A stretch of 64,000 bases of DNA from Bacteroidales bacterium. GTDB lineage: Bacteria; Bacteroidota; Bacteroidia; Bacteroidales; UBA932. The stretch is taken from contig JAFSXX010000048.1 of the NCBI GenBank assembly GCA_017443845.1, forward strand, positions 5,823-69,822, given 5' to 3'. A program made the translations under genes and the position numbers. This document shows, piece by piece, positions 1 to 64,000 of the stretch. Position 1 is the first letter of the stretch. Each line of letters begins with the position of its first letter. A model generated the notes under the pieces. The model made no database searches. It was given only the letters and a program-made list of their open reading frames with translations, and was not told the origin of the DNA.

Positions 1-1
1 C

Positions 2-1828
2 GCAGAGGGCGCTATCTCGGAGGTGACCGAGGTCCGTCTGAAAGATGCCGAAGACTGGGAGGTCGCGGTCTCCTTCTCGGGATGCGTCTATTCGGCATAC
101 TGGGATGAGGAGGAGGGAGGAGTCTGCTACAGCGTGGCGGAGAACAAGACGGCGCAGGAGCGCACCGGTTCCATTACCGTCACCCTCTCCAAGAGCGGAA
201 ACAGCGACATAGTCAAGCAGATCGCGGTGGTGCAGGAGGCCGGCAGCGTGACTCCGCCGCCCGTGGACAACTCCTGGCGGAAGGTCACCTCTTCGGCCGA
301 CCTTGTAGCCGGGGATGATTATGTGATAGCATATCCCAGTGACAGGGTAGTCGCTACCGATATATCCGGCTCGATAATGGGTTATGCCGACGCCACCTTC
401 TCGGACGATCTTTCAACCATAACGACGCTTCCCTCCTCGGCGGTTATCCTTACCCTCGGAGGTTCGGCCGGAGCCTGGACCTTCACTGGGCCTTCGGACA
501 AACTCCTGGGCTGCACGGCAGTCAAGAAGCTGGCCTGGGGAAGCGGCACCACTACCTGGAAGATATCCGTCTCTTCGAGCGCCACGACTATCGAGAGTAC
601 CAATTCCAGCTACGGCGACCTGCAGTACAATTCCTCGTCGCCCCGTTTCACCACTTACACCTCCACGCAGAAACCGGTGGTGCTCTATCACCGTGGCGGC
701 AATGCGGGATCGGCATCGTATGTTACCACGAATCCCGTAGCCTCGGATGTGACCTCATCTTCGGCCAGGATTTCCGCCACATATTACTGCAAGGATTCAG
801 CTCCCTCCTCGGCTGGATTCCGTTATGGCATGGATGCCTCTACGCTCAACCAGACGGCCACGGTCCAGGTCTCGGGCAAGAGCGGGTCGTTCTACGCCGA
901 CCTCGGCGGGCTGTACTCTTCGACCACATATTACTACCAGGCATACACCGTGGAGGACGGAGTGACCATCGCAGGCAGCGTCCAGAGTTTCACGACCAGC
1001 GCCGAAGGCGGCACCCCTTCCACCGGAGGGGCCGATTACGGCTGGCCGGAACTGCCCGCGCAGACCGACAGGAACCGCGACGGCATCGACGACAACAACC
1101 GCGACTACTACTATTCGCATACATTCAGGGCCGACGCATCGACGATCCGCAACTTCTCGAGCTGCTATTCCAAGAGCAAGATCCATCCCGTCTGGGTGGC
1201 TGCGCCTATGCACAGCTCCTATCTGGGAGGCTCCGGAAGGAATGATTCATACAAGGCCGATCCCAATATCAAGTGTACGCAGAGCCCCAAGTTCGACGGT
1301 TATACCCGCGGCCACATGATCGGATCCTCCGACCGCACGGTTTCGGTAGCGACCAACAGGCAGGCCTTCTATTATTCGAATATCGGCGCCCAGACCAGTA
1401 CTGGATTCAATACCGGAGGCGGAGCCTGGAACAACCTCGAGGATCTCGTGGACGGCTATCTCTGCGCGGATACCCTCTATCAGGTGGTGGGCTGCATATT
1501 CGATACCTTCACCGACCGATACGGAAAGACCGTTTCCGCCAAGACCGGCACCAACAGCGTGGGCACTTTCCAGGTTCCCACCGCCTGGTACAAGGTCGTG
1601 CTCCGTACCAAGAGTGGCAATACCGGCAAGGATGTCCGCAACTGCAGCGCTTCGGAACTCAAGTGCGTGGCATTCATCCTCGGGCACTACAGCAATCATC
1701 AGCACCAGCCCTCGGCCAAGGATATGTACTCGGTAGAGTATCTCGAGAGTCTCACCGGCCTGACATTCTTCGTGAATGTCCCCAATGCCCCGAAGGATAC
1801 TTTCGTAGCTTCGGAATGGGGGCTCTGA
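2..1828 (+). CDS. Secreted DNA/RNA non-specific endonuclease (Endonuclease_NS family) with N-terminal BACON/Ig-like region; 5' end truncated by window edge
   Basis: The reading frame is open from nt 2, with no stop upstream of the listed GTG at 23. The C-terminal half carries RGHMIGSSDR (RGH catalytic motif) and YYSNIGAQT (N..Q metal-site-like), as in Serratia/NucA-type nucleases. The N-terminal GSITVTLSK...IAVVQEAG is BACON-like. Confidence 0.7.
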   Translation, partial: AEGAISEVTEVRLKDAEDWEVAVSFSGCVYSAYWDEEEGGVCYSVAENKTAQERTGSITVTLSKSGNSDIVKQIAVVQEAGSVTPPPVDNSWRKVTSSADLVAGDDYVIAYPSDRVVATDISGSIMGYADATFSDDLSTITTLPSSAVILTLGGSAGAWTFTGPSDKLLGCTAVKKLAWGSGTTTWKISVSSSATTIESTNSSYGDLQYNSSSPRFTTYTSTQKPVVLYHRGGNAGSASYVTTNPVASDVTSSSARISATYYCKDSAPSSAGFRYGMDASTLNQTATVQVSGKSGSFYADLGGLYSSTTYYYQAYTVEDGVTIAGSVQSFTTSAEGGTPSTGGADYGWPELPAQTDRNRDGIDDNNRDYYYSHTFRADASTIRNFSSCYSKSKIHPVWVAAPMHSSYLGGSGRNDSYKADPNIKCTQSPKFDGYTRGHMIGSSDRTVSVATNRQAFYYSNIGAQTSTGFNTGGGAWNNLEDLVDGYLCADTLYQVVGCIFDTFTDRYGKTVSAKTGTNSVGTFQVPTAWYKVVLRTKSGNTGKDVRNCSASELKCVAFILGHYSNHQHQPSAKDMYSVEYLESLTGLTFFVNVPNAPKDTFVASEWGL

Positions 1829-1842
1829 TGCCTTTTGACTGA

Positions 1843-1878
1843 CAATTTGTCGCGTCGGGGAGATTGGCAGATTATTTG
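1843..1878 (+). promoter_or_regulatory. Putative grpE-dnaJ promoter/operator: CAATTTGTCGC-N11-TGGCA-N5-TTTG
   Basis: TTTG at 1846-1849 and TTTG at 1875-1878 have Bacteroidetes -33/-7-like spacing. The same composite motif occurs at the same spacing upstream of htpG. It overlaps the imperfect inverted repeat GGAGATTGGCA/TGCCATTCTCC (1859-1887). Confidence 0.45.
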
Positions 1879-1920
1879 CCATTCTCCCTGCGTGTTTTAT
1901 GAATATAATTATATCAAGAT

Positions 1921-2532
1921 ATGGACGAAGTAAAAGATAACAAGGATGTAAACGCTCAGGAGGCGGCTGCGAAGGCTGCCGCCGAGGAGCCTGAAACGGC
2001 TCAGGAGGCTCCCGCTGAGGGAGATGGACAGAAAAAGGAGAGCCGCGCGGAGCGCAAGGCGCGCAAGCATGCGGCAGAGGAGGAGGTTGAGAAACTCCGC
2101 CAGCAGTTGGGCGAGACGAATGACAAATATATCCGCCTGATGGCAGAGTTTGACAATTACCGCCGCCGCACTGCCAAGGAGCGGCTCGAGCTTATCGATA
2201 CGGCGGGGAAGGGGATCCTCGAAGGGTTCCTGCCCGTGGTAGATGATTGCGAGAGGGCCCTGGAGATGCTCCGCAAGTCGGAGGCGGGGGAGGCCGCTAT
2301 CGAGGGTACCGAGCTTATCTACAATAAGCTTGTGGCTTACCTCAAATCCAAGGGGCTCAATAAGATGGAGAATGTCATCGGATCCGATTTCGATACCGAT
2401 TTCCACGAGGCCGTGGCGCAGTTCCCGGCTCAGGATCCGGCGATGAAGAATAAAGTGATAGATGTCGTGCAGCAGGGTTATATGCTCGGCGACAAGGTCG
2501 TCCGCTTCGCGAAAGTGGTGGTCGGCATTTAA
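1921..2532 (+). CDS. grpE: Nucleotide exchange factor GrpE
   Basis: 203 aa with an acidic/Lys-rich N-terminus followed by the typical GrpE core (YIRLMAEFDNYRRRTAKE...VVQQGYMLGDKVVRFAKVVV). It lies directly upstream of dnaJ. Confidence 0.95.
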   Translation: MDEVKDNKDVNAQEAAAKAAAEEPETAQEAPAEGDGQKKESRAERKARKHAAEEEVEKLRQQLGETNDKYIRLMAEFDNYRRRTAKERLELIDTAGKGILEGFLPVVDDCERALEMLRKSEAGEAAIEGTELIYNKLVAYLKSKGLNKMENVIGSDFDTDFHEAVAQFPAQDPAMKNKVIDVVQQGYMLGDKVVRFAKVVVGI

Positions 2533-2544
2533 TGCGATTTGACA

Positions 2545-3714
2545 ATGGCTGAGAAAAGAGATTATTACGAAGTCCTCGGCGTGGACCGCAATGCCACTGC
2601 CGACGAGATAAAGAAGGCTTACCGAAAGAAGGCCATCCAGTATCACCCCGATAAGAATCCGGGTGACAAGGAGGCTGAGGAGAAGTTCAAGGAGGCTGCC
2701 GAGGCTTACGATGTGCTCAGCGATCCCCAGAAGAAGGCCCGTTACGATCAGTTCGGCCACGCCGGTATGGAGGGGCAGGGCGGCTTCAGCGGCGGCGGCT
2801 TCTCGATGGAGGATATTTTCTCGCAGTTCGGAGATATTTTCGGAAGCGCGTTCGGCGGCGGTTTCGGAGGATTCAGCGGCTTCAGCGGGTTTGGCGGAGG
2901 CCAGTCTTCGTCGCGCCGCGTTCAGCGCGGAAGTGATATCCGGATCCGTGTCAAGCTCAATCTCAAGGAGATTGCGCACGGGGTGGAGAAGAAGGTCAAG
3001 ATCAACAAGACCGTTGCCTGCCCGGATTGCCACGGCCGCGGCGCCGCTTCGGAGGCGGATATCAAGACTTGCGATAATTGCCACGGTTCAGGTATGGTGA
3101 CGCGTGTGACGCAGACTATCCTGGGCCAGATGCAGACTTCGTCGCCCTGTCCGCACTGCGGCGGTACCGGCAAGAAGATTACGAATCCCTGCAAGAGGTG
3201 TAACGGAAGCGGACTGGTCAAGAGTTCGGAGGAGATTTCGTTCAAGATTCCGGCAGGTGTGGCGGAGGGTATGCAGCTTACCGTGCAGGGTAAGGGCAAT
3301 GCGGCGCCCAATGGCGGCGTGAACGGCAATTTGCTGGTGGTGATCGAGGAGGAGAAGGATGCCAATCTGGTGCGCGAGGAGAATGACCTTATCTATACCT
3401 TATATATATCTATGCCGGATGCTATCCTGGGTTGTGAGGCTGAGGTGCCCGGGATGGACGGCAAGTTGAAGATTAAGATCGAGCCCGGTACGCAGCCTGG
3501 TAAGTTGCTCCGTCTGCGCGGCAAGGGTCTTCCGGATGTGAACGGATACGGTACCGGTGATTTGCTGGTGTTCGTGCAGGTCTGGATGCCTAAGAAGGTA
3601 TCGCGTGAGGAGAAGGAGATGCTTCAGAAGATGGCTGGCAGTGAGTCGTTCAAGCCGGATCCCGATAAGGATGACAGGAGTCTCTTCGACCGGGTCCGCA
3701 AGATGTTTAACTGA
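2545..3714 (+). CDS. dnaJ: Molecular chaperone DnaJ
   Basis: J-domain (DYYEVLGV...YHPDKNPGD), a G/F-rich linker and four CxxCxGxG zinc-finger repeats. The ATG at 2545 is preferred over the TTG at 2539 listed in the ORF track. Confidence 0.96.
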
Positions 3715-3718
3715 TACC

Positions 3719-3895
3719 GTTGGCTTCGTCGGGCCAGCCGCCTGCCCTTGTCGGGCCGTCCGCCGGCTTCTTCGGCAGGAATATCGGCCCTTCTTCGGGC
3801 TCCGGTTTTGCTCCTTCGGGCCGGAAAAAGGCCCTTCAGGAGCAAAAGCCGCCCGCCCTTCGTCGGGCCGTTCACTGAGCTTGTCGGAAGGGCTT
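3719..3895. repeat. GC-rich structured intergenic element with three CTT(C)GTCGGGCC direct copies and a central long hairpin
   Basis: Direct copies lie at 3724-3735, 3747-3757 and 3858-3869. An imperfect hairpin is formed by 3804-3822 and 3830-3850. There is no credible coding frame. Confidence 0.5.
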
Positions 3896-3950
3896 GAAAT
3901 GGCGAGAATGTAACGAGGGTGTTATAAATCGCAAAAAAAGTTGAAATATT

Positions 3951-3981
3951 TTTGCACGATTCAAAAATGTTCGTACTTTTG
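3951..3981 (+). promoter_or_regulatory. Bacteroidetes-type promoter for rplS (-33 TTTG, -7 TACTTTTG)
   Basis: TTTG at 3951-3954 and TAnnTTTG match at 3974-3981 with a 19-nt spacer, about 65 nt upstream of the rplS ATG. Confidence 0.6.
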
Positions 3982-4046
3982 CAGTCCCAAAAAACGAAAG
4001 CAACCTCTGGCGTCCACGGTTTACCGCCGCTTACGTTGCATAAAAA

Positions 4047-4424
4047 ATGAAGATTATGGATTTAATGAAGATTGCACAGGAAGCGTGCGCACAGGATGTA
4101 AAGGCTCTTCCTGAATTCAAGGCAGGTGACACTGTTACCGTGACCTATAAGATTAAGGAGGAGAACAAGGAGCGTCTCCAGAAGTTCCGCGGTATCGTTA
4201 TCCAGAAGCGCGGCGCTGGCGCAACCAAGACCTTCACCGTCCGCAAGATGTCGAACGGAATCGGTGTCGAGAGGATTTTCCCTATGAATTCTCCTTTCAT
4301 CGAGTCTGTCGAAGTCAACAAGGTTGGTAAAGTCCGCAGGGCACGTATCTTCTACCTCCGCGACCTCACCGGCAAGAAGGCACGCATCAAAGAGAAGAAG
4401 TATTCTGCAGCAAAGGCAGAATAA
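4047..4424 (+). CDS. rplS: 50S ribosomal protein L19
   Basis: [52 protein letters not shown] is a canonical L19 sequence. The start could instead be the in-frame ATG at 4056. Confidence 0.95.
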
Positions 4425-4431
4425 CTATACT

Positions 4432-4508
4432 GGCTCCTTAGCTCAACTGAATAGAGCATCTGACTACGGATCAGAAGGTTACAGGTTTGAATCCTGTAGG
4501 AGTCACCA
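4432..4508 (+). tRNA. tRNA-Arg (anticodon ACG), CCA encoded
   Basis: Hand-folded cloverleaf. Acceptor GGCTCCT/AGGAGTC, D arm GCTC/GAGC, anticodon stem TCTGA/TCAGA with loop CTACGGA, T arm ACAGG-TTTGAAT-CCTGT, discriminator A plus CCA. Confidence 0.9.
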
Positions 4509-4532
4509 GTGCAGAGCGCACCAAAACGAAGG

Positions 4533-4562
4533 GAACGGCGATGAAATCGCCGTTCTTTTTTA
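4533..4562 (+). terminator. Rho-independent terminator after rplS-tRNA-Arg
   Basis: Stem GAACGGCGA/TCGCCGTTC with loop TGAAA, followed by a T7 tract. Confidence 0.8.
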
Positions 4563-4617
4563 TGTACTTTCGCCGCCTGGAAAGCTAGCTTTCCGAGCGG
4601 CGAAAGTACATAAAAAA
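4556..4617. repeat. 62-bp near-perfect palindrome (T-run/A-run flanked), possible bidirectional terminator
   Basis: TTTTTTATGTACTTTCGCCG (4556-4575) is the exact reverse complement of 4598-4617. The inner GGAAAGCT/AGCTTTCC segment is also palindromic. Confidence 0.8.
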
Positions 4618-4697
4618 GCATGGCAGGCGCCTTGGCGCCTGCCGTGCCCTTCGTGCTCCCCGGACGCTATGCCGTGACGAGGCCCAGGAATGCGCAG

Positions 4698-4730
4698 GCT
4701 TGATGCATTTCTTCTGGAAATGCATCAAGC
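4698..4730. repeat. Perfect 14-bp stem hairpin
   Basis: GCTTGATGCATTTC-ttctg-GAAATGCATCAAGC. It is preceded by another hairpin, GGCAGGCGC/GCGCCTGCC, at 4622-4643. Confidence 0.75.
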
Positions 4731-4789
4731 CGAGCACAATCCTGCAAAGCCCATGCGATTCACCTATCCGAGCACAATCCTGCAAAGCC
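4730..4789. repeat. Exact 22-bp direct repeat, two copies, 38-bp period
   Basis: CCGAGCACAATCCTGCAAAGCC occurs at 4730-4751 and 4768-4789. Each copy is followed by GA(T/A)TCACCT. Confidence 0.85.
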
Positions 4790-4796
4790 GGGAGAA

Positions 4797-5207
4797 TCAC
4801 CTCGCAATAAGATTCAGCGACAAAAGTTCTTTCCCGCAGTTGTGGAGTGCGGACTCTATCTTTTGCACTTGATTCTCGGAAATATAAGTTCCTCCTGCTT
4901 TATACTGACGGAGAAGGGAGGCGTTGATTCCGGCTCTCCTGGCGAATTTGCTGACGTTGATATAATCGAAATAGTCAAATAGCGAGGCGACATCATATTT
5001 GAATTCAAATTCGATGTTGACCAATTCTTCCGGAAGCGGCTCTCCCGATTCGGAATAAGCTTCTACTATCTCTTTGAAGGTGTTTTCAAAATCTGCCTTA
5101 GCTTCTAATACGGAACTGCCGTTCCCGATAATAGTGCTCTCCAGATCCGGAGTGAAAACCCCGAAAGACCCGTCAGAACCTTTTTTAATCAGTGCAATCG
5201 TTTTCAT
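4797..5207 (-). CDS. HicB-like antitoxin family protein with C-terminal HTH (no adjacent HicA seen)
   Basis: MKTIALIKKGSDGSFGVFTPDL... is typical of the Bacteroidales HicB/UPF0150-like family. The C-terminal INVSKFARRAGINASLLRQYKAG is HTH-like. The ATG at 5207 is chosen because the 35-aa upstream extension in the ORF track runs through AT-rich operator DNA. Confidence 0.6.
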   Translation of the reverse strand: MKTIALIKKGSDGSFGVFTPDLESTIIGNGSSVLEAKADFENTFKEIVEAYSESGEPLPEELVNIEFEFKYDVASLFDYFDYINVSKFARRAGINASLLRQYKAGGTYISENQVQKIESALHNCGKELLSLNLIAR

Positions 5208-5221
5208 TTCACGCTGAAAAT

Positions 5222-5254
5222 TATATAGCAAATATATAGCAAAATTGCTATATA
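5222..5254. promoter_or_regulatory. Candidate operator: TATATAGCAAA x2 direct plus 10-bp-arm palindrome TATATAGCAA-aa-TTGCTATATA
   Basis: Located 15-47 nt upstream of the hicB-like start. A second repeat/palindrome, TTATAAACG x2 and ATAAACGTTTAT, lies at 5313-5336. Confidence 0.5.
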
Positions 5255-5450
5255 TGCAATAGATATCCACAAATATACTGAGTGCTTTGAGGCGAAGGAA
5301 TACTCGAAACATTTATAAACGCTTATAAACGTTTATCATCGGCTTTTGAGAATAGCTGATATTACTATATGATAATAAGACTCAGCGTCAGACGTAATTA
5401 GTCAGCCGAAAATGATTATATTTGCATCAAACGCTAAACAATCAACTGTT

Positions 5451-5693
5451 ATGAATCAGGCGAATGATAAGATGGATCTGGTGAAGGTAGCGGAATTCAA
5501 CGATCCTTTGATGGCGCATATAGTCGAGCAGATGCTCATAGCCAATGGCATTGAGGCAACGGTGGTGGGCGATGTCTCGCCGTACCCTGCACTCAATGTC
5601 ATCGACCTTGTCAAGGTGATGGTGCTCGAAAAAGACCTCGAGGCTGCGAAGGCGCTGATAGCGTCCGACCAGTCCGACAATAGGGCTGAGTAG
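5451..5693 (+). CDS. DUF2007-like small protein (putative signal-transducing protein fold)
   Basis: LVKVAEFNDPLMAHIVEQMLIANGIEA...LEKDLEAAKALI fits the DUF2007 pattern. A TATATTTG -7 box at 5417-5424 lies inside the longer ORF (5412), which favours the ATG at 5451 or 5472. Confidence 0.5.
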   Translation: MNQANDKMDLVKVAEFNDPLMAHIVEQMLIANGIEATVVGDVSPYPALNVIDLVKVMVLEKDLEAAKALIASDQSDNRAE

Positions 5694-5701
5694 CAGTAAT
5701 T

Positions 5702-5785
5702 CCATCCATAAATCCGAGCGATTTTATGGACGGGACGCTCTATTTCGTGCTCCCATCCATAAAATGCGGCGTTTTTATGGACGGG
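5702..5785. repeat. Two tandem copies of a CCATCCATAAA...TTTATGGACGG hairpin between convergent genes
   Basis: Copy 1 is 5702-5733 and copy 2 is 5752-5785. They are probably terminators for the DUF2007 gene (+) and the lipoprotein gene (-). Confidence 0.6.
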
Positions 5786-5866
5786 CGCTGACCTCCGGCC
5801 TGCCACACGACCAGCCAACCGGCCAACCGCCCACACGCCCGGCCGGCCAACCGGGCTTCCTAAATC

Positions 5867-7249
5867 TCAATTGCACACCGGCCGTACCGGGTATCCAAAC
5901 TGCTGGTTATAATTCATTCTCCAGACAGATTCCACAGTCGGAATGTCAGACTTACAATAGATTGAAGTGAAAAGATTCGTATTGCTTTTGGTCGAAGACA
6001 AGTACGAGAATATTCCTGATTCGATTTGGGTACCGTTATAATAACCGACCCTTGGAATGAAAATGCTATTGGATGTAGTCTTGCTGGTGAACAGGATGCC
6101 GTCTACTCCGCTGTCATTGTAATTGGCCTTGAACTCCATATTGCAGCCATCCCTTAGGGCCAACCACTCCTCATCGGTAGGCAGCCTCCAGGTTCCGCCC
6201 ATATTCTCTCGCGCGGCATCGTGTCCGCTGTCAGGATCGATATTTTCATAATTCGGATAGAGCTGCGAGGAAGCATTGAAATTCGATTTTGTGTAAATCT
6301 CGGCGTAAGAGAAATAGTATCCTGCATCATAGTCGTTTGCGGCTCCGACGTTGTAATTGGACCAATACACCTTCTTGCCGTTTACGGTAATTCCCATATC
6401 AACCCTGTTGGTGACCGTGGATGCGGGGGCGGTAGTTATGGCAATGGCATCATGGCTGTTCATAGTCTTCCCGTTGAACGTCCACCTCTCTATGCTCTCC
6501 GTTCCGTAATAATGATATAAGGTGTAATTCTTCTTAACTCCTAGGACGCTTGTGGCGAGATGGCCGGTGAATACGACATCGTTTCCGTACTGGTAGCCCT
6601 TCATTGGCAGGAAGCTGCTCTTCAGTTTGCTTTTTAACGCACCTCTCTGAGCCATGCCGGTCAGTGCCCGGGGCTGGACATACCTTACGGCGAGACGGCT
6701 CCTCGACTTCAACGTTGTGTTCTTGAAGCAAAACTGCACCATTCCTTCGGGATTGATCATATTCAGGGTGCCGAATACCGATCCGGAGGAGTAGGTGTAT
6801 CGCGAGTTCAAAGCATACATAAAATAACTGAAAACAGGCCTGCCGTCCGGTCCGGTGAAACTGTATGTGGTGTCGGTATCAGCCTTTACGGTGATATCCT
6901 CGAAAGGAAAGTAAACGGCTGTCATCGTGGATGTGTCGCCTCCGGCAGCAAAGTCGGAGAGGCTCAGTCCGCCCACATAGCTCGTTGTCCAAGTACCGTT
7001 TGAACTGTAAGTGAATCTCATAAATTTAGGCTTTGCGCCTGCCGCAACGCGGACGTTGTTGAAGAAGACCATCACCTGGTCGCCGCTCTCCCATCCCGTC
7101 TTGACGGCGCGGGTGCCTTCTTCGGTTTCGGGATAATTGATGTCGATCTTGAAATCGATATCTTCGATGCTCTCGACTGCTGGAACGGGCTCCTTGGTGC
7201 AGGAGAATGTCAATGCCAGTGCTATCAATGCGAATAAAATCTTTTTCAT
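5867..7249 (-). CDS. Lipoprotein with fimbrillin-like N-terminal region and C-terminal FISUMP (Fibrobacter succinogenes major paralogous) domain
   Basis: The lipobox signal MKKILFALIALALTFSC sets the start at 7249. C-terminal WRLPTDEEWLAL...GYPVRPV is characteristic of FISUMP. An AAGGAGG sequence lies 8-14 nt upstream of the ATG. Confidence 0.7.
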   Translation of the reverse strand: MKKILFALIALALTFSCTKEPVPAVESIEDIDFKIDINYPETEEGTRAVKTGWESGDQVMVFFNNVRVAAGAKPKFMRFTYSSNGTWTTSYVGGLSLSDFAAGGDTSTMTAVYFPFEDITVKADTDTTYSFTGPDGRPVFSYFMYALNSRYTYSSGSVFGTLNMINPEGMVQFCFKNTTLKSRSRLAVRYVQPRALTGMAQRGALKSKLKSSFLPMKGYQYGNDVVFTGHLATSVLGVKKNYTLYHYYGTESIERWTFNGKTMNSHDAIAITTAPASTVTNRVDMGITVNGKKVYWSNYNVGAANDYDAGYYFSYAEIYTKSNFNASSQLYPNYENIDPDSGHDAARENMGGTWRLPTDEEWLALRDGCNMEFKANYNDSGVDGILFTSKTTSNSIFIPRVGYYNGTQIESGIFSYLSSTKSNTNLFTSIYCKSDIPTVESVWRMNYNQQFGYPVRPVCN

Positions 7250-7265
7250 CGTAATATCCTCCTTA

Positions 7266-7400
7266 TTACCAGTTAGTTTCGTTATTGAACGGGGGATTGA
7301 AGCCCGGTCGGGTGCTTTCCGCAAGAGCTCCTTCGGGAACGATTATAAAAGTCTCTGAATCAGGGGTTTGGTACTCCTTTTTATAATAGATTTCTTTCAT
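7266..7400 (-). CDS. Unannotated 44-aa sORF: MKEIYYKKEYQTPDSETFIIVPEGALAESTRPGFNPPFNNETNW
   Basis: Hand-translated ATG..TAA frame ending 16 nt before the lipoprotein ATG. It shows a weak ordered similarity to the sORF at 14251-14397. Confidence 0.3.
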   Translation of the reverse strand: MKEIYYKKEYQTPDSETFIIVPEGALAESTRPGFNPPFNNETNW

Positions 7401-7453
7401 AGATTAAGAATTGGTTTCAATAAATAATCAGTAAAGGTATATATAGTGACAAT

Positions 7454-7489
7454 GAAAAAGAAGCGGCAGCCCGAAAAAATGGCTGCCGC
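7454..7489 (-). terminator. Rho-independent terminator of the Cache-SpoIIE gene
   Basis: On the minus strand, GCGGCAGCC-attttttcg-GGCTGCCGC is followed by CTTTTTC. Confidence 0.7.
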
Positions 7490-7527
7490 ACCCTCAAATT
7501 AATTAAAAATAACTAATGCATTCAGGG

Positions 7528-9300
7528 CTATTCCTTGCCCAGATAGTGGATGAAAAGCATCGTCAAGTCGTCGCTCTGGGGGGCATCGCCCACGAAGGCC
7601 CTGACCTCGGCGCTGACCTTATCGAGGTGCTCCTGGGCGGGCTTCCTGCCGGAGAGGGATGCCATCATCCGCTCTTCGCCGAATTGCTTCTGGGCGGCGT
7701 CTTCAGCTTCGGTGAGGCCGTCGGTGTAGAGGAAAATGGCGTCATCCGGATTGAGGTGGCACTCCTGCTCCTTGTATTCCATTCCCTTCATTATGCCCAG
7801 GGGGAGATTGGGCTCCGCGGGCAGGAACTTCTTTGTGCCGGCCAGCAAGATGGGGGCGTTGTGCCCCGCGTTGCAGTAGAGCATACGGCCGCAGGAGAGG
7901 TCGAGGACTCCGCAGAAGAAAGTTACGAACATATTCTTCTCGTTGATGTCGGCCATACTGTCGTTCATCATCGAGATTATCATCGCAGGGCTCTCCTCGT
8001 GGCTCGAGACGGCGCGGAAAAGACTGCGCGTCACGGCCATCACGAGCGAGGCGGGGACACCCTTGCCGCTGACGTCGCCTATGCAGAAGAAGAGCTTTCC
8101 GTCGCGGATATAGAAGTCATACAGGTCGCCTCCGACCTCCTTGGCCGGGAAGATGGCCGCCGCCATATCGATGTCGTGACGCTCCGGGAAAGGAGGGAAG
8201 ACCTTGGGAATCATCGACATCTGGATCTCGCTGGCGATATGGAGCTCGTTCTCTATCTTCTCCTGGCTCTCATTGAGGGCGATGAACTTCATCTGGCTCT
8301 TGGCTACTGCGCGCAGGATCAGCGCGAGCATCGCGAGTCCCAGGAGCTGGAGCAGCGTAACTGTCAGGAAGGATTTGCGTAGGGAAGCGTAGATCTCAGC
8401 GTCAGGGATGACTATGCACATATCCCAACCGGCCCGTTCGATAGGTTCGTAATAGATATGGTACTTGCCGCCCTTGTATTTGAGTACGGAATTGCCCCGG
8501 CCTCCGTTGAACATATCCGTTACCACTGCCGTGGCGCGGTCGGGATTGTCCATCTCGGAAACCATCTCCCAGATGTTCCTGTTCATTATGAAATCCTTCA
8601 CGGGGCAGACCATGATCTTGCCGGTGCGGCTGAACATCAGGCTGAAGGCGTGGGGATAGACATCTATCTCGCCGATCAGGTCGGTGAGCCAGGAGAGGGA
8701 GATGTCGGCGGTCAGCACAGCGGCGCTGTTGCCTTCGCTGTCGCGGATGGGACGCGAGAAAGTAGTCATCAGGATCTCGCCGCCGCCCTCGTCGGTGTAG
8801 GGTTCCGACCAGTATCCCCGGTCGTAGAGCAGGGGCTGGGTGAACCACTCCCTGGAGGGGTAATTGTACTCGGGGGTGGCCAGCGAGCGGATCTTGACCT
8901 CGCCGGTCTCGTGGTCCTCGTAGGCATACGGCGCAAAGAGCGGATAGTCTGAATTGTATCCCGGAATGAAGGCTGCCGTCGAACCCATCACCACATCGTT
9001 CTCTCCGATGATACGGCGGCACACCGACTCAAGGCTGTCGGGGTAGCCGATGCACAACTCGGATATCCATTCGTTGTTGATTACGGAAGCTTCGGCCTGG
9101 TGGATGATGTCCATTATCTTCGCCTTGGTTATCTCCAGCTCACTTTCCGCGCGGAGAGAGGACTCGTCGCGGATGCCCTTGCGGGAGAAATAGAACTGCG
9201 TGAGGGAGGAGACTTCGAGGACCAGCGCCGCGACGATAATCAGCAGCACCCTTCCCCAAGTCCCGTGCTGAAACAGCTGCCTGCCAAAAGGGATTTTCAT
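7528..9300 (-). CDS. Membrane sensor PP2C phosphatase (Cache-like periplasmic domain plus SpoIIE/RsbU-type phosphatase)
   Basis: Two TM segments flank a ~270-aa extracytoplasmic domain. The C-terminal part has SpoIIE motifs (GGDLYDF...FCIGDVSGKGVPASLVMAV...TDGLTEA). Confidence 0.8.
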   Translation of the reverse strand: MKIPFGRQLFQHGTWGRVLLIIVAALVLEVSSLTQFYFSRKGIRDESSLRAESELEITKAKIMDIIHQAEASVINNEWISELCIGYPDSLESVCRRIIGENDVVMGSTAAFIPGYNSDYPLFAPYAYEDHETGEVKIRSLATPEYNYPSREWFTQPLLYDRGYWSEPYTDEGGGEILMTTFSRPIRDSEGNSAAVLTADISLSWLTDLIGEIDVYPHAFSLMFSRTGKIMVCPVKDFIMNRNIWEMVSEMDNPDRATAVVTDMFNGGRGNSVLKYKGGKYHIYYEPIERAGWDMCIVIPDAEIYASLRKSFLTVTLLQLLGLAMLALILRAVAKSQMKFIALNESQEKIENELHIASEIQMSMIPKVFPPFPERHDIDMAAAIFPAKEVGGDLYDFYIRDGKLFFCIGDVSGKGVPASLVMAVTRSLFRAVSSHEESPAMIISMMNDSMADINEKNMFVTFFCGVLDLSCGRMLYCNAGHNAPILLAGTKKFLPAEPNLPLGIMKGMEYKEQECHLNPDDAIFLYTDGLTEAEDAAQKQFGEERMMASLSGRKPAQEHLDKVSAEVRAFVGDAPQSDDLTMLFIHYLGKE

Positions 9301-9389
9301 TGGTTCAAGTAATTTCCGACAAATTTATTATTTTTTATTCTATATTTGCGCCGCAAAAATTAACCTATAATAAAGTATAAGACAAAGAA

Positions 9390-10550
9390 ATGAAAAGACT
9401 CTTTTTGGCAGCATTCTCTGCGGCACTCCTCCTTGTTCCGTTCGTTTCCCGCGCCCAGGCAGCTGAAGTTGACGAAGAAGAAGGCAATCACATGACTGTT
9501 ACTATAGCACCCCGTCTCGAGGGTAATTATGGCAGATGGGAAGCTGACAATCAGCCGGGCACCAACCGTTCGCTCGGCAGTTCTATGCTTTATATGATAA
9601 TGGATGGCAACATCACCGACAACCTGTCGCTCTATGGCGCCTTCCAGCTCCTCAATCCCGACCCCGCCGGCCTTTACGGCAAGGACGACGACGGAGTCAG
9701 CGTCCTTTTCAACCCCCAGTATGTCAACTTCCTCAATATGCTGATGCTTACCTACAGCATAGGAAACGTGGACATCTCCCTCGGTAAGGACGCCCTCGCA
9801 TTCGGCGGTTTCGAGCAGGATCCCGCCATCGTGGATACATATTGGGATATCTATTCCAACAACTGGAATCTCGTGCAGCCCTACCTCTGGGGCGGCCGCA
9901 TCACCTGGAACATCGGCGACCAGGCTCCCTTCTTCCAGATCGTGGATTCCCCTATGAAGGAGCGTGTCTTCGGCAAGGGCGGAATGTGCTTCTTCGGCGG
10001 ATGGAACGGCCAGTTCTATGACGGATGGGAGACAATGTGGTCCTTCGGCGGAATGCAGACCCCCGAGGACGGCACAATGAAGATTCTCTCCCTCGGCAAC
10101 AGGTGGACCTCAGGCAACCTTGTGCTGACACTCGACTACATGGCCCGTTCCTTCGATATCAAGACCCTCTTCAATGACGAGATGACCCTCACCGGCGAAA
10201 TCCGCTACACCTTCCCCAAGATCGACCTCTTCTCCAAATGCGGTTGGGAGTTCGTACGCGGCGAAGGCGGTTCGTACTTCGCTATCGGCGGCGACGACTG
10301 GTACATCCCTTACGGCGGCACCAACTCGAAATCGCTCGTGATGCCTACCATTGTCCCGGACTGCATCGGAGCCGAGTTCGGCGGCATTCCCGACAAGGGC
10401 GACTATCTCTTCGCCAGCCTCGGAGCCGAGATATATCCCCTCAAGACGCGCGACCTCCGCATCCACGTGATCGGCGCAATGAACAACTACAACAAGAGTA
10501 TGTCCCTCACCGCCGGCGTAACCTACTACTTTAACTTCAACCTCTGGTAA
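9390..10550 (+). CDS. Outer-membrane beta-barrel porin-like protein
   Basis: Signal peptide ending AQA, alternating beta-strand pattern, and the aromatic C-terminus YYFNFNLW typical of OMPs. No specific family is recognised. Confidence 0.5.
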   Translation: MKRLFLAAFSAALLLVPFVSRAQAAEVDEEEGNHMTVTIAPRLEGNYGRWEADNQPGTNRSLGSSMLYMIMDGNITDNLSLYGAFQLLNPDPAGLYGKDDDGVSVLFNPQYVNFLNMLMLTYSIGNVDISLGKDALAFGGFEQDPAIVDTYWDIYSNNWNLVQPYLWGGRITWNIGDQAPFFQIVDSPMKERVFGKGGMCFFGGWNGQFYDGWETMWSFGGMQTPEDGTMKILSLGNRWTSGNLVLTLDYMARSFDIKTLFNDEMTLTGEIRYTFPKIDLFSKCGWEFVRGEGGSYFAIGGDDWYIPYGGTNSKSLVMPTIVPDCIGAEFGGIPDKGDYLFASLGAEIYPLKTRDLRIHVIGAMNNYNKSMSLTAGVTYYFNFNLW

Positions 10551-10571
10551 TCTATCAACTAATACAATAGC

Positions 10572-10614
10572 ATACGGGCACAAAACGATGAAGTTTTGTG
10601 CCCGTATAGTTTTT
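10572..10614 (+). terminator. Rho-independent terminator after the porin gene
   Basis: Perfect 15-bp stem ATACGGGCACAAAAC/GTTTTGTGCCCGTAT with loop GATGAA, followed by AGTTTTT. Confidence 0.85.
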
Positions 10615-10621
10615 CCGTACT

Positions 10622-10765
10622 GTCAAAGCCTCCGGGACTGGAGCCTTGCCCCGCAGAGGGAGGATTCGATTCGCAGCAGACAAGTTATCCGCGCAGCGGA
10701 TGACGCAGGATGCGAGACTCTACGTCCTCCCACTGCGGGGCAAGCGGAAGCCCGGAGGCTTTGAC
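10622..10765. repeat. 144-bp GC-rich long inverted-repeat element
   Basis: GTCAAAGCCTCCGGG (10622-10636) pairs with CCCGGAGGCTTTGAC (10751-10765). Inner arms CTTGCCCCGCAG/CTGCGGGGCAAG also pair. There is a central small hairpin ATCCGC-gca-GCGGAT. Confidence 0.75.
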
Positions 10766-10773
10766 TGATGTCG

Positions 10774-11754
10774 CTAAATCGAAAGGATGGCCAGGACGTT
10801 GATCAACTCCTGGTTGATCGGCTTGTCCATCTTGGAGGCGCGGGAGAAGGGGACATAGACGATCTCGTCATTGTCGATACCCACCATAACGTTGCGCTGA
10901 CCCTCCTTGAGCGCCTCGATGGCCGCAACTCCAAGCCTGCTGGCCAGGATACGGTCGAACGCGCTGGGACGCCCGCCGCGCTGCAGATAACCCAGGATAG
11001 TGACGCGCACGTCATAATCCGGATACTCCGTACGCATACGCTCGGCATAATGCATCACGCCGCCGCTGAGCTTGCTCTCCGAAACGATCACGATACTGCT
11101 GTTCTTGCTCTTGCGCACGCCGCGGCTGATGAAATTGCCCAGCTGGTCGATAGTGGTCTTCTCCTCTGGGATGATAGCCGCCTCGGCGCCGGCCGCGATG
11201 GCGCTGTTCTGCGCCAGGAAGCCCGCGTCGCGTCCCATCACCTCCACGAAGAAGATGCGGTCGTGCGAGGAGGCCGTATCGCGGATCTTGTCCACCGCCT
11301 CGACGATGGTATTGAGGGCGGTATCGTAACCGATGGTCGAATCGGTGCCGTAGAGGTCGTTGTCGATGGTGCCAGGGATGCCGATGCAGGGGATGTCGTA
11401 CTCCTGCGCGAATATCTGGGCGCCGGTGATCGAGCCGTTTCCGCCGATGACTATGAGGGCGTCGATGTCGTAGGTCTTCATTGTCTGATAGGCCTTGCGG
11501 CGTCCCTCCTTGGTCATGAACTCCTTGCTGCGGGCGGTCTTGAGGATAGTGCCGCCGTGCTGGATGATGTTGCTTACGCTCTCCGAAGTGAGTCCTCCGC
11601 ACTCATTGTTGATCAAACCCTCGAATCCGCGGTAAATGCCGATGACCTTCCATCCGGAATAAAGGGCAGCCCTGGTGACCGCGCGGATAGCGGCATTCAT
11701 TCCCGGAGCGTCTCCTCCGGAAGTCAGGACTCCTATCGTACCGATTCTCTTCAT
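10774..11754 (-). CDS. pfkA: 6-phosphofructokinase, PfkA-type (326 aa)
   Basis: [26 protein letters not shown]..., TIDNDL and VEVMGRDAG motifs. The start is set at 11754. The 133-codon upstream extension in the track crosses the divergent promoter region. Confidence 0.92.
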
Positions 11755-11872
11755 ATTGACAAATCTATGTTGTCGCAAATATAGCAAACACTTTTCAATT
11801 CTTTTCGCGAATGTTTCAGAAACGAAACATTGTTCACTATTATTTCCTAATTTTGCGTATCGTACAAAACTG

Positions 11873-14236
11873 ATGCGTATGAAAAAGATTCTCAAAGTAA
11901 TCACCGTTATAGCGGCTGCAAGCCTCGCCTTATCCTGCTCCGAATTCACGGAAACGGTCAGGACTGAGGCCGGAAACGGTCCGGATGAACTCACAGCCTT
12001 CACCGAGACGGCTTCGACCAGGACTACCCTCAGCGAGTCCGATGGGAAATTCGAAGTTTTCTGGAGTTCCAACGATGCCGTCGAGGTTGTAGGAAAAGGG
12101 GAGGGCGGCGCTTCAAAATCTGCCAAGTTCAGCATCAAGTCGGGTTCGGGCACCTCGGCGGGAACCTTCTCCGGAACCTTCGCCGATGCAGGTCAGGGAC
12201 CCTACTATGCTGTATTTCCATATACGGGCAACGCATCCCTCGGAGAATCGGGACTCCATTTCCATATCAGCCAGAATAAAGGTGCACAACTCAATAATAT
12301 AGCCTCCAAGACAGTCCCCGCGGTTGCGGAGGTCGGTCTCTCGGGAGAGGATGCCAGGGTCAATATGCGCAATGTCTGCGGCCTGTTGGGAATAGCCGTC
12401 ACAAGTTCTCCGAATGTCAAGATCAAGAAGATGACCCTGCACGATCTGGGCGGCAATATGCTTTGGGGCGACTGTACAGTCCCCGTCAAGGCGGACGGCA
12501 GCCTGGATTACGGCAATATGAAACTCGAGAACGGAACCAATACCATCTCGATGCGCTGGAACACATACGTTACCTTCAACAGTACCGTCAAGACATATTA
12601 TTTCCCCGTGCCTCCGGGAACCCTCGACTGCGGTTTTTCGGTGGTATTCTACGAACTTGACCTGTCGGAGCCCGATTCCCTCGGAAGGGCGTACGCCTTT
12701 ACCCAGAAGGTCTCCTCGCCTGTGACGGCCGAGCGTTCGATGGTCATCCGGATGGATCCGGTGGCTCTGTCGGGCAATCCCGAGGCCCGCGACGTGAAGG
12801 CCCGCGGTTACTACAAGAGCCTTTTCGTGGACGGAGGAATGTACCTTTCGACAAATGTCAAGACTTCGCAACTGCCTGCGATTTCTTATCTGGGCCTCGA
12901 TTCGGATTACGAATACTTCGGTTCCGGCAACGGAGACGAGAACCAGCCCTTCCAGAACGGAGTGATGGTTTCCGCCCCTACGGAAGGGGGCGTTTCGTGG
13001 AACGATGCCAACGGAGTGCTGCTCTATCCCGACGGGGAACCCAGGTTCCGCGTATTCTACTCCAACGGCGGTACGTCCTACAATCACGGCCCTACGCTGG
13101 GTGACGAGGGGCGCCAGCGGGTACGCAATTTCTATCTCAACGGCGGCAGTTACACCGGTTCATGCGCCGGATCTTTCCTGGCCAGTACTTATGTGGACAG
13201 CCGCAACCGCTACGACAGCGGCGACGGAAAGGACTTCACCTACGGTCTCTGGCCCGGCAACCTGAATCATACCCACCTGCCCATCAATCTCGACTATCCG
13301 TCGATCTATACGGGTATGAAGGTGCTTCCGGCGCTCGCCGAGCTTGGTTATTATCCCAATTCCTTCAGGGCCAACGACACCCTTGAGGATACCCGCCACC
13401 ACGGCGGCAGTTACCTGCCTCACGACAAATACAACAAGAGTTATATCAGCAAGGCCGTAGAGCTGATGACTTTCCGGTATGCGGAGAAGTCGGTGGCCAG
13501 GGATACCTGCCAGTACCGTCCGGAGAATCTCCACAGGCCGATGTATATCTACAAGTCAAAAGCGGTTGACATTGTCGATTCGGTCAGCACATGGGCCTAC
13601 AAGAAGTCCGACAAAACCGGCCGGCTGGTTGTCACCGGCTCGCATCCGGAAGGCTGCAAGACCGGCCGCCAGAGGGATTATACCGCGATGATATGGCGCT
13701 ATGCGATGGACGGTAACGGTGACGTTTCAGTCAAGGGCGACCTCCAACTGGGCAAGACCAGGACTATGGACAAGACCACCGAAGACAACTATGCCGCATT
13801 TACCCGTATCGGCGACAAGCAGTATCACCACTTCAGGTTTACCACCGCTGAGGATATCCCGGATTTCAATATCGTCCTGTCGAGCGATTACAACGCGGAT
13901 TCCGGCATCAACCTGTGGCTTACGCTGCGCAAAGACGATTTCGCCTGGCTTTACGATGCCGATTATACCCTTTGCCAAAAGGGAGGACAAAAGGTCCTGA
14001 GGCTCAAGAACCTGCCTGCGGGAACCTGGTACATAGGCGTCTATTGCGCCACCACCGTGACCGCCACACCCACTGCGGCGCTGCCGTATTATTTCGAGTA
14101 TTCGGGCAAAACCGAAGTCCTCGACGGCATTCCTTACGATATTACTCTCCTGCAGGGCAAGACATTCACAGCCGTAATATCATCGACCCGCGCGGATGGC
14201 GGAAACGAAAATGGAACTTATAAATTTGACGATTAG
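11873..14236 (+). CDS. Large lipoprotein: fimbrillin-like N-terminus, BPL_N/class-I glutamine-amidotransferase-like central domain, C-terminal pre-peptidase-like beta domain
   Basis: The lipobox [22 protein letters not shown] sets the start. [41 protein letters not shown] resembles the PGG...GG.Y.G.CAG signature of BPL_N-type domains. Function is unknown. Confidence 0.55.
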
Positions 14237-14250
14237 GGAGGAAATCTGAA

Positions 14251-14397
14251 ATGAAACTTATTACTGAGATTGCAATGAAATATGAGGCCCCCGTGACCGA
14301 GGTCCATCTCTTCGGATCCGAGGTCCGGATCTGTGCCGACTCCCTTAACAATAATGAGCCCTTCGGAACCATCCCCGGCGGCTCATTCGACCTTTGA
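14251..14397 (+). CDS. Unannotated 48-aa sORF: MKLITEIAMKYEAPVTEVHLFGSEVRICADSLNNNEPFGTIPGGSFDL
   Basis: Hand-translated ATG..TGA frame. GGGAGGAAA lies 8-16 nt upstream of the ATG. The sORF sits between the lipoprotein stop (14236) and the pfk-paralog ATG (14411). Confidence 0.3.
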   Translation: MKLITEIAMKYEAPVTEVHLFGSEVRICADSLNNNEPFGTIPGGSFDL

Positions 14398-14410
14398 TTC
14401 ATCTATAATT

Positions 14411-15643
14411 ATGAAAGATACCATTCTTATCCTTACCGGTGGCGGTCCGGCCCCGGGCATCAACACAGTCATAGGCACTATTGCCAAATGTTTTATCGCA
14501 CACGATTACAGGGTCCTGGGCCTGCACGGCGGCTACAGGGGATTGTTCGGCGGCGAACCTGATTTCGAGGAGATCGATTTCTTCCTTGCCGACATGATCT
14601 TCAACCGCGGAGGCTCCTATCTGCGGATGAGCCGTTACAAACCCACGGACGATGATTTCGAGAATTTCAATGTCGAATTCTTCAGGGAGAAGGGCATCAA
14701 GCTGCTCGTCACCATCGGCGGCGACGATACGGCTACCACCGCCGACCGCGTTTCGAGGTATCTCGAGGAGCGCGGCCTCCCCATCCACAATATCCACGTT
14801 CCCAAGACTATCGACAACGACCTCCCGCTGCCGATGAATACCCCGACTTTCGGCTTCAATTCGGCCAAGGCCGAGGCGGCTCATATCGCCTCCACTGTCT
14901 GCGAGGATGCCAAGTCGTCGGGTAACTGGTTCGTTATCTCCTCGATGGGCCGTACGGCGGGCCATCTCGCCCTCGGTATCGGAGCGTCCTGCCACATCCC
15001 GATGATCGTCATCCCGGAGATGTTCAACAAGACCCAGATAACCCTCGACAAGATTATCCGTCTCTGCCTTTCGTGTATCGTCAAGAGGCGGCTCTCCGGC
15101 CAGGATTACGGCGCCATCATTATCTCGGAGGGCGTTTTCCACTCTTTTACGAAGGAGGAGATCAGCCAGTGCGGCCTGCATCTTTCGGTCGATTCCCACG
15201 GCCATATCGAGCTCGGCAAGGCTCCGAAGGCGGAGCTCTTCAACGGCGTTCTCGAAAACAAGATTGCCGAGCTGAAACTCGGGGTCCGCACCCGTCCCAT
15301 CGAGATCGGTTACAGTACCCGCTGCCAGGATCCGATCGCGTACGACCTGCTTTACTGCACCCAGCTGGGATGCGGAGTTTACGATCTCTTCAAGCAGGGC
15401 TATACCGGATGTATGGTCTACGTAGATGCGCTGGGTGAGACCCGTCCCATCTTCCTGCACGATGTGATCGACCCGGTCACGGGCAAGATTCCGCCGAGGC
15501 TGGTCGATATCAACGGCGATATGGCGCAGAGCATCATTACACATCTGTTGAGTTTCATCACTCCGGCCGATTACGAGGCCGCTTCGAAGTATCTGCCCGA
15601 TCCGGAGAATTACGATTTCTACAAGATCCTCGAGTGGAAGTAG
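14411..15643 (+). CDS. pfp: Phosphofructokinase-family enzyme, probably PPi-dependent (diphosphate--fructose-6-phosphate 1-phosphotransferase)
   Basis: MKDTILILTGGGPAPGIN, GGDDT (Asp where ATP-PFKs have Gly), KTIDNDL and SSMGRTAGHLA motifs. The start is set at the ATG at 14411. Confidence 0.75.
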   Translation: MKDTILILTGGGPAPGINTVIGTIAKCFIAHDYRVLGLHGGYRGLFGGEPDFEEIDFFLADMIFNRGGSYLRMSRYKPTDDDFENFNVEFFREKGIKLLVTIGGDDTATTADRVSRYLEERGLPIHNIHVPKTIDNDLPLPMNTPTFGFNSAKAEAAHIASTVCEDAKSSGNWFVISSMGRTAGHLALGIGASCHIPMIVIPEMFNKTQITLDKIIRLCLSCIVKRRLSGQDYGAIIISEGVFHSFTKEEISQCGLHLSVDSHGHIELGKAPKAELFNGVLENKIAELKLGVRTRPIEIGYSTRCQDPIAYDLLYCTQLGCGVYDLFKQGYTGCMVYVDALGETRPIFLHDVIDPVTGKIPPRLVDINGDMAQSIITHLLSFITPADYEAASKYLPDPENYDFYKILEWK

Positions 15644-15653
15644 GCTTCCGGCG

Positions 15654-16364
15654 ATGCTGTCGAAGAATGAGATAAAGCGCATCAAGTCCCTCTCGCAGAA
15701 GAAATTCCGCGACGAGGAGGGGCTCTTTATCGTCGAGGGTGAGAAGATGGTGGCCGAGGCGCTCGCTTCGGATTTCGAGGTTGAGGCGGTTTACAGGACA
15801 TCGGAAATAGGCGAGGAGGCGATGGGGCGCATCTCGGCGCTCTCATCGCCTTCGCCCGCCCTTGCGGTGGTGAGGATTCCCGCTTCCGGCGGAATTCCCG
15901 CCCCTGCGGAGGATGAACTGCTGCTGGCTCTCGATTCCCTGCGCGACCCGGGCAATGTCGGAACCATCATCCGCCTCGCCGACTGGTTCGGTATCAGGAC
16001 CATCCTGGCTTCGCCCGATACGGTCGATATCTATAACCCGAAAGTGGTCCAGGCTACTATGGGTGCCATATTCAGGGTCCGGTTCATCTATTGCGACCTG
16101 CCCGCAACGCTCTCGGCGATGCGCGGCCGCGGCATTCCGGTTTACGGTACTTTCCTTGAGGGAGACGATATCTACAAATCTTCCCTGACAAAAGGCGGCG
16201 TGATAGTTATGGGCTCCGAGTCCAATGGCATAGGCCAGGATGTGGCAGCCCTTGTGGACCGCAAACTCTATATCCCTCCGTTCCCTCCGGAGGGCACTGG
16301 CAGCGAATCGCTCAATGTGGCGATCGCTACGGCAATCACCTGCAGCGAATTCCGCCGCAGGTGA
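15654..16364 (+). CDS. TrmH/SpoU-family RNA 2'-O-methyltransferase
   Basis: The C-terminal SpoU-type methylase motifs are present: DPGNVGTIIRLADWFG, VIVMGSESNGI and ESLNVAIATAI. Confidence 0.85.
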   Translation: MLSKNEIKRIKSLSQKKFRDEEGLFIVEGEKMVAEALASDFEVEAVYRTSEIGEEAMGRISALSSPSPALAVVRIPASGGIPAPAEDELLLALDSLRDPGNVGTIIRLADWFGIRTILASPDTVDIYNPKVVQATMGAIFRVRFIYCDLPATLSAMRGRGIPVYGTFLEGDDIYKSSLTKGGVIVMGSESNGIGQDVAALVDRKLYIPPFPPEGTGSESLNVAIATAITCSEFRRR

Positions 16365-16384
16365 AGTAAACAACTTCATTATAA

Positions 16385-16576
16385 AGAAATTAAGCCGAAG
16401 GCTATGGGCCGGCAGGGGGCAATTGCGGAGGGCCGTAGCGAAGCCCGCCATGGCCGCGAGGCGGAGACGGGAGCGAAGCGGTGGGGTCCCGTCGGAGCCG
16501 CGAGACAGGGCGGAGCTGAGTAGGCCCGGGAGCACTTCTTGCCCCCTGCCGGCCCATAGCCTTCGGCTTAATTTCT
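16385..16576. repeat. Long-hairpin element, copy 1: perfect 37-38 bp stem clamping a 116-nt conserved GC-rich core
   Basis: Arm 16386-16422 is the exact reverse complement of 16539-16575. The core 16423-16538 recurs at 53123-53238. Confidence 0.9.
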
Positions 16577-16678
16577 GCGAAAAGTCTCTTGCATACTTGG
16601 GGAACTCTCTTGCAGACTTGGCCAAAGTTGACTAAATTTGCAAGTTATATTGACTATTTGATATTTACTCGAGATATT

Positions 16679-19396
16679 ATGCAGGAAGAACTCTCTGTGA
16701 AGTACGACCCCTCACGCGTTGAGGACAGGTGGTACGCATACTGGATTGACCATAAATTCTTTCATTCCGAGCCTGACGGCCGTGAGCCATACACGATAGT
16801 TATCCCGCCGCCCAATGTGACGGGAGTGCTCCATATGGGCCACATGATGAACAACACCCTTCAGGATGTCCTCATCCGCCGTGCCAGGATGACCGGCAAG
16901 AACGCCCTCTGGGTGCCCGGAACCGACCACGCATCCATCGCCACCGAAGCCAAGGTCGTCGGCAAACTGGCCACTATGGGCATCAAAAAACGTGACCTGA
17001 CCCGCGAGGAATTCCTCAAGTACGCCTGGGAGTGGAAAGAGGAGCACGGAGGCATAATCCTCAAGCAGCTGCGCCGTCTTGGAACCAGCTGCGACTGGGA
17101 CCGCACCGCCTTCACTATGGATGAGGTCCGCAGCGCCGCCGTTATGAAAGTCTTCGTGGACCTTTACCGCAAAGGCCTTATCTACCGCGGACTGAGGATG
17201 GTCAACTGGGATCCCAAGGCGCAGACCGTGCTCTCGACAGAGGAGGTTGTCTATCACGAGGAGAAATCCAAACTCTTCTACCTGAGATATTATGTGGCCG
17301 ATGCCGACACCAACCCCGTGAAGCCCACCGGCGAGGAGGGAGAGGTGCTGCACCGCGACGAAGAGGGACGCTACTATGCAGTGGTGGCCACCACCCGTCC
17401 CGAGACTATAATGGGCGATACCGCTATGTGTATCAACCCCAAGGACCCCAAGAACCAGTGGCTGCGCGGCCACAAGGTCACCGTTCCCCTCGTGGGCCGC
17501 GTGATCCCCGTCATCGAGGACCGCTATGTCGATATCGAATTCGGTACCGGCTGCCTCAAGGTGACCCCGGCTCACGACGTCAATGACTACGCCCTCGGAA
17601 AGGCCCACAACCTCGATACCATCGATATCTTCAACCCCGACGGAACCCTCTCGGAGGCGGCCGGACTCTATGTCGGCCTCGACCGTATGGTGGTCCGCAA
17701 GCAGATATCCAAGGACCTGGAGGCCGCCGGCCTGATGGAGAAGGTGGAGGATTACGACAACAAGGTGGGCTATTCGGAGCGCAACCCCGATACCGCCGTG
17801 GAGCCCCGCCTCTGCAAGCAGTGGTTCCTGAGCATGAAGCACTTTGCCGACATCGCGCTGCCTCCCGTGCTCGAGGGCAAGATCAAATTCCACCCTTCGA
17901 AATATGTTTCGACCTACCGCGCATGGCTCGAGAATATCCAGGACTGGTGCATCAGCCGCCAGCTCTGGTGGGGACACCGCATTCCGGCTTGGTTCCTTCC
18001 CGTGGCCGAGGGAGAGGAGGAGAAATTCGTAGTGGCGCTCTCCGAAGAGGAGGCTCTCGCCGAGGCACGCAAGATCAAGGGCTTCGAGAACATCGGGGCC
18101 GGAGACCTTGTACGCGACGAGGATGCGCTCGACACCTGGTTCTCCAGCTGGCTCTGGCCTATCAGCCTTTTCGACGGCATAGAACATCCCGACAACCCCG
18201 AGATCAAGTATTACTATCCTACCAACGACCTTGTTACAGGCCCCGATATCATATTCTTCTGGGTCGCGAGGATGATTATGGCGGGCGAGGAGTATATGAA
18301 GGACGTTCCGTTCAGGAATGTCTATTTCACCGGAATCGTCCGCGACAAGCTCGGCCGTAAGATGAGCAAGCAGCTGGGCAACTCCCCGGATCCTATCGGA
18401 CTTATCGAGAAATATGGCGCCGACGGCGTCAGGCTCGGCATTCTGCTCTGCACCTCGGCGGGCAACGATATCCTCTTCGACGAGACCCAGGTCGAGCAGG
18501 GACGCAATTTCTCCAACAAGATATGGAACGCCTTCCGCCTTGTCAAGGGGTGGAACACCGCTGATGTCGCGCAGTCGGATGAGTGCCGCGTGGCGGTAGA
18601 ATGGTTCAACGCCAAACTCTCGGCGACCATCGAATCGGTGGACCGCGACTTCTCCAACTTCCGTATCAACGACGCCGTGATGGCTGTCTATAAACTCTTC
18701 TGGGACGACTTCTGCTCGTGGTATCTCGAGCTTGTCAAGCCCGGCTTCGAGAACGGAGTTCAGCGCCCGTTGGACAAGGCTACCTATGATGCTACCATCG
18801 GCTTCTTCGATTCGCTGCTCAAGATGCTCCATCCCGTGATGCCTTTCATCACCGAGGAGCTCTGGCAGAGCATCGAGCCCAGGAAAGAGGGCGAAACGAT
18901 TATGTTGCAGCAGATGCCCAAGGCCGGGAAATACGAACAGGCGGCCATCGATTCCTTCGGAGTCGCATCCGAGGCTGTCGTTGCGATCCGCGCCATCCGC
19001 CAGGGCAAGAACATCCCTCCCAAGGAGGCTCTCAAACTCCAGGTCAAGGGTACTCTTCCGGAGTCCGCCGTACCCGTGGTCCGCAAGATGGCCAATATCT
19101 CGGAAATCACTTCCGTGGAAGGCTTCGAAGGCGGTGCAGGCCAGGCCTTTATGGTGGGCACTCTCGAATTCAACGTGCCCCTCGAGGGAATGGTGAACGT
19201 GGAGGAGGAGAGGGCAAAGATCCTTGCCGAGATCCAGCGTTACGAAGGCTTCCTCCGCGGTGTCAACGCCAAACTCTCGAATGAGAAATTCGTGGCCAAC
19301 GCTCCCGCGCAGGTGGTCGAGCTCGAGCGCAAGAAGCTCTCCGACGCTACCACCAAGATCGAGAACCTCAAAGAAAGACTTAACACACTCAAATAG
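16679..19396 (+). CDS. valS: Valine--tRNA ligase
   Basis: Class I aaRS with the HMGH (HIGH) signature, [10 protein letters not shown] (KMSKS) and a C-terminal coiled coil. The start is set at the [14 protein letters not shown] at 16679. Confidence 0.97.
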
Positions 19397-19397
19397 T

Positions 19398-19628
19398 ATG
19401 AAAGCGTTGTTTATTTACCCGCTGGCAATCCAGGGCTGGGAATGGATCATCCTCCTGGTACTGGTGCTCCTGCTCTTCGGCGGCAAGAAGATTCCCGAGT
19501 TGATGAAGGGCGTTGGCAAAGGCGTCAAGAGTTTCAAAGAAGGAATGAAGGAGGTCGAGAAGGATGTCGATGACATCCGCAAGGATATCGAGACCTCCGA
19601 CGACAAGAAAGAACCCGAGGCAAAATAG
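19398..19628 (+). CDS. tatA: Twin-arginine translocase subunit TatA/E
   Basis: 76 aa. The N-terminal TM segment [34 protein letters not shown] is followed by an acidic/Lys tail. It lies directly upstream of tatC. Confidence 0.85.
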
Positions 19629-19634
19629 CCCGCG

Positions 19635-20414
19635 ATGGCCGAGGCTTCGAAGGAGATGACTTTCTGGGATCACCTCGATGTGCTCAGAGGTGGTTTGATA
19701 CGCTCGCTGCTCGCCCTGGCTGCAGTGAGCGTAGTCCTCTTTTTTTTCAAGTCGTTCATATTCGACGGAATTATCCTCGCCCCGACCCGCAGCGATTTCA
19801 TTCTCTACCGCCTGCTGGGTATTGATGTGAGCCTCGACATCATAAACATAGATGTTACGGCGCAGTTCATCACCCATATGAAGGTGACTTTCATCTGTGC
19901 GGTGGTGCTTTGCTGCCCCTATCTGATATTCGAGATATGGCGTTTTATCGCTCCGGCGCTCTATAAGCAGGAGAAACGCGCGGTGGGAGGGGCCTTCCTC
20001 TTCGCATCGGGCCTTTTCTATGCCGGGGTGCTGGTCGGCTATTTCGTGGTATTGCCCCTGATGGTCAATTTCTTCCAGGGATACAAGGTCAGCGAGGCGG
20101 TGCACAATTCGATATCGCTGACATCCTATATGTCCACGGTCTATTCCACCGTACTGCTCTTCGGGCTGGTCTTCGAGTTTCCGGTGCTCATAGCGCTGCT
20201 TTCGAAGCTCGGATTGGTCACCAAGAAGATGCTCCGTCGCGGCTGGAGGATAGCCGTGGTATCCGTGGTGACCCTCGCGGCCCTCATAACCCCTTCGGGC
20301 GATCCTTTCTCGCTCTGCGTGGTCTCGGTGCCGCTTTTCCTGCTGTATCTGCTGAGCGTCGCGATATGCAAGGACGCCCCGCAGGAGATTGAAGAGGAGG
20401 TGGCCGCGGTATGA
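19635..20414 (+). CDS. tatC: Twin-arginine translocase subunit TatC
   Basis: MTFWDHLDVLR start, six predicted TM segments and TPSGDPFS near the C-terminus are typical of TatC. Confidence 0.9.
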   Translation: MAEASKEMTFWDHLDVLRGGLIRSLLALAAVSVVLFFFKSFIFDGIILAPTRSDFILYRLLGIDVSLDIINIDVTAQFITHMKVTFICAVVLCCPYLIFEIWRFIAPALYKQEKRAVGGAFLFASGLFYAGVLVGYFVVLPLMVNFFQGYKVSEAVHNSISLTSYMSTVYSTVLLFGLVFEFPVLIALLSKLGLVTKKMLRRGWRIAVVSVVTLAALITPSGDPFSLCVVSVPLFLLYLLSVAICKDAPQEIEEEVAAV

Positions 20415-22519
20415 TTTCGATCAACGACCTGACGGTGGCTTTCGGCGGCTTCACGCTGCTGGACAATATCAATTTCCATATCAACGACCGCGACCGGATC
20501 GGCCTGGTGGGCAAGAACGGCGCTGGCAAATCGACTCTGCTGAAGCTTATCGTCGGGATCCAGAATCCCACTTCGGGCCGCGTCTTGAAGCCTTCGGAAA
20601 TCAAGCTCGGATATCTTCCCCAGATTATGGAGCACTCCAAGGGACGCACCGTCCTCGAGGAGACTATGACGGCTTTCGACGATCTGCGCAAGCTGAATGA
20701 GAGGATGGATGCCATTTCGGCCGAGCTGGCTTCGCGTACCGATTATGAGTCGGCCGCTTATCACAGGCTGATGGTGGAGCTCAATGAGGTGAGCGATGCC
20801 ATTTCGCTGGAGGGGAGTGAGCCTCCCCAGATGCAGGCGGAGCGTACTCTCGCCGGCCTGGGATTCCGCAAGGATGAGCTCGGGCGTCGTACCGAGACTT
20901 TCAGCCAGGGGTGGAATATGCGTATCGAGCTGGCAAAAATCCTTCTTAGAAAGCCGGATGTCCTGTTGCTCGACGAGCCTACCAATCATCTTGATATCGA
21001 GTCTATCCAGTGGCTCGAGGATTATCTGCAGGAGTTCCGGGGGGCGTTGGTGTTGATTTCGCACGACAGGCGTTTCCTGGATAATTGTACCGATCGGACT
21101 GTGGAGATTATGCTGGGGCACGTGTATGATTATAAGGTGCCTTATTCGAAGTATGTGGAGTTGCGCAAGGAGCGTATCGCGCAGCAGAAGGCGGCTTATG
21201 AGAATCAGCAGAGGATGATTGAGAAGACGGAGGATTTTATCGAGAGGTTCAGGTATAAGGCTACCAAGAGTAATCAGGTTCAGAGCCGTATCAAGCAGTT
21301 GAATAGGCTGGAGCGTATTGAGATCGATGAGGAGGATTTGTCGCATATGACGGTTAAGTTTCCTCCGGCTCCGCGGTCCGGGGATGTGGCGTTTTGGGTT
21401 AAAGATGCTACTATCGGATATGCTGATGGAGAGGGCTATGATGCTTTGCTTGACAACGATGAACGCTCCGCGGCTCCGGTTCCATCAGAGCGCTCCGCTG
21501 CTCTGGTTCCCGCTTCGGAGGGCAGGAAGAATGCCCTCCGGAGCGGGAACGCACCCGCTGCTGCGCGCTATGGACAGAGTGAGGGTGTTAAGATTGTTCT
21601 GCGGGATGCTAATCTTATTGTAAAGAGGGGGGAGAAGGTGGCTTTTGTGGGGCGGAACGGAGAGGGTAAGACTACTATGATGAGGGTGTTGATGGGAGAG
21701 CTGGAGCCGTTTGCCGGTGAGGCTAAAGTGGGGCATAACGTCAATGTGGGGTATTTCGCGCAGAATCAGGAGGATGTGCTGGTCAAGAGCGATACCGTCT
21801 ATGATACTCTCGACAAGGTGGCGGTGGGTGAGATCCGTACTAAATTGCGTGACATACTGGCGGCTTTCCTCTTCAAGGGGGAGGATATCGACAAGAAGGT
21901 TTCGGTGCTCAGCGGCGGCGAGCGTTCGCGTCTCGCGATGGCGCGCCTTATGCTGAATCCCTATAATCTGCTGGCGCTCGACGAGCCTACCAATCATATG
22001 GATATCCGGTCGAAGGATATTCTCAAGCAGGCGCTCAAGGCCTATGACGGGACCCTTATAGTGGTTTCGCACGACCGCGATTTCCTAGACGGGCTGGTGG
22101 AGAAGGTCTATGAGTTCGGCGACGGAAAGGTGAGGGAGCATCTGGGCGGGGTGGATGAGTTCCTGCGCAGGAAGAAGGTGGAGAGTTTCCGGGAGTTCGA
22201 GATCAAGGCTTCGGCAGTGCCTGAGCCGCCGAAAGCGGCGCCCGATGAGTCGAAGGAGAAGCCGCAGCAGGCTCCCTCCGGAGGCAAGGCCTCCTATCAG
22301 CAGGGAAAGGCTGCATCCCGCGAGGAGAAGAAGCGGGCCAACCGCAAGAACAGCCTCGAGAAGCAGATTGAGGAACTCGAGAAGAAAATGAAAGAGGTGG
22401 AGAACGAGCTTTCGGCTCCCACCGATAAAACCGATATTATGGAACTTACGCGCCAGTATCTCGAATTCAAGCGGGATATGGACGCAAAAATGGAGGAGTG
22501 GATCTCACTCGAAGACTGA
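20411..22519 (+). CDS. ABC-F family ATPase (two ABC domains, no TM; Uup/YbiT-like) with Lys/Glu-rich C-terminal coiled coil
   Basis: Two Walker A motifs (GKNGAGKST, GRNGEGKTT), two signature motifs (FSQGW, LSGGERSR) and two LLLDEPTNHLD-type Walker B motifs. It overlaps tatC by 4 nt (ATGA). Confidence 0.9.
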   Translation: MISINDLTVAFGGFTLLDNINFHINDRDRIGLVGKNGAGKSTLLKLIVGIQNPTSGRVLKPSEIKLGYLPQIMEHSKGRTVLEETMTAFDDLRKLNERMDAISAELASRTDYESAAYHRLMVELNEVSDAISLEGSEPPQMQAERTLAGLGFRKDELGRRTETFSQGWNMRIELAKILLRKPDVLLLDEPTNHLDIESIQWLEDYLQEFRGALVLISHDRRFLDNCTDRTVEIMLGHVYDYKVPYSKYVELRKERIAQQKAAYENQQRMIEKTEDFIERFRYKATKSNQVQSRIKQLNRLERIEIDEEDLSHMTVKFPPAPRSGDVAFWVKDATIGYADGEGYDALLDNDERSAAPVPSERSAALVPASEGRKNALRSGNAPAAARYGQSEGVKIVLRDANLIVKRGEKVAFVGRNGEGKTTMMRVLMGELEPFAGEAKVGHNVNVGYFAQNQEDVLVKSDTVYDTLDKVAVGEIRTKLRDILAAFLFKGEDIDKKVSVLSGGERSRLAMARLMLNPYNLLALDEPTNHMDIRSKDILKQALKAYDGTLIVVSHDRDFLDGLVEKVYEFGDGKVREHLGGVDEFLRRKKVESFREFEIKASAVPEPPKAAPDESKEKPQQAPSGGKASYQQGKAASREEKKRANRKNSLEKQIEELEKKMKEVENELSAPTDKTDIMELTRQYLEFKRDMDAKMEEWISLED

Positions 22520-23259
22520 TGGACGAGAAACAGAGTTATTACCTTTTCGGGATGCACCCCGTGACGGTGGCCGTTGAGACAGGCCGCAAATTCGAAAAGA
22601 TCCTTCTGAAGAAGGGTATGGAATCGCCGCAGGCGCTTCATCTGCGCGAGCTTGCCGCCGAGCGCGGCATCCCTTGCCAGGAGGTACCCGTGGAGAAGCT
22701 CAACCGCACCGTACGCGGAGCGCATCAGGGAGTGGTGGCATTCCTCTCCCAGATAGACTATGTCCCGTTCGAGGAGATGGTCGAGGGGGCTCTCAACCGC
22801 AAGGCCAATCCGCTGTTCCTGCTCCTGGACGGGGTGAGCGATGTCCGCAACCTCGGAGCGATCGCCCGCAGCGCGGAGTGCGCCGGAGTGGATGGCATCG
22901 TGGTGCCCGTCAAGGGTACGGCGGCCATTAATCCCGACGCTGTCAAGACCTCCGCGGGGGCGCTGTTGAGGATTCCGGTGGCCAAGGTGGCCAACCTCCG
23001 CAGCGCGCTCTACTATTTCCGCGATTCGGAGTTTCAGATTGTGGCCTGCAGCGAGAAGGCGGAGGACGATATGTACGATGTCAATCTCCGCAAGGCCTCG
23101 GTCCTGGTCATGGGGTCGGAGGGCAGCGGCATTTCGGAGCCGGTGCTCAGCCTCTGCACCGTCGGGGCCAGGATTCCGATGAGCGGCGAGACCGGCTCGC
23201 TCAACGTGTCGGTGGCTGCGGCGCTGATAATGTTTGAAGCTGTAAGGCAAAGAATGTAG
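22519..23259 (+). CDS. rlmB: 23S rRNA (guanosine-2'-O)-methyltransferase RlmB-like (SpoU family)
   Basis: YLFGMHPV start region and SpoU motifs (DGVSDVRNLGAIARSAECAG, VLVMGSEGSGIS, GSLNVSVAAALIMFE). Its ATG shares one nucleotide (22519) with the ABC-F TGA stop (TGATG). Confidence 0.85.
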   Translation: MDEKQSYYLFGMHPVTVAVETGRKFEKILLKKGMESPQALHLRELAAERGIPCQEVPVEKLNRTVRGAHQGVVAFLSQIDYVPFEEMVEGALNRKANPLFLLLDGVSDVRNLGAIARSAECAGVDGIVVPVKGTAAINPDAVKTSAGALLRIPVAKVANLRSALYYFRDSEFQIVACSEKAEDDMYDVNLRKASVLVMGSEGSGISEPVLSLCTVGARIPMSGETGSLNVSVAAALIMFEAVRQRM

Positions 23260-23260
23260 G

Positions 23261-24823
23261 ATGGCTGTGGGCGGCGCATACGAGAGGACTTCCAAGAGCC
23301 TGAAGAACAGCCAGGTGGCTATAGTCATCCAGATTCTCTCGCTCATCGTGGGGTTCATATCCAGGAAAATCTTCCTGGATTACCTCGGTACGGAGGTGCT
23401 CGGCCTCAATACCACCGCCACCAGTATCCTCAATTTCCTGAACATTGCTGAGCTGGGCATAAGTTCGGCGATCGCCGTCACGCTCTATAAACCCATCTAC
23501 GATGGCGACCGGAAGACCATCCGGGAGATCGTGGCCCTCCAGGGCTGGCTGTACAAGCGGGTCGCCTTCTTCATAATCGCGGCGAGCCTGGTCCTGGTGC
23601 CTTTCTTCCCCAGGATATTCTCCAAGATGGAGCTCCCGATGTGGTACGCCTACGCCTCGTTCGGAGTCTTGCTGTTCAGCTCGCTGCTGGGATACTTCGT
23701 CAACTACAAGCAGGTGATGCTCGCGGCCGACCAGAAGGATTTCAAGATTCAGATAAGCTACCGCCTCGTGATGATCGCGAAGGTTCTCTTCCAGATCCTC
23801 GCGGTGCGCTTCCTGGCCAATCCCTATGTCTGGTGGCTGATTCTCGAGGCCCTCTTCGCCGTGGTCGCGGCCCTGACTCTCAACAGGACCATCTATCGCG
23901 ACTACCCCTATATGCGCGAGAAGTGCGCGGTGGACCGCGAACTGAGGCTCAGGTATCCTGACGTCATCACCAAGGTGAAGCAGCTCTTCGTGCACAAGAT
24001 CGGCTCCTTCGCCGCGCTGCAGTCGCTGCCGATATTCATCTACGCATTCACCTCCCTGACGGTGGTTGCCCTCTACGGCAACTATATGATTTTGTTCAAC
24101 AGCCTCCAGGCGTTGCTGCTGGCCCTCTTTACCAGTATTACCGCGAGTGTGGGCAATATGATAGCGGAGGGGGACCGCGGCCTTATCTTGAAGGTGTTCA
24201 GGGAGTTGTTCGCGTCGCGTTTCTTCCTTGTGGTATTCTGCGCCTACGGGATGCTCTTTCTGAGCGGGCCGTTCGTGACGCTGTGGCTGGGGCCCGAATA
24301 TGTCCTGTCGGGGCGCACATTGTGGCTGATGGTGATCCTCTTTTTCCTCAATAACCTGCGCACCGTAGTGGATATTTTCATCAACGCTTACGGCATATTC
24401 GAGGATATCTGGGCCCCGATTGCGGAGGCGGTGATTTTCGTAATCTGCGCCATAATCCTCGGACGTCTCTACGGCCTTGACGGGGTGCTGATGGCGCAGG
24501 GTATCGAGCTGATACTCATCGTCTTTATCTGGAAACCGTTCTTCCTCTTCACCCACGGAATGAACCGCGGTGCGGCCTCTTATTTCAAGCTGTTCTTCAA
24601 GCTCCTGGCCGTATCTGCCGCTGTGTTCGCCATTGGATGCTATCTCGCTTCGCTGATAAAGATTGACGCCGCCGCCGGTATATGGCCTTTCCTCGGATAC
24701 GCGGCGATTATATGCGCGATCTTCGCGCTGATCCTTTTCGCCGCCCTCTATGTCGCCGAGAGCGGAATGAGGACTTTCGTCGAGAGGATCTTCAGAATGA
24801 GTTTCCGCAGACGGAACGGATAA
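23261..24823 (+). CDS. wzx: Polysaccharide flippase (Wzx / MOP-superfamily oligosaccharide flippase)
   Basis: 520 aa with about 14 hydrophobic segments. N-terminal SLKNSQVAIVIQILSLIVGFISRKIFLDYLGTEVLGLN is typical of the polysaccharide biosynthesis protein family. It is the first gene of the EPS locus. Confidence 0.75.
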   Translation: MAVGGAYERTSKSLKNSQVAIVIQILSLIVGFISRKIFLDYLGTEVLGLNTTATSILNFLNIAELGISSAIAVTLYKPIYDGDRKTIREIVALQGWLYKRVAFFIIAASLVLVPFFPRIFSKMELPMWYAYASFGVLLFSSLLGYFVNYKQVMLAADQKDFKIQISYRLVMIAKVLFQILAVRFLANPYVWWLILEALFAVVAALTLNRTIYRDYPYMREKCAVDRELRLRYPDVITKVKQLFVHKIGSFAALQSLPIFIYAFTSLTVVALYGNYMILFNSLQALLLALFTSITASVGNMIAEGDRGLILKVFRELFASRFFLVVFCAYGMLFLSGPFVTLWLGPEYVLSGRTLWLMVILFFLNNLRTVVDIFINAYGIFEDIWAPIAEAVIFVICAIILGRLYGLDGVLMAQGIELILIVFIWKPFFLFTHGMNRGAASYFKLFFKLLAVSAAVFAIGCYLASLIKIDAAAGIWPFLGYAAIICAIFALILFAALYVAESGMRTFVERIFRMSFRRRNG

Positions 24824-25901
24824 GTTCCATAAAGCATCGGGCCTGATGCTTCGGAGAGTAGGCTTCGGCGAAGGTCTGCCTTATCTCTTCGGTCTTGATG
24901 TAATCCCGGTATTGCAGCACGTAGAGGATTTTGTCGGCCAGGGCCGACTCGTCGAGGGCGGGTGAGTAATATGTTACAAGCCCTTTCGTCGATTCCACGA
25001 GGGTGGGGAGGGCGTTGCAGATGACCGGAACGCCGGCCAGCGCCGCTTCGATGGGAGTGGCGCCGAATCCCTCCATCATCGAGGGGGAGACGAACAGGTC
25101 TGCATTTACGTAGAGACGGTCGATCTCCTCCTGGCTGAGCAGGGCGTCGTTGACTTCGATGCGCCCTTCGAGGCCGTGGGAGCGGATATACGGGAGGGCG
25201 ACGTCGTTCCAATACTGCGTGCGCTTTCCCTTGAATACAAGATTGTGAGGGATCTGGTCTTTGAGCAGTTCGAATGCCCTGATGAGGGTCATCGGGTTCT
25301 TGTGCTCGATTATGGTGTTGACATCCAGGATGTAAGGCGGATTTACGGCCTCCCTGGCGGAAGGGTCGGCGGTCGATATGACGCTCACGTAGATTACCTC
25401 GGCCGGAGTCCTTATGCCGCCGATGGCGCGGATGGCGTCGCGGGCGTTCTCGGATATGGTGACTATCCTTTCGAGCCGGTTGCAGGCGGCTATGGCTCCG
25501 ATGCGGAAGCGCAGCCTCAGCAGGGGATTCTCCTGATGGAACAGTTTTGTGTCGTGGATTACCCCGATGCAGGGGATCCGCCTGGAGTAGAGCGAGCGGT
25601 CGTAGATGTAGGGGGAGAGCAGCAGATCCGCGCCTTCGGATTTCAGGATCCTCTCCACCTTGCGGCGCATGAGCGGCCCGCGGGTGAAGGGAAGGTAGGG
25701 GAGTGAGCGGGTCCGGATTGGGATGGTCCGGAATCCTTCCGTCCGGTGCGCGTATCCCTGTTCGAATCCCGCCTCGGAGAGCAGTATCACAGAGTCGGCC
25801 AGGCCGTTCTCGCGGAAGCCCTGCAATAACTTGAAAGCAAAGTTCGCCAGACCGGTGGCGTATTCCTCCCTGATGTATGTCAGATCTACAGCTATTTTCA
25901 T
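24792..25901 (-). CDS. Glycosyltransferase family 4 (GT-B)
   Basis: MKIAVDLTYI start and C-terminal VSPSMMEGFGATPIEAALAGVPVI (E-x7-E region). It converges on wzx with a 32-bp 3' overlap. Confidence 0.85.
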   Translation of the reverse strand: MKIAVDLTYIREEYATGLANFAFKLLQGFRENGLADSVILLSEAGFEQGYAHRTEGFRTIPIRTRSLPYLPFTRGPLMRRKVERILKSEGADLLLSPYIYDRSLYSRRIPCIGVIHDTKLFHQENPLLRLRFRIGAIAACNRLERIVTISENARDAIRAIGGIRTPAEVIYVSVISTADPSAREAVNPPYILDVNTIIEHKNPMTLIRAFELLKDQIPHNLVFKGKRTQYWNDVALPYIRSHGLEGRIEVNDALLSQEEIDRLYVNADLFVSPSMMEGFGATPIEAALAGVPVICNALPTLVESTKGLVTYYSPALDESALADKILYVLQYRDYIKTEEIRQTFAEAYSPKHQARCFMELIRSVCGNSF

Positions 25902-25935
25902 AATGCAAATATAGTAAATAGATAATCGCTTTGGA

Positions 25936-26063
25936 GGGATCCTTGAGTCTCCGCGCTGCCCCATTCCGGAAAGACCCTCCCACGGCTTCGCCGCGGGCCC
26001 CTCCCCGTGGGCCGGGGACGCACACTTTCCGGAACGGGGCAGCGACTGCGACTTAAGGATCCC
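25936..26063. repeat. GC-rich long inverted-repeat element in the divergent GT4/GT4 intergenic region
   Basis: Arm 25936-25973 pairs with 26025-26063. This includes GGGATCCTT.AGTC and GCTGCCCC.TTCCGGAAAG, with an unpaired middle. The 51-nt loop, read in reverse, resembles the loop of the 48.6 kb element (GGAGGGGCCC.CG..GAAG..GGGAGGG). Confidence 0.7.
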
Positions 26064-26118
26064 GTTCCGATGCTAATTCAGAAAGAAATTGTATATTTAC
26101 ATTTTAATTGGGAATAGT

Positions 26119-27336
26119 ATGAACATACTCTTTGTCACGGAAAACGAAATAAGCCAGCAGCTGGGCGGGACGGACAGGATAACGATTACCCTTTCCGACG
26201 AGTTCAGCCGCAGGGGGCACCGCTGTTACCTTGCCTTCTGCCGCAATTCCGACCATCCTGACAAGTGCAGCTTCGTCGATACGGTACTTCTCAGGGATTC
26301 CCAGGAGAGCGAGCAGATTACAGATCTGCTGCAGATAGCCCTCATAGATATCGTTGTCTGCAATCTCGTGGACATCAATTACAAGCGCCGCATACTGCCG
26401 CTTCTCTACAATGCCACCCGCGGCACCCGTGCAAAGGTCGTAGCCTGTTATCACGCGATGCCTGGCGAGGACCTTCTCGGCAACCGGATCGACAATATCT
26501 TCTACCGCATCCGCACCAAGGGCAACCTGGGCCGCAACCTCAAGGACCTGGCCCTCGCGATACTTCCTTCCAATCTTATCAGGACCCTGTTCCGCAAGAA
26601 GATAGAGGCCAAGTACCGGCTTATGTATGACTGTTCCGACCTGCTGGTGCTCCATACCCCCGAGGCCTGCGCGCAGTATGCCGAAATCGCGGGTCTGCCT
26701 CTTGATAAGAAGTTCGAGGCTGTGGGCAGCGCGCTTTCGTACGACACCTTCCTCGATGAGGCCGCCCTGGCCTCGAAGCGCAAGGAGGTCCTTATCGTCT
26801 CGCGTATGGACGAGAAGTCCAAGCGCCTCTCTTTCGCGCTGCGCGTCTGGCGTCTCATAAACGAGAGTGGAAAGTACGACGACTGGAATCTCCGGATTGT
26901 CGGCGGAGGCAGCGACCTCAATTACTATATCAGGATGTCGGACCGTCTCGGGCTTGAGAACATAACGTTCGAGGGCAGGGTCGCGGACGTGGCGAAATAT
27001 TATCGCGAAGCCTCTATATTCATGCTTACCTCGGCTTACGAGGGGTGGGCCCTCACCCTGACCGAATCGCAGCAGTTCGGGGTCGTTCCGGTGGCGCTGG
27101 ATTCGTATGTCTCGCTGCCGGCGATCATAGAGAACCACAAGACGGGAATCATCGTTCCCGACAACGACCTGCGCGGCTATGCCAACGAGGTGATGTGGCT
27201 GATGGGCAACGACGTGGCCAGGGAGAAACTGGCGCGCAACGGACTTGTTTCGTGCCGCCGCTTTACGAAGGAGAAGATTGCAGACAGGTGGCTTTCGCTC
27301 TTCGCTGATTTACTTGAAAACAAAACAGAGCAATAA
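26119..27336 (+). CDS. Glycosyltransferase family 4 (GT-B)
   Basis: MNILFVTENEISQQLGGTDRI start and C-terminal MLTSAYEGWALTLTESQQFGVVPV (E-x7-E). Confidence 0.85.
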   Translation: MNILFVTENEISQQLGGTDRITITLSDEFSRRGHRCYLAFCRNSDHPDKCSFVDTVLLRDSQESEQITDLLQIALIDIVVCNLVDINYKRRILPLLYNATRGTRAKVVACYHAMPGEDLLGNRIDNIFYRIRTKGNLGRNLKDLALAILPSNLIRTLFRKKIEAKYRLMYDCSDLLVLHTPEACAQYAEIAGLPLDKKFEAVGSALSYDTFLDEAALASKRKEVLIVSRMDEKSKRLSFALRVWRLINESGKYDDWNLRIVGGGSDLNYYIRMSDRLGLENITFEGRVADVAKYYREASIFMLTSAYEGWALTLTESQQFGVVPVALDSYVSLPAIIENHKTGIIVPDNDLRGYANEVMWLMGNDVAREKLARNGLVSCRRFTKEKIADRWLSLFADLLENKTEQ

Positions 27337-27337
27337 T

Positions 27338-28354
27338 ATGAATTCACCCAAAGTTTCGATAATCATTCCGGTCTATAATGCGAGTCCCTATATCGTGGCC
27401 TGCATCGACTCGGTCATTTTCCAGACGATGGACGACATCGAAGTGCTGATAGTGGACGACAAGGGAAACGACGACGCCATAGGCAAGGCGGTCCGTTATG
27501 TGGCGGACTATACGGGGAGCAAGATATTCCGTTTCCTGGAGATGCCTTCCAACGGAGGCCCCGGAAAGGCCCGCAATCTGGGCCTGAGCGCGGCGCAGGG
27601 CGAATATGTGGCCTTCCTCGACAGCGACGATGTCCTGGAGGCGGGCTTCTGTGATATAATGTACTCCGCAGCCAGGAAGCAGAAGGCCGATATCGCCGGA
27701 TGCGACCTTATGCGGGAGACCGTGGGAGTGGGGGAGTCCGAGGCCGTCAAGGGTTTCAGGGCCGGCAGCGGCGAGCTCTCCGCTGGCAAAAAGAAGCGTT
27801 TCCTCACCCGAGTGAACGCCGATTTCCACTCTTTCATATATAACCGCCAGTTCCTTCTGGACAATGAAATCGTCTTTACGGAGACCCGCAGCGCCGAGGA
27901 TATCTGTTTTCTGGCCTGTGCCATAATGCAGGCCCGGAAGGTGGCGACGGTGAAGCGTCCGCTCTACAGATACCGCGTGCGCAGGACCTCCACATCGCAG
28001 GAGAAAGATTCGCTCCGTTTCCGCCACCGCACCGCATCGTTCGACGGGCTGCTCGAGTATGCAAAAAGCCACTCGCTCTACGAAGATTTCGCGCAGGAAC
28101 TCGACTATCTCTATATGAAAGAGGCATTCCTGGTCTCCTGCCGGACCTATGTGGCCAACACCGACGACTACCAGAGCTATGTGCTCGAGGAGATGTTCCT
28201 CAATTATAAATCCAAATTCCCCGAGTATCGCGCCAACAGATACTACAAGCGCGATCTCAAGGCGCGTTTCACCCTGTTCCTCCTGAGGATCTCCCCCAAG
28301 ATGGGAGCCAGGTATATCCGCAATAAAGTGCAGAAGATCGGCAACAGGGTATGA
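27338..28354 (+). CDS. Glycosyltransferase family 2 (GT-A)
   Basis: KVSIIIPVYNASPYIVACIDSVIFQTMDDIEVLIVDDKGNDD and the FLDSDD (DxD) motif. Confidence 0.9.
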   Translation: MNSPKVSIIIPVYNASPYIVACIDSVIFQTMDDIEVLIVDDKGNDDAIGKAVRYVADYTGSKIFRFLEMPSNGGPGKARNLGLSAAQGEYVAFLDSDDVLEAGFCDIMYSAARKQKADIAGCDLMRETVGVGESEAVKGFRAGSGELSAGKKKRFLTRVNADFHSFIYNRQFLLDNEIVFTETRSAEDICFLACAIMQARKVATVKRPLYRYRVRRTSTSQEKDSLRFRHRTASFDGLLEYAKSHSLYEDFAQELDYLYMKEAFLVSCRTYVANTDDYQSYVLEEMFLNYKSKFPEYRANRYYKRDLKARFTLFLLRISPKMGARYIRNKVQKIGNRV

Positions 28355-29268
28355 TTTCCATAGTCGTCTGTACATATAACCGCGATATGTTTATCCGCAC
28401 GGCGCTCGAGAAGATCGCCGCCTGCGGCTTTCCGCCCCGGGAATACGAGATAATCCTGGTGGACAACAACCGCAGCGACTCGACCGCGAGTGAGTGCGCC
28501 GCATTCGCCGAAGCCCATCCGGAGGTGCGTTACCGTTACTTCCTGGAGACTTCCCAGGGTCTCTCATACGCCCGCAACAGGGGTATCGCGGAGGCCGAGG
28601 GCGATGTTATCGTATTCCTCGACGACGACTCTTTCGTAGAGCCCGATTTTCTCCGGAGACTCTCGGCCAGGTTGGATGAATATCCCGATGCCGCGGCATT
28701 CGGAGGACGGATCGACCCGATATTCGAATCGGGCAAGGCTCCGGATTGGCTCTGCAAGTGGACCCTTTCGTGGGTCTCGGCCATCGACAGGGGGCCCGAG
28801 GTCTCCCTGTTTAGCGGAGGAAAGTATCCTATCGGAGCCAATATGGGCTTCCGCGCCTCTACCCTCAAGGGCATTCCGGGATTCGATACCAGTCTCGGAC
28901 GCACAGGCAAGAATATGCTCGGAGGCGAGGAGAAGGAGATATTCGGACGCATCTCGGCCTCCGGCGGCAAGATCTATTATTTCCCGGATGTGAGGGTCGG
29001 CCACGTCATTCCCGAAAGGCGGACTACGCGCGAGTATATCGTGCGCTTCGCGCAGGGCATCGGTTACAGCGAGTATGTGCGGTGCAAGAGGAAGGGCGGC
29101 GCTGCGCTCCTCAGGCGCCGTTTCTCGGAATTGGTCAAATGGGGCGCGACACTGCTCCTTTGGGTGGTTTATCTCTTCAGGGGACGCCCCGCCTGCGGAA
29201 ACGCGCTGGCGCTCTTCAGATGGAACGTGTCGCGCGGACTCTATTTTCCTGATACTTTGAAGATATGA
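28351..29268 (+). CDS. Glycosyltransferase family 2 (GT-A)
   Basis: MISIVVCTYNRDMFIRTALEKI and VFLDDDS (DxD). ATGA overlap with the upstream gene. Confidence 0.88.
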   Translation: MISIVVCTYNRDMFIRTALEKIAACGFPPREYEIILVDNNRSDSTASECAAFAEAHPEVRYRYFLETSQGLSYARNRGIAEAEGDVIVFLDDDSFVEPDFLRRLSARLDEYPDAAAFGGRIDPIFESGKAPDWLCKWTLSWVSAIDRGPEVSLFSGGKYPIGANMGFRASTLKGIPGFDTSLGRTGKNMLGGEEKEIFGRISASGGKIYYFPDVRVGHVIPERRTTREYIVRFAQGIGYSEYVRCKRKGGAALLRRRFSELVKWGATLLLWVVYLFRGRPACGNALALFRWNVSRGLYFPDTLKI

Positions 29269-30053
29269 CGGAAGGGTACAAAGTCAAGATATTTACGAGG
29301 TCGTTCGACCTGAGGCTCTACAGCCGCGCCCGCGGATTGTGGGAGGGCATAGATTGCGATGCCGTAGTGCGCCTTACCGACAAGAGCGCCGACGGTTACT
29401 TTTATGCGATGCTAGCCGACACCGACTGCGACATCGCCATCAATATCGACGAGGATGCCTTCGTTTGCGATACCGATGCCGTCAACGGTCTGGTCAGGCT
29501 CCTTATCGGGGAGGGATACGCCAATATCGGCTGCGCCGATGCCGGCGAGGGACTTCCCCGCAGCGGCAATCCCAGGGTGACCAATCCGTTCTTCAACATT
29601 CTGAACCTGAGGCTTATAAGGAGCCGGTTCGACCGCACCGCCCTCAAGACATACGATGAGCATTATGAGCCCTATTACCCGTTCTTCCTCTGGATGGCGG
29701 ATAATTTCAAGACGCTCTATCTTCCGGCCGGGCGGCATGAGGATGGCATAACAACGGTGTTGTACGATCCCGAGGGACGCATCGTCTGCAAGCATTCGTG
29801 GTATGCCCGCTTCTATTCGATGCCCGGCTTCATAGTCCGGAGCATCCAGAAGGACCAGGGGATGCAGAGGGAAAGGATAGATGCCCTCATCCGCGAGGTT
29901 TACGCCTCGCGCGGGCTCGGGGTTGAGGAGTACGGATTCCGGCGCAACTGCCTTTTCGCGGCCGACCGTACCCTCAGGTGGATGATAAAGGTTCCCCAGC
30001 GCATTGTCCGCTGGCCCTCCAAAATCAAAAGAAAATTGCAAAAGTCAAGATAA
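29265..30053 (+). CDS. Hypothetical protein in EPS locus (possible GT-A-like fold, DED motif)
   Basis: 262 aa, translationally coupled on both sides (ATGA and TAATG overlaps). AINIDEDAFV could be a DxD-like motif. No family is recognised with confidence. Confidence 0.5.
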   Translation: MTEGYKVKIFTRSFDLRLYSRARGLWEGIDCDAVVRLTDKSADGYFYAMLADTDCDIAINIDEDAFVCDTDAVNGLVRLLIGEGYANIGCADAGEGLPRSGNPRVTNPFFNILNLRLIRSRFDRTALKTYDEHYEPYYPFFLWMADNFKTLYLPAGRHEDGITTVLYDPEGRIVCKHSWYARFYSMPGFIVRSIQKDQGMQRERIDALIREVYASRGLGVEEYGFRRNCLFAADRTLRWMIKVPQRIVRWPSKIKRKLQKSR

Positions 30054-32503
30054 TGAAAGAGTTCTTCAAGAAATTCGGCGTGTATATAGTCGCCGCAGTG
30101 GTATTCGTGGTTCTGGCATTCGCCTACTGCTTCCCGGTGTTGCAGGGCAAGGTGATCTATGCGGGTGACAATCTTACCGCCGAGTGCGCTTCGCACGAGA
30201 CGATGGAGTATGCCCGCACGACCGGAGACCACAGTTGGTGGACCGGCTCGATGTTCTGCGGAATGCCCGACTACCAGATAGGCGGCGGCGAGTATAAGAC
30301 GGACAAACTCCTGTCACCCCTGACAGCATTCTTCCATCGCGGCCACTCGCATACCGCGTGGGTGTTCATAATCTATTTTATCTGCTTCTTCGTCCTGCTC
30401 CGCTCGTTCGATGTGGATAAGTGGCTGAGCATCGTGGGCGCCATAGCCATAGCCTTCTCGACCTACTTCGTGGTGATTATCGCCGCGGGGCACAACGGCA
30501 AGACTTCCACTATTGCCCTCATAAGCGTGGTGTTCGCGGGATTCTATCTGATATTCCGCAAGAAGTACGGCCTTGGCGCGATCCTGGCGATGGTCTTCAC
30601 CGCGATAGGATTCAGGACGCATCCGCAGATGGCCTACTACATCTTTATGATGGTGGGACTCTGCTGGTTCGGCGAGCTCTATACCCACATCAAGGAGAAG
30701 AGGATGAAGGACTTCGTGGTTTCAACACTTCTGTTCTTCGCCTCCGTAGGCCTGGGAATGGGAACCAGCACCGCCAATGTCTTCGCCAATGCGGAATATA
30801 CCCGCGAGACGATGCGAGGCGGACATTCGGACCTTGCCCAAGGCGACGAGGCGCAGAACAACAGCAAGGGACTCGATGTGGAATACGCAACCCAGTGGAG
30901 TTACGGACGCGACGAGACCTTCTCCCTGCTCATTCCGGGCTTTATGGGAGGCGCATCGAGCGTCGATATAGGCAAGGAGTCGGATATCTACAAATTGCTG
31001 ATCTCCAACGGCGTCGCTCCCCAGTCTGCTCGCTCGTTCGTCAAAGGCGCCCCGATGTATTGGGGCGACCAGCCTTTCACTGCGGGCAACGTCTATGTGG
31101 GAGCCATAATCTGCTTCCTCTTCATACTCGGCCTTATGATAGTCAAGGGGCCGTACAAGTGGACCCTGCTGATTGCCACCATCTTCTCGATATGCCTCGC
31201 CTGGGGCCATAACTGGATGTGGCTCACGGAGTTCTTCTTCAAATACTTCCCGCTCTACAATAAGTTCAGGGCCGTATCGTCGATATTGATCGTGGCCGAG
31301 ATAGCGATGCCGCTGCTGGGCTTCATGGCCCTCCGGGAACTTATGAAAGAAGGGGTTGACAAAAAGAAGATGATGGGCAAGGTGGCCATTGCAGGCGGAA
31401 TCACCGGTGCCATCTGCCTCTTCTTCGCCCTGCTGGGACCCTCGATCTTCGACTTCAAGTCGATTTTCGATGCCCGTCTGACTGACCAGATGCCCGACTG
31501 GCTCTACTCCGCGCTGCTCGATGAGCGCGCCTCGCTGCTCGTACGCGACAGCTGGCGTTCCTTCTTCTTCATCGCTGCGGGAGTGGCCGTACTCCTCATC
31601 TATCTCTGGGGCAAGATGGGCAAGCCCGCCTTCGCCGCGCTCCTCGGCGCCCTGATCCTGCTCGACCTCTGGCCGGTGGACAAGCGCTATCTCAACGACA
31701 GTGATTTCGTCCCCGCATACCAGATGAACAACTACTTCGCGGAGAAGCCCTGGGAAAAGGCGATCCTGGCCGACCCCGACCCGCACTTCAGGGTATTCAA
31801 CCTGACTACCAACACCTTCAGCGACGCCCGCACCTCATACCGCCTGAAATCCCTGGGCGGATACAGCGCAGCGAAACTCCGTCGTTACCAGGACCTGATC
31901 GATGTCTATATGGATCAGGATATCAACCTCAATGTCATTTCGATGCTCAACGCCAAGTATGTGGTCAACTACAACGAAGAGGGTAGCGAGGTGGTGCAGA
32001 TCAACGGCAATGCATTCGGTAATGCCTGGTTCGTGGAAAGGCTCTGTCTGGTGGATACCCCGGATGAAGAGATGGCGGCACTCAGGGACCTCGACCTGAG
32101 GTCTGAGGCTGTGGTCGACCGCAAGTTCGAATCCTTCGTTCCCCGTACCGAGATAAAGGGTGATCCGGAGGCGTCGGTAAGGCTTACGGGTTATACTCCC
32201 AAGCAGATAGATTACAAGTACGTTACACAGGAACCCGGAACGCTGGTCTTCTCCGAGATTTACTATCCTTACGGATGGAAGGCATATATCGACGGCCAGT
32301 TGACCGAGCATTTCCGCGCCAATTATACGCTTCGCGCCCTGAATGTCCCTGCGGGCGAGCACGAGATCTCGTTCGTATTCGATCCCGACAGCGTCAAGAA
32401 GGGCGACAGCATAGCGCTGGCCTGCGTCATCCTGATGTACATTATCGTCCTGGGTATCGCTGGCGCAGCCGTTTATAAACGTTTAAAACGGAAAAATGCT
32501 TGA
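30053..32503 (+). CDS. YfhO-family polytopic membrane protein (GT-C-like glycosyltransferase candidate)
   Basis: 816 aa. About 13 N-terminal TM segments, a large C-terminal extracytoplasmic domain and a terminal TM segment. The overall layout and the start (MKEFFKKFGVYIVAAVVF...) resemble Bacteroidetes YfhO proteins. Confidence 0.6.
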   Translation: MKEFFKKFGVYIVAAVVFVVLAFAYCFPVLQGKVIYAGDNLTAECASHETMEYARTTGDHSWWTGSMFCGMPDYQIGGGEYKTDKLLSPLTAFFHRGHSHTAWVFIIYFICFFVLLRSFDVDKWLSIVGAIAIAFSTYFVVIIAAGHNGKTSTIALISVVFAGFYLIFRKKYGLGAILAMVFTAIGFRTHPQMAYYIFMMVGLCWFGELYTHIKEKRMKDFVVSTLLFFASVGLGMGTSTANVFANAEYTRETMRGGHSDLAQGDEAQNNSKGLDVEYATQWSYGRDETFSLLIPGFMGGASSVDIGKESDIYKLLISNGVAPQSARSFVKGAPMYWGDQPFTAGNVYVGAIICFLFILGLMIVKGPYKWTLLIATIFSICLAWGHNWMWLTEFFFKYFPLYNKFRAVSSILIVAEIAMPLLGFMALRELMKEGVDKKKMMGKVAIAGGITGAICLFFALLGPSIFDFKSIFDARLTDQMPDWLYSALLDERASLLVRDSWRSFFFIAAGVAVLLIYLWGKMGKPAFAALLGALILLDLWPVDKRYLNDSDFVPAYQMNNYFAEKPWEKAILADPDPHFRVFNLTTNTFSDARTSYRLKSLGGYSAAKLRRYQDLIDVYMDQDINLNVISMLNAKYVVNYNEEGSEVVQINGNAFGNAWFVERLCLVDTPDEEMAALRDLDLRSEAVVDRKFESFVPRTEIKGDPEASVRLTGYTPKQIDYKYVTQEPGTLVFSEIYYPYGWKAYIDGQLTEHFRANYTLRALNVPAGEHEISFVFDPDSVKKGDSIALACVILMYIIVLGIAGAAVYKRLKRKNA

Positions 32504-33956
32504 CAGTCTGCTGGTAACCCTAATGCTCCTGGGAGCGGCCTCCTCTTCGGGAGAGCTGCCTTTCTGGGCCGTTTCGAATGTCAACGGCGCAATGCCGCAG
32601 TTCAACGGGACCCTTGCGGCCATCAGCGCCAAGCAGGAGTTCGATTCTTCGAAAACCCTCCAGTGGCGGGGCGGGCTTACCTTCGCCGGAAGCCTCGAAG
32701 CCTTCCGCGAGCCCGTACAGGGTGCGGCGCTCCAGCCCCGTGCCGCGTGGCTGGTGGACGAATTCTACGGAGGCCTCAGGTGGGAGAAACTTACCCTTGA
32801 CATCGGTATCCGGCATCGGGATATGGACTTCCTCTCCAGCGACGCCGCCCTGGGATCCCTCTCTTCGACAGGAGGCAATATTGCCTGGAGCGGCAACAGC
32901 CGTTCGCTTCCGGGTTATACGCTGGCCCTCGCGCCGGTAGCTGTCCCTTTCACTCGCGGTCATTTCCTGTTGTTCGGACGTTACGGCGATTATCTTACCC
33001 TCGACGAGAGGTATGTCCCGGGAGCCCTGGTCCACAATATGCAGGTCGGAATGATGCTGCGCTTCGGAAGGTTCGATTTCTCCCTGGCCCTGGACCATTA
33101 TGCGATGTGGGGAGGGGAGAGTCCCGATTTCGGCAGGATGCCCCTGACCCTGGGCAACTATTTCAGGATTGCCACCGGCAGGAGCGCGTCGTCGGGCAGC
33201 AGCGCCACCGAAAGCGACAAGATCAACGTGCTCGGCGACCACCGCGGCGGCGAATGTTTCCGCTTCGGATGGCGCGGAGACGGATGGAAGCTCACGCTCC
33301 AGCACGATATACCATACGACGACGGCTCCGGAATGGGATTCGCCAACTGGCCGGACGGAGTCAATACCCTCCATTTCGGATTCGACTCCAAAGAGCGGTG
33401 GGTAACCGATGTGTTGTATGAGCTGGGATATACCCTCTGGCAGTCCGGAACCCGCCACGAGGGCAAGGATGCCTCCGGCACTTATAAGGTCCTGGGCGGA
33501 CTCGACAACTATTTCAACAACCAGGATTACCATTCGGGCTGGACCTTCTGGGGGCGGACTGCGGGTCTTCCGCTTATGTTTCCCGCCGGTACCCGCAGCG
33601 GTACCTGGCGTCAGGGGGCGCTTACCCTCGGAGTGGAGAACAACAGGCTCGTCTATCATCACTTCTCGCTCTCGGGCAAGCTTTTCAGGAGGGCTCCCTA
33701 CAGGCTGATGCTTACCTACAGCCGCAACTATGGCACCTACAGGGCTCCGTACGAGGGAGAGTCCCAGATCCATCAGGACTGGGGGACGGTGGAGGAGACC
33801 CCGATAAGACAGTTCTCCGCCGGCTTCAACGGCACGGTCCCCGGCATATTCCGCAATTCGCGCCTCTGGCTCTCCTACGGGCTTTATTACGACGGCGGCG
33901 AGGTGCTCCGCAACGGTTTCGGCGCACTGCTGGGTATTGGAATAAAAATTTATTAA
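32496..33956 (+). CDS. Capsule assembly Wzi-like outer-membrane protein
   Basis: The GELPFWAVSNVNG motif near the N-terminus and the beta-rich, Gly/aromatic composition fit Wzi-family annotations in Bacteroidetes. It overlaps the YfhO gene by 8 nt. Confidence 0.5.
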   Translation: MLDSLLVTLMLLGAASSSGELPFWAVSNVNGAMPQFNGTLAAISAKQEFDSSKTLQWRGGLTFAGSLEAFREPVQGAALQPRAAWLVDEFYGGLRWEKLTLDIGIRHRDMDFLSSDAALGSLSSTGGNIAWSGNSRSLPGYTLALAPVAVPFTRGHFLLFGRYGDYLTLDERYVPGALVHNMQVGMMLRFGRFDFSLALDHYAMWGGESPDFGRMPLTLGNYFRIATGRSASSGSSATESDKINVLGDHRGGECFRFGWRGDGWKLTLQHDIPYDDGSGMGFANWPDGVNTLHFGFDSKERWVTDVLYELGYTLWQSGTRHEGKDASGTYKVLGGLDNYFNNQDYHSGWTFWGRTAGLPLMFPAGTRSGTWRQGALTLGVENNRLVYHHFSLSGKLFRRAPYRLMLTYSRNYGTYRAPYEGESQIHQDWGTVEETPIRQFSAGFNGTVPGIFRNSRLWLSYGLYYDGGEVLRNGFGALLGIGIKIY

Positions 33957-33986
33957 CTTTGTAAGTTAAAAGAAACTATCGCAGAT

Positions 33987-36392
33987 ATGAAGAAGCTGAT
34001 TATCGCCCTTTGCTTCCTGGTTGCGGCAGCGATGCCGCTTCTGGCGCAAACCGAAACGGAGATACAGGCTGCCAAGGCGGTGGCACGTTCATACGGTTAT
34101 TCCAACGATGAGATCAATCAGGTGATGAACCGCGTTACCGGTACAGGTGCGGCCAACGGCCAGCAGGCCACTACGGGCCAGCAGGTCGTGAATGGCCAGG
34201 CGGCAGGTTATCCCGCGGGCCAGTATGTTCCCGGCCAGACCCCTTATGGCACCGTGGCGTATCCCCCGACATCCAATGTGGCGGTGCCGGTGGGCGACAT
34301 AACCCTTCCGGGTACGACCGTTATGCCCATCGAGGGACGCAAGGCGCCTTCGAGCAATATCTACGGACACGACTTCTTCATCTCCGACGGCCTGGCCCTC
34401 ATCCCGAGCGTCAACGCTCCCGTCCCCGCCAGCTATGTGCTGGGCCCGGGCGATGAGGTGGTAATCGACATCTGGGGCAATTCCAATGCGAATTACACCC
34501 GCACCATCGGCAACGACAGCGCCATCACTATCCAGGGCATAGGCCCTCTCTATATCGGTGGTATGACCCTGGCCGAGGCTGAGAAGCATCTCAAGTCGAA
34601 GCTCGCCACGCTCTATTCGGGCCTGAGGGGCGCGGGTACCTACCTGCGCATCTCCATAGGCAAGATCCGCGGCGTGACGGTATATGTGCTGGGCGAGGTC
34701 TATACCCCCGGCGTCTATACGCTTCCTTCGCTCTCGTCCATCGCCACAGCCATCTATATGGCGGGCGGCGTTATGCAGTACGGATCGGTCCGCAATATCA
34801 ATCTCTACCGCCAGAGTGAACTCAAAGGCACTTTCGACCTTTATGACTATATCTTCAAGGGTAAGTACGACACCAACCTCCGCCTGCAGGACGGAGATAT
34901 CATCTCCGTAGGCCCGACCGGAAACCTCGCAGCAGTCGGCGGTGCGCTCAACCGCTTCGACCTCAAATACGAGATGAAGGATGGCGAGACCGTCCAGGAC
35001 CTGATCAACTACGCCGGCGGATTTACGGTAAACGCCCACAGGGACCTGGTCCACATCGACCGTCTTGGAGCCCGGATAGGAGAATCCTTCGACGTGGCAA
35101 AGGATGATTTCGGAACCTTCCGCGTCTGCGCCGGCGACAGCCTGTTCGTCAGCAGTACCACTATGAAATACGGCAACAGGGTGCATATAACCGGATCGGT
35201 GCTCCATCCCGGCCCTTACGCCATCTCCGACAATATGAAGACCCTCAGCCAGCTGATCAATGCCGCCGGGGGAGTGCAGGAGGGAACCTACAACGCCCGC
35301 GGTTATATCTGCCGCAGGGATGCCGATATGAAGCCCACCAATGTCTCGTTCAGCCTCGAGAGGGTGCTCGCCGGCCTGGACGACATAGACCTGGTGAGGG
35401 ACGACTCGGTCAGGGTCTTCTCCGTCCTCGAACTTCAGGACAGCGTGACCGTGTCTGTTATGGGTGAGGTCAATTATCCCGGAGATTTCGAGTACCGCGA
35501 CGGCATCACGCTCGGTGATGTCATACTGATGGCCGGCGGCCTTACCGACGGCGGCGACCTGGCCAATGTGGAGGTCGCTAGCAGGGGACGCGAGGATCAC
35601 GGTTCCGTCAAACATTTCAATCTCGTGCAGGATCCTTCCGGAAACGACGAGGTGCTATATCCGTACGATATGGTCTTCATCCGCACCAAGGTCAATTACA
35701 GGGAACTGCAGACAGTAACCGTGATGGGCGAGGTTAAGTATCCCGGAACCTATGCCATCGAGAAGAACTCTGTGAGGCTTTCGGATGTCATCGCCCGTGC
35801 CTCCGGTTTTACCGACGACGCTTACGTCAAGGGCGCCATCCTCAAGAGGCTTATGACCGACGAGGAGATAGCCAAGCAGGAGGTGGCACTCAACATAGCC
35901 CAGAACCAGACGGCAAATCCGATGGATACCACTATCCTCGATGTCAAGAAGATAGGCGATTCGTTCACCATCGGTATCGACCTTAACGAGGCGGTGAGGA
36001 ACCCCGGATCCTATGCCGACATCATCCTGCGCAGCGGCGACATCATCGACGTGCCCCAGATGAACAATACGGTCAAGATCTCCGGCGGAGTCTATTTCCC
36101 CAACACCGTCGCATACAACCCTTCGTATTCCTGGCGCGACTATGTGGACAGGGCCGGCGGATTCGTCAAGGGGGCCCGTAAGGGAAAGACCTACGCCATC
36201 TATATGGACGGCTCCGCAGCCGTACGCGGCTCGAATAAATTCAAGATGGAGCCCGGTATGGAGATCGTAGTGCCTCAGGTCAGCGAGTCAGAGGGACGGA
36301 AAGTCTCCCTTGCGGAGGTCGCATCCCTCACTTCATCCGTCAGTTCCATCGCCTATATGGCCGCAATCCTCATCAACCTGTTTAAGAAGTGA
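33987..36392 (+). CDS. wza: Polysaccharide export protein (Wza-like Poly_export domain plus multiple SLBB domains)
   Basis: Signal peptide, YVLGPGDEVVIDIWG (Poly_export signature), repeated SLBB-like units (V.V.GEV..PG.Y) and a C-terminal TM helix. Confidence 0.85.
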   Translation: MKKLIIALCFLVAAAMPLLAQTETEIQAAKAVARSYGYSNDEINQVMNRVTGTGAANGQQATTGQQVVNGQAAGYPAGQYVPGQTPYGTVAYPPTSNVAVPVGDITLPGTTVMPIEGRKAPSSNIYGHDFFISDGLALIPSVNAPVPASYVLGPGDEVVIDIWGNSNANYTRTIGNDSAITIQGIGPLYIGGMTLAEAEKHLKSKLATLYSGLRGAGTYLRISIGKIRGVTVYVLGEVYTPGVYTLPSLSSIATAIYMAGGVMQYGSVRNINLYRQSELKGTFDLYDYIFKGKYDTNLRLQDGDIISVGPTGNLAAVGGALNRFDLKYEMKDGETVQDLINYAGGFTVNAHRDLVHIDRLGARIGESFDVAKDDFGTFRVCAGDSLFVSSTTMKYGNRVHITGSVLHPGPYAISDNMKTLSQLINAAGGVQEGTYNARGYICRRDADMKPTNVSFSLERVLAGLDDIDLVRDDSVRVFSVLELQDSVTVSVMGEVNYPGDFEYRDGITLGDVILMAGGLTDGGDLANVEVASRGREDHGSVKHFNLVQDPSGNDEVLYPYDMVFIRTKVNYRELQTVTVMGEVKYPGTYAIEKNSVRLSDVIARASGFTDDAYVKGAILKRLMTDEEIAKQEVALNIAQNQTANPMDTTILDVKKIGDSFTIGIDLNEAVRNPGSYADIILRSGDIIDVPQMNNTVKISGGVYFPNTVAYNPSYSWRDYVDRAGGFVKGARKGKTYAIYMDGSAAVRGSNKFKMEPGMEIVVPQVSESEGRKVSLAEVASLTSSVSSIAYMAAILINLFKK

Positions 36393-36393
36393 T

Positions 36394-37503
36394 ATGGAAG
36401 AGAGAGACATCAATCTTGCGGATTCCCTCGCGCTGCTCAAAAAGAAGCGCAAGGTAATCATTATCACCACGGTATGCTGCTTCCTGATCGGAGTGTTCCT
36501 GGCGCTCTTCGCACCCCGCACATTCCGCTCGCAGTGCGTTTTCGTGCCCCAGACCAACCAGAGTTTCTCGGCTTCGCGCTACTCTTCGATCGCGTCGATG
36601 ATCGGAATGGATCTCGACATATCGGGAACCGACGGCCCCATCAATCCCAAGGTTTATCCCTACATCCTGCTGAACAACTCGTTCCTGCGCGATCTGATGT
36701 ACACTCCCGTGCATTTCGAGAAGGCTGCCGAGCCCATAACCCTGTATGAGTATTATACCCATCCGGAATACCAGAAGTTCAATCTCGTCAGGACCATAGG
36801 CAAATATACCGTAGGGCTGCCCTTTATGCTCCTGCGCGCCGTGATGCCCAAGCAGAAGTATGAGAGCGAGGTCGAGACCTTCAATTCGACTCTCGACAGC
36901 ACCGTCACGACGCTTACCAAGGTGGAGGACGACATAGCCCGCATCCTGGTGAAGCAGGTGACCGTCGATGTCGATGTCAAGCAGGGAGTCCTTACTATGA
37001 GCGCATTCATGCCCGAGGCCCTCGCGTCCGCGGAGGTCTGCCAGGCGGCGTTCGACCTGCTCAAGAAATATGTCTCCGACTTCAAGCAGGCCAAGTCGAA
37101 GCTCAATCTCGATTTCATCGAGCAGCAGCACGACGAGGCCAAGGCCGACTACCAGCGCAAGCAGAGGAACCTGGCATACTATCAGGATACCCACAAGGGA
37201 ATTATGACCGCCTCCTCGCAGGTGGAGAGGGTGAGGCTCGAGAATGAGGTCGAGCTCTCCAAGCAGCTTTATGCCGAACTGGCCAAGAACCTGCTCTCAT
37301 CCCGCGTGAAGCTGGAAGAGAACAATGTGACCTTCACCGAGCTCTCGCCGGTTTCGGTACCGATGCGCAAATTCAAGCCGCGCGGAACGCTGCTCACCCT
37401 TATCTGGACATTCCTCGGGTTCGCAGGCTCGTGCGGCTATGTCTGGCTCAAGGAAGGTATCAGACGCAGGGAGTCTGAAGAATCTTCAGCCTCAGCAGAT
37501 TGA
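36394..37503 (+). CDS. wzz: Chain-length determinant protein (Wzz/PCP family, no kinase domain)
   Basis: N-terminal Wzz motif region (INLADSLALLKKKRKVIIITTVCCFLIGVFLALFAP), a coiled-coil middle and a C-terminal TM segment. There are no Walker motifs. Confidence 0.8.
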   Translation: MEERDINLADSLALLKKKRKVIIITTVCCFLIGVFLALFAPRTFRSQCVFVPQTNQSFSASRYSSIASMIGMDLDISGTDGPINPKVYPYILLNNSFLRDLMYTPVHFEKAAEPITLYEYYTHPEYQKFNLVRTIGKYTVGLPFMLLRAVMPKQKYESEVETFNSTLDSTVTTLTKVEDDIARILVKQVTVDVDVKQGVLTMSAFMPEALASAEVCQAAFDLLKKYVSDFKQAKSKLNLDFIEQQHDEAKADYQRKQRNLAYYQDTHKGIMTASSQVERVRLENEVELSKQLYAELAKNLLSSRVKLEENNVTFTELSPVSVPMRKFKPRGTLLTLIWTFLGFAGSCGYVWLKEGIRRRESEESSASAD

Positions 37504-38725
37504 GGGCGTTCGAAGCGAACCTCTCGATATTGACGGAGCGGTTCGACGAGAACTTGACGCATTTTGTAGTGACGGACACGGTTCCGTCACTTTCTTTATG
37601 CGCCGCTGCCAGCCAGGCCATTCCAACGGGCTTCTCCGCGCTTCCGCCGCCCGGGCCGGCGATGCCGGAGGTGGCCACCGAGAAGTCGGTGCCCAGTTTG
37701 CGGAGCACTCCTTCGGCCATCTCCCTTACGCACTCCTCGCTTACCGCGCCGTGCTTTGCGATGGTTTCGGGGTTGACGCCCAAGGTTCCGGTTTTTACGG
37801 AGTTGGCATACGAAGTAACGGAGCCGTTATAGTACTCTGAACATCCTGCGACAGCTGTCATAAGCTCTGAGATCCTGCCTCCGGTGCACGATTCCGCTGC
37901 GGCGACTGTGGCCTTGCGCTCTTTCAGCAGGCGGCCGATGGCAATGGGAAGCGTATCCTCGCCCTCACCATAGATGGCATCGCCGATCCTTTCGCGCAAC
38001 TGCGCTACCTGCTCCTCGAAATCGGTATGGACTTCGAAAGAGGTGAAGCGCAGGCGGACGCCGACGGTGGGGTTGGGCAGGTATGCCAGGTGGATGTGGG
38101 AGGGAAGCGAGTCCTCGATATCGGCTATCTCGCAGGCGAGCTCGGATTCCGGAATGCCGAATGTCACTATAGTGCGATGGGAGATATCCTCGGTCCTGAA
38201 GCGGTCGCAGATATCGTTCATCAGGGTAGGGAGCAGACCGATGGCCTCGAAAGGTACTCCAGGCAGGGAGTAGAGCGATGAGGAGTTGGGGCCGAGATCG
38301 TGGAATGCCATTCCGGGAGCTGTTCCGAGCTGGTTGAGAAGCACCTCGCAGGTGTCGGGAACCATCGCCTGGGCTTGATTGGTCTCGAGCATCCTTATTC
38401 CCCTTGCGGAGAGGATCCTTTCTATTATTACCAGCTGGCCTTTGGAAAGGCGGTAGCCCTTGGCACCGGAAAGTTCGCGGAGGGCGTCTTTGGTAATGTC
38501 GTCCTTAGTGGGGCCGAGGCCGCCGGTAGAGATGACTATATCGCTCTCTTCGAGGCATTCCTTCAAACGAGAAATGATCTCCTGACGGTCGTCGCCGATG
38601 GAAATCATCCTGTTAACGCGTACTCCTATTTTGTTGAGTTCCCTGGCGATCGCCGAGGAATTGGTATCCACTATCTGGCCGATGAGTATCTCGTCGCCGA
38701 TAGTGCAGATTGTGGCTGTTGTCAT
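37460..38725 (-). CDS. cinA: CinA family protein (MoCF-binding domain plus nicotinamide-nucleotide amidase PncC domain)
   Basis: ATICTIGDEILIGQIVDTNSSAIA...TGGLGPTKDDITK and C-terminal AESCTGGRI...TSGIAGPGG. Confidence 0.92.
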   Translation of the reverse strand: MTTATICTIGDEILIGQIVDTNSSAIARELNKIGVRVNRMISIGDDRQEIISRLKECLEESDIVISTGGLGPTKDDITKDALRELSGAKGYRLSKGQLVIIERILSARGIRMLETNQAQAMVPDTCEVLLNQLGTAPGMAFHDLGPNSSSLYSLPGVPFEAIGLLPTLMNDICDRFRTEDISHRTIVTFGIPESELACEIADIEDSLPSHIHLAYLPNPTVGVRLRFTSFEVHTDFEEQVAQLRERIGDAIYGEGEDTLPIAIGRLLKERKATVAAAESCTGGRISELMTAVAGCSEYYNGSVTSYANSVKTGTLGVNPETIAKHGAVSEECVREMAEGVLRKLGTDFSVATSGIAGPGGGSAEKPVGMAWLAAAHKESDGTVSVTTKCVKFSSNRSVNIERFASNALNLLRLKILQTPCV

Positions 38726-39762
38726 TTCTTCTTTTTCTTTTTTGAATATTTCTCCGGGTTGCGCTGCTTGTCCACTGCGACCAGATGCTTGAGTATCTTC
38801 TTTATCAGCGAGGGACCCTCGAATGAGAGGGCGGTGTGCACCTCGATGAGGGCCGCGCCGTTGTCGAGCATCTGCTGTGCCTGTTCCGGAGTGGATATTC
38901 CGCCTGATACTATTATAGGTATGAGCTTCTGGCTCTTTTCATAAACATATTTCACCGTCTCCAACGAGTGTTCGAAGACCGGGGCGCCTGTGAGCTCGCC
39001 GTGAGGCATAGTGCATCCGGTCTGGTCGAGGTTGTAGGTGGAGCCGGAGACCACGAGCCCGTCGATGCCAAAGCTGAGTACCGTATGCACGGCGAGGTCT
39101 ATCTGGTCTCTGGAGAGATCGGGCGGAAGCTTGATGAGGATCGGGTTGTTGTGGTCGTTGAAGCGCCTGATAGTGGTGATGCGGTCGATGATCTCAGCCA
39201 GATACTTCATATCGGTATCGAGCATATTGACCACGACGATATCGCTGAAATCGTAGATGAGGGTATAGGCCCTGTCGATGTCTTCGACCGCCTTTTCGGC
39301 CGGAGTCTCGTTGTTTTTGCCTATGTTGGCAATTACTACCAGATCTTCCCGCGGAGGATTCTGCTGGATGTTGCTAATCGCCTGGCGGACTCCCTGGTTG
39401 GCGTGCCCGAAATTGTTCACGAATGCCTTGCGGCCCTTCAGGCGCAGCCAGCGGGGTTTCTCGTTGCCGCTCTGGGGAGCGTTGGTAAGGGTTCCGATCT
39501 CGACGAAGCCGGGTCCGAAATTACCCAGGTCGTTGTAGAACAGTCCGTCGCAGTCGATTCCTGCGGAGATGCCGACAGGGTTCTTGAAATGCACGCCGAA
39601 TATATCCCGCTCAAGTGAGGGGTGGGAGTAGCAATGTCCCAGTCTGATCAGAGGGCAGACCAATGGAATGCGCCTCAAGATCTCCAGCGTCTTAAAGGTG
39701 ATCTTGTGGGCGGTTTCCGGATTGAAGGAGAACAGGATTGGACGTAATAGACTCTTGTACAT
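38722..39762 (-). CDS. pyrD: Dihydroorotate dehydrogenase (quinone), class 2
   Basis: MYKSLLRPILFSFNPETAHK start, GFVEIGT, NFGHANQG, IVSGGISTPEQAQ. Overlaps the cinA start (ATGA). Confidence 0.92.
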   Translation of the reverse strand: MYKSLLRPILFSFNPETAHKITFKTLEILRRIPLVCPLIRLGHCYSHPSLERDIFGVHFKNPVGISAGIDCDGLFYNDLGNFGPGFVEIGTLTNAPQSGNEKPRWLRLKGRKAFVNNFGHANQGVRQAISNIQQNPPREDLVVIANIGKNNETPAEKAVEDIDRAYTLIYDFSDIVVVNMLDTDMKYLAEIIDRITTIRRFNDHNNPILIKLPPDLSRDQIDLAVHTVLSFGIDGLVVSGSTYNLDQTGCTMPHGELTGAPVFEHSLETVKYVYEKSQKLIPIIVSGGISTPEQAQQMLDNGAALIEVHTALSFEGPSLIKKILKHLVAVDKQRNPEKYSKKKKKK

Positions 39763-39807
39763 CTTCGGTCTGCGGGAATCTTTCTCGGCCGCAGCACAAA
39801 GGTAACA

Positions 39808-40293
39808 TTATTTTTCTTCGTATGTTCCGTCGGAGTAGAAGATGGTGACCCGGACGATTTTCCTCTCCCTGGAGGCGCTTTTAGGGGCCGAAATTTGCGT
39901 ATCGTCCTCAAAAGAAGGGGCAAATATGGGATTCTCAGCGGGTTGAGCGAGGTCGAAATCGTCTATAAACTCCTCATCCTCAAATTGTTGGTCCTGGTCA
40001 GAGGGCTGTTCGGGGAATTGCTCTTGAGCAAACAATGAACTGCTTTGGGCAGATTCGGGGAGTGGCTGGGCCGAATTCTTGTACGGTTTGCCCTTTCCCG
40101 TCATGATCCACTCCGCGCTCAGGTCGGGGTAGGTGGCGAGCATCTTCGAAATAAAATCGAAGCTCGGTTTGTTACGTCCCGCCAGAAGGTGGGAGATACC
40201 GGAACGCTGGATTCCGATCGAATCCGCAAACTTGGCAGGAGAGAGGTCCTCCATTTTCAAAAACTGCTTTAATCTGCTCTCGAATGACTCCAT
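39808..40293 (-). CDS. XRE-type helix-turn-helix DNA-binding protein with acidic/Gln-rich C-terminal region
   Basis: LSPAKFADSIGIQRSGISHLLAGRNKPSFDFISKMLATYPDLSAEWIMTGKGKPY is a conserved Bacteroidetes HTH module. The start is set at MESFESRL (40293). Confidence 0.75.
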   Translation of the reverse strand: MESFESRLKQFLKMEDLSPAKFADSIGIQRSGISHLLAGRNKPSFDFISKMLATYPDLSAEWIMTGKGKPYKNSAQPLPESAQSSSLFAQEQFPEQPSDQDQQFEDEEFIDDFDLAQPAENPIFAPSFEDDTQISAPKSASRERKIVRVTIFYSDGTYEEK

Positions 40294-40825
40294 AATCTTG
40301 TAACTTTTTAGCGATACAAATGTAAATATAAATTGTTGATAAAACAAAGCGTTTTGTGTCGATTTTGAGTGTTTACAAAAGTGATTTACATTTATCAAAG
40401 GCTGAATAGTGCGAATCATTGCCAGAAGCGTCTAAAATTGGCAAAGTAAAGGTTTATATAATCCTTGTAAATAATTGGGTTTTAGTGTATAGATGGCGGA
40501 TAAATCGCTTTGTAAACAGGTTTTTCAACGGCTTCGGGGTTTATCGTCTCGATATACATAATCTTAAGCTTTAGTTAGTTGCTATTAAATCGCTGGGAAT
40601 GTGCTATTTAGGTGCTCTATATTTACAAGTTTTCAACAATGCGTAACAGCGGTGGATGTTGGTTGTCCTAAAACTCGTTGATAAAGTTGTAAACTGTTGA
40701 AGGCGTCCGTGATTTGAACCGGGAATATATTTTTGTTCTCGTGGCATTGTATTTTTGTAAACTCAGAGCATTGCTTCATCACCCCGGCTGAGCCTTGACT
40801 TTTTTTTGCTACCTTTGCCCCCCGA
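40294..40825. promoter_or_regulatory. 530-bp AT-rich divergent intergenic region with about 9 copies of TTGTAAA(C/T)/(A/G)TTTACAA
   Basis: Motif copies start at 40298, 40321, 40465, 40510, 40687 and 40755 on the plus strand. Copies on the minus strand start at 40371, 40384 and 40621. TAnnTTTG-like -7 boxes lie at 40750-40757 and 40810-40817. Confidence 0.5.
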
Positions 40826-42055
40826 ATGTTGAGAGATATTAAAATAGAGGATTATGATTACCCCCTTCCAGAGGGGCGTATAGCTAAGTTTCCGTTGGAG
40901 CACAGGGATGATTCCAAACTTCTTGTCTATACGGCAAGTTCCGGAGAATCGCCTGTAGAGTCTTCGTTCAAGGATATCTCCCGTTTTTTGCCTTCTGGAG
41001 GCGTTATGGTCTTCAATGAGACAAAGGTCGTACCTGCAAGATTGTTCTTCCAGAGGCCTACAGGGGCGATTATCGAGGTTTTCTGCCTCGAACCCGCGGC
41101 TCCTTCGGATTACCAGCTCAATTTTGCCTCGACCTCCCGGTGTGACTGGAAAGTCATAGTGGGAAATCTGAAAAAGTGGAAAGGCGATACCCTCTCCCTG
41201 TATAATCCTGATAAAGATCCGGTTGTGGATGCGATCGGGCTCAAGGCTATTCTGGTCGACAATGCCGGGAATAGCTGTATTGTCCGCTTCGAGTGGGATA
41301 ATGGCATGAGTTTCTCCGAAGTCCTCTCCCATTGCGGCAGGATACCCATTCCTCCGTATTTGAAGAGGGATACCCAGGCCATAGACCTGGAGCGCTACCA
41401 GACCACCTATGCGATGAGGGAAGGATCTGTGGCAGCTCCCACCGCCGGTCTCCATTTTACGGATAAAGAGTTCCGCGATATCGCCGAAAAGGGGATTCAG
41501 GTGATGAAATTGTCGCTCCACGTGGGTGCCGGAACCTTCCTTCCCGTCAAGAGCGAGCGCATTGTGGACCATACGATGCACAGTGAGCCCTTTGAAGTGC
41601 AAATCGGCTTCCTGAGGGCTTTGAAGGCCGCTTGTAACGGTCCGGTTATAGCCGTTGGGACCACTTCTGCGAGGTGTCTCGAGTCGCTTTACTTCCTCGG
41701 AGCGCACTGTATCGAGGGTCACGAACCCCAGAGTGTCGCGCAGTGGGAGCCATACCGCGAACAGGGGTATGACTATACCGCAGAGGAGGCCCTTTCCGCA
41801 CTGATATCATATATGGAGGCCCGCGGACTCGACCGTCTTGTCTCCAGAACCCAAATCATAATAGTTCCCGGTTACAAATTCAGAATAATTGACTATCTTG
41901 TGACGAATTTCCATCAGCCCCGGAGCACCCTTCTGCTCCTGATTGCGGCCTTTATCGGGGAATCCTGGAGGAATGTGTACCGATTCGCCCTTGACAACGG
42001 GTTCCGCTTTTTAAGTTACGGGGATTCGTCATTATTACAGAAAAAGAGAGTATAG
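40826..42055 (+). CDS. queA: S-adenosylmethionine:tRNA ribosyltransferase-isomerase
   Basis: IEDYDYPLPEGRIAKFPLEHRDDSKLLVY, PIPPYLKR, YQTTYA..GSVAAPTAGLHF and FRFLSYGDSSLL are QueA hallmarks. It is longer (409 aa) than typical QueA. Confidence 0.92.
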   Translation: MLRDIKIEDYDYPLPEGRIAKFPLEHRDDSKLLVYTASSGESPVESSFKDISRFLPSGGVMVFNETKVVPARLFFQRPTGAIIEVFCLEPAAPSDYQLNFASTSRCDWKVIVGNLKKWKGDTLSLYNPDKDPVVDAIGLKAILVDNAGNSCIVRFEWDNGMSFSEVLSHCGRIPIPPYLKRDTQAIDLERYQTTYAMREGSVAAPTAGLHFTDKEFRDIAEKGIQVMKLSLHVGAGTFLPVKSERIVDHTMHSEPFEVQIGFLRALKAACNGPVIAVGTTSARCLESLYFLGAHCIEGHEPQSVAQWEPYREQGYDYTAEEALSALISYMEARGLDRLVSRTQIIIVPGYKFRIIDYLVTNFHQPRSTLLLLIAAFIGESWRNVYRFALDNGFRFLSYGDSSLLQKKRV

Positions 42056-42057
42056 AA

Positions 42058-42822
42058 ATGAAAAAATATCGTTGGATCATATTGCTCGTAACTATGGCTG
42101 CGGCTATCGCTGCGGCAGGTTACATTCCTGAAACGCAGAAGATTGAGACTGCGCAGATGACCACCTCCAATGTAGGTTACCTGGTTTCGTGTGCGGTTGC
42201 CTTTTCGCTCTTCTGCGTCGTTTTCTGCCTGGCACTGCTGGGTGGCAGGCTTCAGATGAGGCCTCTTCTCAGCCTCTTCCTGTGGATGGCGCTTGCCGTC
42301 CTTATACTTGTGGGAGTGGCTGTCCTTATCATACGGCTCACTGCCGGAGTCATATCCTGGCTGTGGGGGATCGGTGCCCCCGTGGTTGTCATCGCCCTGT
42401 TCCTTTGGCTCTATTTCCGCTATCGCAAGATTTCGGGAGACAAGGCGGCCGAGACTTCGGTCCGCAAGAGTGCCTCCGGAGCAGGTGAGATCAGGTTCAG
42501 TTTCAGGGTTCTTTTCGCTTCGATGGGTATCCTCCTTCTGACCGGAATCATCGCTCTCATCGTAGGGCAACCGAGCCACTATCTTTTCGTCCCGCTTTCG
42601 TTCGCAACCCTCGCAATTTTGCTCTGGAGGCTCCTGAAATGGCGTGGATTTATGCTTATCGGGGCATTAACTATTGTGTTATATGTGCTGCGATACTGCG
42701 TTCCGGACCAGATTTCGTTTACGGCGGGCAATTATTGGCCTTCTTTGGCTTTGACCCTGCTTTATCTGGGTCTTGTGGTGCCCCTTTCGGACCTTTATTG
42801 TCGGAAAGAGAGCTCCATCTAA
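42058..42822 (+). CDS. Hypothetical polytopic membrane protein
   Basis: 254 aa with about 7 hydrophobic segments and no recognisable motifs. It starts 3 nt after the queA stop. Confidence 0.55.
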   Translation: MKKYRWIILLVTMAAAIAAAGYIPETQKIETAQMTTSNVGYLVSCAVAFSLFCVVFCLALLGGRLQMRPLLSLFLWMALAVLILVGVAVLIIRLTAGVISWLWGIGAPVVVIALFLWLYFRYRKISGDKAAETSVRKSASGAGEIRFSFRVLFASMGILLLTGIIALIVGQPSHYLFVPLSFATLAILLWRLLKWRGFMLIGALTIVLYVLRYCVPDQISFTAGNYWPSLALTLLYLGLVVPLSDLYCRKESSI

Positions 42823-42840
42823 AGCAATACTTTAGCTAAA

Positions 42841-43998
42841 ATGTTCGAAAAAATAAGACCATATAACGACGAAAAGGTGCGGGAGGTCATTTCGGCCTTC
42901 GCAAAGCATCCGATTGTCTCCCAAATCAGTGATTTCCTATATCCAGGACAGGATCATGCCGTTCTGCAAAAGACTCTGTCAGAGGTAAATGGGGTATTTG
43001 ACTTCCAGCAAAAGGTGATGTACCCGGCAATCGGCCAGATAGTGAAAGCCACTACCGGCGGGCTGACTTACGACGGTATCGGGTATTTCAGGCAGGAAAA
43101 ATCCAACTACCTCATTGTCTCGAACCACCGTGACATTGTCCTGGATTCCGCGTTCCTGCAGTATATAATGCGCGACAACGATCTGCCTACGACCGAGATC
43201 GCGGTCGGCAACAATCTGCTAGCTATCCAGTTCGTGGCAGATCTGATGCTCTCCAACAGGATGATAGAGGTTGTCAGGGACGGCTCTCCGAGGGATGTTT
43301 ACCGCAATTCCTGCCATTTCTCGGACTATATCCGCAGGCGTATTACCGGGCGCAGCCTGGATTCCGATGAGGGAATGGCTGAGGATGGAGGCGCCTCGAT
43401 ATGGCTCGCGCAGCGCCAGGGAAGGACCAAGGACGGCTTCGACATGACCGAGCAGGGCATACTCAAGATGCTCGATGTCAGCGGTACAGGCGGCTTCGCC
43501 GATGCGTTTGAGGAGCTCCGTATCCTGCCTATGTCCATATCGTACGAATATGAGCCCTGCGGCGTCCAGAAGGCGCTCGAATGTTGGAGGAAGTCCCGTT
43601 TCGGCGCATATACCAAGGCGGAGATGGAAGATGTCCACAGTATGCTTTCGGGCATAATGCAGAATAAGGGGCGGGTACATATCTCGCTGTGTGAGCCTCT
43701 TACGCGCGAAGAGCTGGAAACTGCGGCTTCACGCGACCGCAACGAGCGCTACCGTAAGCTTGCGGAAATCATTGATAAGAAGATTATTGACGGCTATCAT
43801 CTCTGGGATACCTCGAGGTATGCCGCCGAGATTCTCGACGGTAAAAAGAGCAACCCTGAATTCGAGGCATTCATTGAAGAAGAGATCTCCAGCTTACCGA
43901 AGGACTGCGACCACGATGCCATAAGGAAGAATCTCCTGACCATTTACGCGGTACCTTACCTCAGAAAGAATAATCTTCAGCCATATTTCCGCAGATAG
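42841..43998 (+). CDS. Acyltransferase of the PlsC/GPAT (lysophospholipid acyltransferase) family
   Basis: The H(x4)D motif in SNHRDIVLDSAF and the downstream VGNNL and QRQGRTKDG blocks are typical of 1-acyl-sn-glycerol-3-phosphate acyltransferase-like proteins. Confidence 0.65.
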   Translation: MFEKIRPYNDEKVREVISAFAKHPIVSQISDFLYPGQDHAVLQKTLSEVNGVFDFQQKVMYPAIGQIVKATTGGLTYDGIGYFRQEKSNYLIVSNHRDIVLDSAFLQYIMRDNDLPTTEIAVGNNLLAIQFVADLMLSNRMIEVVRDGSPRDVYRNSCHFSDYIRRRITGRSLDSDEGMAEDGGASIWLAQRQGRTKDGFDMTEQGILKMLDVSGTGGFADAFEELRILPMSISYEYEPCGVQKALECWRKSRFGAYTKAEMEDVHSMLSGIMQNKGRVHISLCEPLTREELETAASRDRNERYRKLAEIIDKKIIDGYHLWDTSRYAAEILDGKKSNPEFEAFIEEEISSLPKDCDHDAIRKNLLTIYAVPYLRKNNLQPYFRR

Positions 43999-44020
43999 CA
44001 GAATAGTCCGCAGAAAAAGA

Positions 44021-44052
44021 AGAAAGCCGCTTTCATCGAAAGCGGCTTTCTT
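44021..44052. terminator. Bidirectional terminator hairpin between the acyltransferase gene and tRNA-Val
   Basis: AAAGCCGCTTT-catcg-AAAGCGGCTTT is flanked by an A-rich run upstream and a T-rich run downstream. Confidence 0.75.
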
Positions 44053-44053
44053 G

Positions 44054-44128
44054 TGGGAGTAGACGGATTCGAACCGCCGACCCTCTGCTTGTAAGGCAGA
44101 TGCTCTAAACCAGCTGAGCTATGCTCCC
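44054..44128 (-). tRNA. tRNA-Val (anticodon TAC), CCA not encoded
   Basis: The reverse complement folds as GGGAGCA-TA-GCTC..GAGC-A-TCTGC-CTTACAA-GCAGA-GGGTC-GGCGG-TTCGAAT-CCGTC-TACTCCC-A. Confidence 0.9.
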
Positions 44129-44203
44129 TCGTTTGGGACTGCAAAGATATTCACTTTTTGGTTTCCTGCAAAAAAATGTTTTGAATTTTCTGACCCTGTC
44201 TGC

Positions 44204-44261
44204 CAATTTGTCGCAAAGTGCGGGCTGGTATCCATTTTGAAATGGTATGGGCGACAAATTG
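44204..44261 (+). promoter_or_regulatory. Putative htpG promoter/operator: CAATTTGTCGC-N11-TGGTA-N5-TTTG plus an inverted second copy GCGACAAATTG
   Basis: The 11-mer at 44204-44214 is identical to 1843-1853 upstream of grpE. Its perfect inverted copy lies at 44251-44261. The TTTG boxes are at 44207-44210 and 44236-44239, the same 29-nt offset as at grpE. Confidence 0.45.
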
Positions 44262-44287
44262 AAACAATAGATAAAAACATAACAATT

Positions 44288-46150
44288 ATGGCACAAGGAA
44301 AAATAGGAGTAACTACCGAGAATATATTCCCGGTTATCAAACAATTCCTCTATTCTGACCGCGACATCTTCGTTCGCGAACTGGTCGCCAATGCAGTGGA
44401 TGCCACCCAGAAACTCAAGGCTCTGGCTTCTTCCGGCGAGTTCAAGGGTGATCTCGGCGATTTGACAATCCACATCGAGGCTGACCCCAAGGCCGGTACC
44501 CTTAAGATCATTGACCACGGTATCGGCATGACAGAGGAGGAGGTCGATAAGTATATCAACCAGATAGCATTCTCCAGCGCGGGCGAGTTCCTCGAGAAAT
44601 ACAAGGACCAGACGGGAATCATCGGCCATTTCGGCCTGGGATTCTACTCCTCGTTCATGGTATCCAAGACAGTCACTATCGAGTCCCTGTCATACAAAGA
44701 GGGAGCGAAGGCTGTCAAATGGTCGTGCAACGGCGATCCCGAGTATAAGATGGAGCCTTGCGAAAAGGCGGACCGCGGCACCGTCATCACTCTCTATCTC
44801 GATGATGAATCCAAGGAATACGCCGAAGAGAGCCGCGTAGGCGAGCTCCTCCACAGGTACTGCAAGTTTATGCCTGTTCCCGTGGCCCTGGGCAAGAAGA
44901 AGGAGTGGAAGGACGGCAAGTATGTCGATACCGAGGAGGACAATGTCATCAATACCCTGGAGCCCCTCTGGGCCAAGAAGCCTTCCGATTTGAAGGACGA
45001 GGATTATATGGAGTTCTACCACAGCCTCTATCCGACGCTCGACGATCCGTTGTTCTATATCCACCTGAATGTGGATTATCCGTTCAACCTCACCGGAATC
45101 CTCTATTTCCCGAAGATCAAGAACCAGCTGGAGGTCTCCAAGAACAAGATCCAGCTCTACTGCAACCAGATGTTCGTCACCGATTCGGTCGAGAATATAG
45201 TGCCCGAGTTCATGACGCTGCTCCACGGTGTCATTGATTCCCCCGATATTCCCCTGAATGTGTCGAGAAGCTATCTGCAGTCCGATTCCAATGTCAAGAA
45301 GATATCGGGATACATCACCAAGAAGGTTGCGGACCGTCTTGAGGAGATCGCGAAGAACAAGAAGGAGGAGTTCCAGCAGAAGTGGGACAATCTCAAGCTC
45401 TTCATCGAGTACGGTATGCTTACCGATGAGAAGTTCAACGAGCGCGCGCAGAAATTCGCTCTGCTCAAGAACACCGACGGCAAGTATTTCAATTACGACG
45501 ACTATCGCAAGGCCATCGAGCCGGAGCAGACCGACAAGGACAAGAAGGTGGTTTACCTTTACGCCTCGGATGTGCAGAACCAGTTCCCTTACATCGAGGC
45601 GGCAAAGAACAAGGGATACGATGTCCTGCTCTTCGATTCGCCGCTCGACGCCCATTTCGTGAATCTGCTCGAGAACAAGTTCAAGGATTCGCGCTTCGTG
45701 CGTGTCGATGCCGATTCCGTCGACCGCCTGATCCCTAAGGACGAGGCGGAGAAGTTCGAAATCACCGACGACCAGAAGAAGGCCCTCCAGGCTACGGTCG
45801 AGGAGATAATGCCGAAGGAGTATAAATACGAGGCGCAGGTCGCCAACCTCGGCGAGACGGCGCAGCCTATCCTCATTACCCAGAGCGAGTTCATGCGCCG
45901 TTACCGCGATATGGCGGCTCTCGGCGGAGGAATGAACTTCTACGGCGAGATTCCGGAGACTTACAATATCGTCATCAATGCCCAGAATCCCCTTATCAAG
46001 AAGATAATGGGCGAGGAGGGAGTCACGGCGCTCAAGGCCGACAACAAACTGCTTCGTCAGGCCGCCGACCTGGCCCTGCTCGGCAACGGAATGCTCAAGG
46101 GCAAGGCATTGTCGGATTTCATCCGCAGGAGTGAGGATTTCATAAGATAA
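44288..46150 (+). CDS. htpG: Molecular chaperone HtpG (Hsp90)
   Basis: IFPVIKQFLYSDRDIFVRELVANAVDA (the Hsp90 N-terminal ATPase signature region), GHFGLGFYSSFMV and IDSPDIPLNVSR. The start is set at MAQGKIG (44288). Confidence 0.96.
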   Translation: MAQGKIGVTTENIFPVIKQFLYSDRDIFVRELVANAVDATQKLKALASSGEFKGDLGDLTIHIEADPKAGTLKIIDHGIGMTEEEVDKYINQIAFSSAGEFLEKYKDQTGIIGHFGLGFYSSFMVSKTVTIESLSYKEGAKAVKWSCNGDPEYKMEPCEKADRGTVITLYLDDESKEYAEESRVGELLHRYCKFMPVPVALGKKKEWKDGKYVDTEEDNVINTLEPLWAKKPSDLKDEDYMEFYHSLYPTLDDPLFYIHLNVDYPFNLTGILYFPKIKNQLEVSKNKIQLYCNQMFVTDSVENIVPEFMTLLHGVIDSPDIPLNVSRSYLQSDSNVKKISGYITKKVADRLEEIAKNKKEEFQQKWDNLKLFIEYGMLTDEKFNERAQKFALLKNTDGKYFNYDDYRKAIEPEQTDKDKKVVYLYASDVQNQFPYIEAAKNKGYDVLLFDSPLDAHFVNLLENKFKDSRFVRVDADSVDRLIPKDEAEKFEITDDQKKALQATVEEIMPKEYKYEAQVANLGETAQPILITQSEFMRRYRDMAALGGGMNFYGEIPETYNIVINAQNPLIKKIMGEEGVTALKADNKLLRQAADLALLGNGMLKGKALSDFIRRSEDFIR

Positions 46151-46160
46151 GATTAGGAAT

Positions 46161-46889
46161 ATGAAAAAGGTTATGACTATGGCCGCGATGGCGGCGCTCC
46201 TGATTTTCGTCTCGGGATGCAAGGGCGGAAACAGGAATGTTGCACAGGCCCCGGCCGAAGAGGTTAAGGAGACCGTGAAGTCCGGAGACCTGCTTTTCGT
46301 CGCGATTCCGGCCGATTACCAGCTCGACGACATATCGGATGCCATCGCTCAATCCACCGGAAGCGGGGAGAAAAATTATATCCATACCGCCATACTCGAT
46401 GTGGATTCGGCCGGCGTGTGGGTTCTCGATGCCACTATCAAGCACGGGGTGGACCGCCATCCGCTGGATACCTTCCTCGTGGATTTCACTCTCAAGGACG
46501 GATCGTATCCCGACCTGGAGGTGTGGAGGCTCAACGACGATGCCGATGCCGCGAAGTATGTGAGCAACGCCACTGCCTATATCGGCGAGGCGTATGACTT
46601 TACCTTCACGGCCGACAACGGGACGCATTACTGCACCGAGCTGGTGTACGATTCCTATGTCACCCCCGACGGCACGCATATATTCAATACCGTACCTATG
46701 AACTTCGCCCTGCCCGACGGTACCATGCCGGATTACTGGAAGCAGCTCTTCGCCAAGCTCGGAACCGATATTCCCCAGGGCGAACCCGGCACCAATCCGC
46801 AGATGATGCGCACCGAGCCCGCGATCCACAGGGTGGATGTGAATCTGTTGGATTATTCTTATCTTTGTCCAACTCAAAAGCAGGAATGA
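46161..46889 (+). CDS. YiiX/YaeF-family permuted papain-like (NlpC/P60 superfamily) lipoprotein
   Basis: Lipobox LLIFVSGC. The order GDLLFV...IHTAIL...HYCTELVY matches the permuted His...Cys arrangement of the DUF830/YiiX family. Confidence 0.6.
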   Translation: MKKVMTMAAMAALLIFVSGCKGGNRNVAQAPAEEVKETVKSGDLLFVAIPADYQLDDISDAIAQSTGSGEKNYIHTAILDVDSAGVWVLDATIKHGVDRHPLDTFLVDFTLKDGSYPDLEVWRLNDDADAAKYVSNATAYIGEAYDFTFTADNGTHYCTELVYDSYVTPDGTHIFNTVPMNFALPDGTMPDYWKQLFAKLGTDIPQGEPGTNPQMMRTEPAIHRVDVNLLDYSYLCPTQKQE

Positions 46890-48079
46890 TTATGATTACA
46901 CAGTTGAGCGACAGCGTGCGCTATATAGGATGTGACGATTTCGACCTCGACCTCTTCGAAGGGCAGTATGCGCTTCCCGAAGGGATGACCTACAATTCGT
47001 ATCTTATCCTCGACGGAAAGGTGGCCGTAATGGATGCCGTGGATGCCTCCAAGGCCGACGAATGGCTCTATAAGCTGGAAGATGCCCTTGAGGGCCGTCT
47101 GCCGGATTATCTGGTGGTCCATCATATGGAGCCCGACCATTCGGGAGCCATCCTCAGGGCGATGGATAAATACCCCGCCATGAAGCTTGTGCTGACCGCG
47201 CAGGCGCTCAAGATGCTCCGTCAGTTCTTTGAGAATGCCGACATCGACGGAAGGACCCTCGTGGTCGGAGACGGCGACAAACTCGAACTTGGCAGCCATA
47301 AACTTACTTTCCTGACGGCCCCGATGGTCCACTGGCCGGAGGTGATGGTCTCGTACGACGAGTTCGACAGCACCCTCTACAGCGCGGATGCATTCGGCAA
47401 GTTCGGTGCTATCGGCAAGTGCGGTTTCTTCGGCTCGGACGATGACGACTGGGCTTGCGAGGCGCGCCGTTATTATTTCAATATCGTCGGCAAGTTCGGG
47501 GCGCAGGTGCAGGCCCTGCTCCGGAAGGTGAAGCCTTTCGAGGTGAAGCGGATATTCCCGCTCCACGGCCCGCTCTTGAAGGAGAATCTGGATTATTATC
47601 TCGAACTCTATGATACGTGGTCCTCATACGCTGCCGAAACAAAGGGCGTAGCGATCGCCTACACTTCGGTTTACGGGCATACCCGCGAAGCCGTGGAGAT
47701 GCTTGCGGCCGAGCTCGAGAAGAGGGGAGTCAAGGTCGCCCTGAGCGACCTGGCCCGCTGCGATATGGCCGAGGCTGTGGAGGATGCGTTCCGCTATGAC
47801 CGCATCGTTTTGGCGACCACCACCTACAACGGCGGAATCTTCCCCTTTATGCATACCTTCATCGAGCATCTCGTGGGACTGGGCTTCCGCAACAAGTGTG
47901 TTGCCTTCATCGAGAACGGCTCCTGGGCTCCGGCCGCTACGCGCAATATGAAGGCGATGCTCGAGCCTTGCGCCAATATGACTTATGCCGCTGCAGGCGT
48001 CAAGATAATGTCGGCCCTCAATGGGGAGAGCCGCGGGCAGATTGTAGCCCTGGCGGACGAACTCTCAAATAACCAGTGA
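46886..48079 (+). CDS. FprA-family A-type flavoprotein (flavodiiron: metallo-beta-lactamase-like plus flavodoxin domains)
   Basis: VVHHMEPDHSG di-iron motif and a C-terminal flavodoxin-like domain (VAIAYTSVYGHTREAVEMLA). The start is ATG 46886 (ATGA overlap) or 46892. Confidence 0.85.
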   Translation: MIMITQLSDSVRYIGCDDFDLDLFEGQYALPEGMTYNSYLILDGKVAVMDAVDASKADEWLYKLEDALEGRLPDYLVVHHMEPDHSGAILRAMDKYPAMKLVLTAQALKMLRQFFENADIDGRTLVVGDGDKLELGSHKLTFLTAPMVHWPEVMVSYDEFDSTLYSADAFGKFGAIGKCGFFGSDDDDWACEARRYYFNIVGKFGAQVQALLRKVKPFEVKRIFPLHGPLLKENLDYYLELYDTWSSYAAETKGVAIAYTSVYGHTREAVEMLAAELEKRGVKVALSDLARCDMAEAVEDAFRYDRIVLATTTYNGGIFPFMHTFIEHLVGLGFRNKCVAFIENGSWAPAATRNMKAMLEPCANMTYAAAGVKIMSALNGESRGQIVALADELSNNQ

Positions 48080-48107
48080 CTTGTACAATTATTAAATATT
48101 TAACGAG

Positions 48108-48506
48108 ATGAAAAAGTTCCTTACAATTGCCTTGAGCTTTGCAGTGGCATTGCTCGCATTCTCTTCCTGCCAGAAGGAGAGTCTTACCGGAAAGGTTACC
48201 TATGCCTTGAATAACTATACCACCGAACTTAACAATGATGACTTCGAGGCATGGCAGGCTGTCGAAAAGAATTACGAAGATGCGCTTTCCGCAATACAGG
48301 GTGTCATTAAGGAGGCCGGCAAGAAGTTCGTCCTCGAAGGCAAGTATGATGCCTGCGACAAGCTGGTTCTGGATGCCTGCGCTGCAGCAGAGGCTAAATC
48401 AGCTTCTTATACCTTCAAGAGCGGTTTCAAGCTCGAGGTCGTAGCCAATTATCCCGCTGGAGACGTCAGGACGGCTACTATTTATTCCCATAAGTTCGGC
48501 AAATAA
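48108..48506 (+). CDS. Small hypothetical lipoprotein
   Basis: Lipobox ALLAFSSC. 132 aa, no recognisable family. Confidence 0.6.
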   Translation: MKKFLTIALSFAVALLAFSSCQKESLTGKVTYALNNYTTELNNDDFEAWQAVEKNYEDALSAIQGVIKEAGKKFVLEGKYDACDKLVLDACAAAEAKSASYTFKSGFKLEVVANYPAGDVRTATIYSHKFGK

Positions 48507-48530
48507 TCCTCAAGGACATATTTGCAACTA

Positions 48531-48566
48531 CAAAGGCTGGAGCAACCGCTCCGGCCTTTGTTTGTT
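48531..48566 (+). terminator. Terminator hairpin after the small lipoprotein gene
   Basis: CAAAGGC-t-GGAGC-aacc-GCTCC-g-GCCTTTG is followed by TTTGTT. Confidence 0.6.
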
Positions 48567-48688
48567 CCGGAGACTGGCATATATCCTGAAAACCTGTGGC
48601 CGCCCATGGCCACATGAATGGGAGGGGCCCACGAAGTGGGAGGGACGGAGCGAAGCGGAGGGTTTTCAGGATATATGCCAGTCTCCGG
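48567..48688. repeat. Long-hairpin element: perfect 28-bp stem with 66-nt GC-rich loop
   Basis: CCGGAGACTGGCATATATCCTGAAAACC (48567-48594) is the exact reverse complement of 48661-48688. The loop contains TGTGGCC/GGCCACA and GGGAGGGGCCCACGAAGTGGGAGGGACGGAGCGAAGCGGAG. Confidence 0.85.
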
Positions 48689-48690
48689 GA

Positions 48691-51600
48691 TTATTGCAGG
48701 CCGAGCATCTTGGTCAGGGACTCGATGAGCGCATCGATCTGATCCTGAGAGGAGAGGGCTTCGATGGGGAAGCCGAGGCTGACGGCATTGTAATCCGGAC
48801 CGATGTAGGCGGTGCCTGCGGGGATGTTGTTGTCGTAGCGGAAGATGGTGAACGTATTGCTGTCCGGGACGGGGACTATCGCGTCGGGCGATTCAACGTG
48901 ATAGCGTACGGAGTTGGGGATGGTGTTGAAGGAGTACCGCTCTCCCGCTTTCAGATGGAAGGGGGAGGAGACGCTGTGGAGACCGCCGCCGGCCGTGGCC
49001 TGCGTGTTAAGCCATTTGTACTTGAGGATATTGGTCACGAATGAGATGGCCGGAGCGATATGCTTCCTGATATATGCGGTGTCCGTCGGGAATCCGTAGA
49101 TGGGATCCCAGAGGTCGGAAGCGATGTAGGCGCCCGAAACAAGGAGGTTTCCCCCCGCGGAGGCATATCTCGCGAGCCGGATCTGCAGGTCGACGGGGAA
49201 GACCTCATAGGCCCACCTCGCGCCGCCGTTGCATCCCTTGACGGTGCGGGTCTGCTTTCCGCAGATCAGGTCGATAAGGCTGTAATCCGCATAGGCAGTG
49301 CTGTCTTCGGGGGCGGCATTGGCCCTGGAGGCGGTGCCGTCGCAGAATGCCTCGCGCGAGCAGGAGGAGAACGCCAGGCCGGCCTTGAGCAGCGCCTTGC
49401 CGTGGATATAGGGGAAATCGAACGTATTGCCGGCGACCGGCGTAGTCTCGTATGTGCCTTGAGACGCTCCGAATCCCGCATTGTCGTCATCCATCCACCT
49501 GACGGAGCGGCGGAATTCGAACTGGGGACCGCAGTAGGAGATATCCTCTATGTAGGGTACGCCGCTGTCCACGATATCGAGGAATCCGGCATATAGGGAG
49601 TCCGTGGTCTCGAATGAGAGGGGAGCGCTGACGCGGTCGAAATTGTTGACAATCAGGGCCTTTTTATCGCCGCCTTCGGAGGGCGCCCCGACCGACAGGA
49701 GCTCGGAATCGAAGCTGCGGCCTCCGGCATTGTAAGCGGCCACCTTGAAACTGTAGATGTGCCCCGGTTCGATGGCGATGCGGGCCGAGCTTCCCTCCAC
49801 CGGGATTCCGTTGTCGAATCCGCCGCCGTCGATACGGGAATAGACGATATATCCGTCGGGAGATGCGGTCGGTTCCTGAGGATCTTCCGTAGGCTTCCAT
49901 TTCAGGACAGCGTACAGATGTCCCTCGGAGTCGTCCAGTGCGGCGCTGAAACCGCTTACCGGCAGCGGCTGGACTATGAATCCGGTGTCGTTGAGATAGG
50001 CCAGATACTTGAGGATGCCCTTGTAGATGGCGCGTGATACCACGAACCGGAATCCGGGATCGAGGCCGTAGCGCATGTCGTTGAAATTCTGGTGGGAGAG
50101 GAGTTCCAGTATCATAGCCGGAACTTCGGGTTGGCTGCACTCCGCATAGGCTTTGTCGCGGAGCGAGCGGCGGGTCCAGTGAGGGTCGTACGAGGCCTGG
50201 ATGTCGGAGACTATCTGGGTCTGGACGACATCGGCGTACTCCCTGGCGATATCGCGTTTCTCGCCGTTGGGATAGCGGTCCTTGCCGTTTATGACACGGG
50301 TGAAGATGGCCAGCGTGCCTATGGTCGAATCCCTCGGGGCGATGCCGGCGTCGCTGTGGAATGCGAATGAGAGGTCGATGGGGATATTGTATCCCGGGCG
50401 TCCAGGATTGACATAGGAGCCTCCGGCCAGCGCATTGACCCACTTGGCGCGGCACTGGAAGTCGTCGGTATAATCTTTCTCGAATGCGGTCGGAGAGTAG
50501 ATGGAATCGGTGAAACCGGCCCACTGCAGCCAGTATCTCGAGCCTTCTGCGGCGCGGGGATAACCGGAGGTTTCGGGCAGGACCTCGAACTCGGGGTTCA
50601 GGGGGCTGCGGGCGATGTTGCCGGTGCCGCCTCCGAACTTGACCGCATCGGCGCTCACTATTGCGCCGGCGCTCGAGCCGCTGTTTGTCAGGTAAACGCC
50701 CTGCCCATTGCCGCTTCCCTCGTCGAAATCGAAGAAGCCGAGGCAAATCCAGGTGCCCCCGCCCATCTGCTGGTTGACGGAGAAGAGGGTGGAACCCCCG
50801 CTGTGGCGCACTTTGTAAAGGGCGGTGCGGGTGCTGTTCTCGACGCTTTTGTATGAGATGTAAACGGCATACCGACCCTTACGGGGGAAATCCGGAGTCC
50901 ATCTTGCGGTGCATTCGTTCGCATTGTCGTCCTTTGCGCCGCTGGTCATTCTCGCTGTTCCCATTTCGAATGGATTGTCGCCGTCGAGGTAATATCCGCC
51001 CTTCTGGCCGAATCCGTATCCCGGAGCCACCGACCAGGTGCCCTGTTCGCCGTATCCGGGCTCCCTGCCGTCGTTGTCCACTATTATCTCGGTGGTATTC
51101 CAGTCCCTCTCGCGCGGCAGGAGCACGTTCGCGCCCGCATTCTCGAGCATCGGGAGCAGGAAGGGGATGACATACGATTGGGTGTAAAGGTCCTCTACGG
51201 TCTGCATCAGGCGGCCCCGCTGCCATTCCCACCGCCGGAGCGACTGCTCATAGTAGAATCCGTGGCTCTGCCAGAGGGCGATGTGGCGTCCCTGCAGGCC
51301 GTGGGTTATGGCGTTGGGCTCGGAGAGCCGCGTTATCAGGGGGACGAGCGCAGCCCTTCCGGCAGATGTCTTTTTGATGTGGTCGCGGACGTATGGGTTG
51401 TATCTGTCAGCGGAGAAGTAGCCCGGGATAAGGTCTTCGAGCATCTTGCCGTCGGTGCGGACTGTGACGTTGCCCTTGTAGTCTTTGTATTTGTCGGGAA
51501 GGGTGGCGTCGATTATCGAATAAATGGTATGGAGATGCCGTTGCCTGAGAGGGTATTCGCTCAGAGTGTTGTTGAATATCAGGTTGAGTTTGCCGCCGGA

Positions 51601-51768
51601 GACCGATGCTCCGCTGACATAGAGTTTGGTGTTGATGTAGGCGTCCTGGCGCAGATAGGAAGTCAGCGAGTCGCACATCGGCTTGAAGGCCGCGATCGGC
51701 CTGCTGGCGGCCGACAGATCGGTCAATGCGGCCAGCAACAATGTTGTGAGTATCAGCAGGCGCCGCAT
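48691..51768 (-). CDS. Large secreted protein with MurNAc-LAA (amidase_3)-like core, golvesin-C-like insert and FN3 domain (family often labelled 'xanthan lyase')
   Basis: Signal peptide. LSFAFHSDAG and VPAMILELLSHQN resemble amidase_3 metal/catalytic blocks. FPRKGRYAVYISY...GGGTWICLGFFDF is golvesin-C-like. YIVYSRIDGGGF...YSFKVAAYNAGGRS is FN3-like. Confidence 0.5.
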   Translation of the reverse strand: MRRLLILTTLLLAALTDLSAASRPIAAFKPMCDSLTSYLRQDAYINTKLYVSGASVSGGKLNLIFNNTLSEYPLRQRHLHTIYSIIDATLPDKYKDYKGNVTVRTDGKMLEDLIPGYFSADRYNPYVRDHIKKTSAGRAALVPLITRLSEPNAITHGLQGRHIALWQSHGFYYEQSLRRWEWQRGRLMQTVEDLYTQSYVIPFLLPMLENAGANVLLPRERDWNTTEIIVDNDGREPGYGEQGTWSVAPGYGFGQKGGYYLDGDNPFEMGTARMTSGAKDDNANECTARWTPDFPRKGRYAVYISYKSVENSTRTALYKVRHSGGSTLFSVNQQMGGGTWICLGFFDFDEGSGNGQGVYLTNSGSSAGAIVSADAVKFGGGTGNIARSPLNPEFEVLPETSGYPRAAEGSRYWLQWAGFTDSIYSPTAFEKDYTDDFQCRAKWVNALAGGSYVNPGRPGYNIPIDLSFAFHSDAGIAPRDSTIGTLAIFTRVINGKDRYPNGEKRDIAREYADVVQTQIVSDIQASYDPHWTRRSLRDKAYAECSQPEVPAMILELLSHQNFNDMRYGLDPGFRFVVSRAIYKGILKYLAYLNDTGFIVQPLPVSGFSAALDDSEGHLYAVLKWKPTEDPQEPTASPDGYIVYSRIDGGGFDNGIPVEGSSARIAIEPGHIYSFKVAAYNAGGRSFDSELLSVGAPSEGGDKKALIVNNFDRVSAPLSFETTDSLYAGFLDIVDSGVPYIEDISYCGPQFEFRRSVRWMDDDNAGFGASQGTYETTPVAGNTFDFPYIHGKALLKAGLAFSSCSREAFCDGTASRANAAPEDSTAYADYSLIDLICGKQTRTVKGCNGGARWAYEVFPVDLQIRLARYASAGGNLLVSGAYIASDLWDPIYGFPTDTAYIRKHIAPAISFVTNILKYKWLNTQATAGGGLHSVSSPFHLKAGERYSFNTIPNSVRYHVESPDAIVPVPDSNTFTIFRYDNNIPAGTAYIGPDYNAVSLGFPIEALSSQDQIDALIESLTKMLGLQ

Positions 51769-51772
51769 CGCT

Positions 51773-52159
51773 TTACTTCCTGAAGAGTGTGACCAGGGCT
51801 ATGATGGTGGAGCCGACAGTGACTGCGGCCACGTTGTAGAAGAGGTCCCACGGGTCGGTTGTCCTGTAGGTGGTGATCTTGTCCTGAAGCAGTTCGAATG
51901 CGAAGCAGAAGATGATTCCCGTGATTATGACAAAGACCAGCGAGCGCCATCTGTTCTTGAAATAGAATGCCGCCTGCGCGAAGAACGGGTAGGGGAAGAA
52001 CATCAGGAAGTGGATCACTTTGTCGATGGGGATGCCCCACAGGCTGCGCGGCACTTTGAAGAATGCCGTCGGATGGCCGAAGCAGAGGTAAACCAGGACT
52101 CCGAGGTAGAGGATGAATACGGCTACGGAGGTAATGTGTGCGCTAGCGTTTCTTGACAT
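51773..52159 (-). CDS. VanZ-like family membrane protein
   Basis: 128 aa, 4 TM segments, with DKVIHFLMFFPYPFF and FELLQ motifs typical of VanZ-like proteins. Confidence 0.7.
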   Translation of the reverse strand: MSRNASAHITSVAVFILYLGVLVYLCFGHPTAFFKVPRSLWGIPIDKVIHFLMFFPYPFFAQAAFYFKNRWRSLVFVIITGIIFCFAFELLQDKITTYRTTDPWDLFYNVAAVTVGSTIIALVTLFRK

Positions 52160-53006
52160 AGTTGCCTCTCTTTTTCTGCAGCCTGACGAAGTCGTCTTCG
52201 GCTTTTACCTTGTCGATGATGGTGGTAACGACTTTGTAAATCTCGCTGCCTGCGGAGTAGTCGGCGCGGCAGATGAAATTGACGCGGTTCTGGCGAAGGA
52301 GTTTGTGGGCCGTGTTTTTCTGTTTGAGGTTGTCGTCCTGATAGACGGCGATGGAGTTGCCGCCGAACATCTTGACTATCTTCATGCAGGGGATGTCGGT
52401 CTCCCCGTCGCCGAGGTAGATCATATTGCTGAAGGGGATGGGTTTCTCATCCTCTTTCTGGCTTTCGTTGACCTTCTTGTTGTCGCTGATGTCCATTATG
52501 CCCTTGGCGATCTTGAAGAGGAACTGGGTCTTGCCGGTGTAATCGACAGCCACTGCGGGCCAGACGGCCTTGCCGCTGTCGTCGTACCAGAATGAGCAGG
52601 CGAATATTTTCTTGAACTCCTTGGCGATGGGGGAGCCTTCGATGAGTTCGGTCTGCCCCGAGGAGTTGATGTAATGCTCGACCTTCACCCCGTGCTCGAT
52701 GCCGTACTGGTTGATGAGCGAGAACCACTCCTTGACGCCTTTGTGCAGCTGGATGTTGCGGCCGAAGGAGACGAAGGAGTCGCGGGTGAGGGAGATGCCC
52801 ACCTTCTCGGCCTCTTCGATCATCAGTTTCATATAGGAGAGGATGGAGTTGACCTCCTGCCCCTGTGGATTGACATTGCTCAGTTCCCAGAACTCTTTCG
52901 GGGTTTTGCCGATGGCCTGGATGAAGCCGAACTCCTGCATGTTGCCGGGCGAAAGCGTCCCGTCAAAATCGTAAATCAGCGCCACTGTAGGTTTCTTCCG
53001 TACCAT
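52143..53006 (-). CDS. HAD-superfamily hydrolase
   Basis: The DxDGT motif in VALIYDFDGTLSPGN and the late YLGDGETDIPCM (GDGxxD) motif. The start is set at MVRKKPT (53006). Confidence 0.75.
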   Translation of the reverse strand: MVRKKPTVALIYDFDGTLSPGNMQEFGFIQAIGKTPKEFWELSNVNPQGQEVNSILSYMKLMIEEAEKVGISLTRDSFVSFGRNIQLHKGVKEWFSLINQYGIEHGVKVEHYINSSGQTELIEGSPIAKEFKKIFACSFWYDDSGKAVWPAVAVDYTGKTQFLFKIAKGIMDISDNKKVNESQKEDEKPIPFSNMIYLGDGETDIPCMKIVKMFGGNSIAVYQDDNLKQKNTAHKLLRQNRVNFICRADYSAGSEIYKVVTTIIDKVKAEDDFVRLQKKRGNYVKKR

Positions 53007-53077
53007 ATCAATTAGTATTTTATCTTGCAAAGATAACAAGAAACGATGATGTTACGATAATTATATCTGACATAATA

Positions 53078-53283
53078 AGGTTTATTATCTGGAGCCGGGA
53101 GGCACTTTCCCCCTGCAGGCAATTGCGGAGGGCCGTAGTGAGACCCGCCCTGACCGCGAAGCGGAGATGGGAGCGAAGCGGCGGGGGCCCATCGGAGCCG
53201 CGAGGCAGGGTGGAGCCGAATAGGCCCGGGAGCACTTCTTGCCTGCAGGGGGAAAGTGCCTTCCGGCGGAAATAATAAACCTT
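53078..53283. repeat. Long-hairpin element, copy 2: the same 116-nt core (53123-53238) clamped by different arms
   Basis: Inner arms 53095-53122 and 53239-53266 form 28 bp with 1 mismatch. Outer arms AAGGTTTATTAT (53078-53089) and ATAATAAACCTT (53272-53283) also pair. The core differs from copy 1 by 14 substitutions with no indels. Confidence 0.9.
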
Positions 53284-53284
53284 C

Positions 53285-54187
53285 CTATGACGATTTCCTG
53301 TCGTGGATCCACATCTGTATGGCGTTGACTATGTTCTGGCATATTGAGTAGCAGGCGCAATAGACAGAGGCCAGGGGGTGGAGATAGGTGTTTGCCATCC
53401 AGATGCCGACGGCTGTGTTTTTCTGGAAGAGGAGCTGGCCGCCAGCGATCTTGTCGCCGAAACGCTTTCCGATGGCGCGGCCAGTGAAAAACTGGACGAC
53501 GCAGAGGACGACTGCCGAAGCGGCGAGGATGAGGATGCTGCCGAGATTGCCCTTGCCGTGGAGGAAGATGAAATCGATGGTCTGGCCGAGGCTGATGAAC
53601 AGGACCGTGGCCCAGAGGTAGAACGCGGCCCCTTTGAATCCGGCTATCCTGTCGTTGACTTTGGGTAGCAGAATCTGCAGCAGCAGGGCTGTGAAGAAGG
53701 GGAGGGCTATCATCGTGCCGATGCGCTTGAAGATGGTCCAGAATGAGATCAGGAAGGGAATCTCCCTATGGACTCCGACGAAGGAGAAAATCACCGGGGC
53801 GGCTGCGGCGGTGGCGAGGTTGCCGATTATGGTAAAGGTCGTCACCCTCTGGCGGTCGGCGCCCAGGATGGTGGAAATCACTGCGACTGCAGCCGCAACA
53901 GGGCAGATGATGCCCACGAGGATGCCTTCGGCGATTATCTGGTTGTGGGATATCGACATCACGAGGAGATATCCTCCGATTCCCAGGACGAACTGGACCA
54001 GCAGCAGCCAGGAATCCATCCAGGACGGGCGGAGCTTGCGCAGGTCCACGGCGCAGAAGGTAAGAAGCAGGATTGTGAAAATAATGTATGGCGAAGCCAC
54101 CGCGGCGGCTCCGCAGAACCTATGAAATATGACTCCCAGCAGCAGGGCTGCCGGGAGTACATAACTTCTGTATCGGGTTAGCTGCAT
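53285..54187 (-). CDS. Polytopic transporter, BASS/SBF-like (bile acid:Na+ symporter family) candidate
   Basis: 300 aa with about 9-10 TM segments. The composition and length fit the SBF-like family. The start is set at MQLTRYRS (54187). Confidence 0.45.
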   Translation of the reverse strand: MQLTRYRSYVLPAALLLGVIFHRFCGAAAVASPYIIFTILLLTFCAVDLRKLRPSWMDSWLLLVQFVLGIGGYLLVMSISHNQIIAEGILVGIICPVAAAVAVISTILGADRQRVTTFTIIGNLATAAAAPVIFSFVGVHREIPFLISFWTIFKRIGTMIALPFFTALLLQILLPKVNDRIAGFKGAAFYLWATVLFISLGQTIDFIFLHGKGNLGSILILAASAVVLCVVQFFTGRAIGKRFGDKIAGGQLLFQKNTAVGIWMANTYLHPLASVYCACYSICQNIVNAIQMWIHDRKSS

Positions 54188-54191
54188 CTTG

Positions 54192-56198
54192 TCAGAGAGC
54201 CGGTTCCTCCGTTGCGGGCTCCGCTGCCGGTTCGGCCGCGGCATCGACAGCTGCGGGCTCTTCGGTAATGACCTCCTCGATCACCACTTCCTCTACGTGA
54301 GGCTTCTGCCAGGGCAGGCGCTTGTTGCAGATCCAGAAGGCGGCGATGGCGAGGACCAGCAGGATAAGGCACCAGCGGAGGATATGCCTCCAGAGAGGAG
54401 TCTTCTTGCGGAAAGGATCCTTGCCCTTGACCTTGGGATACTTGGCGAGATGAGTGAGGGTGGAGCCGAACTGGGTGTTGACCAGGACGCGGGAGTTGAT
54501 GGCCCATCCGTTGGCGTTGAGCACCGGAGCGAGGTTGCGCTTGCGGAGTTTGAGCCATGCCAGGAGCATCGAAGGACCGGAGATGAGCAGGATGATGGCT
54601 GCGATGAGGACGAATATTCCCCACCAGGGCATCTTGATGATACTGTCGAGGAGACCTACGACAGCGTCGAGGATGAAGCCCAATGCCATGCCGATGGCTG
54701 CGAAGATGCCGGCGAACTTGGCGATGTCGAAGGCCTGCTTCTTGGCAGCGCCCTCGTCGGGGAGTTTTGCTCCGTCAGCTTTGGCTACCAGATCCTGCGT
54801 GGCCTTGTTGTCGCGGTCCTCTGCACTCTTGTTGAGCTTGTCGGTGCACCACTTGGCGAATTTGCGATAAGGGGACCAGAAGGCCTGCGGCACGCTGATG
54901 GGGTTGTCCACGATCTTGGTGACGGTGGCGTCCCAGTCGTGTCCGTCGCGGTCGTAGAAGATGGCGTTCTGGCCTACGCTCAGGCTGCGGGTGTTGCCCT
55001 CGGTGACTATGCCTGCGATATCCATCTCCTTTCCGAGAACCTTGGAGACGCAGTGGCAGTAGAGGATGAACATTCCGCTCTTGGCGGCCATATCGCCGTG
55101 GCGTCCCATATCGGTCACACGGACGCAGAGGTCGAGGCTGCGCTCGTCGATAAAGAGCTTGCCGGACTGGAATACTGCCAGGCGGGCTTCGTCGCGGGAA
55201 TAGAAATCGGAGAATGTGACGAAATTCTTGAGGAAGCGGAAGAAGTCGCGGTAGAGATGCAGGAACTTGTCCACTCCCTTGATGGTCTCGGCCTCGGCCT
55301 TCTGGCTCTCGAGGAACTCGTCCTCCTCCTTCTTGACCTCATCCTTCCAGGCGGTATAGGTCGCCAGTTTGGCCTGGACGGCCTGCCAGTCGGCATCGGT
55401 AAGGGTGGCGGCGCCGGGATAGTCCTTGTCGAAGGCGATGGCCTTCAGGCGGGCGAAATCGGCGGCCCAGGCTGGGTTGATGACCGCCGAGAGGGAGAGG
55501 GCCTGGTCGCCGCTGACGCGGGCGAGGGGATATGTGGCAATCTCGTCGATGCAACCGGGAAGCTCCTTGTCGCTGATGGCGCCGATGCGCTCGGCGGAGA
55601 CATCGAGGGCCGCGGTGCTCTCGCTGTCGAAAGCGGCCAGCTTGCTGCGCAGGAAGTAATCGTCGATCTTGGCTTTCAGCTTGCCGGCGAGGGCGAGCGC
55701 CTCTTCGGTGTCGGCGCCGTAGGGGAGGACATCCTCACCCGCCGCCTTGGCCTCGGCTGCCGCCTCGGCCAGTATTCCGAGGGCTTTTGCTGTGTCGGCC
55801 AGGGAGATCGATTCGTGCTCTTCGCCGAGGACCTTTGCGGCATTGGAGATGCCTTCGAGAAGCGCCTTGCCTGCATCGGAGTCGGGATTGATGGCGTCGG
55901 TGGAGATGAAATCCTCTCCGGCCAGTAGCGAGTCGGGGCTCTTGAGGGCGGCGACCAGCCACTTCGACGCTTCTATGACCTCGTTGACGTGGATGTGCCC
56001 GTCGTTATTGCTGTCGATGTACGCGAGAGTGGTTTCGTCGAACTCGAAACCCGTTGTGGGACAGCTAAGCGCGGTCCATAACTTCTGGTCCAGCTCGCCG
56101 AGGTGGGCGATGTCCTCGCCGGTCTCGATGTTGACTCTCGTGACCCCTCCGATCTTGCTGAATTTCCAGTTGTACTTGTTGGATTTTGTCTTGCTCAT
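54192..56198 (-). CDS. Hypothetical 668-aa protein: N-terminal canonical EF-hand loop, large Ala/Glu/Asp-rich soluble region, three C-terminal TM helices, acidic Pro-rich tail
   Basis: DSNNDGHIHVNE (nt 55980-56015) matches the EF-hand D-x-N-x-D-G-x-I-x-x-x-E loop. TM candidates are FAGIFAAIGMALGFILDAVVGLL, WWGIFVLIAAIILLISGPSMLLAWL and ILRWCLILLVLAIAAFWI. The start is set at MSKTKSNKYNW. Confidence 0.7.
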   Translation of the reverse strand: MSKTKSNKYNWKFSKIGGVTRVNIETGEDIAHLGELDQKLWTALSCPTTGFEFDETTLAYIDSNNDGHIHVNEVIEASKWLVAALKSPDSLLAGEDFISTDAINPDSDAGKALLEGISNAAKVLGEEHESISLADTAKALGILAEAAAEAKAAGEDVLPYGADTEEALALAGKLKAKIDDYFLRSKLAAFDSESTAALDVSAERIGAISDKELPGCIDEIATYPLARVSGDQALSLSAVINPAWAADFARLKAIAFDKDYPGAATLTDADWQAVQAKLATYTAWKDEVKKEEDEFLESQKAEAETIKGVDKFLHLYRDFFRFLKNFVTFSDFYSRDEARLAVFQSGKLFIDERSLDLCVRVTDMGRHGDMAAKSGMFILYCHCVSKVLGKEMDIAGIVTEGNTRSLSVGQNAIFYDRDGHDWDATVTKIVDNPISVPQAFWSPYRKFAKWCTDKLNKSAEDRDNKATQDLVAKADGAKLPDEGAAKKQAFDIAKFAGIFAAIGMALGFILDAVVGLLDSIIKMPWWGIFVLIAAIILLISGPSMLLAWLKLRKRNLAPVLNANGWAINSRVLVNTQFGSTLTHLAKYPKVKGKDPFRKKTPLWRHILRWCLILLVLAIAAFWICNKRLPWQKPHVEEVVIEEVITEEPAAVDAAAEPAAEPATEEPAL

Positions 56199-56314
56199 AG
56201 GATGAAGTATAAGTGCTGTGGATAATTTTTCAAATTTGTACAAATATACATTAAAAATCCAATAATTTAATACTAACTTTGCGTACCCGAAACAAGGTGG
56301 GTTTTTTATGTGAA

Positions 56315-57985
56315 ATGATTAAAATCCTGTGCAAGAACACCGGGACGGCGATGGAGTTCCAGGAAGGAATCTCGCTGCTCGAAGTTCTTCCTCATTTTGA
56401 CATTGAGAGTCCCTTTCCCATCATCTCCGCAAAGGTGAACAACGTTTCCCAGGGACTCAAATACAGGGCCTTCAACTCCAAGACGGTTGAGTTCCTGGAT
56501 TACACTTCATCGAGCGGCAAGCGGGTTTACTGCCGGTCCCTCTGTTTCCTGCTGGCAAAAGCGGCCGCGGATGCATTTCCAGGCAGCCGCATCTACATCG
56601 AGCACTCCATCTCCAACGGCTATTACTGCAACTTCCACAAGTCGGACGATTCCAGATTCACTCCCGACGACGTGGCGGCTATCCGCGCCCGGATGAAATC
56701 GCTCGTAAGCCGCAACATCCAGTTCCACAGGCTCGAGGTACCCATCGAGGAGGCGGTCCGCATCTTCAGGGAGCAGCACAGCCTCGACAAGGTCCGCCTG
56801 CTGGAGACCAGCGGCCAGCCCTATACCGACTATTACCTGCTCGACGGAATGGCCGACTACTACTACGGCCGCCTGGTGCCCTCGACCGGATACCTCAACG
56901 TGTGGGGGCTCGAGCCCTACCACAACGGAATGCTGCTGCGGGTTCCCGACAGGGACAACCCCAGTATGCTGGCACCCTTCGTGGACCAGCCCAAGACCTA
57001 TGAGATGTTCGCAGAGAACCTCCGCTGGAACATCATAATGAGGCTCAATACCGTCGGCGACCTCAACCATTCCCTCCAGGAAGGCAACGGCAGCGAGCTT
57101 ATTCAGGTGTCCGAGGCTCTGCAGGAGAAGAAGATAGTCCAGATCGCAGAGGAGATCGAGCGCCGTTACAACAGCGAAAAACCTCTTCGCCTGGTGCTTA
57201 TAACGGGCCCTTCGAGCAGCGGCAAGACCACATTCTGCAAGCGCCTCAGCGTCCAGCTGAAAGCCTGCGGGCTCAGGCCTCTGACAGTCTCGACCGACGA
57301 CTATTTCGTCAACCGGGTGGAGACCCCCAAACTCCCCGACGGCAGTTACGATTTCGATAATTTCGATACCGTCGACCACGACGCCCTGCAGGCCGACATC
57401 GTAAAGCTGCTCAATGGCGAGACGGTCCAGGTGCCGGAATACAACTTTGTTACAGGCATCCGGGAATACAACGGCAAGAAACTCTCCCTCAGGCCGGGAT
57501 GCGTCCTGCTGGTGGAGGGCATCCACGCGCTGAATCCGCGTCTTACCGACCAGATCCCCGAAGATTCGAAATACAGGATATTCATCTCCACGCTGACCAA
57601 TATAGCGCTCGACAACCACAACTGGGTGCCTACGAGCGACAACCGCCTCCTGCGCCGCATCGTGCGCGATTACAACAAGGGGGCCTTCACCGCCCGCGAG
57701 ACCATCAGCCAGTGGCCCAACGTGCGCAGGGCGGAGGAGAAGTGGATATATCCCTATCAGGAGAATGCCGACGTGATGTTCAACTCGGCCTATCTTGTTG
57801 AATTCGCGGTCCTGCGCAACCACGCGGAGCCGATTCTCGCGAGCGTTCCCAAGAACTGCCCCGAGTACAGCGAGGCACACCGCCTTCTCAAGTTCATTCA
57901 TTATTTCACTCCCGTCCCGGACAAGGAGATCCCCGCGACCTCCCTGCTCCGCGAATTTGTGGGCGGCAGCAGTTTCGGTATATAA
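56315..57985 (+). CDS. Nucleoside/uridine kinase-family protein with N-terminal TGS-like domain
   Basis: P-loop ITGPSSSGKTTF and PRK/uridine-kinase-like blocks (LLVEGIHALNP, RRIVRDYNKG). The N-terminus resembles the ThrRS TGS and second-additional domains. A TAACTTTG -7 box lies at 56274-56281. Confidence 0.65.
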   Translation: MIKILCKNTGTAMEFQEGISLLEVLPHFDIESPFPIISAKVNNVSQGLKYRAFNSKTVEFLDYTSSSGKRVYCRSLCFLLAKAAADAFPGSRIYIEHSISNGYYCNFHKSDDSRFTPDDVAAIRARMKSLVSRNIQFHRLEVPIEEAVRIFREQHSLDKVRLLETSGQPYTDYYLLDGMADYYYGRLVPSTGYLNVWGLEPYHNGMLLRVPDRDNPSMLAPFVDQPKTYEMFAENLRWNIIMRLNTVGDLNHSLQEGNGSELIQVSEALQEKKIVQIAEEIERRYNSEKPLRLVLITGPSSSGKTTFCKRLSVQLKACGLRPLTVSTDDYFVNRVETPKLPDGSYDFDNFDTVDHDALQADIVKLLNGETVQVPEYNFVTGIREYNGKKLSLRPGCVLLVEGIHALNPRLTDQIPEDSKYRIFISTLTNIALDNHNWVPTSDNRLLRRIVRDYNKGAFTARETISQWPNVRRAEEKWIYPYQENADVMFNSAYLVEFAVLRNHAEPILASVPKNCPEYSEAHRLLKFIHYFTPVPDKEIPATSLLREFVGGSSFGI

Positions 57986-57988
57986 TAA

Positions 57989-59383
57989 ATGCAAGAAAAC
58001 GATCTGATCATCAAATTGGAGCACCTCTCGAAGGAGTTTGACGGTGTCAAAGTCCTCGACGACGTGAGCCTCGACATCAAGAAAGGTGAGTTCGTCACCT
58101 TCCTCGGTCCCTCCGGCTGCGGCAAGACTACCACCTTGCGCATCATCGCCGGTTTTACCAAGCCTGACGCGGGCAGCGTCATAATGGAGGGAAAGGACAT
58201 CTCCGAAGTCCCTCCTTACCGCCGTCCGCTCAATACGGTGTTCCAGCGCTACGCGCTCTTCCCGCACCTTGACGTCTACGACAACGTCGCTTTCGGTCTC
58301 AAACTTCAGAAAGTTCCTGAAGATGAGATCGAAAAGCGTGTTAAGAGGGTCCTCAAGCTCGTCAGTATGTCCGATTATGAGGACCGCGACGTGGAGTCCC
58401 TCTCCGGCGGACAGCAGCAGAGGGTGGCCATCGCACGCGCGCTGATCAACCAGCCCAAGGTGCTGCTTCTCGACGAGCCCCTCGCGGCGCTCGACCTCAA
58501 GATGCGCAAGGATATGCAGATAGAGCTCAAGGAGATGCACAAGAAACTGGGCATCACCTTCATCTATGTGACCCACGACCAGGAGGAGGCCCTTACGCTC
58601 TCGGATACCATAGTGGTTATGAACGAGGGCCGCATCCAGCAGATCGGCACCCCCATAGATATCTACAACGAGCCGGTCAACTGCTTCGTGGCCGATTTTA
58701 TCGGCGAGAGCAACATCCTCAAAGGCAGGATGATACGCGACCGCCGCGTGGCTTTCATCAAGCACGAATTCGACTGCGTGGACGAAGGCTTCGGCGAGGA
58801 TGTCAAGGTCGATGTCGTAGTGCGTCCCGAAGACATCTATTTCACCACCGATCCGGCGAAGTGCCAGTTCAAGGCCAAGGTCAATTCCTGCACCTTCAAG
58901 GGTGTCCACTACGAGATGTGGGTCGATACCGATACGGGCTATGAGCTTATGATCCAGGATTACGACCCTTATCCGGTCGGCAGCGAGGTGATGCTCTACA
59001 TCGACCCGGACGACATCCAGGTTATGAAGAAAGAGCGCGAGTTCAACTCCTTCGCCGCAAAGGTGAAAGGCGAGGGCAGGGTGGAGTTCCTCGACACCGA
59101 ATTCGAGTGCGATACCCAGGGCTTCGAGGAAGGGGAGCAGGCCCAGGCCGTCATCCGCTTCGAGAAGGTGGACCTTCTCGACCACGAGGAGGATGCGGAC
59201 CTCACCGGCAACGTGGAGTTCATACTCTATATGGGCGACCACTATCACCTGACCATCAAGACCGATGCGGGCGAGAATATCTGGGTCGATACCAACGACA
59301 TCTGGGACAAAGGCGACTTTGTCGGCATCAAGATACTTCCCGGAGACATAACTCTCCACAAAGTCGCTTCAGGAAATGAATAA
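57989..59383 (+). CDS. potA: Spermidine/putrescine ABC transporter ATP-binding protein
   Basis: GPSGCGKTT Walker [27 protein letters not shown] and a C-terminal TOBE-like extension. First gene of the potABCD-like operon. Confidence 0.9.
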
Positions 59384-60149
59384 GAGATCGAGCTGGGCGC
59401 TGCCTTACTTCATATTCCTGGTGCTCTTCGTGGTGCTGCCGCTGCTGCTGATCCTGATGTATTCGCTTCAGGACGCTTCAGGCAATTTCACTCTCTCCAA
59501 CATCACGAAGTTCTTCACCGACAAGGACGCCCTGGGCACTTTCGCACTCTCCATCGAGGTGGCTATCGAGAATACCCTGCTGTGTATCCTCATCGGCTAT
59601 CCGGCCGCCTGGATCCTGGCCGACAACAAGCTGAACAGGAGCGCGGTAACGGTAGTGCTGTTCATCCTCCCGATGTGGATCAACGCCCTTATGAGGACCC
59701 TCGCCACCGCCGAGCTTTTCAATATGGCCGGCATCCAGCTGGGCAAGGGGACGCTGCTCTTCGGTATGTGCTACGACTATCTTCCCTTTATGATATACCC
59801 GATCTACAATCAGCTCAAGAAGATGGATAAATCCTACGCAGAGGCGGCGCAGGACCTCGGCGCGACCCCTTCGGAGGTCTTCCGCAAGGTGACCCTGCCG
59901 CTCTCGATGCCGGGAGTCTGGAGCGGAGTGATGATGGTCTTTATGCCCACCGTCTCCACCTTTGCCATCTCGGAGTTCCTGACCAACAACAAGATCAAAC
60001 TCTTCGGTACCATCATTCAGGAGAACATCAACAATTCAATGTGGAACTACGGCGCCGCCCTCTCGCTCATCATGCTCGTGATAATCGGCATAACGACTAT
60101 GTTGCAGGGAGGCGAAAAACGGGCTGAAGCCGAAGGAGGGCTTATCTGA
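59376..60149 (+). CDS. potB: Spermidine/putrescine ABC transporter permease
   Basis: Six-TM permease with the EAA loop ([23 protein letters not shown]). Overlaps potA by 8 nt. Confidence 0.88.
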
Positions 60150-60958
60150 TGAGAACATCGACCAAAGTCTTCGCAAAGGTTTACCTGTGGGTCCTTTTGC
60201 TGGTGCTATACGCGCCGATAGCCTTCATAGTGGTCTTCTCCTTTACCGAGGCCAAATCGCTCGGTAACTGGACCGGCTTCTCGACGGCACTCTACCAGAA
60301 TCTTTTCAACGGCAGCATGCAGAACTCCTCTGGACTTCTTGCGGCTGTCAAGAATACCCTGCTCATAGCGCTTGCGGCTTCCGTGGTCGCCACCATACTC
60401 GGCACCATCGCGGCCATCGGAATCTACCACCTGCACGGCCGCAAGAAGAATGTGATGACATTCCTCAACAATATCCCGATGATCAACCCCGATATCATCA
60501 CTGGTGTCTCGCTCTTTTTGCTCTTCGTGTTCCTCGGCATCTCGCAGGGTTATATGACCGTGATACTGGCCCATATCACATTCTGCACCCCTTATGTGGT
60601 GCTCAATGTGATGCCCAAGCTGCAGCAGATGAATCCCAATATCTACGAGGCGGCCCTCGATTTGGGCGCGACCCCGGCGCAGGCGCTCCGCAAAGTGCTC
60701 GTCCCGGCCCTCAGGCCCGGTATGATCTCGGGCTTCATACTCTCGTTCACAATGAGCCTCGACGATTTCGCGGTAACCTTCTTCACCCGCGGAACCATCG
60801 GCCTCGACACCCTCTCGACATATATCTATGCCGATGCCCGCAAGGGCGGCCTTACCCCGGAGCTCAAGCCGCTGATGAGCATCATATTCCTCATCATCCT
60901 GATAGTGCTTCTGGTCATCAATATCCGTCAATCCAAACAACAATCTGATAAACATTAA
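60149..60958 (+). CDS. potC: Spermidine/putrescine ABC transporter permease
   Basis: Six-TM permease with the EAA loop (IYEAALDLGATPAQALRKVLVP). Its ATG shares one nucleotide (60149) with the potB TGA stop (TGATG). Confidence 0.88.
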   Translation: MRTSTKVFAKVYLWVLLLVLYAPIAFIVVFSFTEAKSLGNWTGFSTALYQNLFNGSMQNSSGLLAAVKNTLLIALAASVVATILGTIAAIGIYHLHGRKKNVMTFLNNIPMINPDIITGVSLFLLFVFLGISQGYMTVILAHITFCTPYVVLNVMPKLQQMNPNIYEAALDLGATPAQALRKVLVPALRPGMISGFILSFTMSLDDFAVTFFTRGTIGLDTLSTYIYADARKGGLTPELKPLMSIIFLIILIVLLVINIRQSKQQSDKH

Positions 60959-60959
60959 A

Positions 60960-62246
60960 ATGAAGAAACTTCTGATTCTTGCCGCCGTAGCTGCGGCATT
61001 GGTCTCGTGCGGAACCAACCGTGACGAGGTTCTCAAGGTTTACAACTGGTCGGACTATATCGACGAGAGCGTCTTGCCCGAATTCGAAGCCTGGTACAAG
61101 GCCCAGACAGGGGAGGATATAAAAGTCGTATATCAGACATTCGATGTAAACGAGACGATGCTTTCCAAGATCGAGAAGGGACACGAGGATTACGATGTCG
61201 TCTGCCCCTCCGACTACATCATCGAGAGGATGCTCAACAGCGGTCTGCTGCTCCCGCTCGATTTCGCATCGATTCCCGACGAGATCAACTACATCAATCT
61301 CAACAAGTCGCCGTACATCAAGGGCGTCTTCGACGAGATCAATCCCGAAATCAATGCCAACGACTACTCCGTGGCATATATGTGGGGAACCAGCGGAATC
61401 ATCTACAATACCGAGAAAGTGACTCCCGAGGAGGCCGGTACCTGGGACATCATCCGCAATCCCAAGTTCTCGGGCCAGATCCTCATCAAGGATGCGCCCC
61501 GCGACGTTTACGGCCCCGTGCTGATCTATCTCAAGCAGAAGGAGCTCAAGGAGGGGACAGTCACTCTCGCTGAACTTATGCACGACTCTTCCGACGAGTC
61601 GCTCGCAGCTGTCGAGGCATATCTCAAGGAGGTCAAGGACGGCGTCCTGGGCTGGGAGGCCGATTTCGGCAAGGACCAGATGACCAAGGGCCGCGGCGTG
61701 GTTTCGCTCAACTGGAGCGGCGATGCCGTATGGGCTATCGAAGAGGCTGCAGAGGTTGGCGTCTCGCTGGATTACATCGTTCCCGAGGAGGGCAGCAATG
61801 TCTGGTTCGACGGATGGGTGATCCCCAAGTATGCCAAGAACGTCAAGGCAGCGACCTACTTCATCGACTTTATGTGCCGCCCCGACATCGCCATCCGCAA
61901 TATGGACGGAACCGGCTATGTCTCGGCCAACGGCTCGATGGAGGTGCTTGAATCGCAGATCGACGAGGAATACGACCCCATCGACCTGAGCTACTTCTTC
62001 CCGGGTGCCGACAGCGTCCGCGTCAATCCCGTCCTCTATCCCGACAAGGCTGTCATCGACCGCTGCGCGCTGGAGCACGACTGGGGTGCAGATACCGACA
62101 AACTGCTCGCAATGTGGTCGAGGGTCAAGGGCGACAACGCTTCGGGCCTGACCTATATCGTCATTCTTCTGGCAGTTGCAGCGATCGCCGGCGTGGCAAT
62201 TTACAACAACTCCCGCAAGAAGCGCCGTCACAAGAAGAGCCGTTAA
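60960..62246 (+). CDS. potD: Spermidine/putrescine-binding protein (PotD-like) with N-terminal lipobox and an extra C-terminal TM anchor
   Basis: Lipobox AALVSC. VYNWSDYIDESVLPEFE and PSDYIIERM are PotD/PotF-like. The C-terminus GLTYIVILLAVAAIAGVAIYNNSRKKRRHKKSR is a TM helix plus basic tail. Confidence 0.85.
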   Translation: MKKLLILAAVAAALVSCGTNRDEVLKVYNWSDYIDESVLPEFEAWYKAQTGEDIKVVYQTFDVNETMLSKIEKGHEDYDVVCPSDYIIERMLNSGLLLPLDFASIPDEINYINLNKSPYIKGVFDEINPEINANDYSVAYMWGTSGIIYNTEKVTPEEAGTWDIIRNPKFSGQILIKDAPRDVYGPVLIYLKQKELKEGTVTLAELMHDSSDESLAAVEAYLKEVKDGVLGWEADFGKDQMTKGRGVVSLNWSGDAVWAIEEAAEVGVSLDYIVPEEGSNVWFDGWVIPKYAKNVKAATYFIDFMCRPDIAIRNMDGTGYVSANGSMEVLESQIDEEYDPIDLSYFFPGADSVRVNPVLYPDKAVIDRCALEHDWGADTDKLLAMWSRVKGDNASGLTYIVILLAVAAIAGVAIYNNSRKKRRHKKSR

Positions 62247-62254
62247 TCCCCGCG

Positions 62255-63472
62255 ATGAAATCGATCAAAGGAATCTACAAGATAGGCCGCGGCCCCTCGA
62301 GCAGTCATACGATGGGGCCGCAGAAGGCCGCCGGAATATTTGCGCAGCGTCATCCCGACGCTGCGTCTTTTGAGGTGACCCTCTACGGAAGCCTCGCCGC
62401 CACGGGAAAGGGACACATGACGGATGTCGCGATAACCGACGTGCTTTCGCCTCTTGCTCCCGTCACAATCGTCTGGCACTCCGACATCTTCCTGCCGTTC
62501 CACCCGAACGGAATGAAGTTCGTGAGCTTCGACGCTTCGCACAAAGTGACGGATGAGTGGACGGTTTACAGCGTAGGTGGAGGCGACATTTCCGAGGAGA
62601 CAGGCGGCGTCATAGGAAACGAAGGGGAGGATATCTATGAACTCGGAACCATCTCCGAGATCCTCGCGTGGTGTATGAAATACGGCAAGTCTTTCTGGGA
62701 GTTCGTCATCGAACGGGAGGAGTCCGACCTGATGGATTACCTCTCCGTGGTATGGAAGACGATGAAAGCCTCGGTGGAGCGCGGCCTCGAAGAGGAGGGA
62801 GTCCTGCCCGGACCCCTTCACCTTCCCAGGAAGGCGGCCCGCTATTTCATCAAATCCAGCGCCTATACGCCCAACCTCCAGAACCGCGGCCTGGTCTATG
62901 CCTACGCCCTTGCTGTCAGCGAGGAGAATGCCTCGGGCGGCACCATCGTCACGGCTCCCACCTGCGGCTCGAGCGGTGTTGTTCCGGCTGTGCTCTACCA
63001 TCAGTGGAAGAGCCGCAATTTCAGCGACAAACGCATATTCCACGCCCTGGCCACCGCCGGCATATTCGGCAACGTGGTCAAGCGTAACGCCTCTGTTTCG
63101 GGAGCCGACGTGGGATGCCAGGGAGAGGTCGGAGTGGCCTGCGCGATGGCTTCGGCCGCTACCTGCCAGCTATTCGCCGGAACCCCGACGCAGATTGAGT
63201 ATGCCGCCGAAATGGGTCTCGAGCACCACCTCGGAATGACCTGCGACCCGATGTGCGGCCTGGTCCAGATCCCCTGCATCGAACGCAATGCCTTCGCGGC
63301 TGCCCGCGCTCTGGATGCCAATGTGTTCGCTACGATCTCGGACGGCAACCACAGGGTCTCTTTCGACTCGGTCGTAGAGGTTATGAAGCAGACGGGACAC
63401 GATCTGCCTTCGCTCTACAAGGAGACCAGCCAGGGAGGCCTGGCCCGGGAATTCGAGGAGGAAGAGAAGTAA
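62255..63472 (+). CDS. sdaA: L-serine ammonia-lyase (iron-sulfur dependent, single chain)
   Basis: IGRGPSSSHTMGP motif, APTCGSSGVVPAV and GAEVGCQGEVGVACAMAS-type blocks. The start is set at MKSIKGIYK (62255). Confidence 0.9.
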   Translation: MKSIKGIYKIGRGPSSSHTMGPQKAAGIFAQRHPDAASFEVTLYGSLAATGKGHMTDVAITDVLSPLAPVTIVWHSDIFLPFHPNGMKFVSFDASHKVTDEWTVYSVGGGDISEETGGVIGNEGEDIYELGTISEILAWCMKYGKSFWEFVIEREESDLMDYLSVVWKTMKASVERGLEEEGVLPGPLHLPRKAARYFIKSSAYTPNLQNRGLVYAYALAVSEENASGGTIVTAPTCGSSGVVPAVLYHQWKSRNFSDKRIFHALATAGIFGNVVKRNASVSGADVGCQGEVGVACAMASAATCQLFAGTPTQIEYAAEMGLEHHLGMTCDPMCGLVQIPCIERNAFAAARALDANVFATISDGNHRVSFDSVVEVMKQTGHDLPSLYKETSQGGLAREFEEEEK

Positions 63473-63477
63473 GGGGA

Positions 63478-64000
63478 TCAGTATTTGAACTGATATACGA
63501 GCCTCGCAATGATGTAACTGTTGACGCCGTTGTATGTCACGATGGCGCGCCTCTCGGAGGAGAAGTTACGGGTCATGCTGGGCAATTGATGAAGAAGGTC
63601 ACTCGCCTCTACACGGAGGGTGAGCTTCTTTTTTATAAGGGTCTGCGAGAGCGATGCGTTCAGTACGTAGTAGTCGCGGTTGAACGATGCGTAGTTGTAA
63701 CCGCGCTGCGCGATGGTGTAGAAGGTGGTCGTCAGGCGCATCTTCCAGGGGAATACCACCAGGGAGGTTAGTCCCGCCCTGAGGGTGTAGGGGCGCTGGT
63801 TCATCTCCGGACGCAGGAGCGAGCGCTCATCGGTGCCGTCGGCCGTGAGGTTGAGCGTGAGCTCGATCCATCCGCGGCGGAAATTGCAGTCGAACGATTG
63901 CTTGAGCATCAGGCGGGTTGCTACATTTATCTCGTCTTCCTTGAGCTTGCTGTTGTAGAGATAGGCCACATTGTTGTTATACTGGCTGCTCAGGTGCTCG
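63478..64000 (-). CDS. Outer-membrane beta-barrel protein (TonB-dependent receptor-like C-terminus); 5' part lies beyond the window
   Basis: It ends with ...YIIARLVYQFKY, an aromatic-terminal OMP signature. The frame stays open upstream of the listed GTG to the window edge. Confidence 0.55.
   Translation of the reverse strand, partial: EHLSSQYNNNVAYLYNSKLKEDEINVATRLMLKQSFDCNFRRGWIELTLNLTADGTDERSLLRPEMNQRPYTLRAGLTSLVVFPWKMRLTTTFYTIAQRGYNYASFNRDYYVLNASLSQTLIKKKLTLRVEASDLLHQLPSMTRNFSSERRAIVTYNGVNSYIIARLVYQFKY

Follow-up and report, generated by a model that had tools for sequence, protein, structure and literature searches.

Among the described systems closest to the repeat considered here are the ERIC (or IRU) sequences, imperfect palindromes of about 127 bp, and comparable small mobile elements between genes such as RU-1, RU-2, and RU-3. 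ERIC sequences are intergenic, lie near gene ends in either orientation, vary in their presence among close relatives, and have no transposase of their own. The same can be said of a unit of about 130 nt, also a non-coding imperfect palindrome, found in two copies in a 64,000-nt stretch of DNA from an uncultured Bacteroidales bacterium; this whole stretch is called the window below. There is, however, no sequence similarity between the two, ERIC belongs to another phylum, and ERIC is present in many copies, while the core unit was seen in only two. ERIC copies are not known to be each enclosed in a long perfect inverted repeat specific to the locus, and their inversion in place has not been described.

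The REP, BIME, and REPIN sequences, which are mobilised by RAYT, are likewise GC-rich extragenic palindromes that follow genes and form hairpins, and roles in termination and mRNA stabilisation have been proposed for them. GTAG tetranucleotides are present in the core unit as well (GTAGCGAAGC and GTAGGCCC), but here they are internal and not terminal. REPs are 20–40 bp long, have a conserved GTAG or CGTC head, occur in high copy number, and combine a conserved stem with a variable loop, while the core unit measures ~130 nt and carries a conserved apex on a variable stem. Neither a RAYT gene nor a Y1-transposase domain is present among the scanned ORFs of the 64-kb window. The sequence-only reading of this locus had listed a small non-autonomous element or a REP/BIME-like family among its options; this comes close to the explanation favoured below, although size and the position of the tetranucleotides set the unit apart from REPs.

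MITEs, such as the Correia elements of Neisseria, share with the core unit their small size, non-autonomous nature, long RNA hairpin, location between genes, and variability among strains. Correia hairpins are substrates of RNase III. The unit found here is short (132–138 nt), non-coding, and devoid of a transposase of its own, as expected of a MITE. On the other hand, MITEs have conserved terminal inverted repeats and a direct target-site duplication, whereas the core unit has a possible terminal repeat of which only 8–11 bp are conserved, inverted flanks, and no direct duplication.

Invertons, the phase-variable invertible promoters, are common in gut Bacteroidales. The likeness lies in a segment of 116–185 bp that is bounded by inverted repeats and found in both orientations in gut or rumen populations; the difference is that here there is no internal promoter and no nearby invertase gene, the repeats are unlike between the loci, and the breakpoints fall in different repeat layers.

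Finally, template-switch (quasipalindrome) mutation at hairpins was reportedly described by Ripley in 1982. It is a mechanism and not a family of elements: template switching creates and perfects stems, makes or extends them by a reverse-complement copy of adjacent sequence, produces multi-base compensatory changes, and inverts loops (Monttinen and Loytynoja 2022, PMC8794818; PMC5941160). Arm correction, compensatory changes, and loop inversion are all seen at the loci described here. However, the stems and loops of the published cases span from a few to tens of nucleotides (PMC8794818; PMC5941160) against the 116–185 nt turned here, and the presence of the core at two loci is left unexplained by the mechanism.

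Two copies of a palindromic repeat

Copy 1 is built around a GC-rich core of 116 nt (72% GC) at 16423–16538 on the plus strand, as delimited by its fold and by comparison of the copies. A left arm of 38 nt (16385–16422), located by an inverted-repeat search and the copy comparison, precedes the core, and the right arm (16539–16576) is its exact reverse complement. The sequence-only reading had put this perfect stem at 37 bp; perfect it is, and the arms are each one position longer, with 38 of 38 base pairs formed. The core recurs, as had also been noticed, at 53123–53238 on the plus strand (copy 2), 36.7 kb away and in an unrelated context. A gapless alignment of the two cores gives 88% identity, with 14 substitutions, 12 of which are transitions, and no indel. 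A 23-nt degenerate core pattern allowing up to 3 mismatches matched these two copies only in the window, with 0 matches expected in shuffled sequence.

The left arm of copy 2 (53094–53122) has 29 nt, 28 of which (97%) are complementary to the right arm (53239–53267), found by the inverted-repeat search. Around these arms stands a further AT-rich inverted repeat of 18 nt per half, with the left half at 53071–53088 (core AAGGTTTATTAT) and the right half at 53272–53289 (ATAATAAACCTT). No strand is assigned to the arms or to the outer repeat.

The extent of homology between the copies was earlier taken as 120 nt, which proved too short. The shared unit runs from 16412 to 16549 in copy 1 (GCAGGGGGCAA–core–TTGCCCCCTGC) and from 53115 to 53246 in copy 2 (GCAGGCAA–core–TTGCCTGC), that is, over 132–138 nt composed of GCAGG(GGG)CAA, the 116-nt core, and TTG(CCC)CCTGC. 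The inner 11 nt of the copy 1 left arm (16412–16422, GCAGGGGGCAA) and the inner 8 nt of the copy 2 left arm (53115–53122, GCAGGCAA) are homologous, and the two copies are separated here by a 3-bp indel, GGG/CCC, which is mirrored in both arms. These conserved ends of 8–11 bp are known from two copies and may equally well represent terminal repeats or the basal helix of the palindrome.

Homology of the arms is limited to these inner 8–11 bp, and farther out the arms are locus-specific; the earlier description of the arms as unrelated is accurate for their outer parts but not for the inner ones. In register, the outer arms of copies 1 and 2 are 22–39% identical, and transitions among their differences are no commoner than expected by chance. 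Global alignment of the outer arms against shuffles was marginal, with p = 0.017, and the same test with two compact copies of the type B element (see below) gave p = 0.026, while negative controls reached 0.03. No other match to the outer arms was found in the window or in ~1.4 Mb of related loci. The left arm of copy 1 includes a mini-palindrome, GCCGAAGGC, and a small palindrome, ATAATAAACCTTATTAT, lies in or abuts an arm of copy 2. Together with its arms, the full palindrome covers 175–220 nt at each locus, is nearly perfect, and stands just past a stop codon. Neither hairpin is bordered by direct repeats that could represent a target-site duplication; the flanks are inverted repeats.

Gene context and host lineage

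Copy 1 starts 20 nt past the stop codon of a gene for an RNA methyltransferase of the SpoU/TrmH family (15654–16364, plus strand; PF00588 and PF22435) and is followed by valS (16679–19396, plus strand; Pfam annotation). Between copy 1 and valS, at 16633–16640, lies the sequence TAAATTTG, a putative Bacteroidetes-type −7 box of valS. Copy 2 is located directly past the stop codon of a gene for an SBF-like membrane protein (53285–54244, minus strand), so close that the right half of its outer repeat overlaps this stop codon. Downstream of copy 2 is a gene for a HAD-like hydrolase (52143–53006, minus strand), and its −7 box is presumably TATCTTTG, the reverse complement of 53028–53035. Thus, both copies are found at gene ends, but the orientation of the core relative to transcription is opposite at the two loci: the core of copy 2 is on the plus strand like that of copy 1, yet antisense to both neighbours.

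A scan of 40 ORFs of the window, together with the Pfam annotation around both copies, revealed no domain of a recombinase, transposase, or reverse transcriptase; the window genes covered in this way are housekeeping only. Metagenome contigs from rumen and gut, and MAGs labelled Bacteroidales, were the sole sources of proteins identical or nearly identical to those of the window, and the nearest GTDB representative genome encodes a TrmH with just 76% identity.

Further copies, known families, and coding potential

The full genome and related Bacteroidales had been named in the sequence-only reading as the places to look for further copies. Of this genome, the searches covered the 64-kb window. 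A blastn search combined with a covariance model (R1) over 1.42 Mb, comprising 80 GTDB relatives and related contigs, returned the two window copies only, and the wider collections added none. A two-anchor exact pattern of the core had 0 matches in the GTDB representative genomes, four core patterns had 0 matches in IMG/VR, as did a type B pattern, and blastn of the core against plasmids and phages gave nothing. The 20-mer at the right end of the core matched JGI metagenomes 4 times, in all cases by chance, inside GC-rich coding sequence.

The view that the core belongs to no described RNA family agrees with the Rfam scans. At the gathering thresholds of Rfam 15, only 2 tRNAs were found in the whole window, and a permissive scan of 16300–16700 gave a best score of 20 bits against a 40-bit cutoff, with all families implausible. 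Similarly, a scan of 16200–16800 found no terminator-like site, in line with the earlier statement that the hairpin is not a normal terminator. The unit resembles neither a normal terminator nor a known RNA and looks like a kind of small palindromic repeat that has not been described.

The only ORF called in the shared unit, P0121 (39 aa), is present at the copy 1 locus only. Four of the six core reading frames are open because the core is GC-rich, and the fully open frame had 0 matches among 1.84 billion representative proteins. The number of amino-acid changes between the cores is 6 to 12 depending on the frame, so that the figure of about 11 given earlier is the value for one frame; the case made there against a conserved peptide is strengthened by the confinement of P0121 to the copy 1 locus and by the occurrence of the element in both orientations. 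A coding peptide (P0121 or P0122) was considered and rejected, since it exists at locus 1 only, the open frames result from GC content, and the element inverts.

Fold of the core and paired changes

The 192-nt region of copy 1 folds with −138.8 kcal/mol (z = −12.5 against dinucleotide shuffles) and its complementary strand with −128.4 kcal/mol; the corresponding values for copy 2 are −117.3 and −105.1 kcal/mol. RNAalifold, applied to four variants, folds the core into one long imperfect hairpin with 5 helices and 40 pairs, closed by GGCAA/TTGCC and bearing the apex GCGAAGCGGTGGGG. The motif GCGAAGC is found in it twice, along with two GCCGCGAG...GGCGGAG half-repeats. Across 6 variants, the pairing of the core is kept in 98% of cells, compared with 31–42% after sliding of the partners.

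Six of the 14 substitutions between the copies make up three double changes in which a Watson–Crick pair is replaced by a different one, namely C-G to T-A at 22/103, A-T to G-C at 25/100, and C-G to T-A at 51/74. Among the other differences at paired sites, one makes a pair, one gives G·T, and one breaks a pair. When the same number and type of substitutions were placed at random, at least three compensatory pairs arose in 0.18% of trials (P = 0.0018). This excess indicates that complementarity has been kept, either by selection or by copying from arm to arm. Covariation was a point that the sequence-only reading had left to be checked, with the remark that two lone copies devoid of it and of transcription would speak against its proposal; two loci are indeed all that was found in the collections searched, but covariation between them is present in the form of these three pairs.

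Mini-hairpins of the type C-GAA-G are abundant (GCGAAGC, GCCGAAGGC, and CCCACGAAGTGGG). The oligonucleotide d(GCGAAGC) is an exceptionally stable DNA hairpin, and such an abundance might fit an action on single-stranded DNA.

Inversions and a deletion among strains

At the trmH–valS locus, a close relative (L008, TrmH 98% identical) has the same arms as the window, but the 116-nt core between them is exactly reverse-complemented. The arms of L008 share with those of another strain, L013, mismatches at positions 7 and 29, both of which are perfect pairs in the window strain. Since L008 has retained these common mismatches, the breakpoints of the inversion must lie within ~9 bp of the core. L013 itself (TrmH 92%) has both arms, the left one short of 5 nt, and lacks 108 nt of its core; the junction of the deletion is between two GGG repeats, and the last 8 nt of the core, AGCACTTC, remain. 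L013 was considered as an empty site and rejected: copy 2 has the same 8 nt at the end of its core, so that L013 is the product of a deletion. In a more distant lineage (L106, TrmH 83%), an ordinary hairpin of 14 bp, followed by a T-rich tail, is found between trmH and valS. It is unrelated in sequence to the arms of copy 1, and the intergenic sequence cannot be aligned.

At the second locus, between the SBF-like and HAD-like genes, contigs encoding an identical HAD protein form two groups. Three of them (L018, L019, and L021) match the window, whereas in three others, from three samples (L020, L022, and L023), reverse complementation extends over the whole hairpin, including the core, the arms, and two asymmetric spacers, TTCC and CTGGA, with breakpoints inside a 12-bp outer repeat, AAGGTTTATTAT/ATAATAAACCTT. 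Once re-inverted, the element differs at 6 of ~185 positions. The flanks of the two groups diverge by 1.4–3.7%, and hence the inverted and uninverted forms represent distinct strains; inversions were seen between strains and never inside one sample.

It is unlikely that these inversions are assembly artefacts, as the three independent inverted assemblies of locus 2 share strain-specific SNPs, and k-mer lengths of 87–141 exceed the arm length. Several contigs end within the element, including assemblies made with k = 87 and k = 141 (L007 and L022). Breaks in Logan contigs are to be expected because the 38-nt arm is longer than the k-mer of the assembler, presumably 31 nt, while breaks in the k = 87 and k = 141 contigs may point to heterogeneity.

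In six further contigs (L116, L108–L110, L114, and L115), with HAD proteins 95–98% identical to that of the window, the copy 2 site is occupied by a different GC-rich hairpin of 88 nt, termed type C. These type C hairpins are unrelated in sequence to the copy 2 arms, and the intergenic sequence is unalignable there too; at the DNA level, L116 and the window are ~89% identical. Among the relatives compared, no unambiguous empty site was found for copy 1 or copy 2, and no pre-existing arms were seen at either core-type locus. A pairwise indel screen of 25 loci yielded nothing beyond the two pairs already known.

Sister hairpin families in the same genome

GC-rich, strongly folding islands are present in 8 of the 17 intergenic regions of at least 60 nt in the window. 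The core unit belongs to this wider set of small GC-rich hairpins, which are present in about one in two of the longer intergenic regions and are not the same from one close strain to another at a given site. The plan of the core unit, in which a structured centre and the short helix closing it are both conserved, recurs in two further families at the least, and locus-specific extension arms are also found on type B and on one unclassified hairpin.

Type B members were recognised in the window (48588–48667) and in the contigs L029, L060, and L009/L010/L107, and compact variants occur in the window (25974–26024) and in L008. They share the invariant single-stranded motifs GGGAGGGG, TGGGAGGGA, and GCGAAGC, and their helices covary, with three double changes in P1 and two, noted by eye, in P0. 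Four of five members lie in the sense orientation, downstream of a gene. The conservation of type B extends to lineages in which TrmH shares only 59–82% identity with that of the window. Type B has no match in Rfam and can be regarded as a candidate for a new structured motif, of RNA or DNA, that has been conserved in several uncultured Bacteroidales lineages. There is a resemblance between the 5′ portion of the core, GGAGGGCCGTAGCGAAGC, and the 3′ module of type B, GGAGGGATGAAGCGAAGC. A type C element is also present in the window (3789–3876); it is 84% identical to the element of L116 and has covarying stems.

Small GC-rich hairpin elements of this genome turn over quickly. The site between a gene for a 386-aa protein and the PFK gene holds three different elements in three lineages, and a compact type B core, identical at 49 of 51 nt in our own comparison, is shared by the window and L008 but occupies another locus, between other arms, in each. 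The sole clean pair of filled and empty sites also belongs to type B (48559–48671 in the window and 9704–9709 in L116). The empty site has a single copy of the arm (16 of 18 nt identical) and no core, and the filled one consists of the arm, CCTGAAAACC–core–GGTTTTCAGG, and the inverted arm. This pair would fit an insertion during which snap-back synthesis duplicated the flank in inverted form; a deletion of the core and one arm between short AAAC repeats would fit it equally well.

Origin of the element and alternative explanations

The explanation that best covers these observations, and that we hold with about even confidence, is that the core unit is a lineage-restricted, non-autonomous, dispersed palindromic repeat of the ERIC/MITE-like kind, probably mobile, in one uncultured rumen Bacteroidales lineage, the arms, paired changes, and inversions of which would come from template switching or recombination. 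Its dispersed and mobile status is suggested by the two copies and by analogy with the sister families. The long inverted repeat would drive its own evolution through template switching from arm to arm during replication (quasipalindrome correction or snap-back copying), through recombination between the arms, or both. Such a process would make the arms perfect; change both of them together, giving compensatory substitutions and the mirrored 3-bp indel; turn the core or the whole hairpin around in place via any available repeat layer; and delete the centre across the base of the hairpin. Outcomes of these four kinds have been documented, either for template switching at quasipalindromes or for recombination between inverted repeats (PMC8794818; PMC5941160). 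The hallmarks of template switching, i.e., paired changes, the mirrored indel, two arm mismatches that became perfect pairs, and inversions of the core or the whole hairpin, are present, and they are compatible with this mechanism without being unique to it. As RNA, the very stable stem would probably serve, incidentally and in either orientation, as a transcription barrier, a 3′-end protector, or an RNase III substrate between genes.

A bolder version, tentative and rather unlikely as a whole, would be a "snap-back" class of palindromes previously undescribed in Bacteroidales. In this class, a compact and very stable hairpin core, rich in C-GAA-G mini-hairpins, would spread by replication template switching without a transposase, prime an inverted copy of its flank (an inverted target duplication), and add a layer to the stem with each move; afterwards, it would flip, become perfected, and decay by central deletion.

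If the unit is indeed a dispersed palindromic repeat shaped by its own arms, Bacteroidales, a dominant gut and rumen order in which small repeats are little catalogued, would join the groups with palindromic intergenic repeats. The architecture would be unusual, with a conserved apex on a unique stem, and standard MITE and REP finders would miss elements of this kind because they seek conserved ends. The inversions and deletions among strains would provide a natural example of template switching reshaping hairpins of 100–200 nt in bacterial chromosomes. From a practical point of view, pipelines for inverton detection will, in that case, flag such palindromes as phase-variable switches, and metagenome assemblies break at gene ends because of such elements, which may also set operon boundaries.

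Among the alternatives, a functional structured RNA survives best, although it too is unlikely. The core would be a cis-acting 3′-UTR or intergenic element, or a small RNA, kept under selection, and its closing helix would drift by compensatory change until it became locus-specific. The compensatory transitions between the copies are exactly what selection on an RNA helix would also give, and the three compensatory pairs, the absence of indels, and the share of transitions (12 of 14) are consistent with it. The plus strand folds 8–10 kcal/mol better than its complement, type B is conserved across lineages and combines single-stranded motifs that do not vary with helices that covary, as is typical of real RNAs, and copy 1, like four of the five type B members, is sense-oriented after a gene. 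It is hard to reconcile a functional RNA, however, with the occurrence of both orientations and with a dispensable core. Copy 2 is antisense to both neighbours and both loci are found in both orientations, which means that no single strand is consistently transcribed; the core is deleted in L013, and other hairpins take its place in relatives. Moreover, the core is not flanked by a promoter-like box and has no match in Rfam, and the outer arms show no residual homology in register (22–39% identity), the alignment test being marginal (p of about 0.02, with controls to 0.03).

Less probable still is that a mobile element inserts specifically into long palindromes already in place, at their apex; the arms would then be the target, and the enzyme, one that recognises structure or single-stranded DNA (IS200/IS605-, IS110-, or RAYT-like), would be encoded elsewhere in the genome. 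Both copies do occupy the exact centre of symmetry of a palindrome that directly follows a stop codon, long palindromes devoid of a loop exist in the genome (e.g., 4549–4624), relatives carry hairpins at the same sites, and the arms contain or abut small older palindromes (GCCGAAGGC for copy 1, ATAATAAACCTTATTAT for copy 2). Nevertheless, the hairpins of relatives at the orthologous sites are unrelated to the arms, and no arm pre-existing the element was seen. The inner 8–11 bp of the arms travel with the core, the empty type B site in L116 has one arm and no palindrome, and no Y1 or other transposase gene is present in the 64 kb.

A programmed inverton, in which a site-specific recombinase would flip the segment and thereby vary read-through or termination between the neighbours, is disfavoured and seems very improbable. 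In its favour are the flanking inverted repeats, the presence of both orientations in natural populations at both loci, the contig breaks inside the element, including those at k = 87 and k = 141 (L007 and L022), which could reflect mixed orientations, and the frequency of this class in gut Bacteroidales. However, the inverted repeats differ between the two loci, and different layers were used (at locus 1, one no more than 9 bp from the core; at locus 2, the outer repeat of 12 bp), which argues against one recognition site. There is no recombinase in the window and no promoter-like content in the segment. The long stem forms either way (−138.8 vs. −128.4 kcal/mol), so the output should barely change upon inversion. 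The two orientations belong to different strains, 1.4–3.7% diverged, and were not seen in one sample, and the breaks in Logan contigs are what one would expect from an arm of 38 nt, given a k-mer length of presumably 31 nt.

The weakest alternative, an ordinary though oversized gene-end terminator whose core likeness arose by gene conversion or an old duplication, with no mobility or special mechanism, would agree with the position of both loci directly past a stop codon and ahead of the next promoter and with the plain hairpins found there in relatives, but it is made most improbable by 88% identity over 132–138 nt at unrelated loci, which is not convergence, and by stems of 29–38 bp around a 116-nt interior with no T-tract, in which the terminator scan found no site. 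Besides, a normal small bidirectional terminator is located just past the type B element, which shows that such elements are additions to terminators and not terminators themselves.

Type B hairpin elements

Type B, a second family of hairpin elements with a plan similar to that of the reported 116-nt-core element, is a structured motif of roughly 80–87 nt. Its closing helix (GAAAACC/GGTTTTC) is followed by a 7-bp hairpin with an RCCCNY loop and then by GGGAGGGG, after which come a variable hairpin (CCCA..TGGG), AGGGA and GCGAAGC. The extension arms are different for every copy, and the element is usually placed directly 3′ of a gene or of its terminator in the sense orientation. The window member lies on the plus strand at 48552–48703 (core 48588–48667); among sequences from related lineages, members are found in L029 (2472–2558), L060 (666–749), L009/L010 (5003–5082) and L107 (1–49). 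Covariation in the type B helices extends over lineages with just 59–82% TrmH identity to the window, and Rfam contains no type B family. Type B is a candidate for a new RNA or single-stranded DNA motif, and its four G-tracts could also form a G-quadruplex.

The type B element is polymorphic between sister species of ~89% nucleotide identity, being present at window 48559–48671 and absent from the corresponding L116 site (9704–9709), where the empty allele retains exactly one arm copy. Either the flank was duplicated in inverted form upon insertion, or the core was deleted together with one arm.

Type B also has a compact form, TGTGCGTCCCCGGC(C/T)CACGGGGAGGGGCCCGCGGCGAAGCCGTGGGAGGG, which occurs in the window at 25954–26044 in the minus-strand orientation and in L008, another strain of the same species, at about 860–1000. 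The two copies are ~96% identical and occupy different loci. Their arms are not the same and may be distantly related, as suggested by the in-register CGCAGTCG and by differences that are mostly transitions.

Type C elements and a hairpin hotspot

Type C is a GC-rich hairpin element of 88 nt, whose outer and inner stems covary. In the window, it is located downstream of dnaJ on the minus strand (3789–3876), with partial tandem copies at 3715–3788; it is also carried by L116 (5234–5321), L108–L110, L114 and L115. In sister lineages, type C is found at the intergenic site that in the window holds copy 2 of the 116-nt-core element.

Between a 386-aa gene with its terminator and the stop codon of PFK lies a convergent spacer in which each of three related lineages has a different hairpin element with long arms (window 10551–10773; L008 about 790–1020; L009 4926–5123). 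This spacer looks like a hotspot for such elements.

Other intergenic observations

Further cases of hairpin-rich intergenic DNA in the window genome are a loopless 38-bp palindrome, 89% complementary, immediately after a tRNA gene (4549–4624), and, at 5702–5784, a CCATCCATAAA..TTTTATGGACGG hairpin that is repeated twice in tandem within a convergent spacer missing from the L009 lineage.

Upstream of valS and directly 3′ of copy 1, a 21-nt unit is tandemly duplicated in the window (AAGTCTCTTGCATACTTGG / AACTCTCTTGCAGACTTGG, 16582–16621) and present once in L005, L008 and L013. In the lineage with TrmH about 80–82% identical (L009/L010/L011/L012/L107), trmH and valS are separated by an inserted GH92 glycoside hydrolase gene; thus, this spacer is structurally plastic at a larger scale as well.

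Follow-up and report, generated by a model that had tools for sequence, protein, structure and literature searches.

A conserved tip on locus-specific stems: a candidate family of hairpin-forming intergenic DNA repeats in Bacteroidales

We analyzed a 64-kb stretch of Bacteroidales DNA (the window), in which two long intergenic hairpins, copy 1 and copy 2, carry near-identical cores on unrelated arms. In the reading that we prefer, and to which we give about even confidence, copy 2 belongs to a small family of intergenic DNA repeats that are non-coding, form hairpins and are shaped by template switching in uncultured gut and rumen Bacteroidales. Most likely, the element is a DNA repeat, selfish or neutral, that is flipped, trimmed and re-paired during replication, rather than a new RNA gene. 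The unit common to the loci is a GC-rich, purine-skewed module of ~125 nt, closed by GCAA/TTGC and located at the tip of a locus-specific inverted repeat; the full element is predicted to be able to snap back into a hairpin or cruciform of ~190-220 nt.

Results

Architecture of the two window copies

Copy 2 is flanked by two minus-strand genes, one encoding an SBF/BASS-like transporter (53285-54244; a weak match to PF01758), the stop codon of which marks the start of the element, and the other a HAD-like hydrolase (52143-53006), which has its own TAtcTTTG promoter box downstream of copy 2 (53036-53029, minus strand). The conserved core (53123-53238, with the G- and purine-rich strand on plus) forms an imperfect rod and includes a central stem, GATGGG (53166-53171) paired with CCCATC (53188-53193). 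It is framed by two locus-specific 29-nt arms (53094-53122 and 53239-53267), which lie 116 nt apart and are complementary at 28 of 29 positions (97%), the sole mismatch being a G.T; only the terminal GCAA of the left arm is common to the other copies. Beyond the arms follow two asymmetric bulges, CTGGA (53089-53093), which serves as an inversion marker relative to the L037-type strains described below, and GGAA (53268-53271), which separates the right arm from an outer 18-nt inverted repeat of 89% (53071-53088, CATAATAAGGTTTATTAT, with 53272-53289). The right half of this repeat overlaps the transporter stop codon (53285-53287), and within it lies an outer 12-nt pair, AAGGTTTATTAT and ATAATAAACCTT, at 53077-53088 and 53272-53283. 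Inverted-repeat detection thus recovered both the arms and the outer pair that had been proposed for copy 2 in an initial, sequence-only reading of this DNA. That reading also let copy 2 start 1 nt past the transporter stop; the element does begin near the stop, but the outer pair begins at 53077, which makes the proposed start one base late.

Copy 1 has perfect 38-nt arms (16385-16422 and 16539-16576, complementary at 38 of 38 positions) around a core at 16423-16538, again with the G-rich strand on plus. A TrmH/SpoU-family RNA methyltransferase gene (15654-16364, plus strand) ends with its stop codon 20 nt before copy 1, and the valyl-tRNA synthetase gene valS (16679-19396, plus strand) lies downstream. 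Just past copy 1, a 21-nt tandem duplication at 16594-16614 (TCTCTTGCATACTTGG GGAAC TCTCTTGCAGACTTGG) is present in the window and in contigs L015 and L016, and absent from L019, L027, L028 and L045. Several short-k-mer Logan contigs (L017, L018, L020 and L043) terminate within the arms or core of copy 1. We attribute these breaks to the 38-nt perfect inverted repeat, which is longer than the assembler k-mer (presumably 31), so that a break need not imply a high copy number.

The two copies are related by a direct repeat of 126 nt (16418-16543 and 53118-53243; 89% identity, BLAST E = 2e-43 within the window), and their arms are unrelated in sequence to each other. Repeat detection and BLAST therefore agree with the proposal that copy 2 is a second copy of the core set between different, unalignable arms. 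The GC content of the core is 67-73%, and that of the 64-kb window 55.6%. As also proposed, the core is inverted between the two loci relative to the gene upstream: at copy 1 its G-rich strand runs in the sense direction of the TrmH-family gene, and at copy 2 it is antisense to the gene of the transporter.

Further members of the family

Two additional loci bring the family to four DNA loci overall, two of them within the 64-kb window. The third (L023 3581-3709, the same locus as in L024) was found by scanning metagenomes for an 18-mer that forms part of the 5' core end, and the fourth (L034 2354-2482) by searching a protein collection with a spurious ORF called on the core. At each of them the core is 77% identical and the arms are again different, those of the third locus being imperfect as well. 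When 1.84 billion representative proteins were searched exhaustively with a profile, only two more members emerged, both ORF-derived. With just four DNA loci known, this may be a rare family.

Each of the four loci is intergenic, and outside the core they have only the closing GCAA...TTGC in common. No arm was found a second time anywhere else in the DNA examined, which led us to reject the idea that the arms belong to other repeat families. Three ORF-derived sequences (P0122, P0123 and P0124) share RSG(L)CALR just before AIAEGR, which indicates that ~24 nt of 'arm' are conserved within a subfamily that includes the L034 copy. At the outer and inner boundaries of copy 1, copy 2 and the L023 and L034 copies, direct repeats of the kind left by target duplication are absent; a target duplication, or a duplication of CCTGCAGG at copy 2, was considered and rejected because it fails to generalize to copy 1. 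No recombinase or transposase domain was detected with Pfam among the genes called within 3 kb.

Searches with other tools returned no relatives. When the whole window was compared with Rfam 15, only two tRNAs reached the gathering score, and positions 53050-53310 gave no match at E <= 10. The covariance model R1 detected no additional copy in the window or in 26 loci, the minus-strand frame of the core found nothing as a protein query, and no copy was found in the viral contigs, plasmids and phages searched. A scan of 185,579 species genomes with the word GCCCGGGAGCACTTCTTG gave 14 matches, all of them chance matches in unrelated phyla; because this word differs in the L023 and L034 copies and in the L037-type strains, and so misses half of the known copies, the negative is weak and says little about distribution.

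Fold, covariation and strand asymmetry

Each core is an imperfect rod that continues its arms. The folding energy of the whole element is -129 kcal/mol for copy 2 and -140 kcal/mol for copy 1 (z about -10); the core alone, folded as ssDNA, has the stability of a shuffled sequence (z about -0.7).

The pairs of this fold covary among the aligned copies. Across eight sequences from four loci, 91.8% of 256 pair cells are standard, versus 33-37% when the partners are slid, and five of 32 pairs have changed on both sides. The covariation score reaches 0.157, compared with 0.101 for shuffles, none of which (0 of 500) attains the observed value. The change on which the sequence-only reading had rested its case, C16468-G16491 in the copy 1 stem GACGGGA (16466-16472)/TCCCGTC (16487-16493) becoming T53168-A53191 in copy 2, is a true double change. 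The consensus fold contains two others between copy 1 and copy 2, A16442-T16517 to G53142-C53217 and C16439-G16520 to T53139-A53220. These three doubly changed pairs, among 14 differences in 126 nt and 32 pairs, compare with a chance expectation of about 0.1-0.4 by an arithmetic estimate. The second case put forward in that reading, G16443-C16511 to A53143-T53211, is possible, with 90.6% of its cells paired, but ambiguous: a rival 8-bp register over the same columns, mutually exclusive with it, scores slightly better (93.8% paired, two pairs changed on both sides). Compensatory change is equally a product of replication template switching in DNA hairpins (PMC8794818), and covariation is therefore insufficient evidence for an RNA here.

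The two strands of the core are not equivalent. In every copy, 85-87% of the unpaired core positions are purines on the G-rich strand. Folded as RNA, this strand is 9-15 kcal/mol more stable than the other in all copies, with z of -1.8 and -2.6 versus -1.0 and -1.6; shuffled sequences also show a strand difference of 5-7 kcal/mol, so that about half of the gap is compositional. A G.T pair (alignment columns 22/105) is kept uncorrected in all eight sequences. The purine bias of the unpaired positions is not expected from random decay of a DNA palindrome and points to a constraint on one single strand, RNA or ssDNA.

Flips, deletions and arm changes among strains

Contigs whose flanking proteins are the same or closely similar gave a population view of both hairpins. 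Seven contigs are the same as the window at the copy 1 locus. L027, the flanks of which are 97.4% identical, has the core in reverse complement between the same arms, and no more than two substitutions accompany the change. The SNPs that mark its arms have remained on their sides, placing the exchange within the inner ~9 bp. L045 carries the same inversion. An assembly artefact was considered as the source of the inversions and rejected for L027, in which the longest perfect repeat at copy 1 measures 18 nt, too short for an assembler to have flipped the core arbitrarily, and for the k87 contigs; the rejection is less secure for L045, where coverage is low and a perfect repeat reaches 31 nt.

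Two more distant strains keep both arms of copy 1 and have lost most of the core. In L028 (TrmH protein 92% identical), the core is reduced to GGGAGCACTTC beside the right arm, the deletion being joined at a GGG microhomology, and in L046 (TrmH protein 83% identical) the same end of the core lies, inverted, beside the left arm. The copy 1 hairpin is thus old, and its core can be dispensed with and has undergone at least one flip. The arms have changed in step: between the window and L046, CTATGGG/CCCATAG corresponds to CAGCAGG/CCTGCTG, a difference of four adjacent pairs that are all compensated, and the L028 arm represents a half-converted, mismatched intermediate state. The phylogeny of the flanks switches across copy 1, as a comparison of window positions 16340-16720 with L027 and L028 shows. 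On the upstream side, L027 is the sister of the window, and L028 stands far apart with 126 unique sites; on the downstream side, L027 and L028 hardly differ and it is the window that deviates, which indicates a recombination breakpoint at or near the hairpin. Because of this switch, we abandoned an argument from ancestral states that would have read the arm changes of the window as 'corrections'.

At the copy 2 locus, contigs with a HAD protein 100% identical fall into two haplotypes. L035, L036 and L038 resemble the window, and in L037, L039 and L040 the entire hairpin is inverted. The bulges CTGGA and GGAA swap sides in the latter type, which locates the crossover in the outer repeat (53071-53088/53272-53289). 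Besides orientation, the haplotypes differ by about six substitutions; since orientation tracks haplotype in this way, flipping appears to be rare and not rapid. The different crossover depths at the two loci argue against a fixed recombination site.

The comparison of orthologous regions suggested in the sequence-only reading therefore uncovered polymorphism, namely the flips at both loci and the loss of the core in L028 and L046, but no empty site, that is, arms without a trace of the core. More distant relatives, with a TrmH protein 76-82% identical, were uninformative at the orthologous sites, gene order having changed.

Other hairpins in the window

Three more long hairpins with other G-rich cores occur in the window, at 48552-48703, 25943-26060 and 10620-10767. 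The first two, the second of which lies on the minus strand, have one core type (family B), which recurs in a relative at L029 4963-5120. In family B, to which positions 1-60 of L033 also belong, the core reads TGTG...GGGAGGGGCCC, followed by a small hairpin with a GAA loop and then GGGAGGG; the long arms are unrelated between loci, and their innermost bases match at two loci (AAACC/GGTTT). The string ACGG(G)AGCGAAGCGG is common to the family-B cores and to the family of copy 1 and copy 2 (family A). The element at 10620-10767 has a third core type and occupies a convergent intergenic site between a gene of 383-386 aa and a phosphofructokinase gene. At the same convergent site, L029 (4925-5124; TrmH protein 82% identical) has a family-B element with different arms, and its arm repeat includes the T-tract of the small terminator of the upstream gene together with an inverted A-tract copy.

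The density of elements in the window is roughly one per 13 kb, and a layout of conserved tip and variable stem appears to be a property of this genome lineage. Near one end of the window, a 76-nt near-perfect palindrome (4549-4624), the 38-nt arms of which are 89% complementary and adjoin without a spacer, follows a tRNA gene (4432-4505) at a distance of ~45 nt, with direct repeats nearby at 4720-4789 and 5702-5785; these look like further hairpin-rich intergenic DNA.

Genomic context and alternative explanations

The positions of the four copies bear most directly on the alternative of a cis-acting structured RNA, in which the stem would act as a transcript-end hairpin (a terminator, 3' stabilizer or insulator) and the purine-rich core as a protein-binding or processing module. 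Copies 1 and 2 begin 0-20 nt past a stop codon and upstream of the next gene's own promoter, as such an RNA would. Copy 1 has a T-rich 3' stem end (TTAATTTCT), and the succession of A-rich, GC-rich and T-rich sequence in its arms resembles a bidirectional terminator. The covarying pairs, the better folding of the G-rich strand in every copy, the GGA/GGAG motifs that this strand carries in internal loops and the share of purines among unpaired bases (about 86%) point the same way. However, the transcript would have opposite orientations at the two window copies and would flip between close strains, copy 2 has no trailing U-tract on the transcribed strand, the core was lost twice with its arms retained, no Rfam family matches even at E <= 10, and about half of the folding-energy gap between the strands is compositional. 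Furthermore, neither the L023 nor the L034 copy is at a gene end; both lie between divergently transcribed genes, the L034 copy sitting between both promoters, two perfect TAnnTTTG boxes. This motif is the Bacteroidetes -7 promoter consensus. We accordingly hold an RNA of this kind to be unlikely, with perhaps a fifth of our confidence. The sequence-only reading had weighed RNA, mobile and DNA-level explanations against one another; the facts that it cited are right and the covariation is real, but its hint of an RNA is weakened and the data favor the DNA level, given the flips in near-identical strains, the two core losses, the loci between divergent genes and the lack of an Rfam match.

We give the same low weight to a second alternative, in which the core is a mobile or self-propagating module that homes to hairpin tips, or builds a palindrome from its flank once inserted, and in which selection acts on the folded single strand. 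Such selection is suggested by internal loops made up of purines only and by the conserved G.U pair. A module of this type could be an ssDNA transposition substrate, or an RNA with orientation-dependent transcript fates.

Somewhat less probable still is a specific version of our main DNA-repeat reading, in which the element is a non-autonomous ssDNA element moved by an HUH tyrosine transposase of the REP/RAYT or IS200/IS605 type that is encoded elsewhere. This enzyme would recognize the folded G-rich strand and insert it beside GCAA, with a preference for hairpin tips exposed on the lagging-strand template. Such a route would fit the lack of terminal inverted repeats and target duplications, the GCAA that is invariant on the left flank of all four loci and the strand-specific constraint seen in the purine-biased unpaired bases. 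Two GTAG motifs adjoin GC-rich stems in the element, and a GTAG motif beside a GC-rich stem is characteristic of Escherichia coli REP sequences. The G-rich strand is also the strand of positive GC skew for both family-A copies and for one of two family-B elements, but this bias comes from very few elements and is undone by inversions. Moreover, the transposase is putative, the DNA examined being limited to the 64-kb window and to short contigs; GCAA/TTGC may be no more than the closing helix of the element itself, and the copy number seen is low.

The presence of both orientations at both loci among near-identical strains is what a programmed inverton would produce, with a site-specific recombinase flipping the segment to alter the expression of the neighboring genes, and Bacteroidales are reported to be rich in invertons (PMC11892184, PMC11602134). 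Nonetheless, we consider this improbable: the inverted repeats are wholly different between the loci, the crossover depth varies from the inner ~9 bp at copy 1 to the outer 12-18 bp at copy 2, orientation follows haplotype as if flipping were rare, and no recombinase was found among the called neighboring genes. The core also has no TAnnTTTG or TTTG box and no coding switch; the neighboring genes have their own boxes outside the element.

Finally, a small protein gene is very improbable and was rejected: the frame AIAEGRSEA...GAARQGGAE* is open, of the same length and ended by the same TAG in all four copies, gene callers annotate ORFs of 39-132 aa over the core, and eight of the 14 differences between copy 1 and copy 2 fall on third codon positions, but copy 2 has no in-frame ATG, GTG or TTG ahead of the conserved part, it is the variable arm that contains the start codon, which disappears once the core flips, differences between the L023 and L034 copies spread over the codon positions as 3/3/4, two other frames are also open, as expected at 70% GC, and the excess at third positions corresponds to a binomial P of about 0.06, uncorrected for six frames. 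The ORFs of 39, 53, 62 and 132 aa called across the core, for example L015 3751-3870 (window 16404-16523) and P0121-P0124, are almost certainly spurious annotations.

Discussion

A DNA repeat remodeled by template switching is the reading that we prefer for copy 2 and its relatives. The core may have passed from locus to locus as a copy, either transposing into the tips of hairpins or moving through ectopic conversion; what suggests this is that a core of 89% identity stands beside unalignable arms and is demonstrably dispensable. Since the core is near-identical, the arms cannot be aligned and the core can be deleted or flipped, recent copying is a simpler account than selection since an ancient duplication.

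Once in place, the hairpin would be remodeled by replication template switching between its arms, a mechanism that we infer from the behavior of quasipalindromes and from published work in which single template-switching events make stems perfect, alter several pairs at once in a compensatory manner or invert loops while leaving no footprint in the stem (PMC8794818). Switching would keep the arms complementary, or make them so, by copying several bases at once; it would also flip the tip or the whole hairpin and delete the tip at microhomologies. Block-compensated arms, flips and microhomology deletion of the tip are all found in this analysis. Where the hairpin follows a stop codon, as in copies 1 and 2, it probably also provides the stem-loop at the end of the transcript, and the core itself would have no sequence-specific cellular function.

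The element resembles hairpin-forming intergenic repeats, such as REP/REPIN sequences, MITEs and organellar GC clusters, and we place it with them as a variant in which the tip is conserved and the stem is local; the family is undescribed so far. The REP/BIME and REPIN sequences of Proteobacteria, which are mobilized by RAYT, are likewise GC-rich, imperfect intergenic palindromes that often lie past stop codons, form hairpins and occur in either orientation, and REP sequences have a GTAG beside a GC-rich stem, as does the Bacteroidales element. In REP and REPIN sequences, however, the stem itself is conserved and copies number tens to hundreds, whereas here the tip is conserved and the basal 30-40 bp differ at each locus. 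REP sequences also form doublets, in contrast to the single rod of the Bacteroidales core, for which the host is different and no RAYT gene was seen. With the bacterial MITEs (Correia/CREE, ERIC, RUP, BOX and Nezha), the element shares a non-coding, hairpin-forming, multi-copy and intergenic nature at 100-250 bp, as well as presence/absence and deletion variants between strains. The definition of a MITE nevertheless calls for conserved terminal inverted repeats and a target-site duplication, and the Bacteroidales element has neither of them at its four loci.

Hairpin inversions by template switching (PMC8794818) share footprint-free flips, adjacent pairs that change together and stems made perfect. 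They are a mutational process and not an element family, the reported loops are mostly 4-8 nt versus 116-180 nt here, and template switching by itself, which accounts for the behavior of the arms and for flipping, leaves unaccounted for the same 125-nt tip on four unrelated hairpins. The 'minute inversions' of chloroplasts are comparable inversions of hairpin loops. Like the invertons of Bacteroidales, the element comprises a segment bounded by inverted repeats and found in both orientations within the same order; invertons, in contrast, have family-specific repeats recognized by an invertase and a promoter, whereas here the repeats are locus-specific, the crossovers vary and neither a promoter box nor a recombinase was seen. 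The GC clusters, double-hairpin elements and repetitive hairpin-forming elements of mitochondrial genomes (PMC2800124 for the last) are likewise short, GC-rich and often nested hairpin modules, which spread through intergenic DNA and are not known to have an enzyme of their own. These elements are organellar, much shorter and unrelated in sequence, so that the comparison is by analogy only.

Should the purine pattern stem from a genuine function of the single strand, a new RNA or ssDNA element would be at hand, and if the core does home to hairpin tips, or build a palindrome around itself, it would define, together with the other G-rich cores of the window, an undescribed class of elements with conserved tip and variable stem in Bacteroidales. 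If our preferred reading of a DNA repeat is right, copy 2 and its relatives would provide a natural example of hairpin covariation without RNA function, and a caution for pipelines that discover RNA motifs. They would also represent an unusual kind of repeat, in which the tip is conserved and copied and the stem is local, raising the question of how a hairpin tip spreads. Finally, they would be a source of small structural polymorphism (inversions, deletions and recombination breakpoints) between strains of gut and rumen Bacteroidales, of a type that can break short-k assemblies and trigger spurious gene calls.
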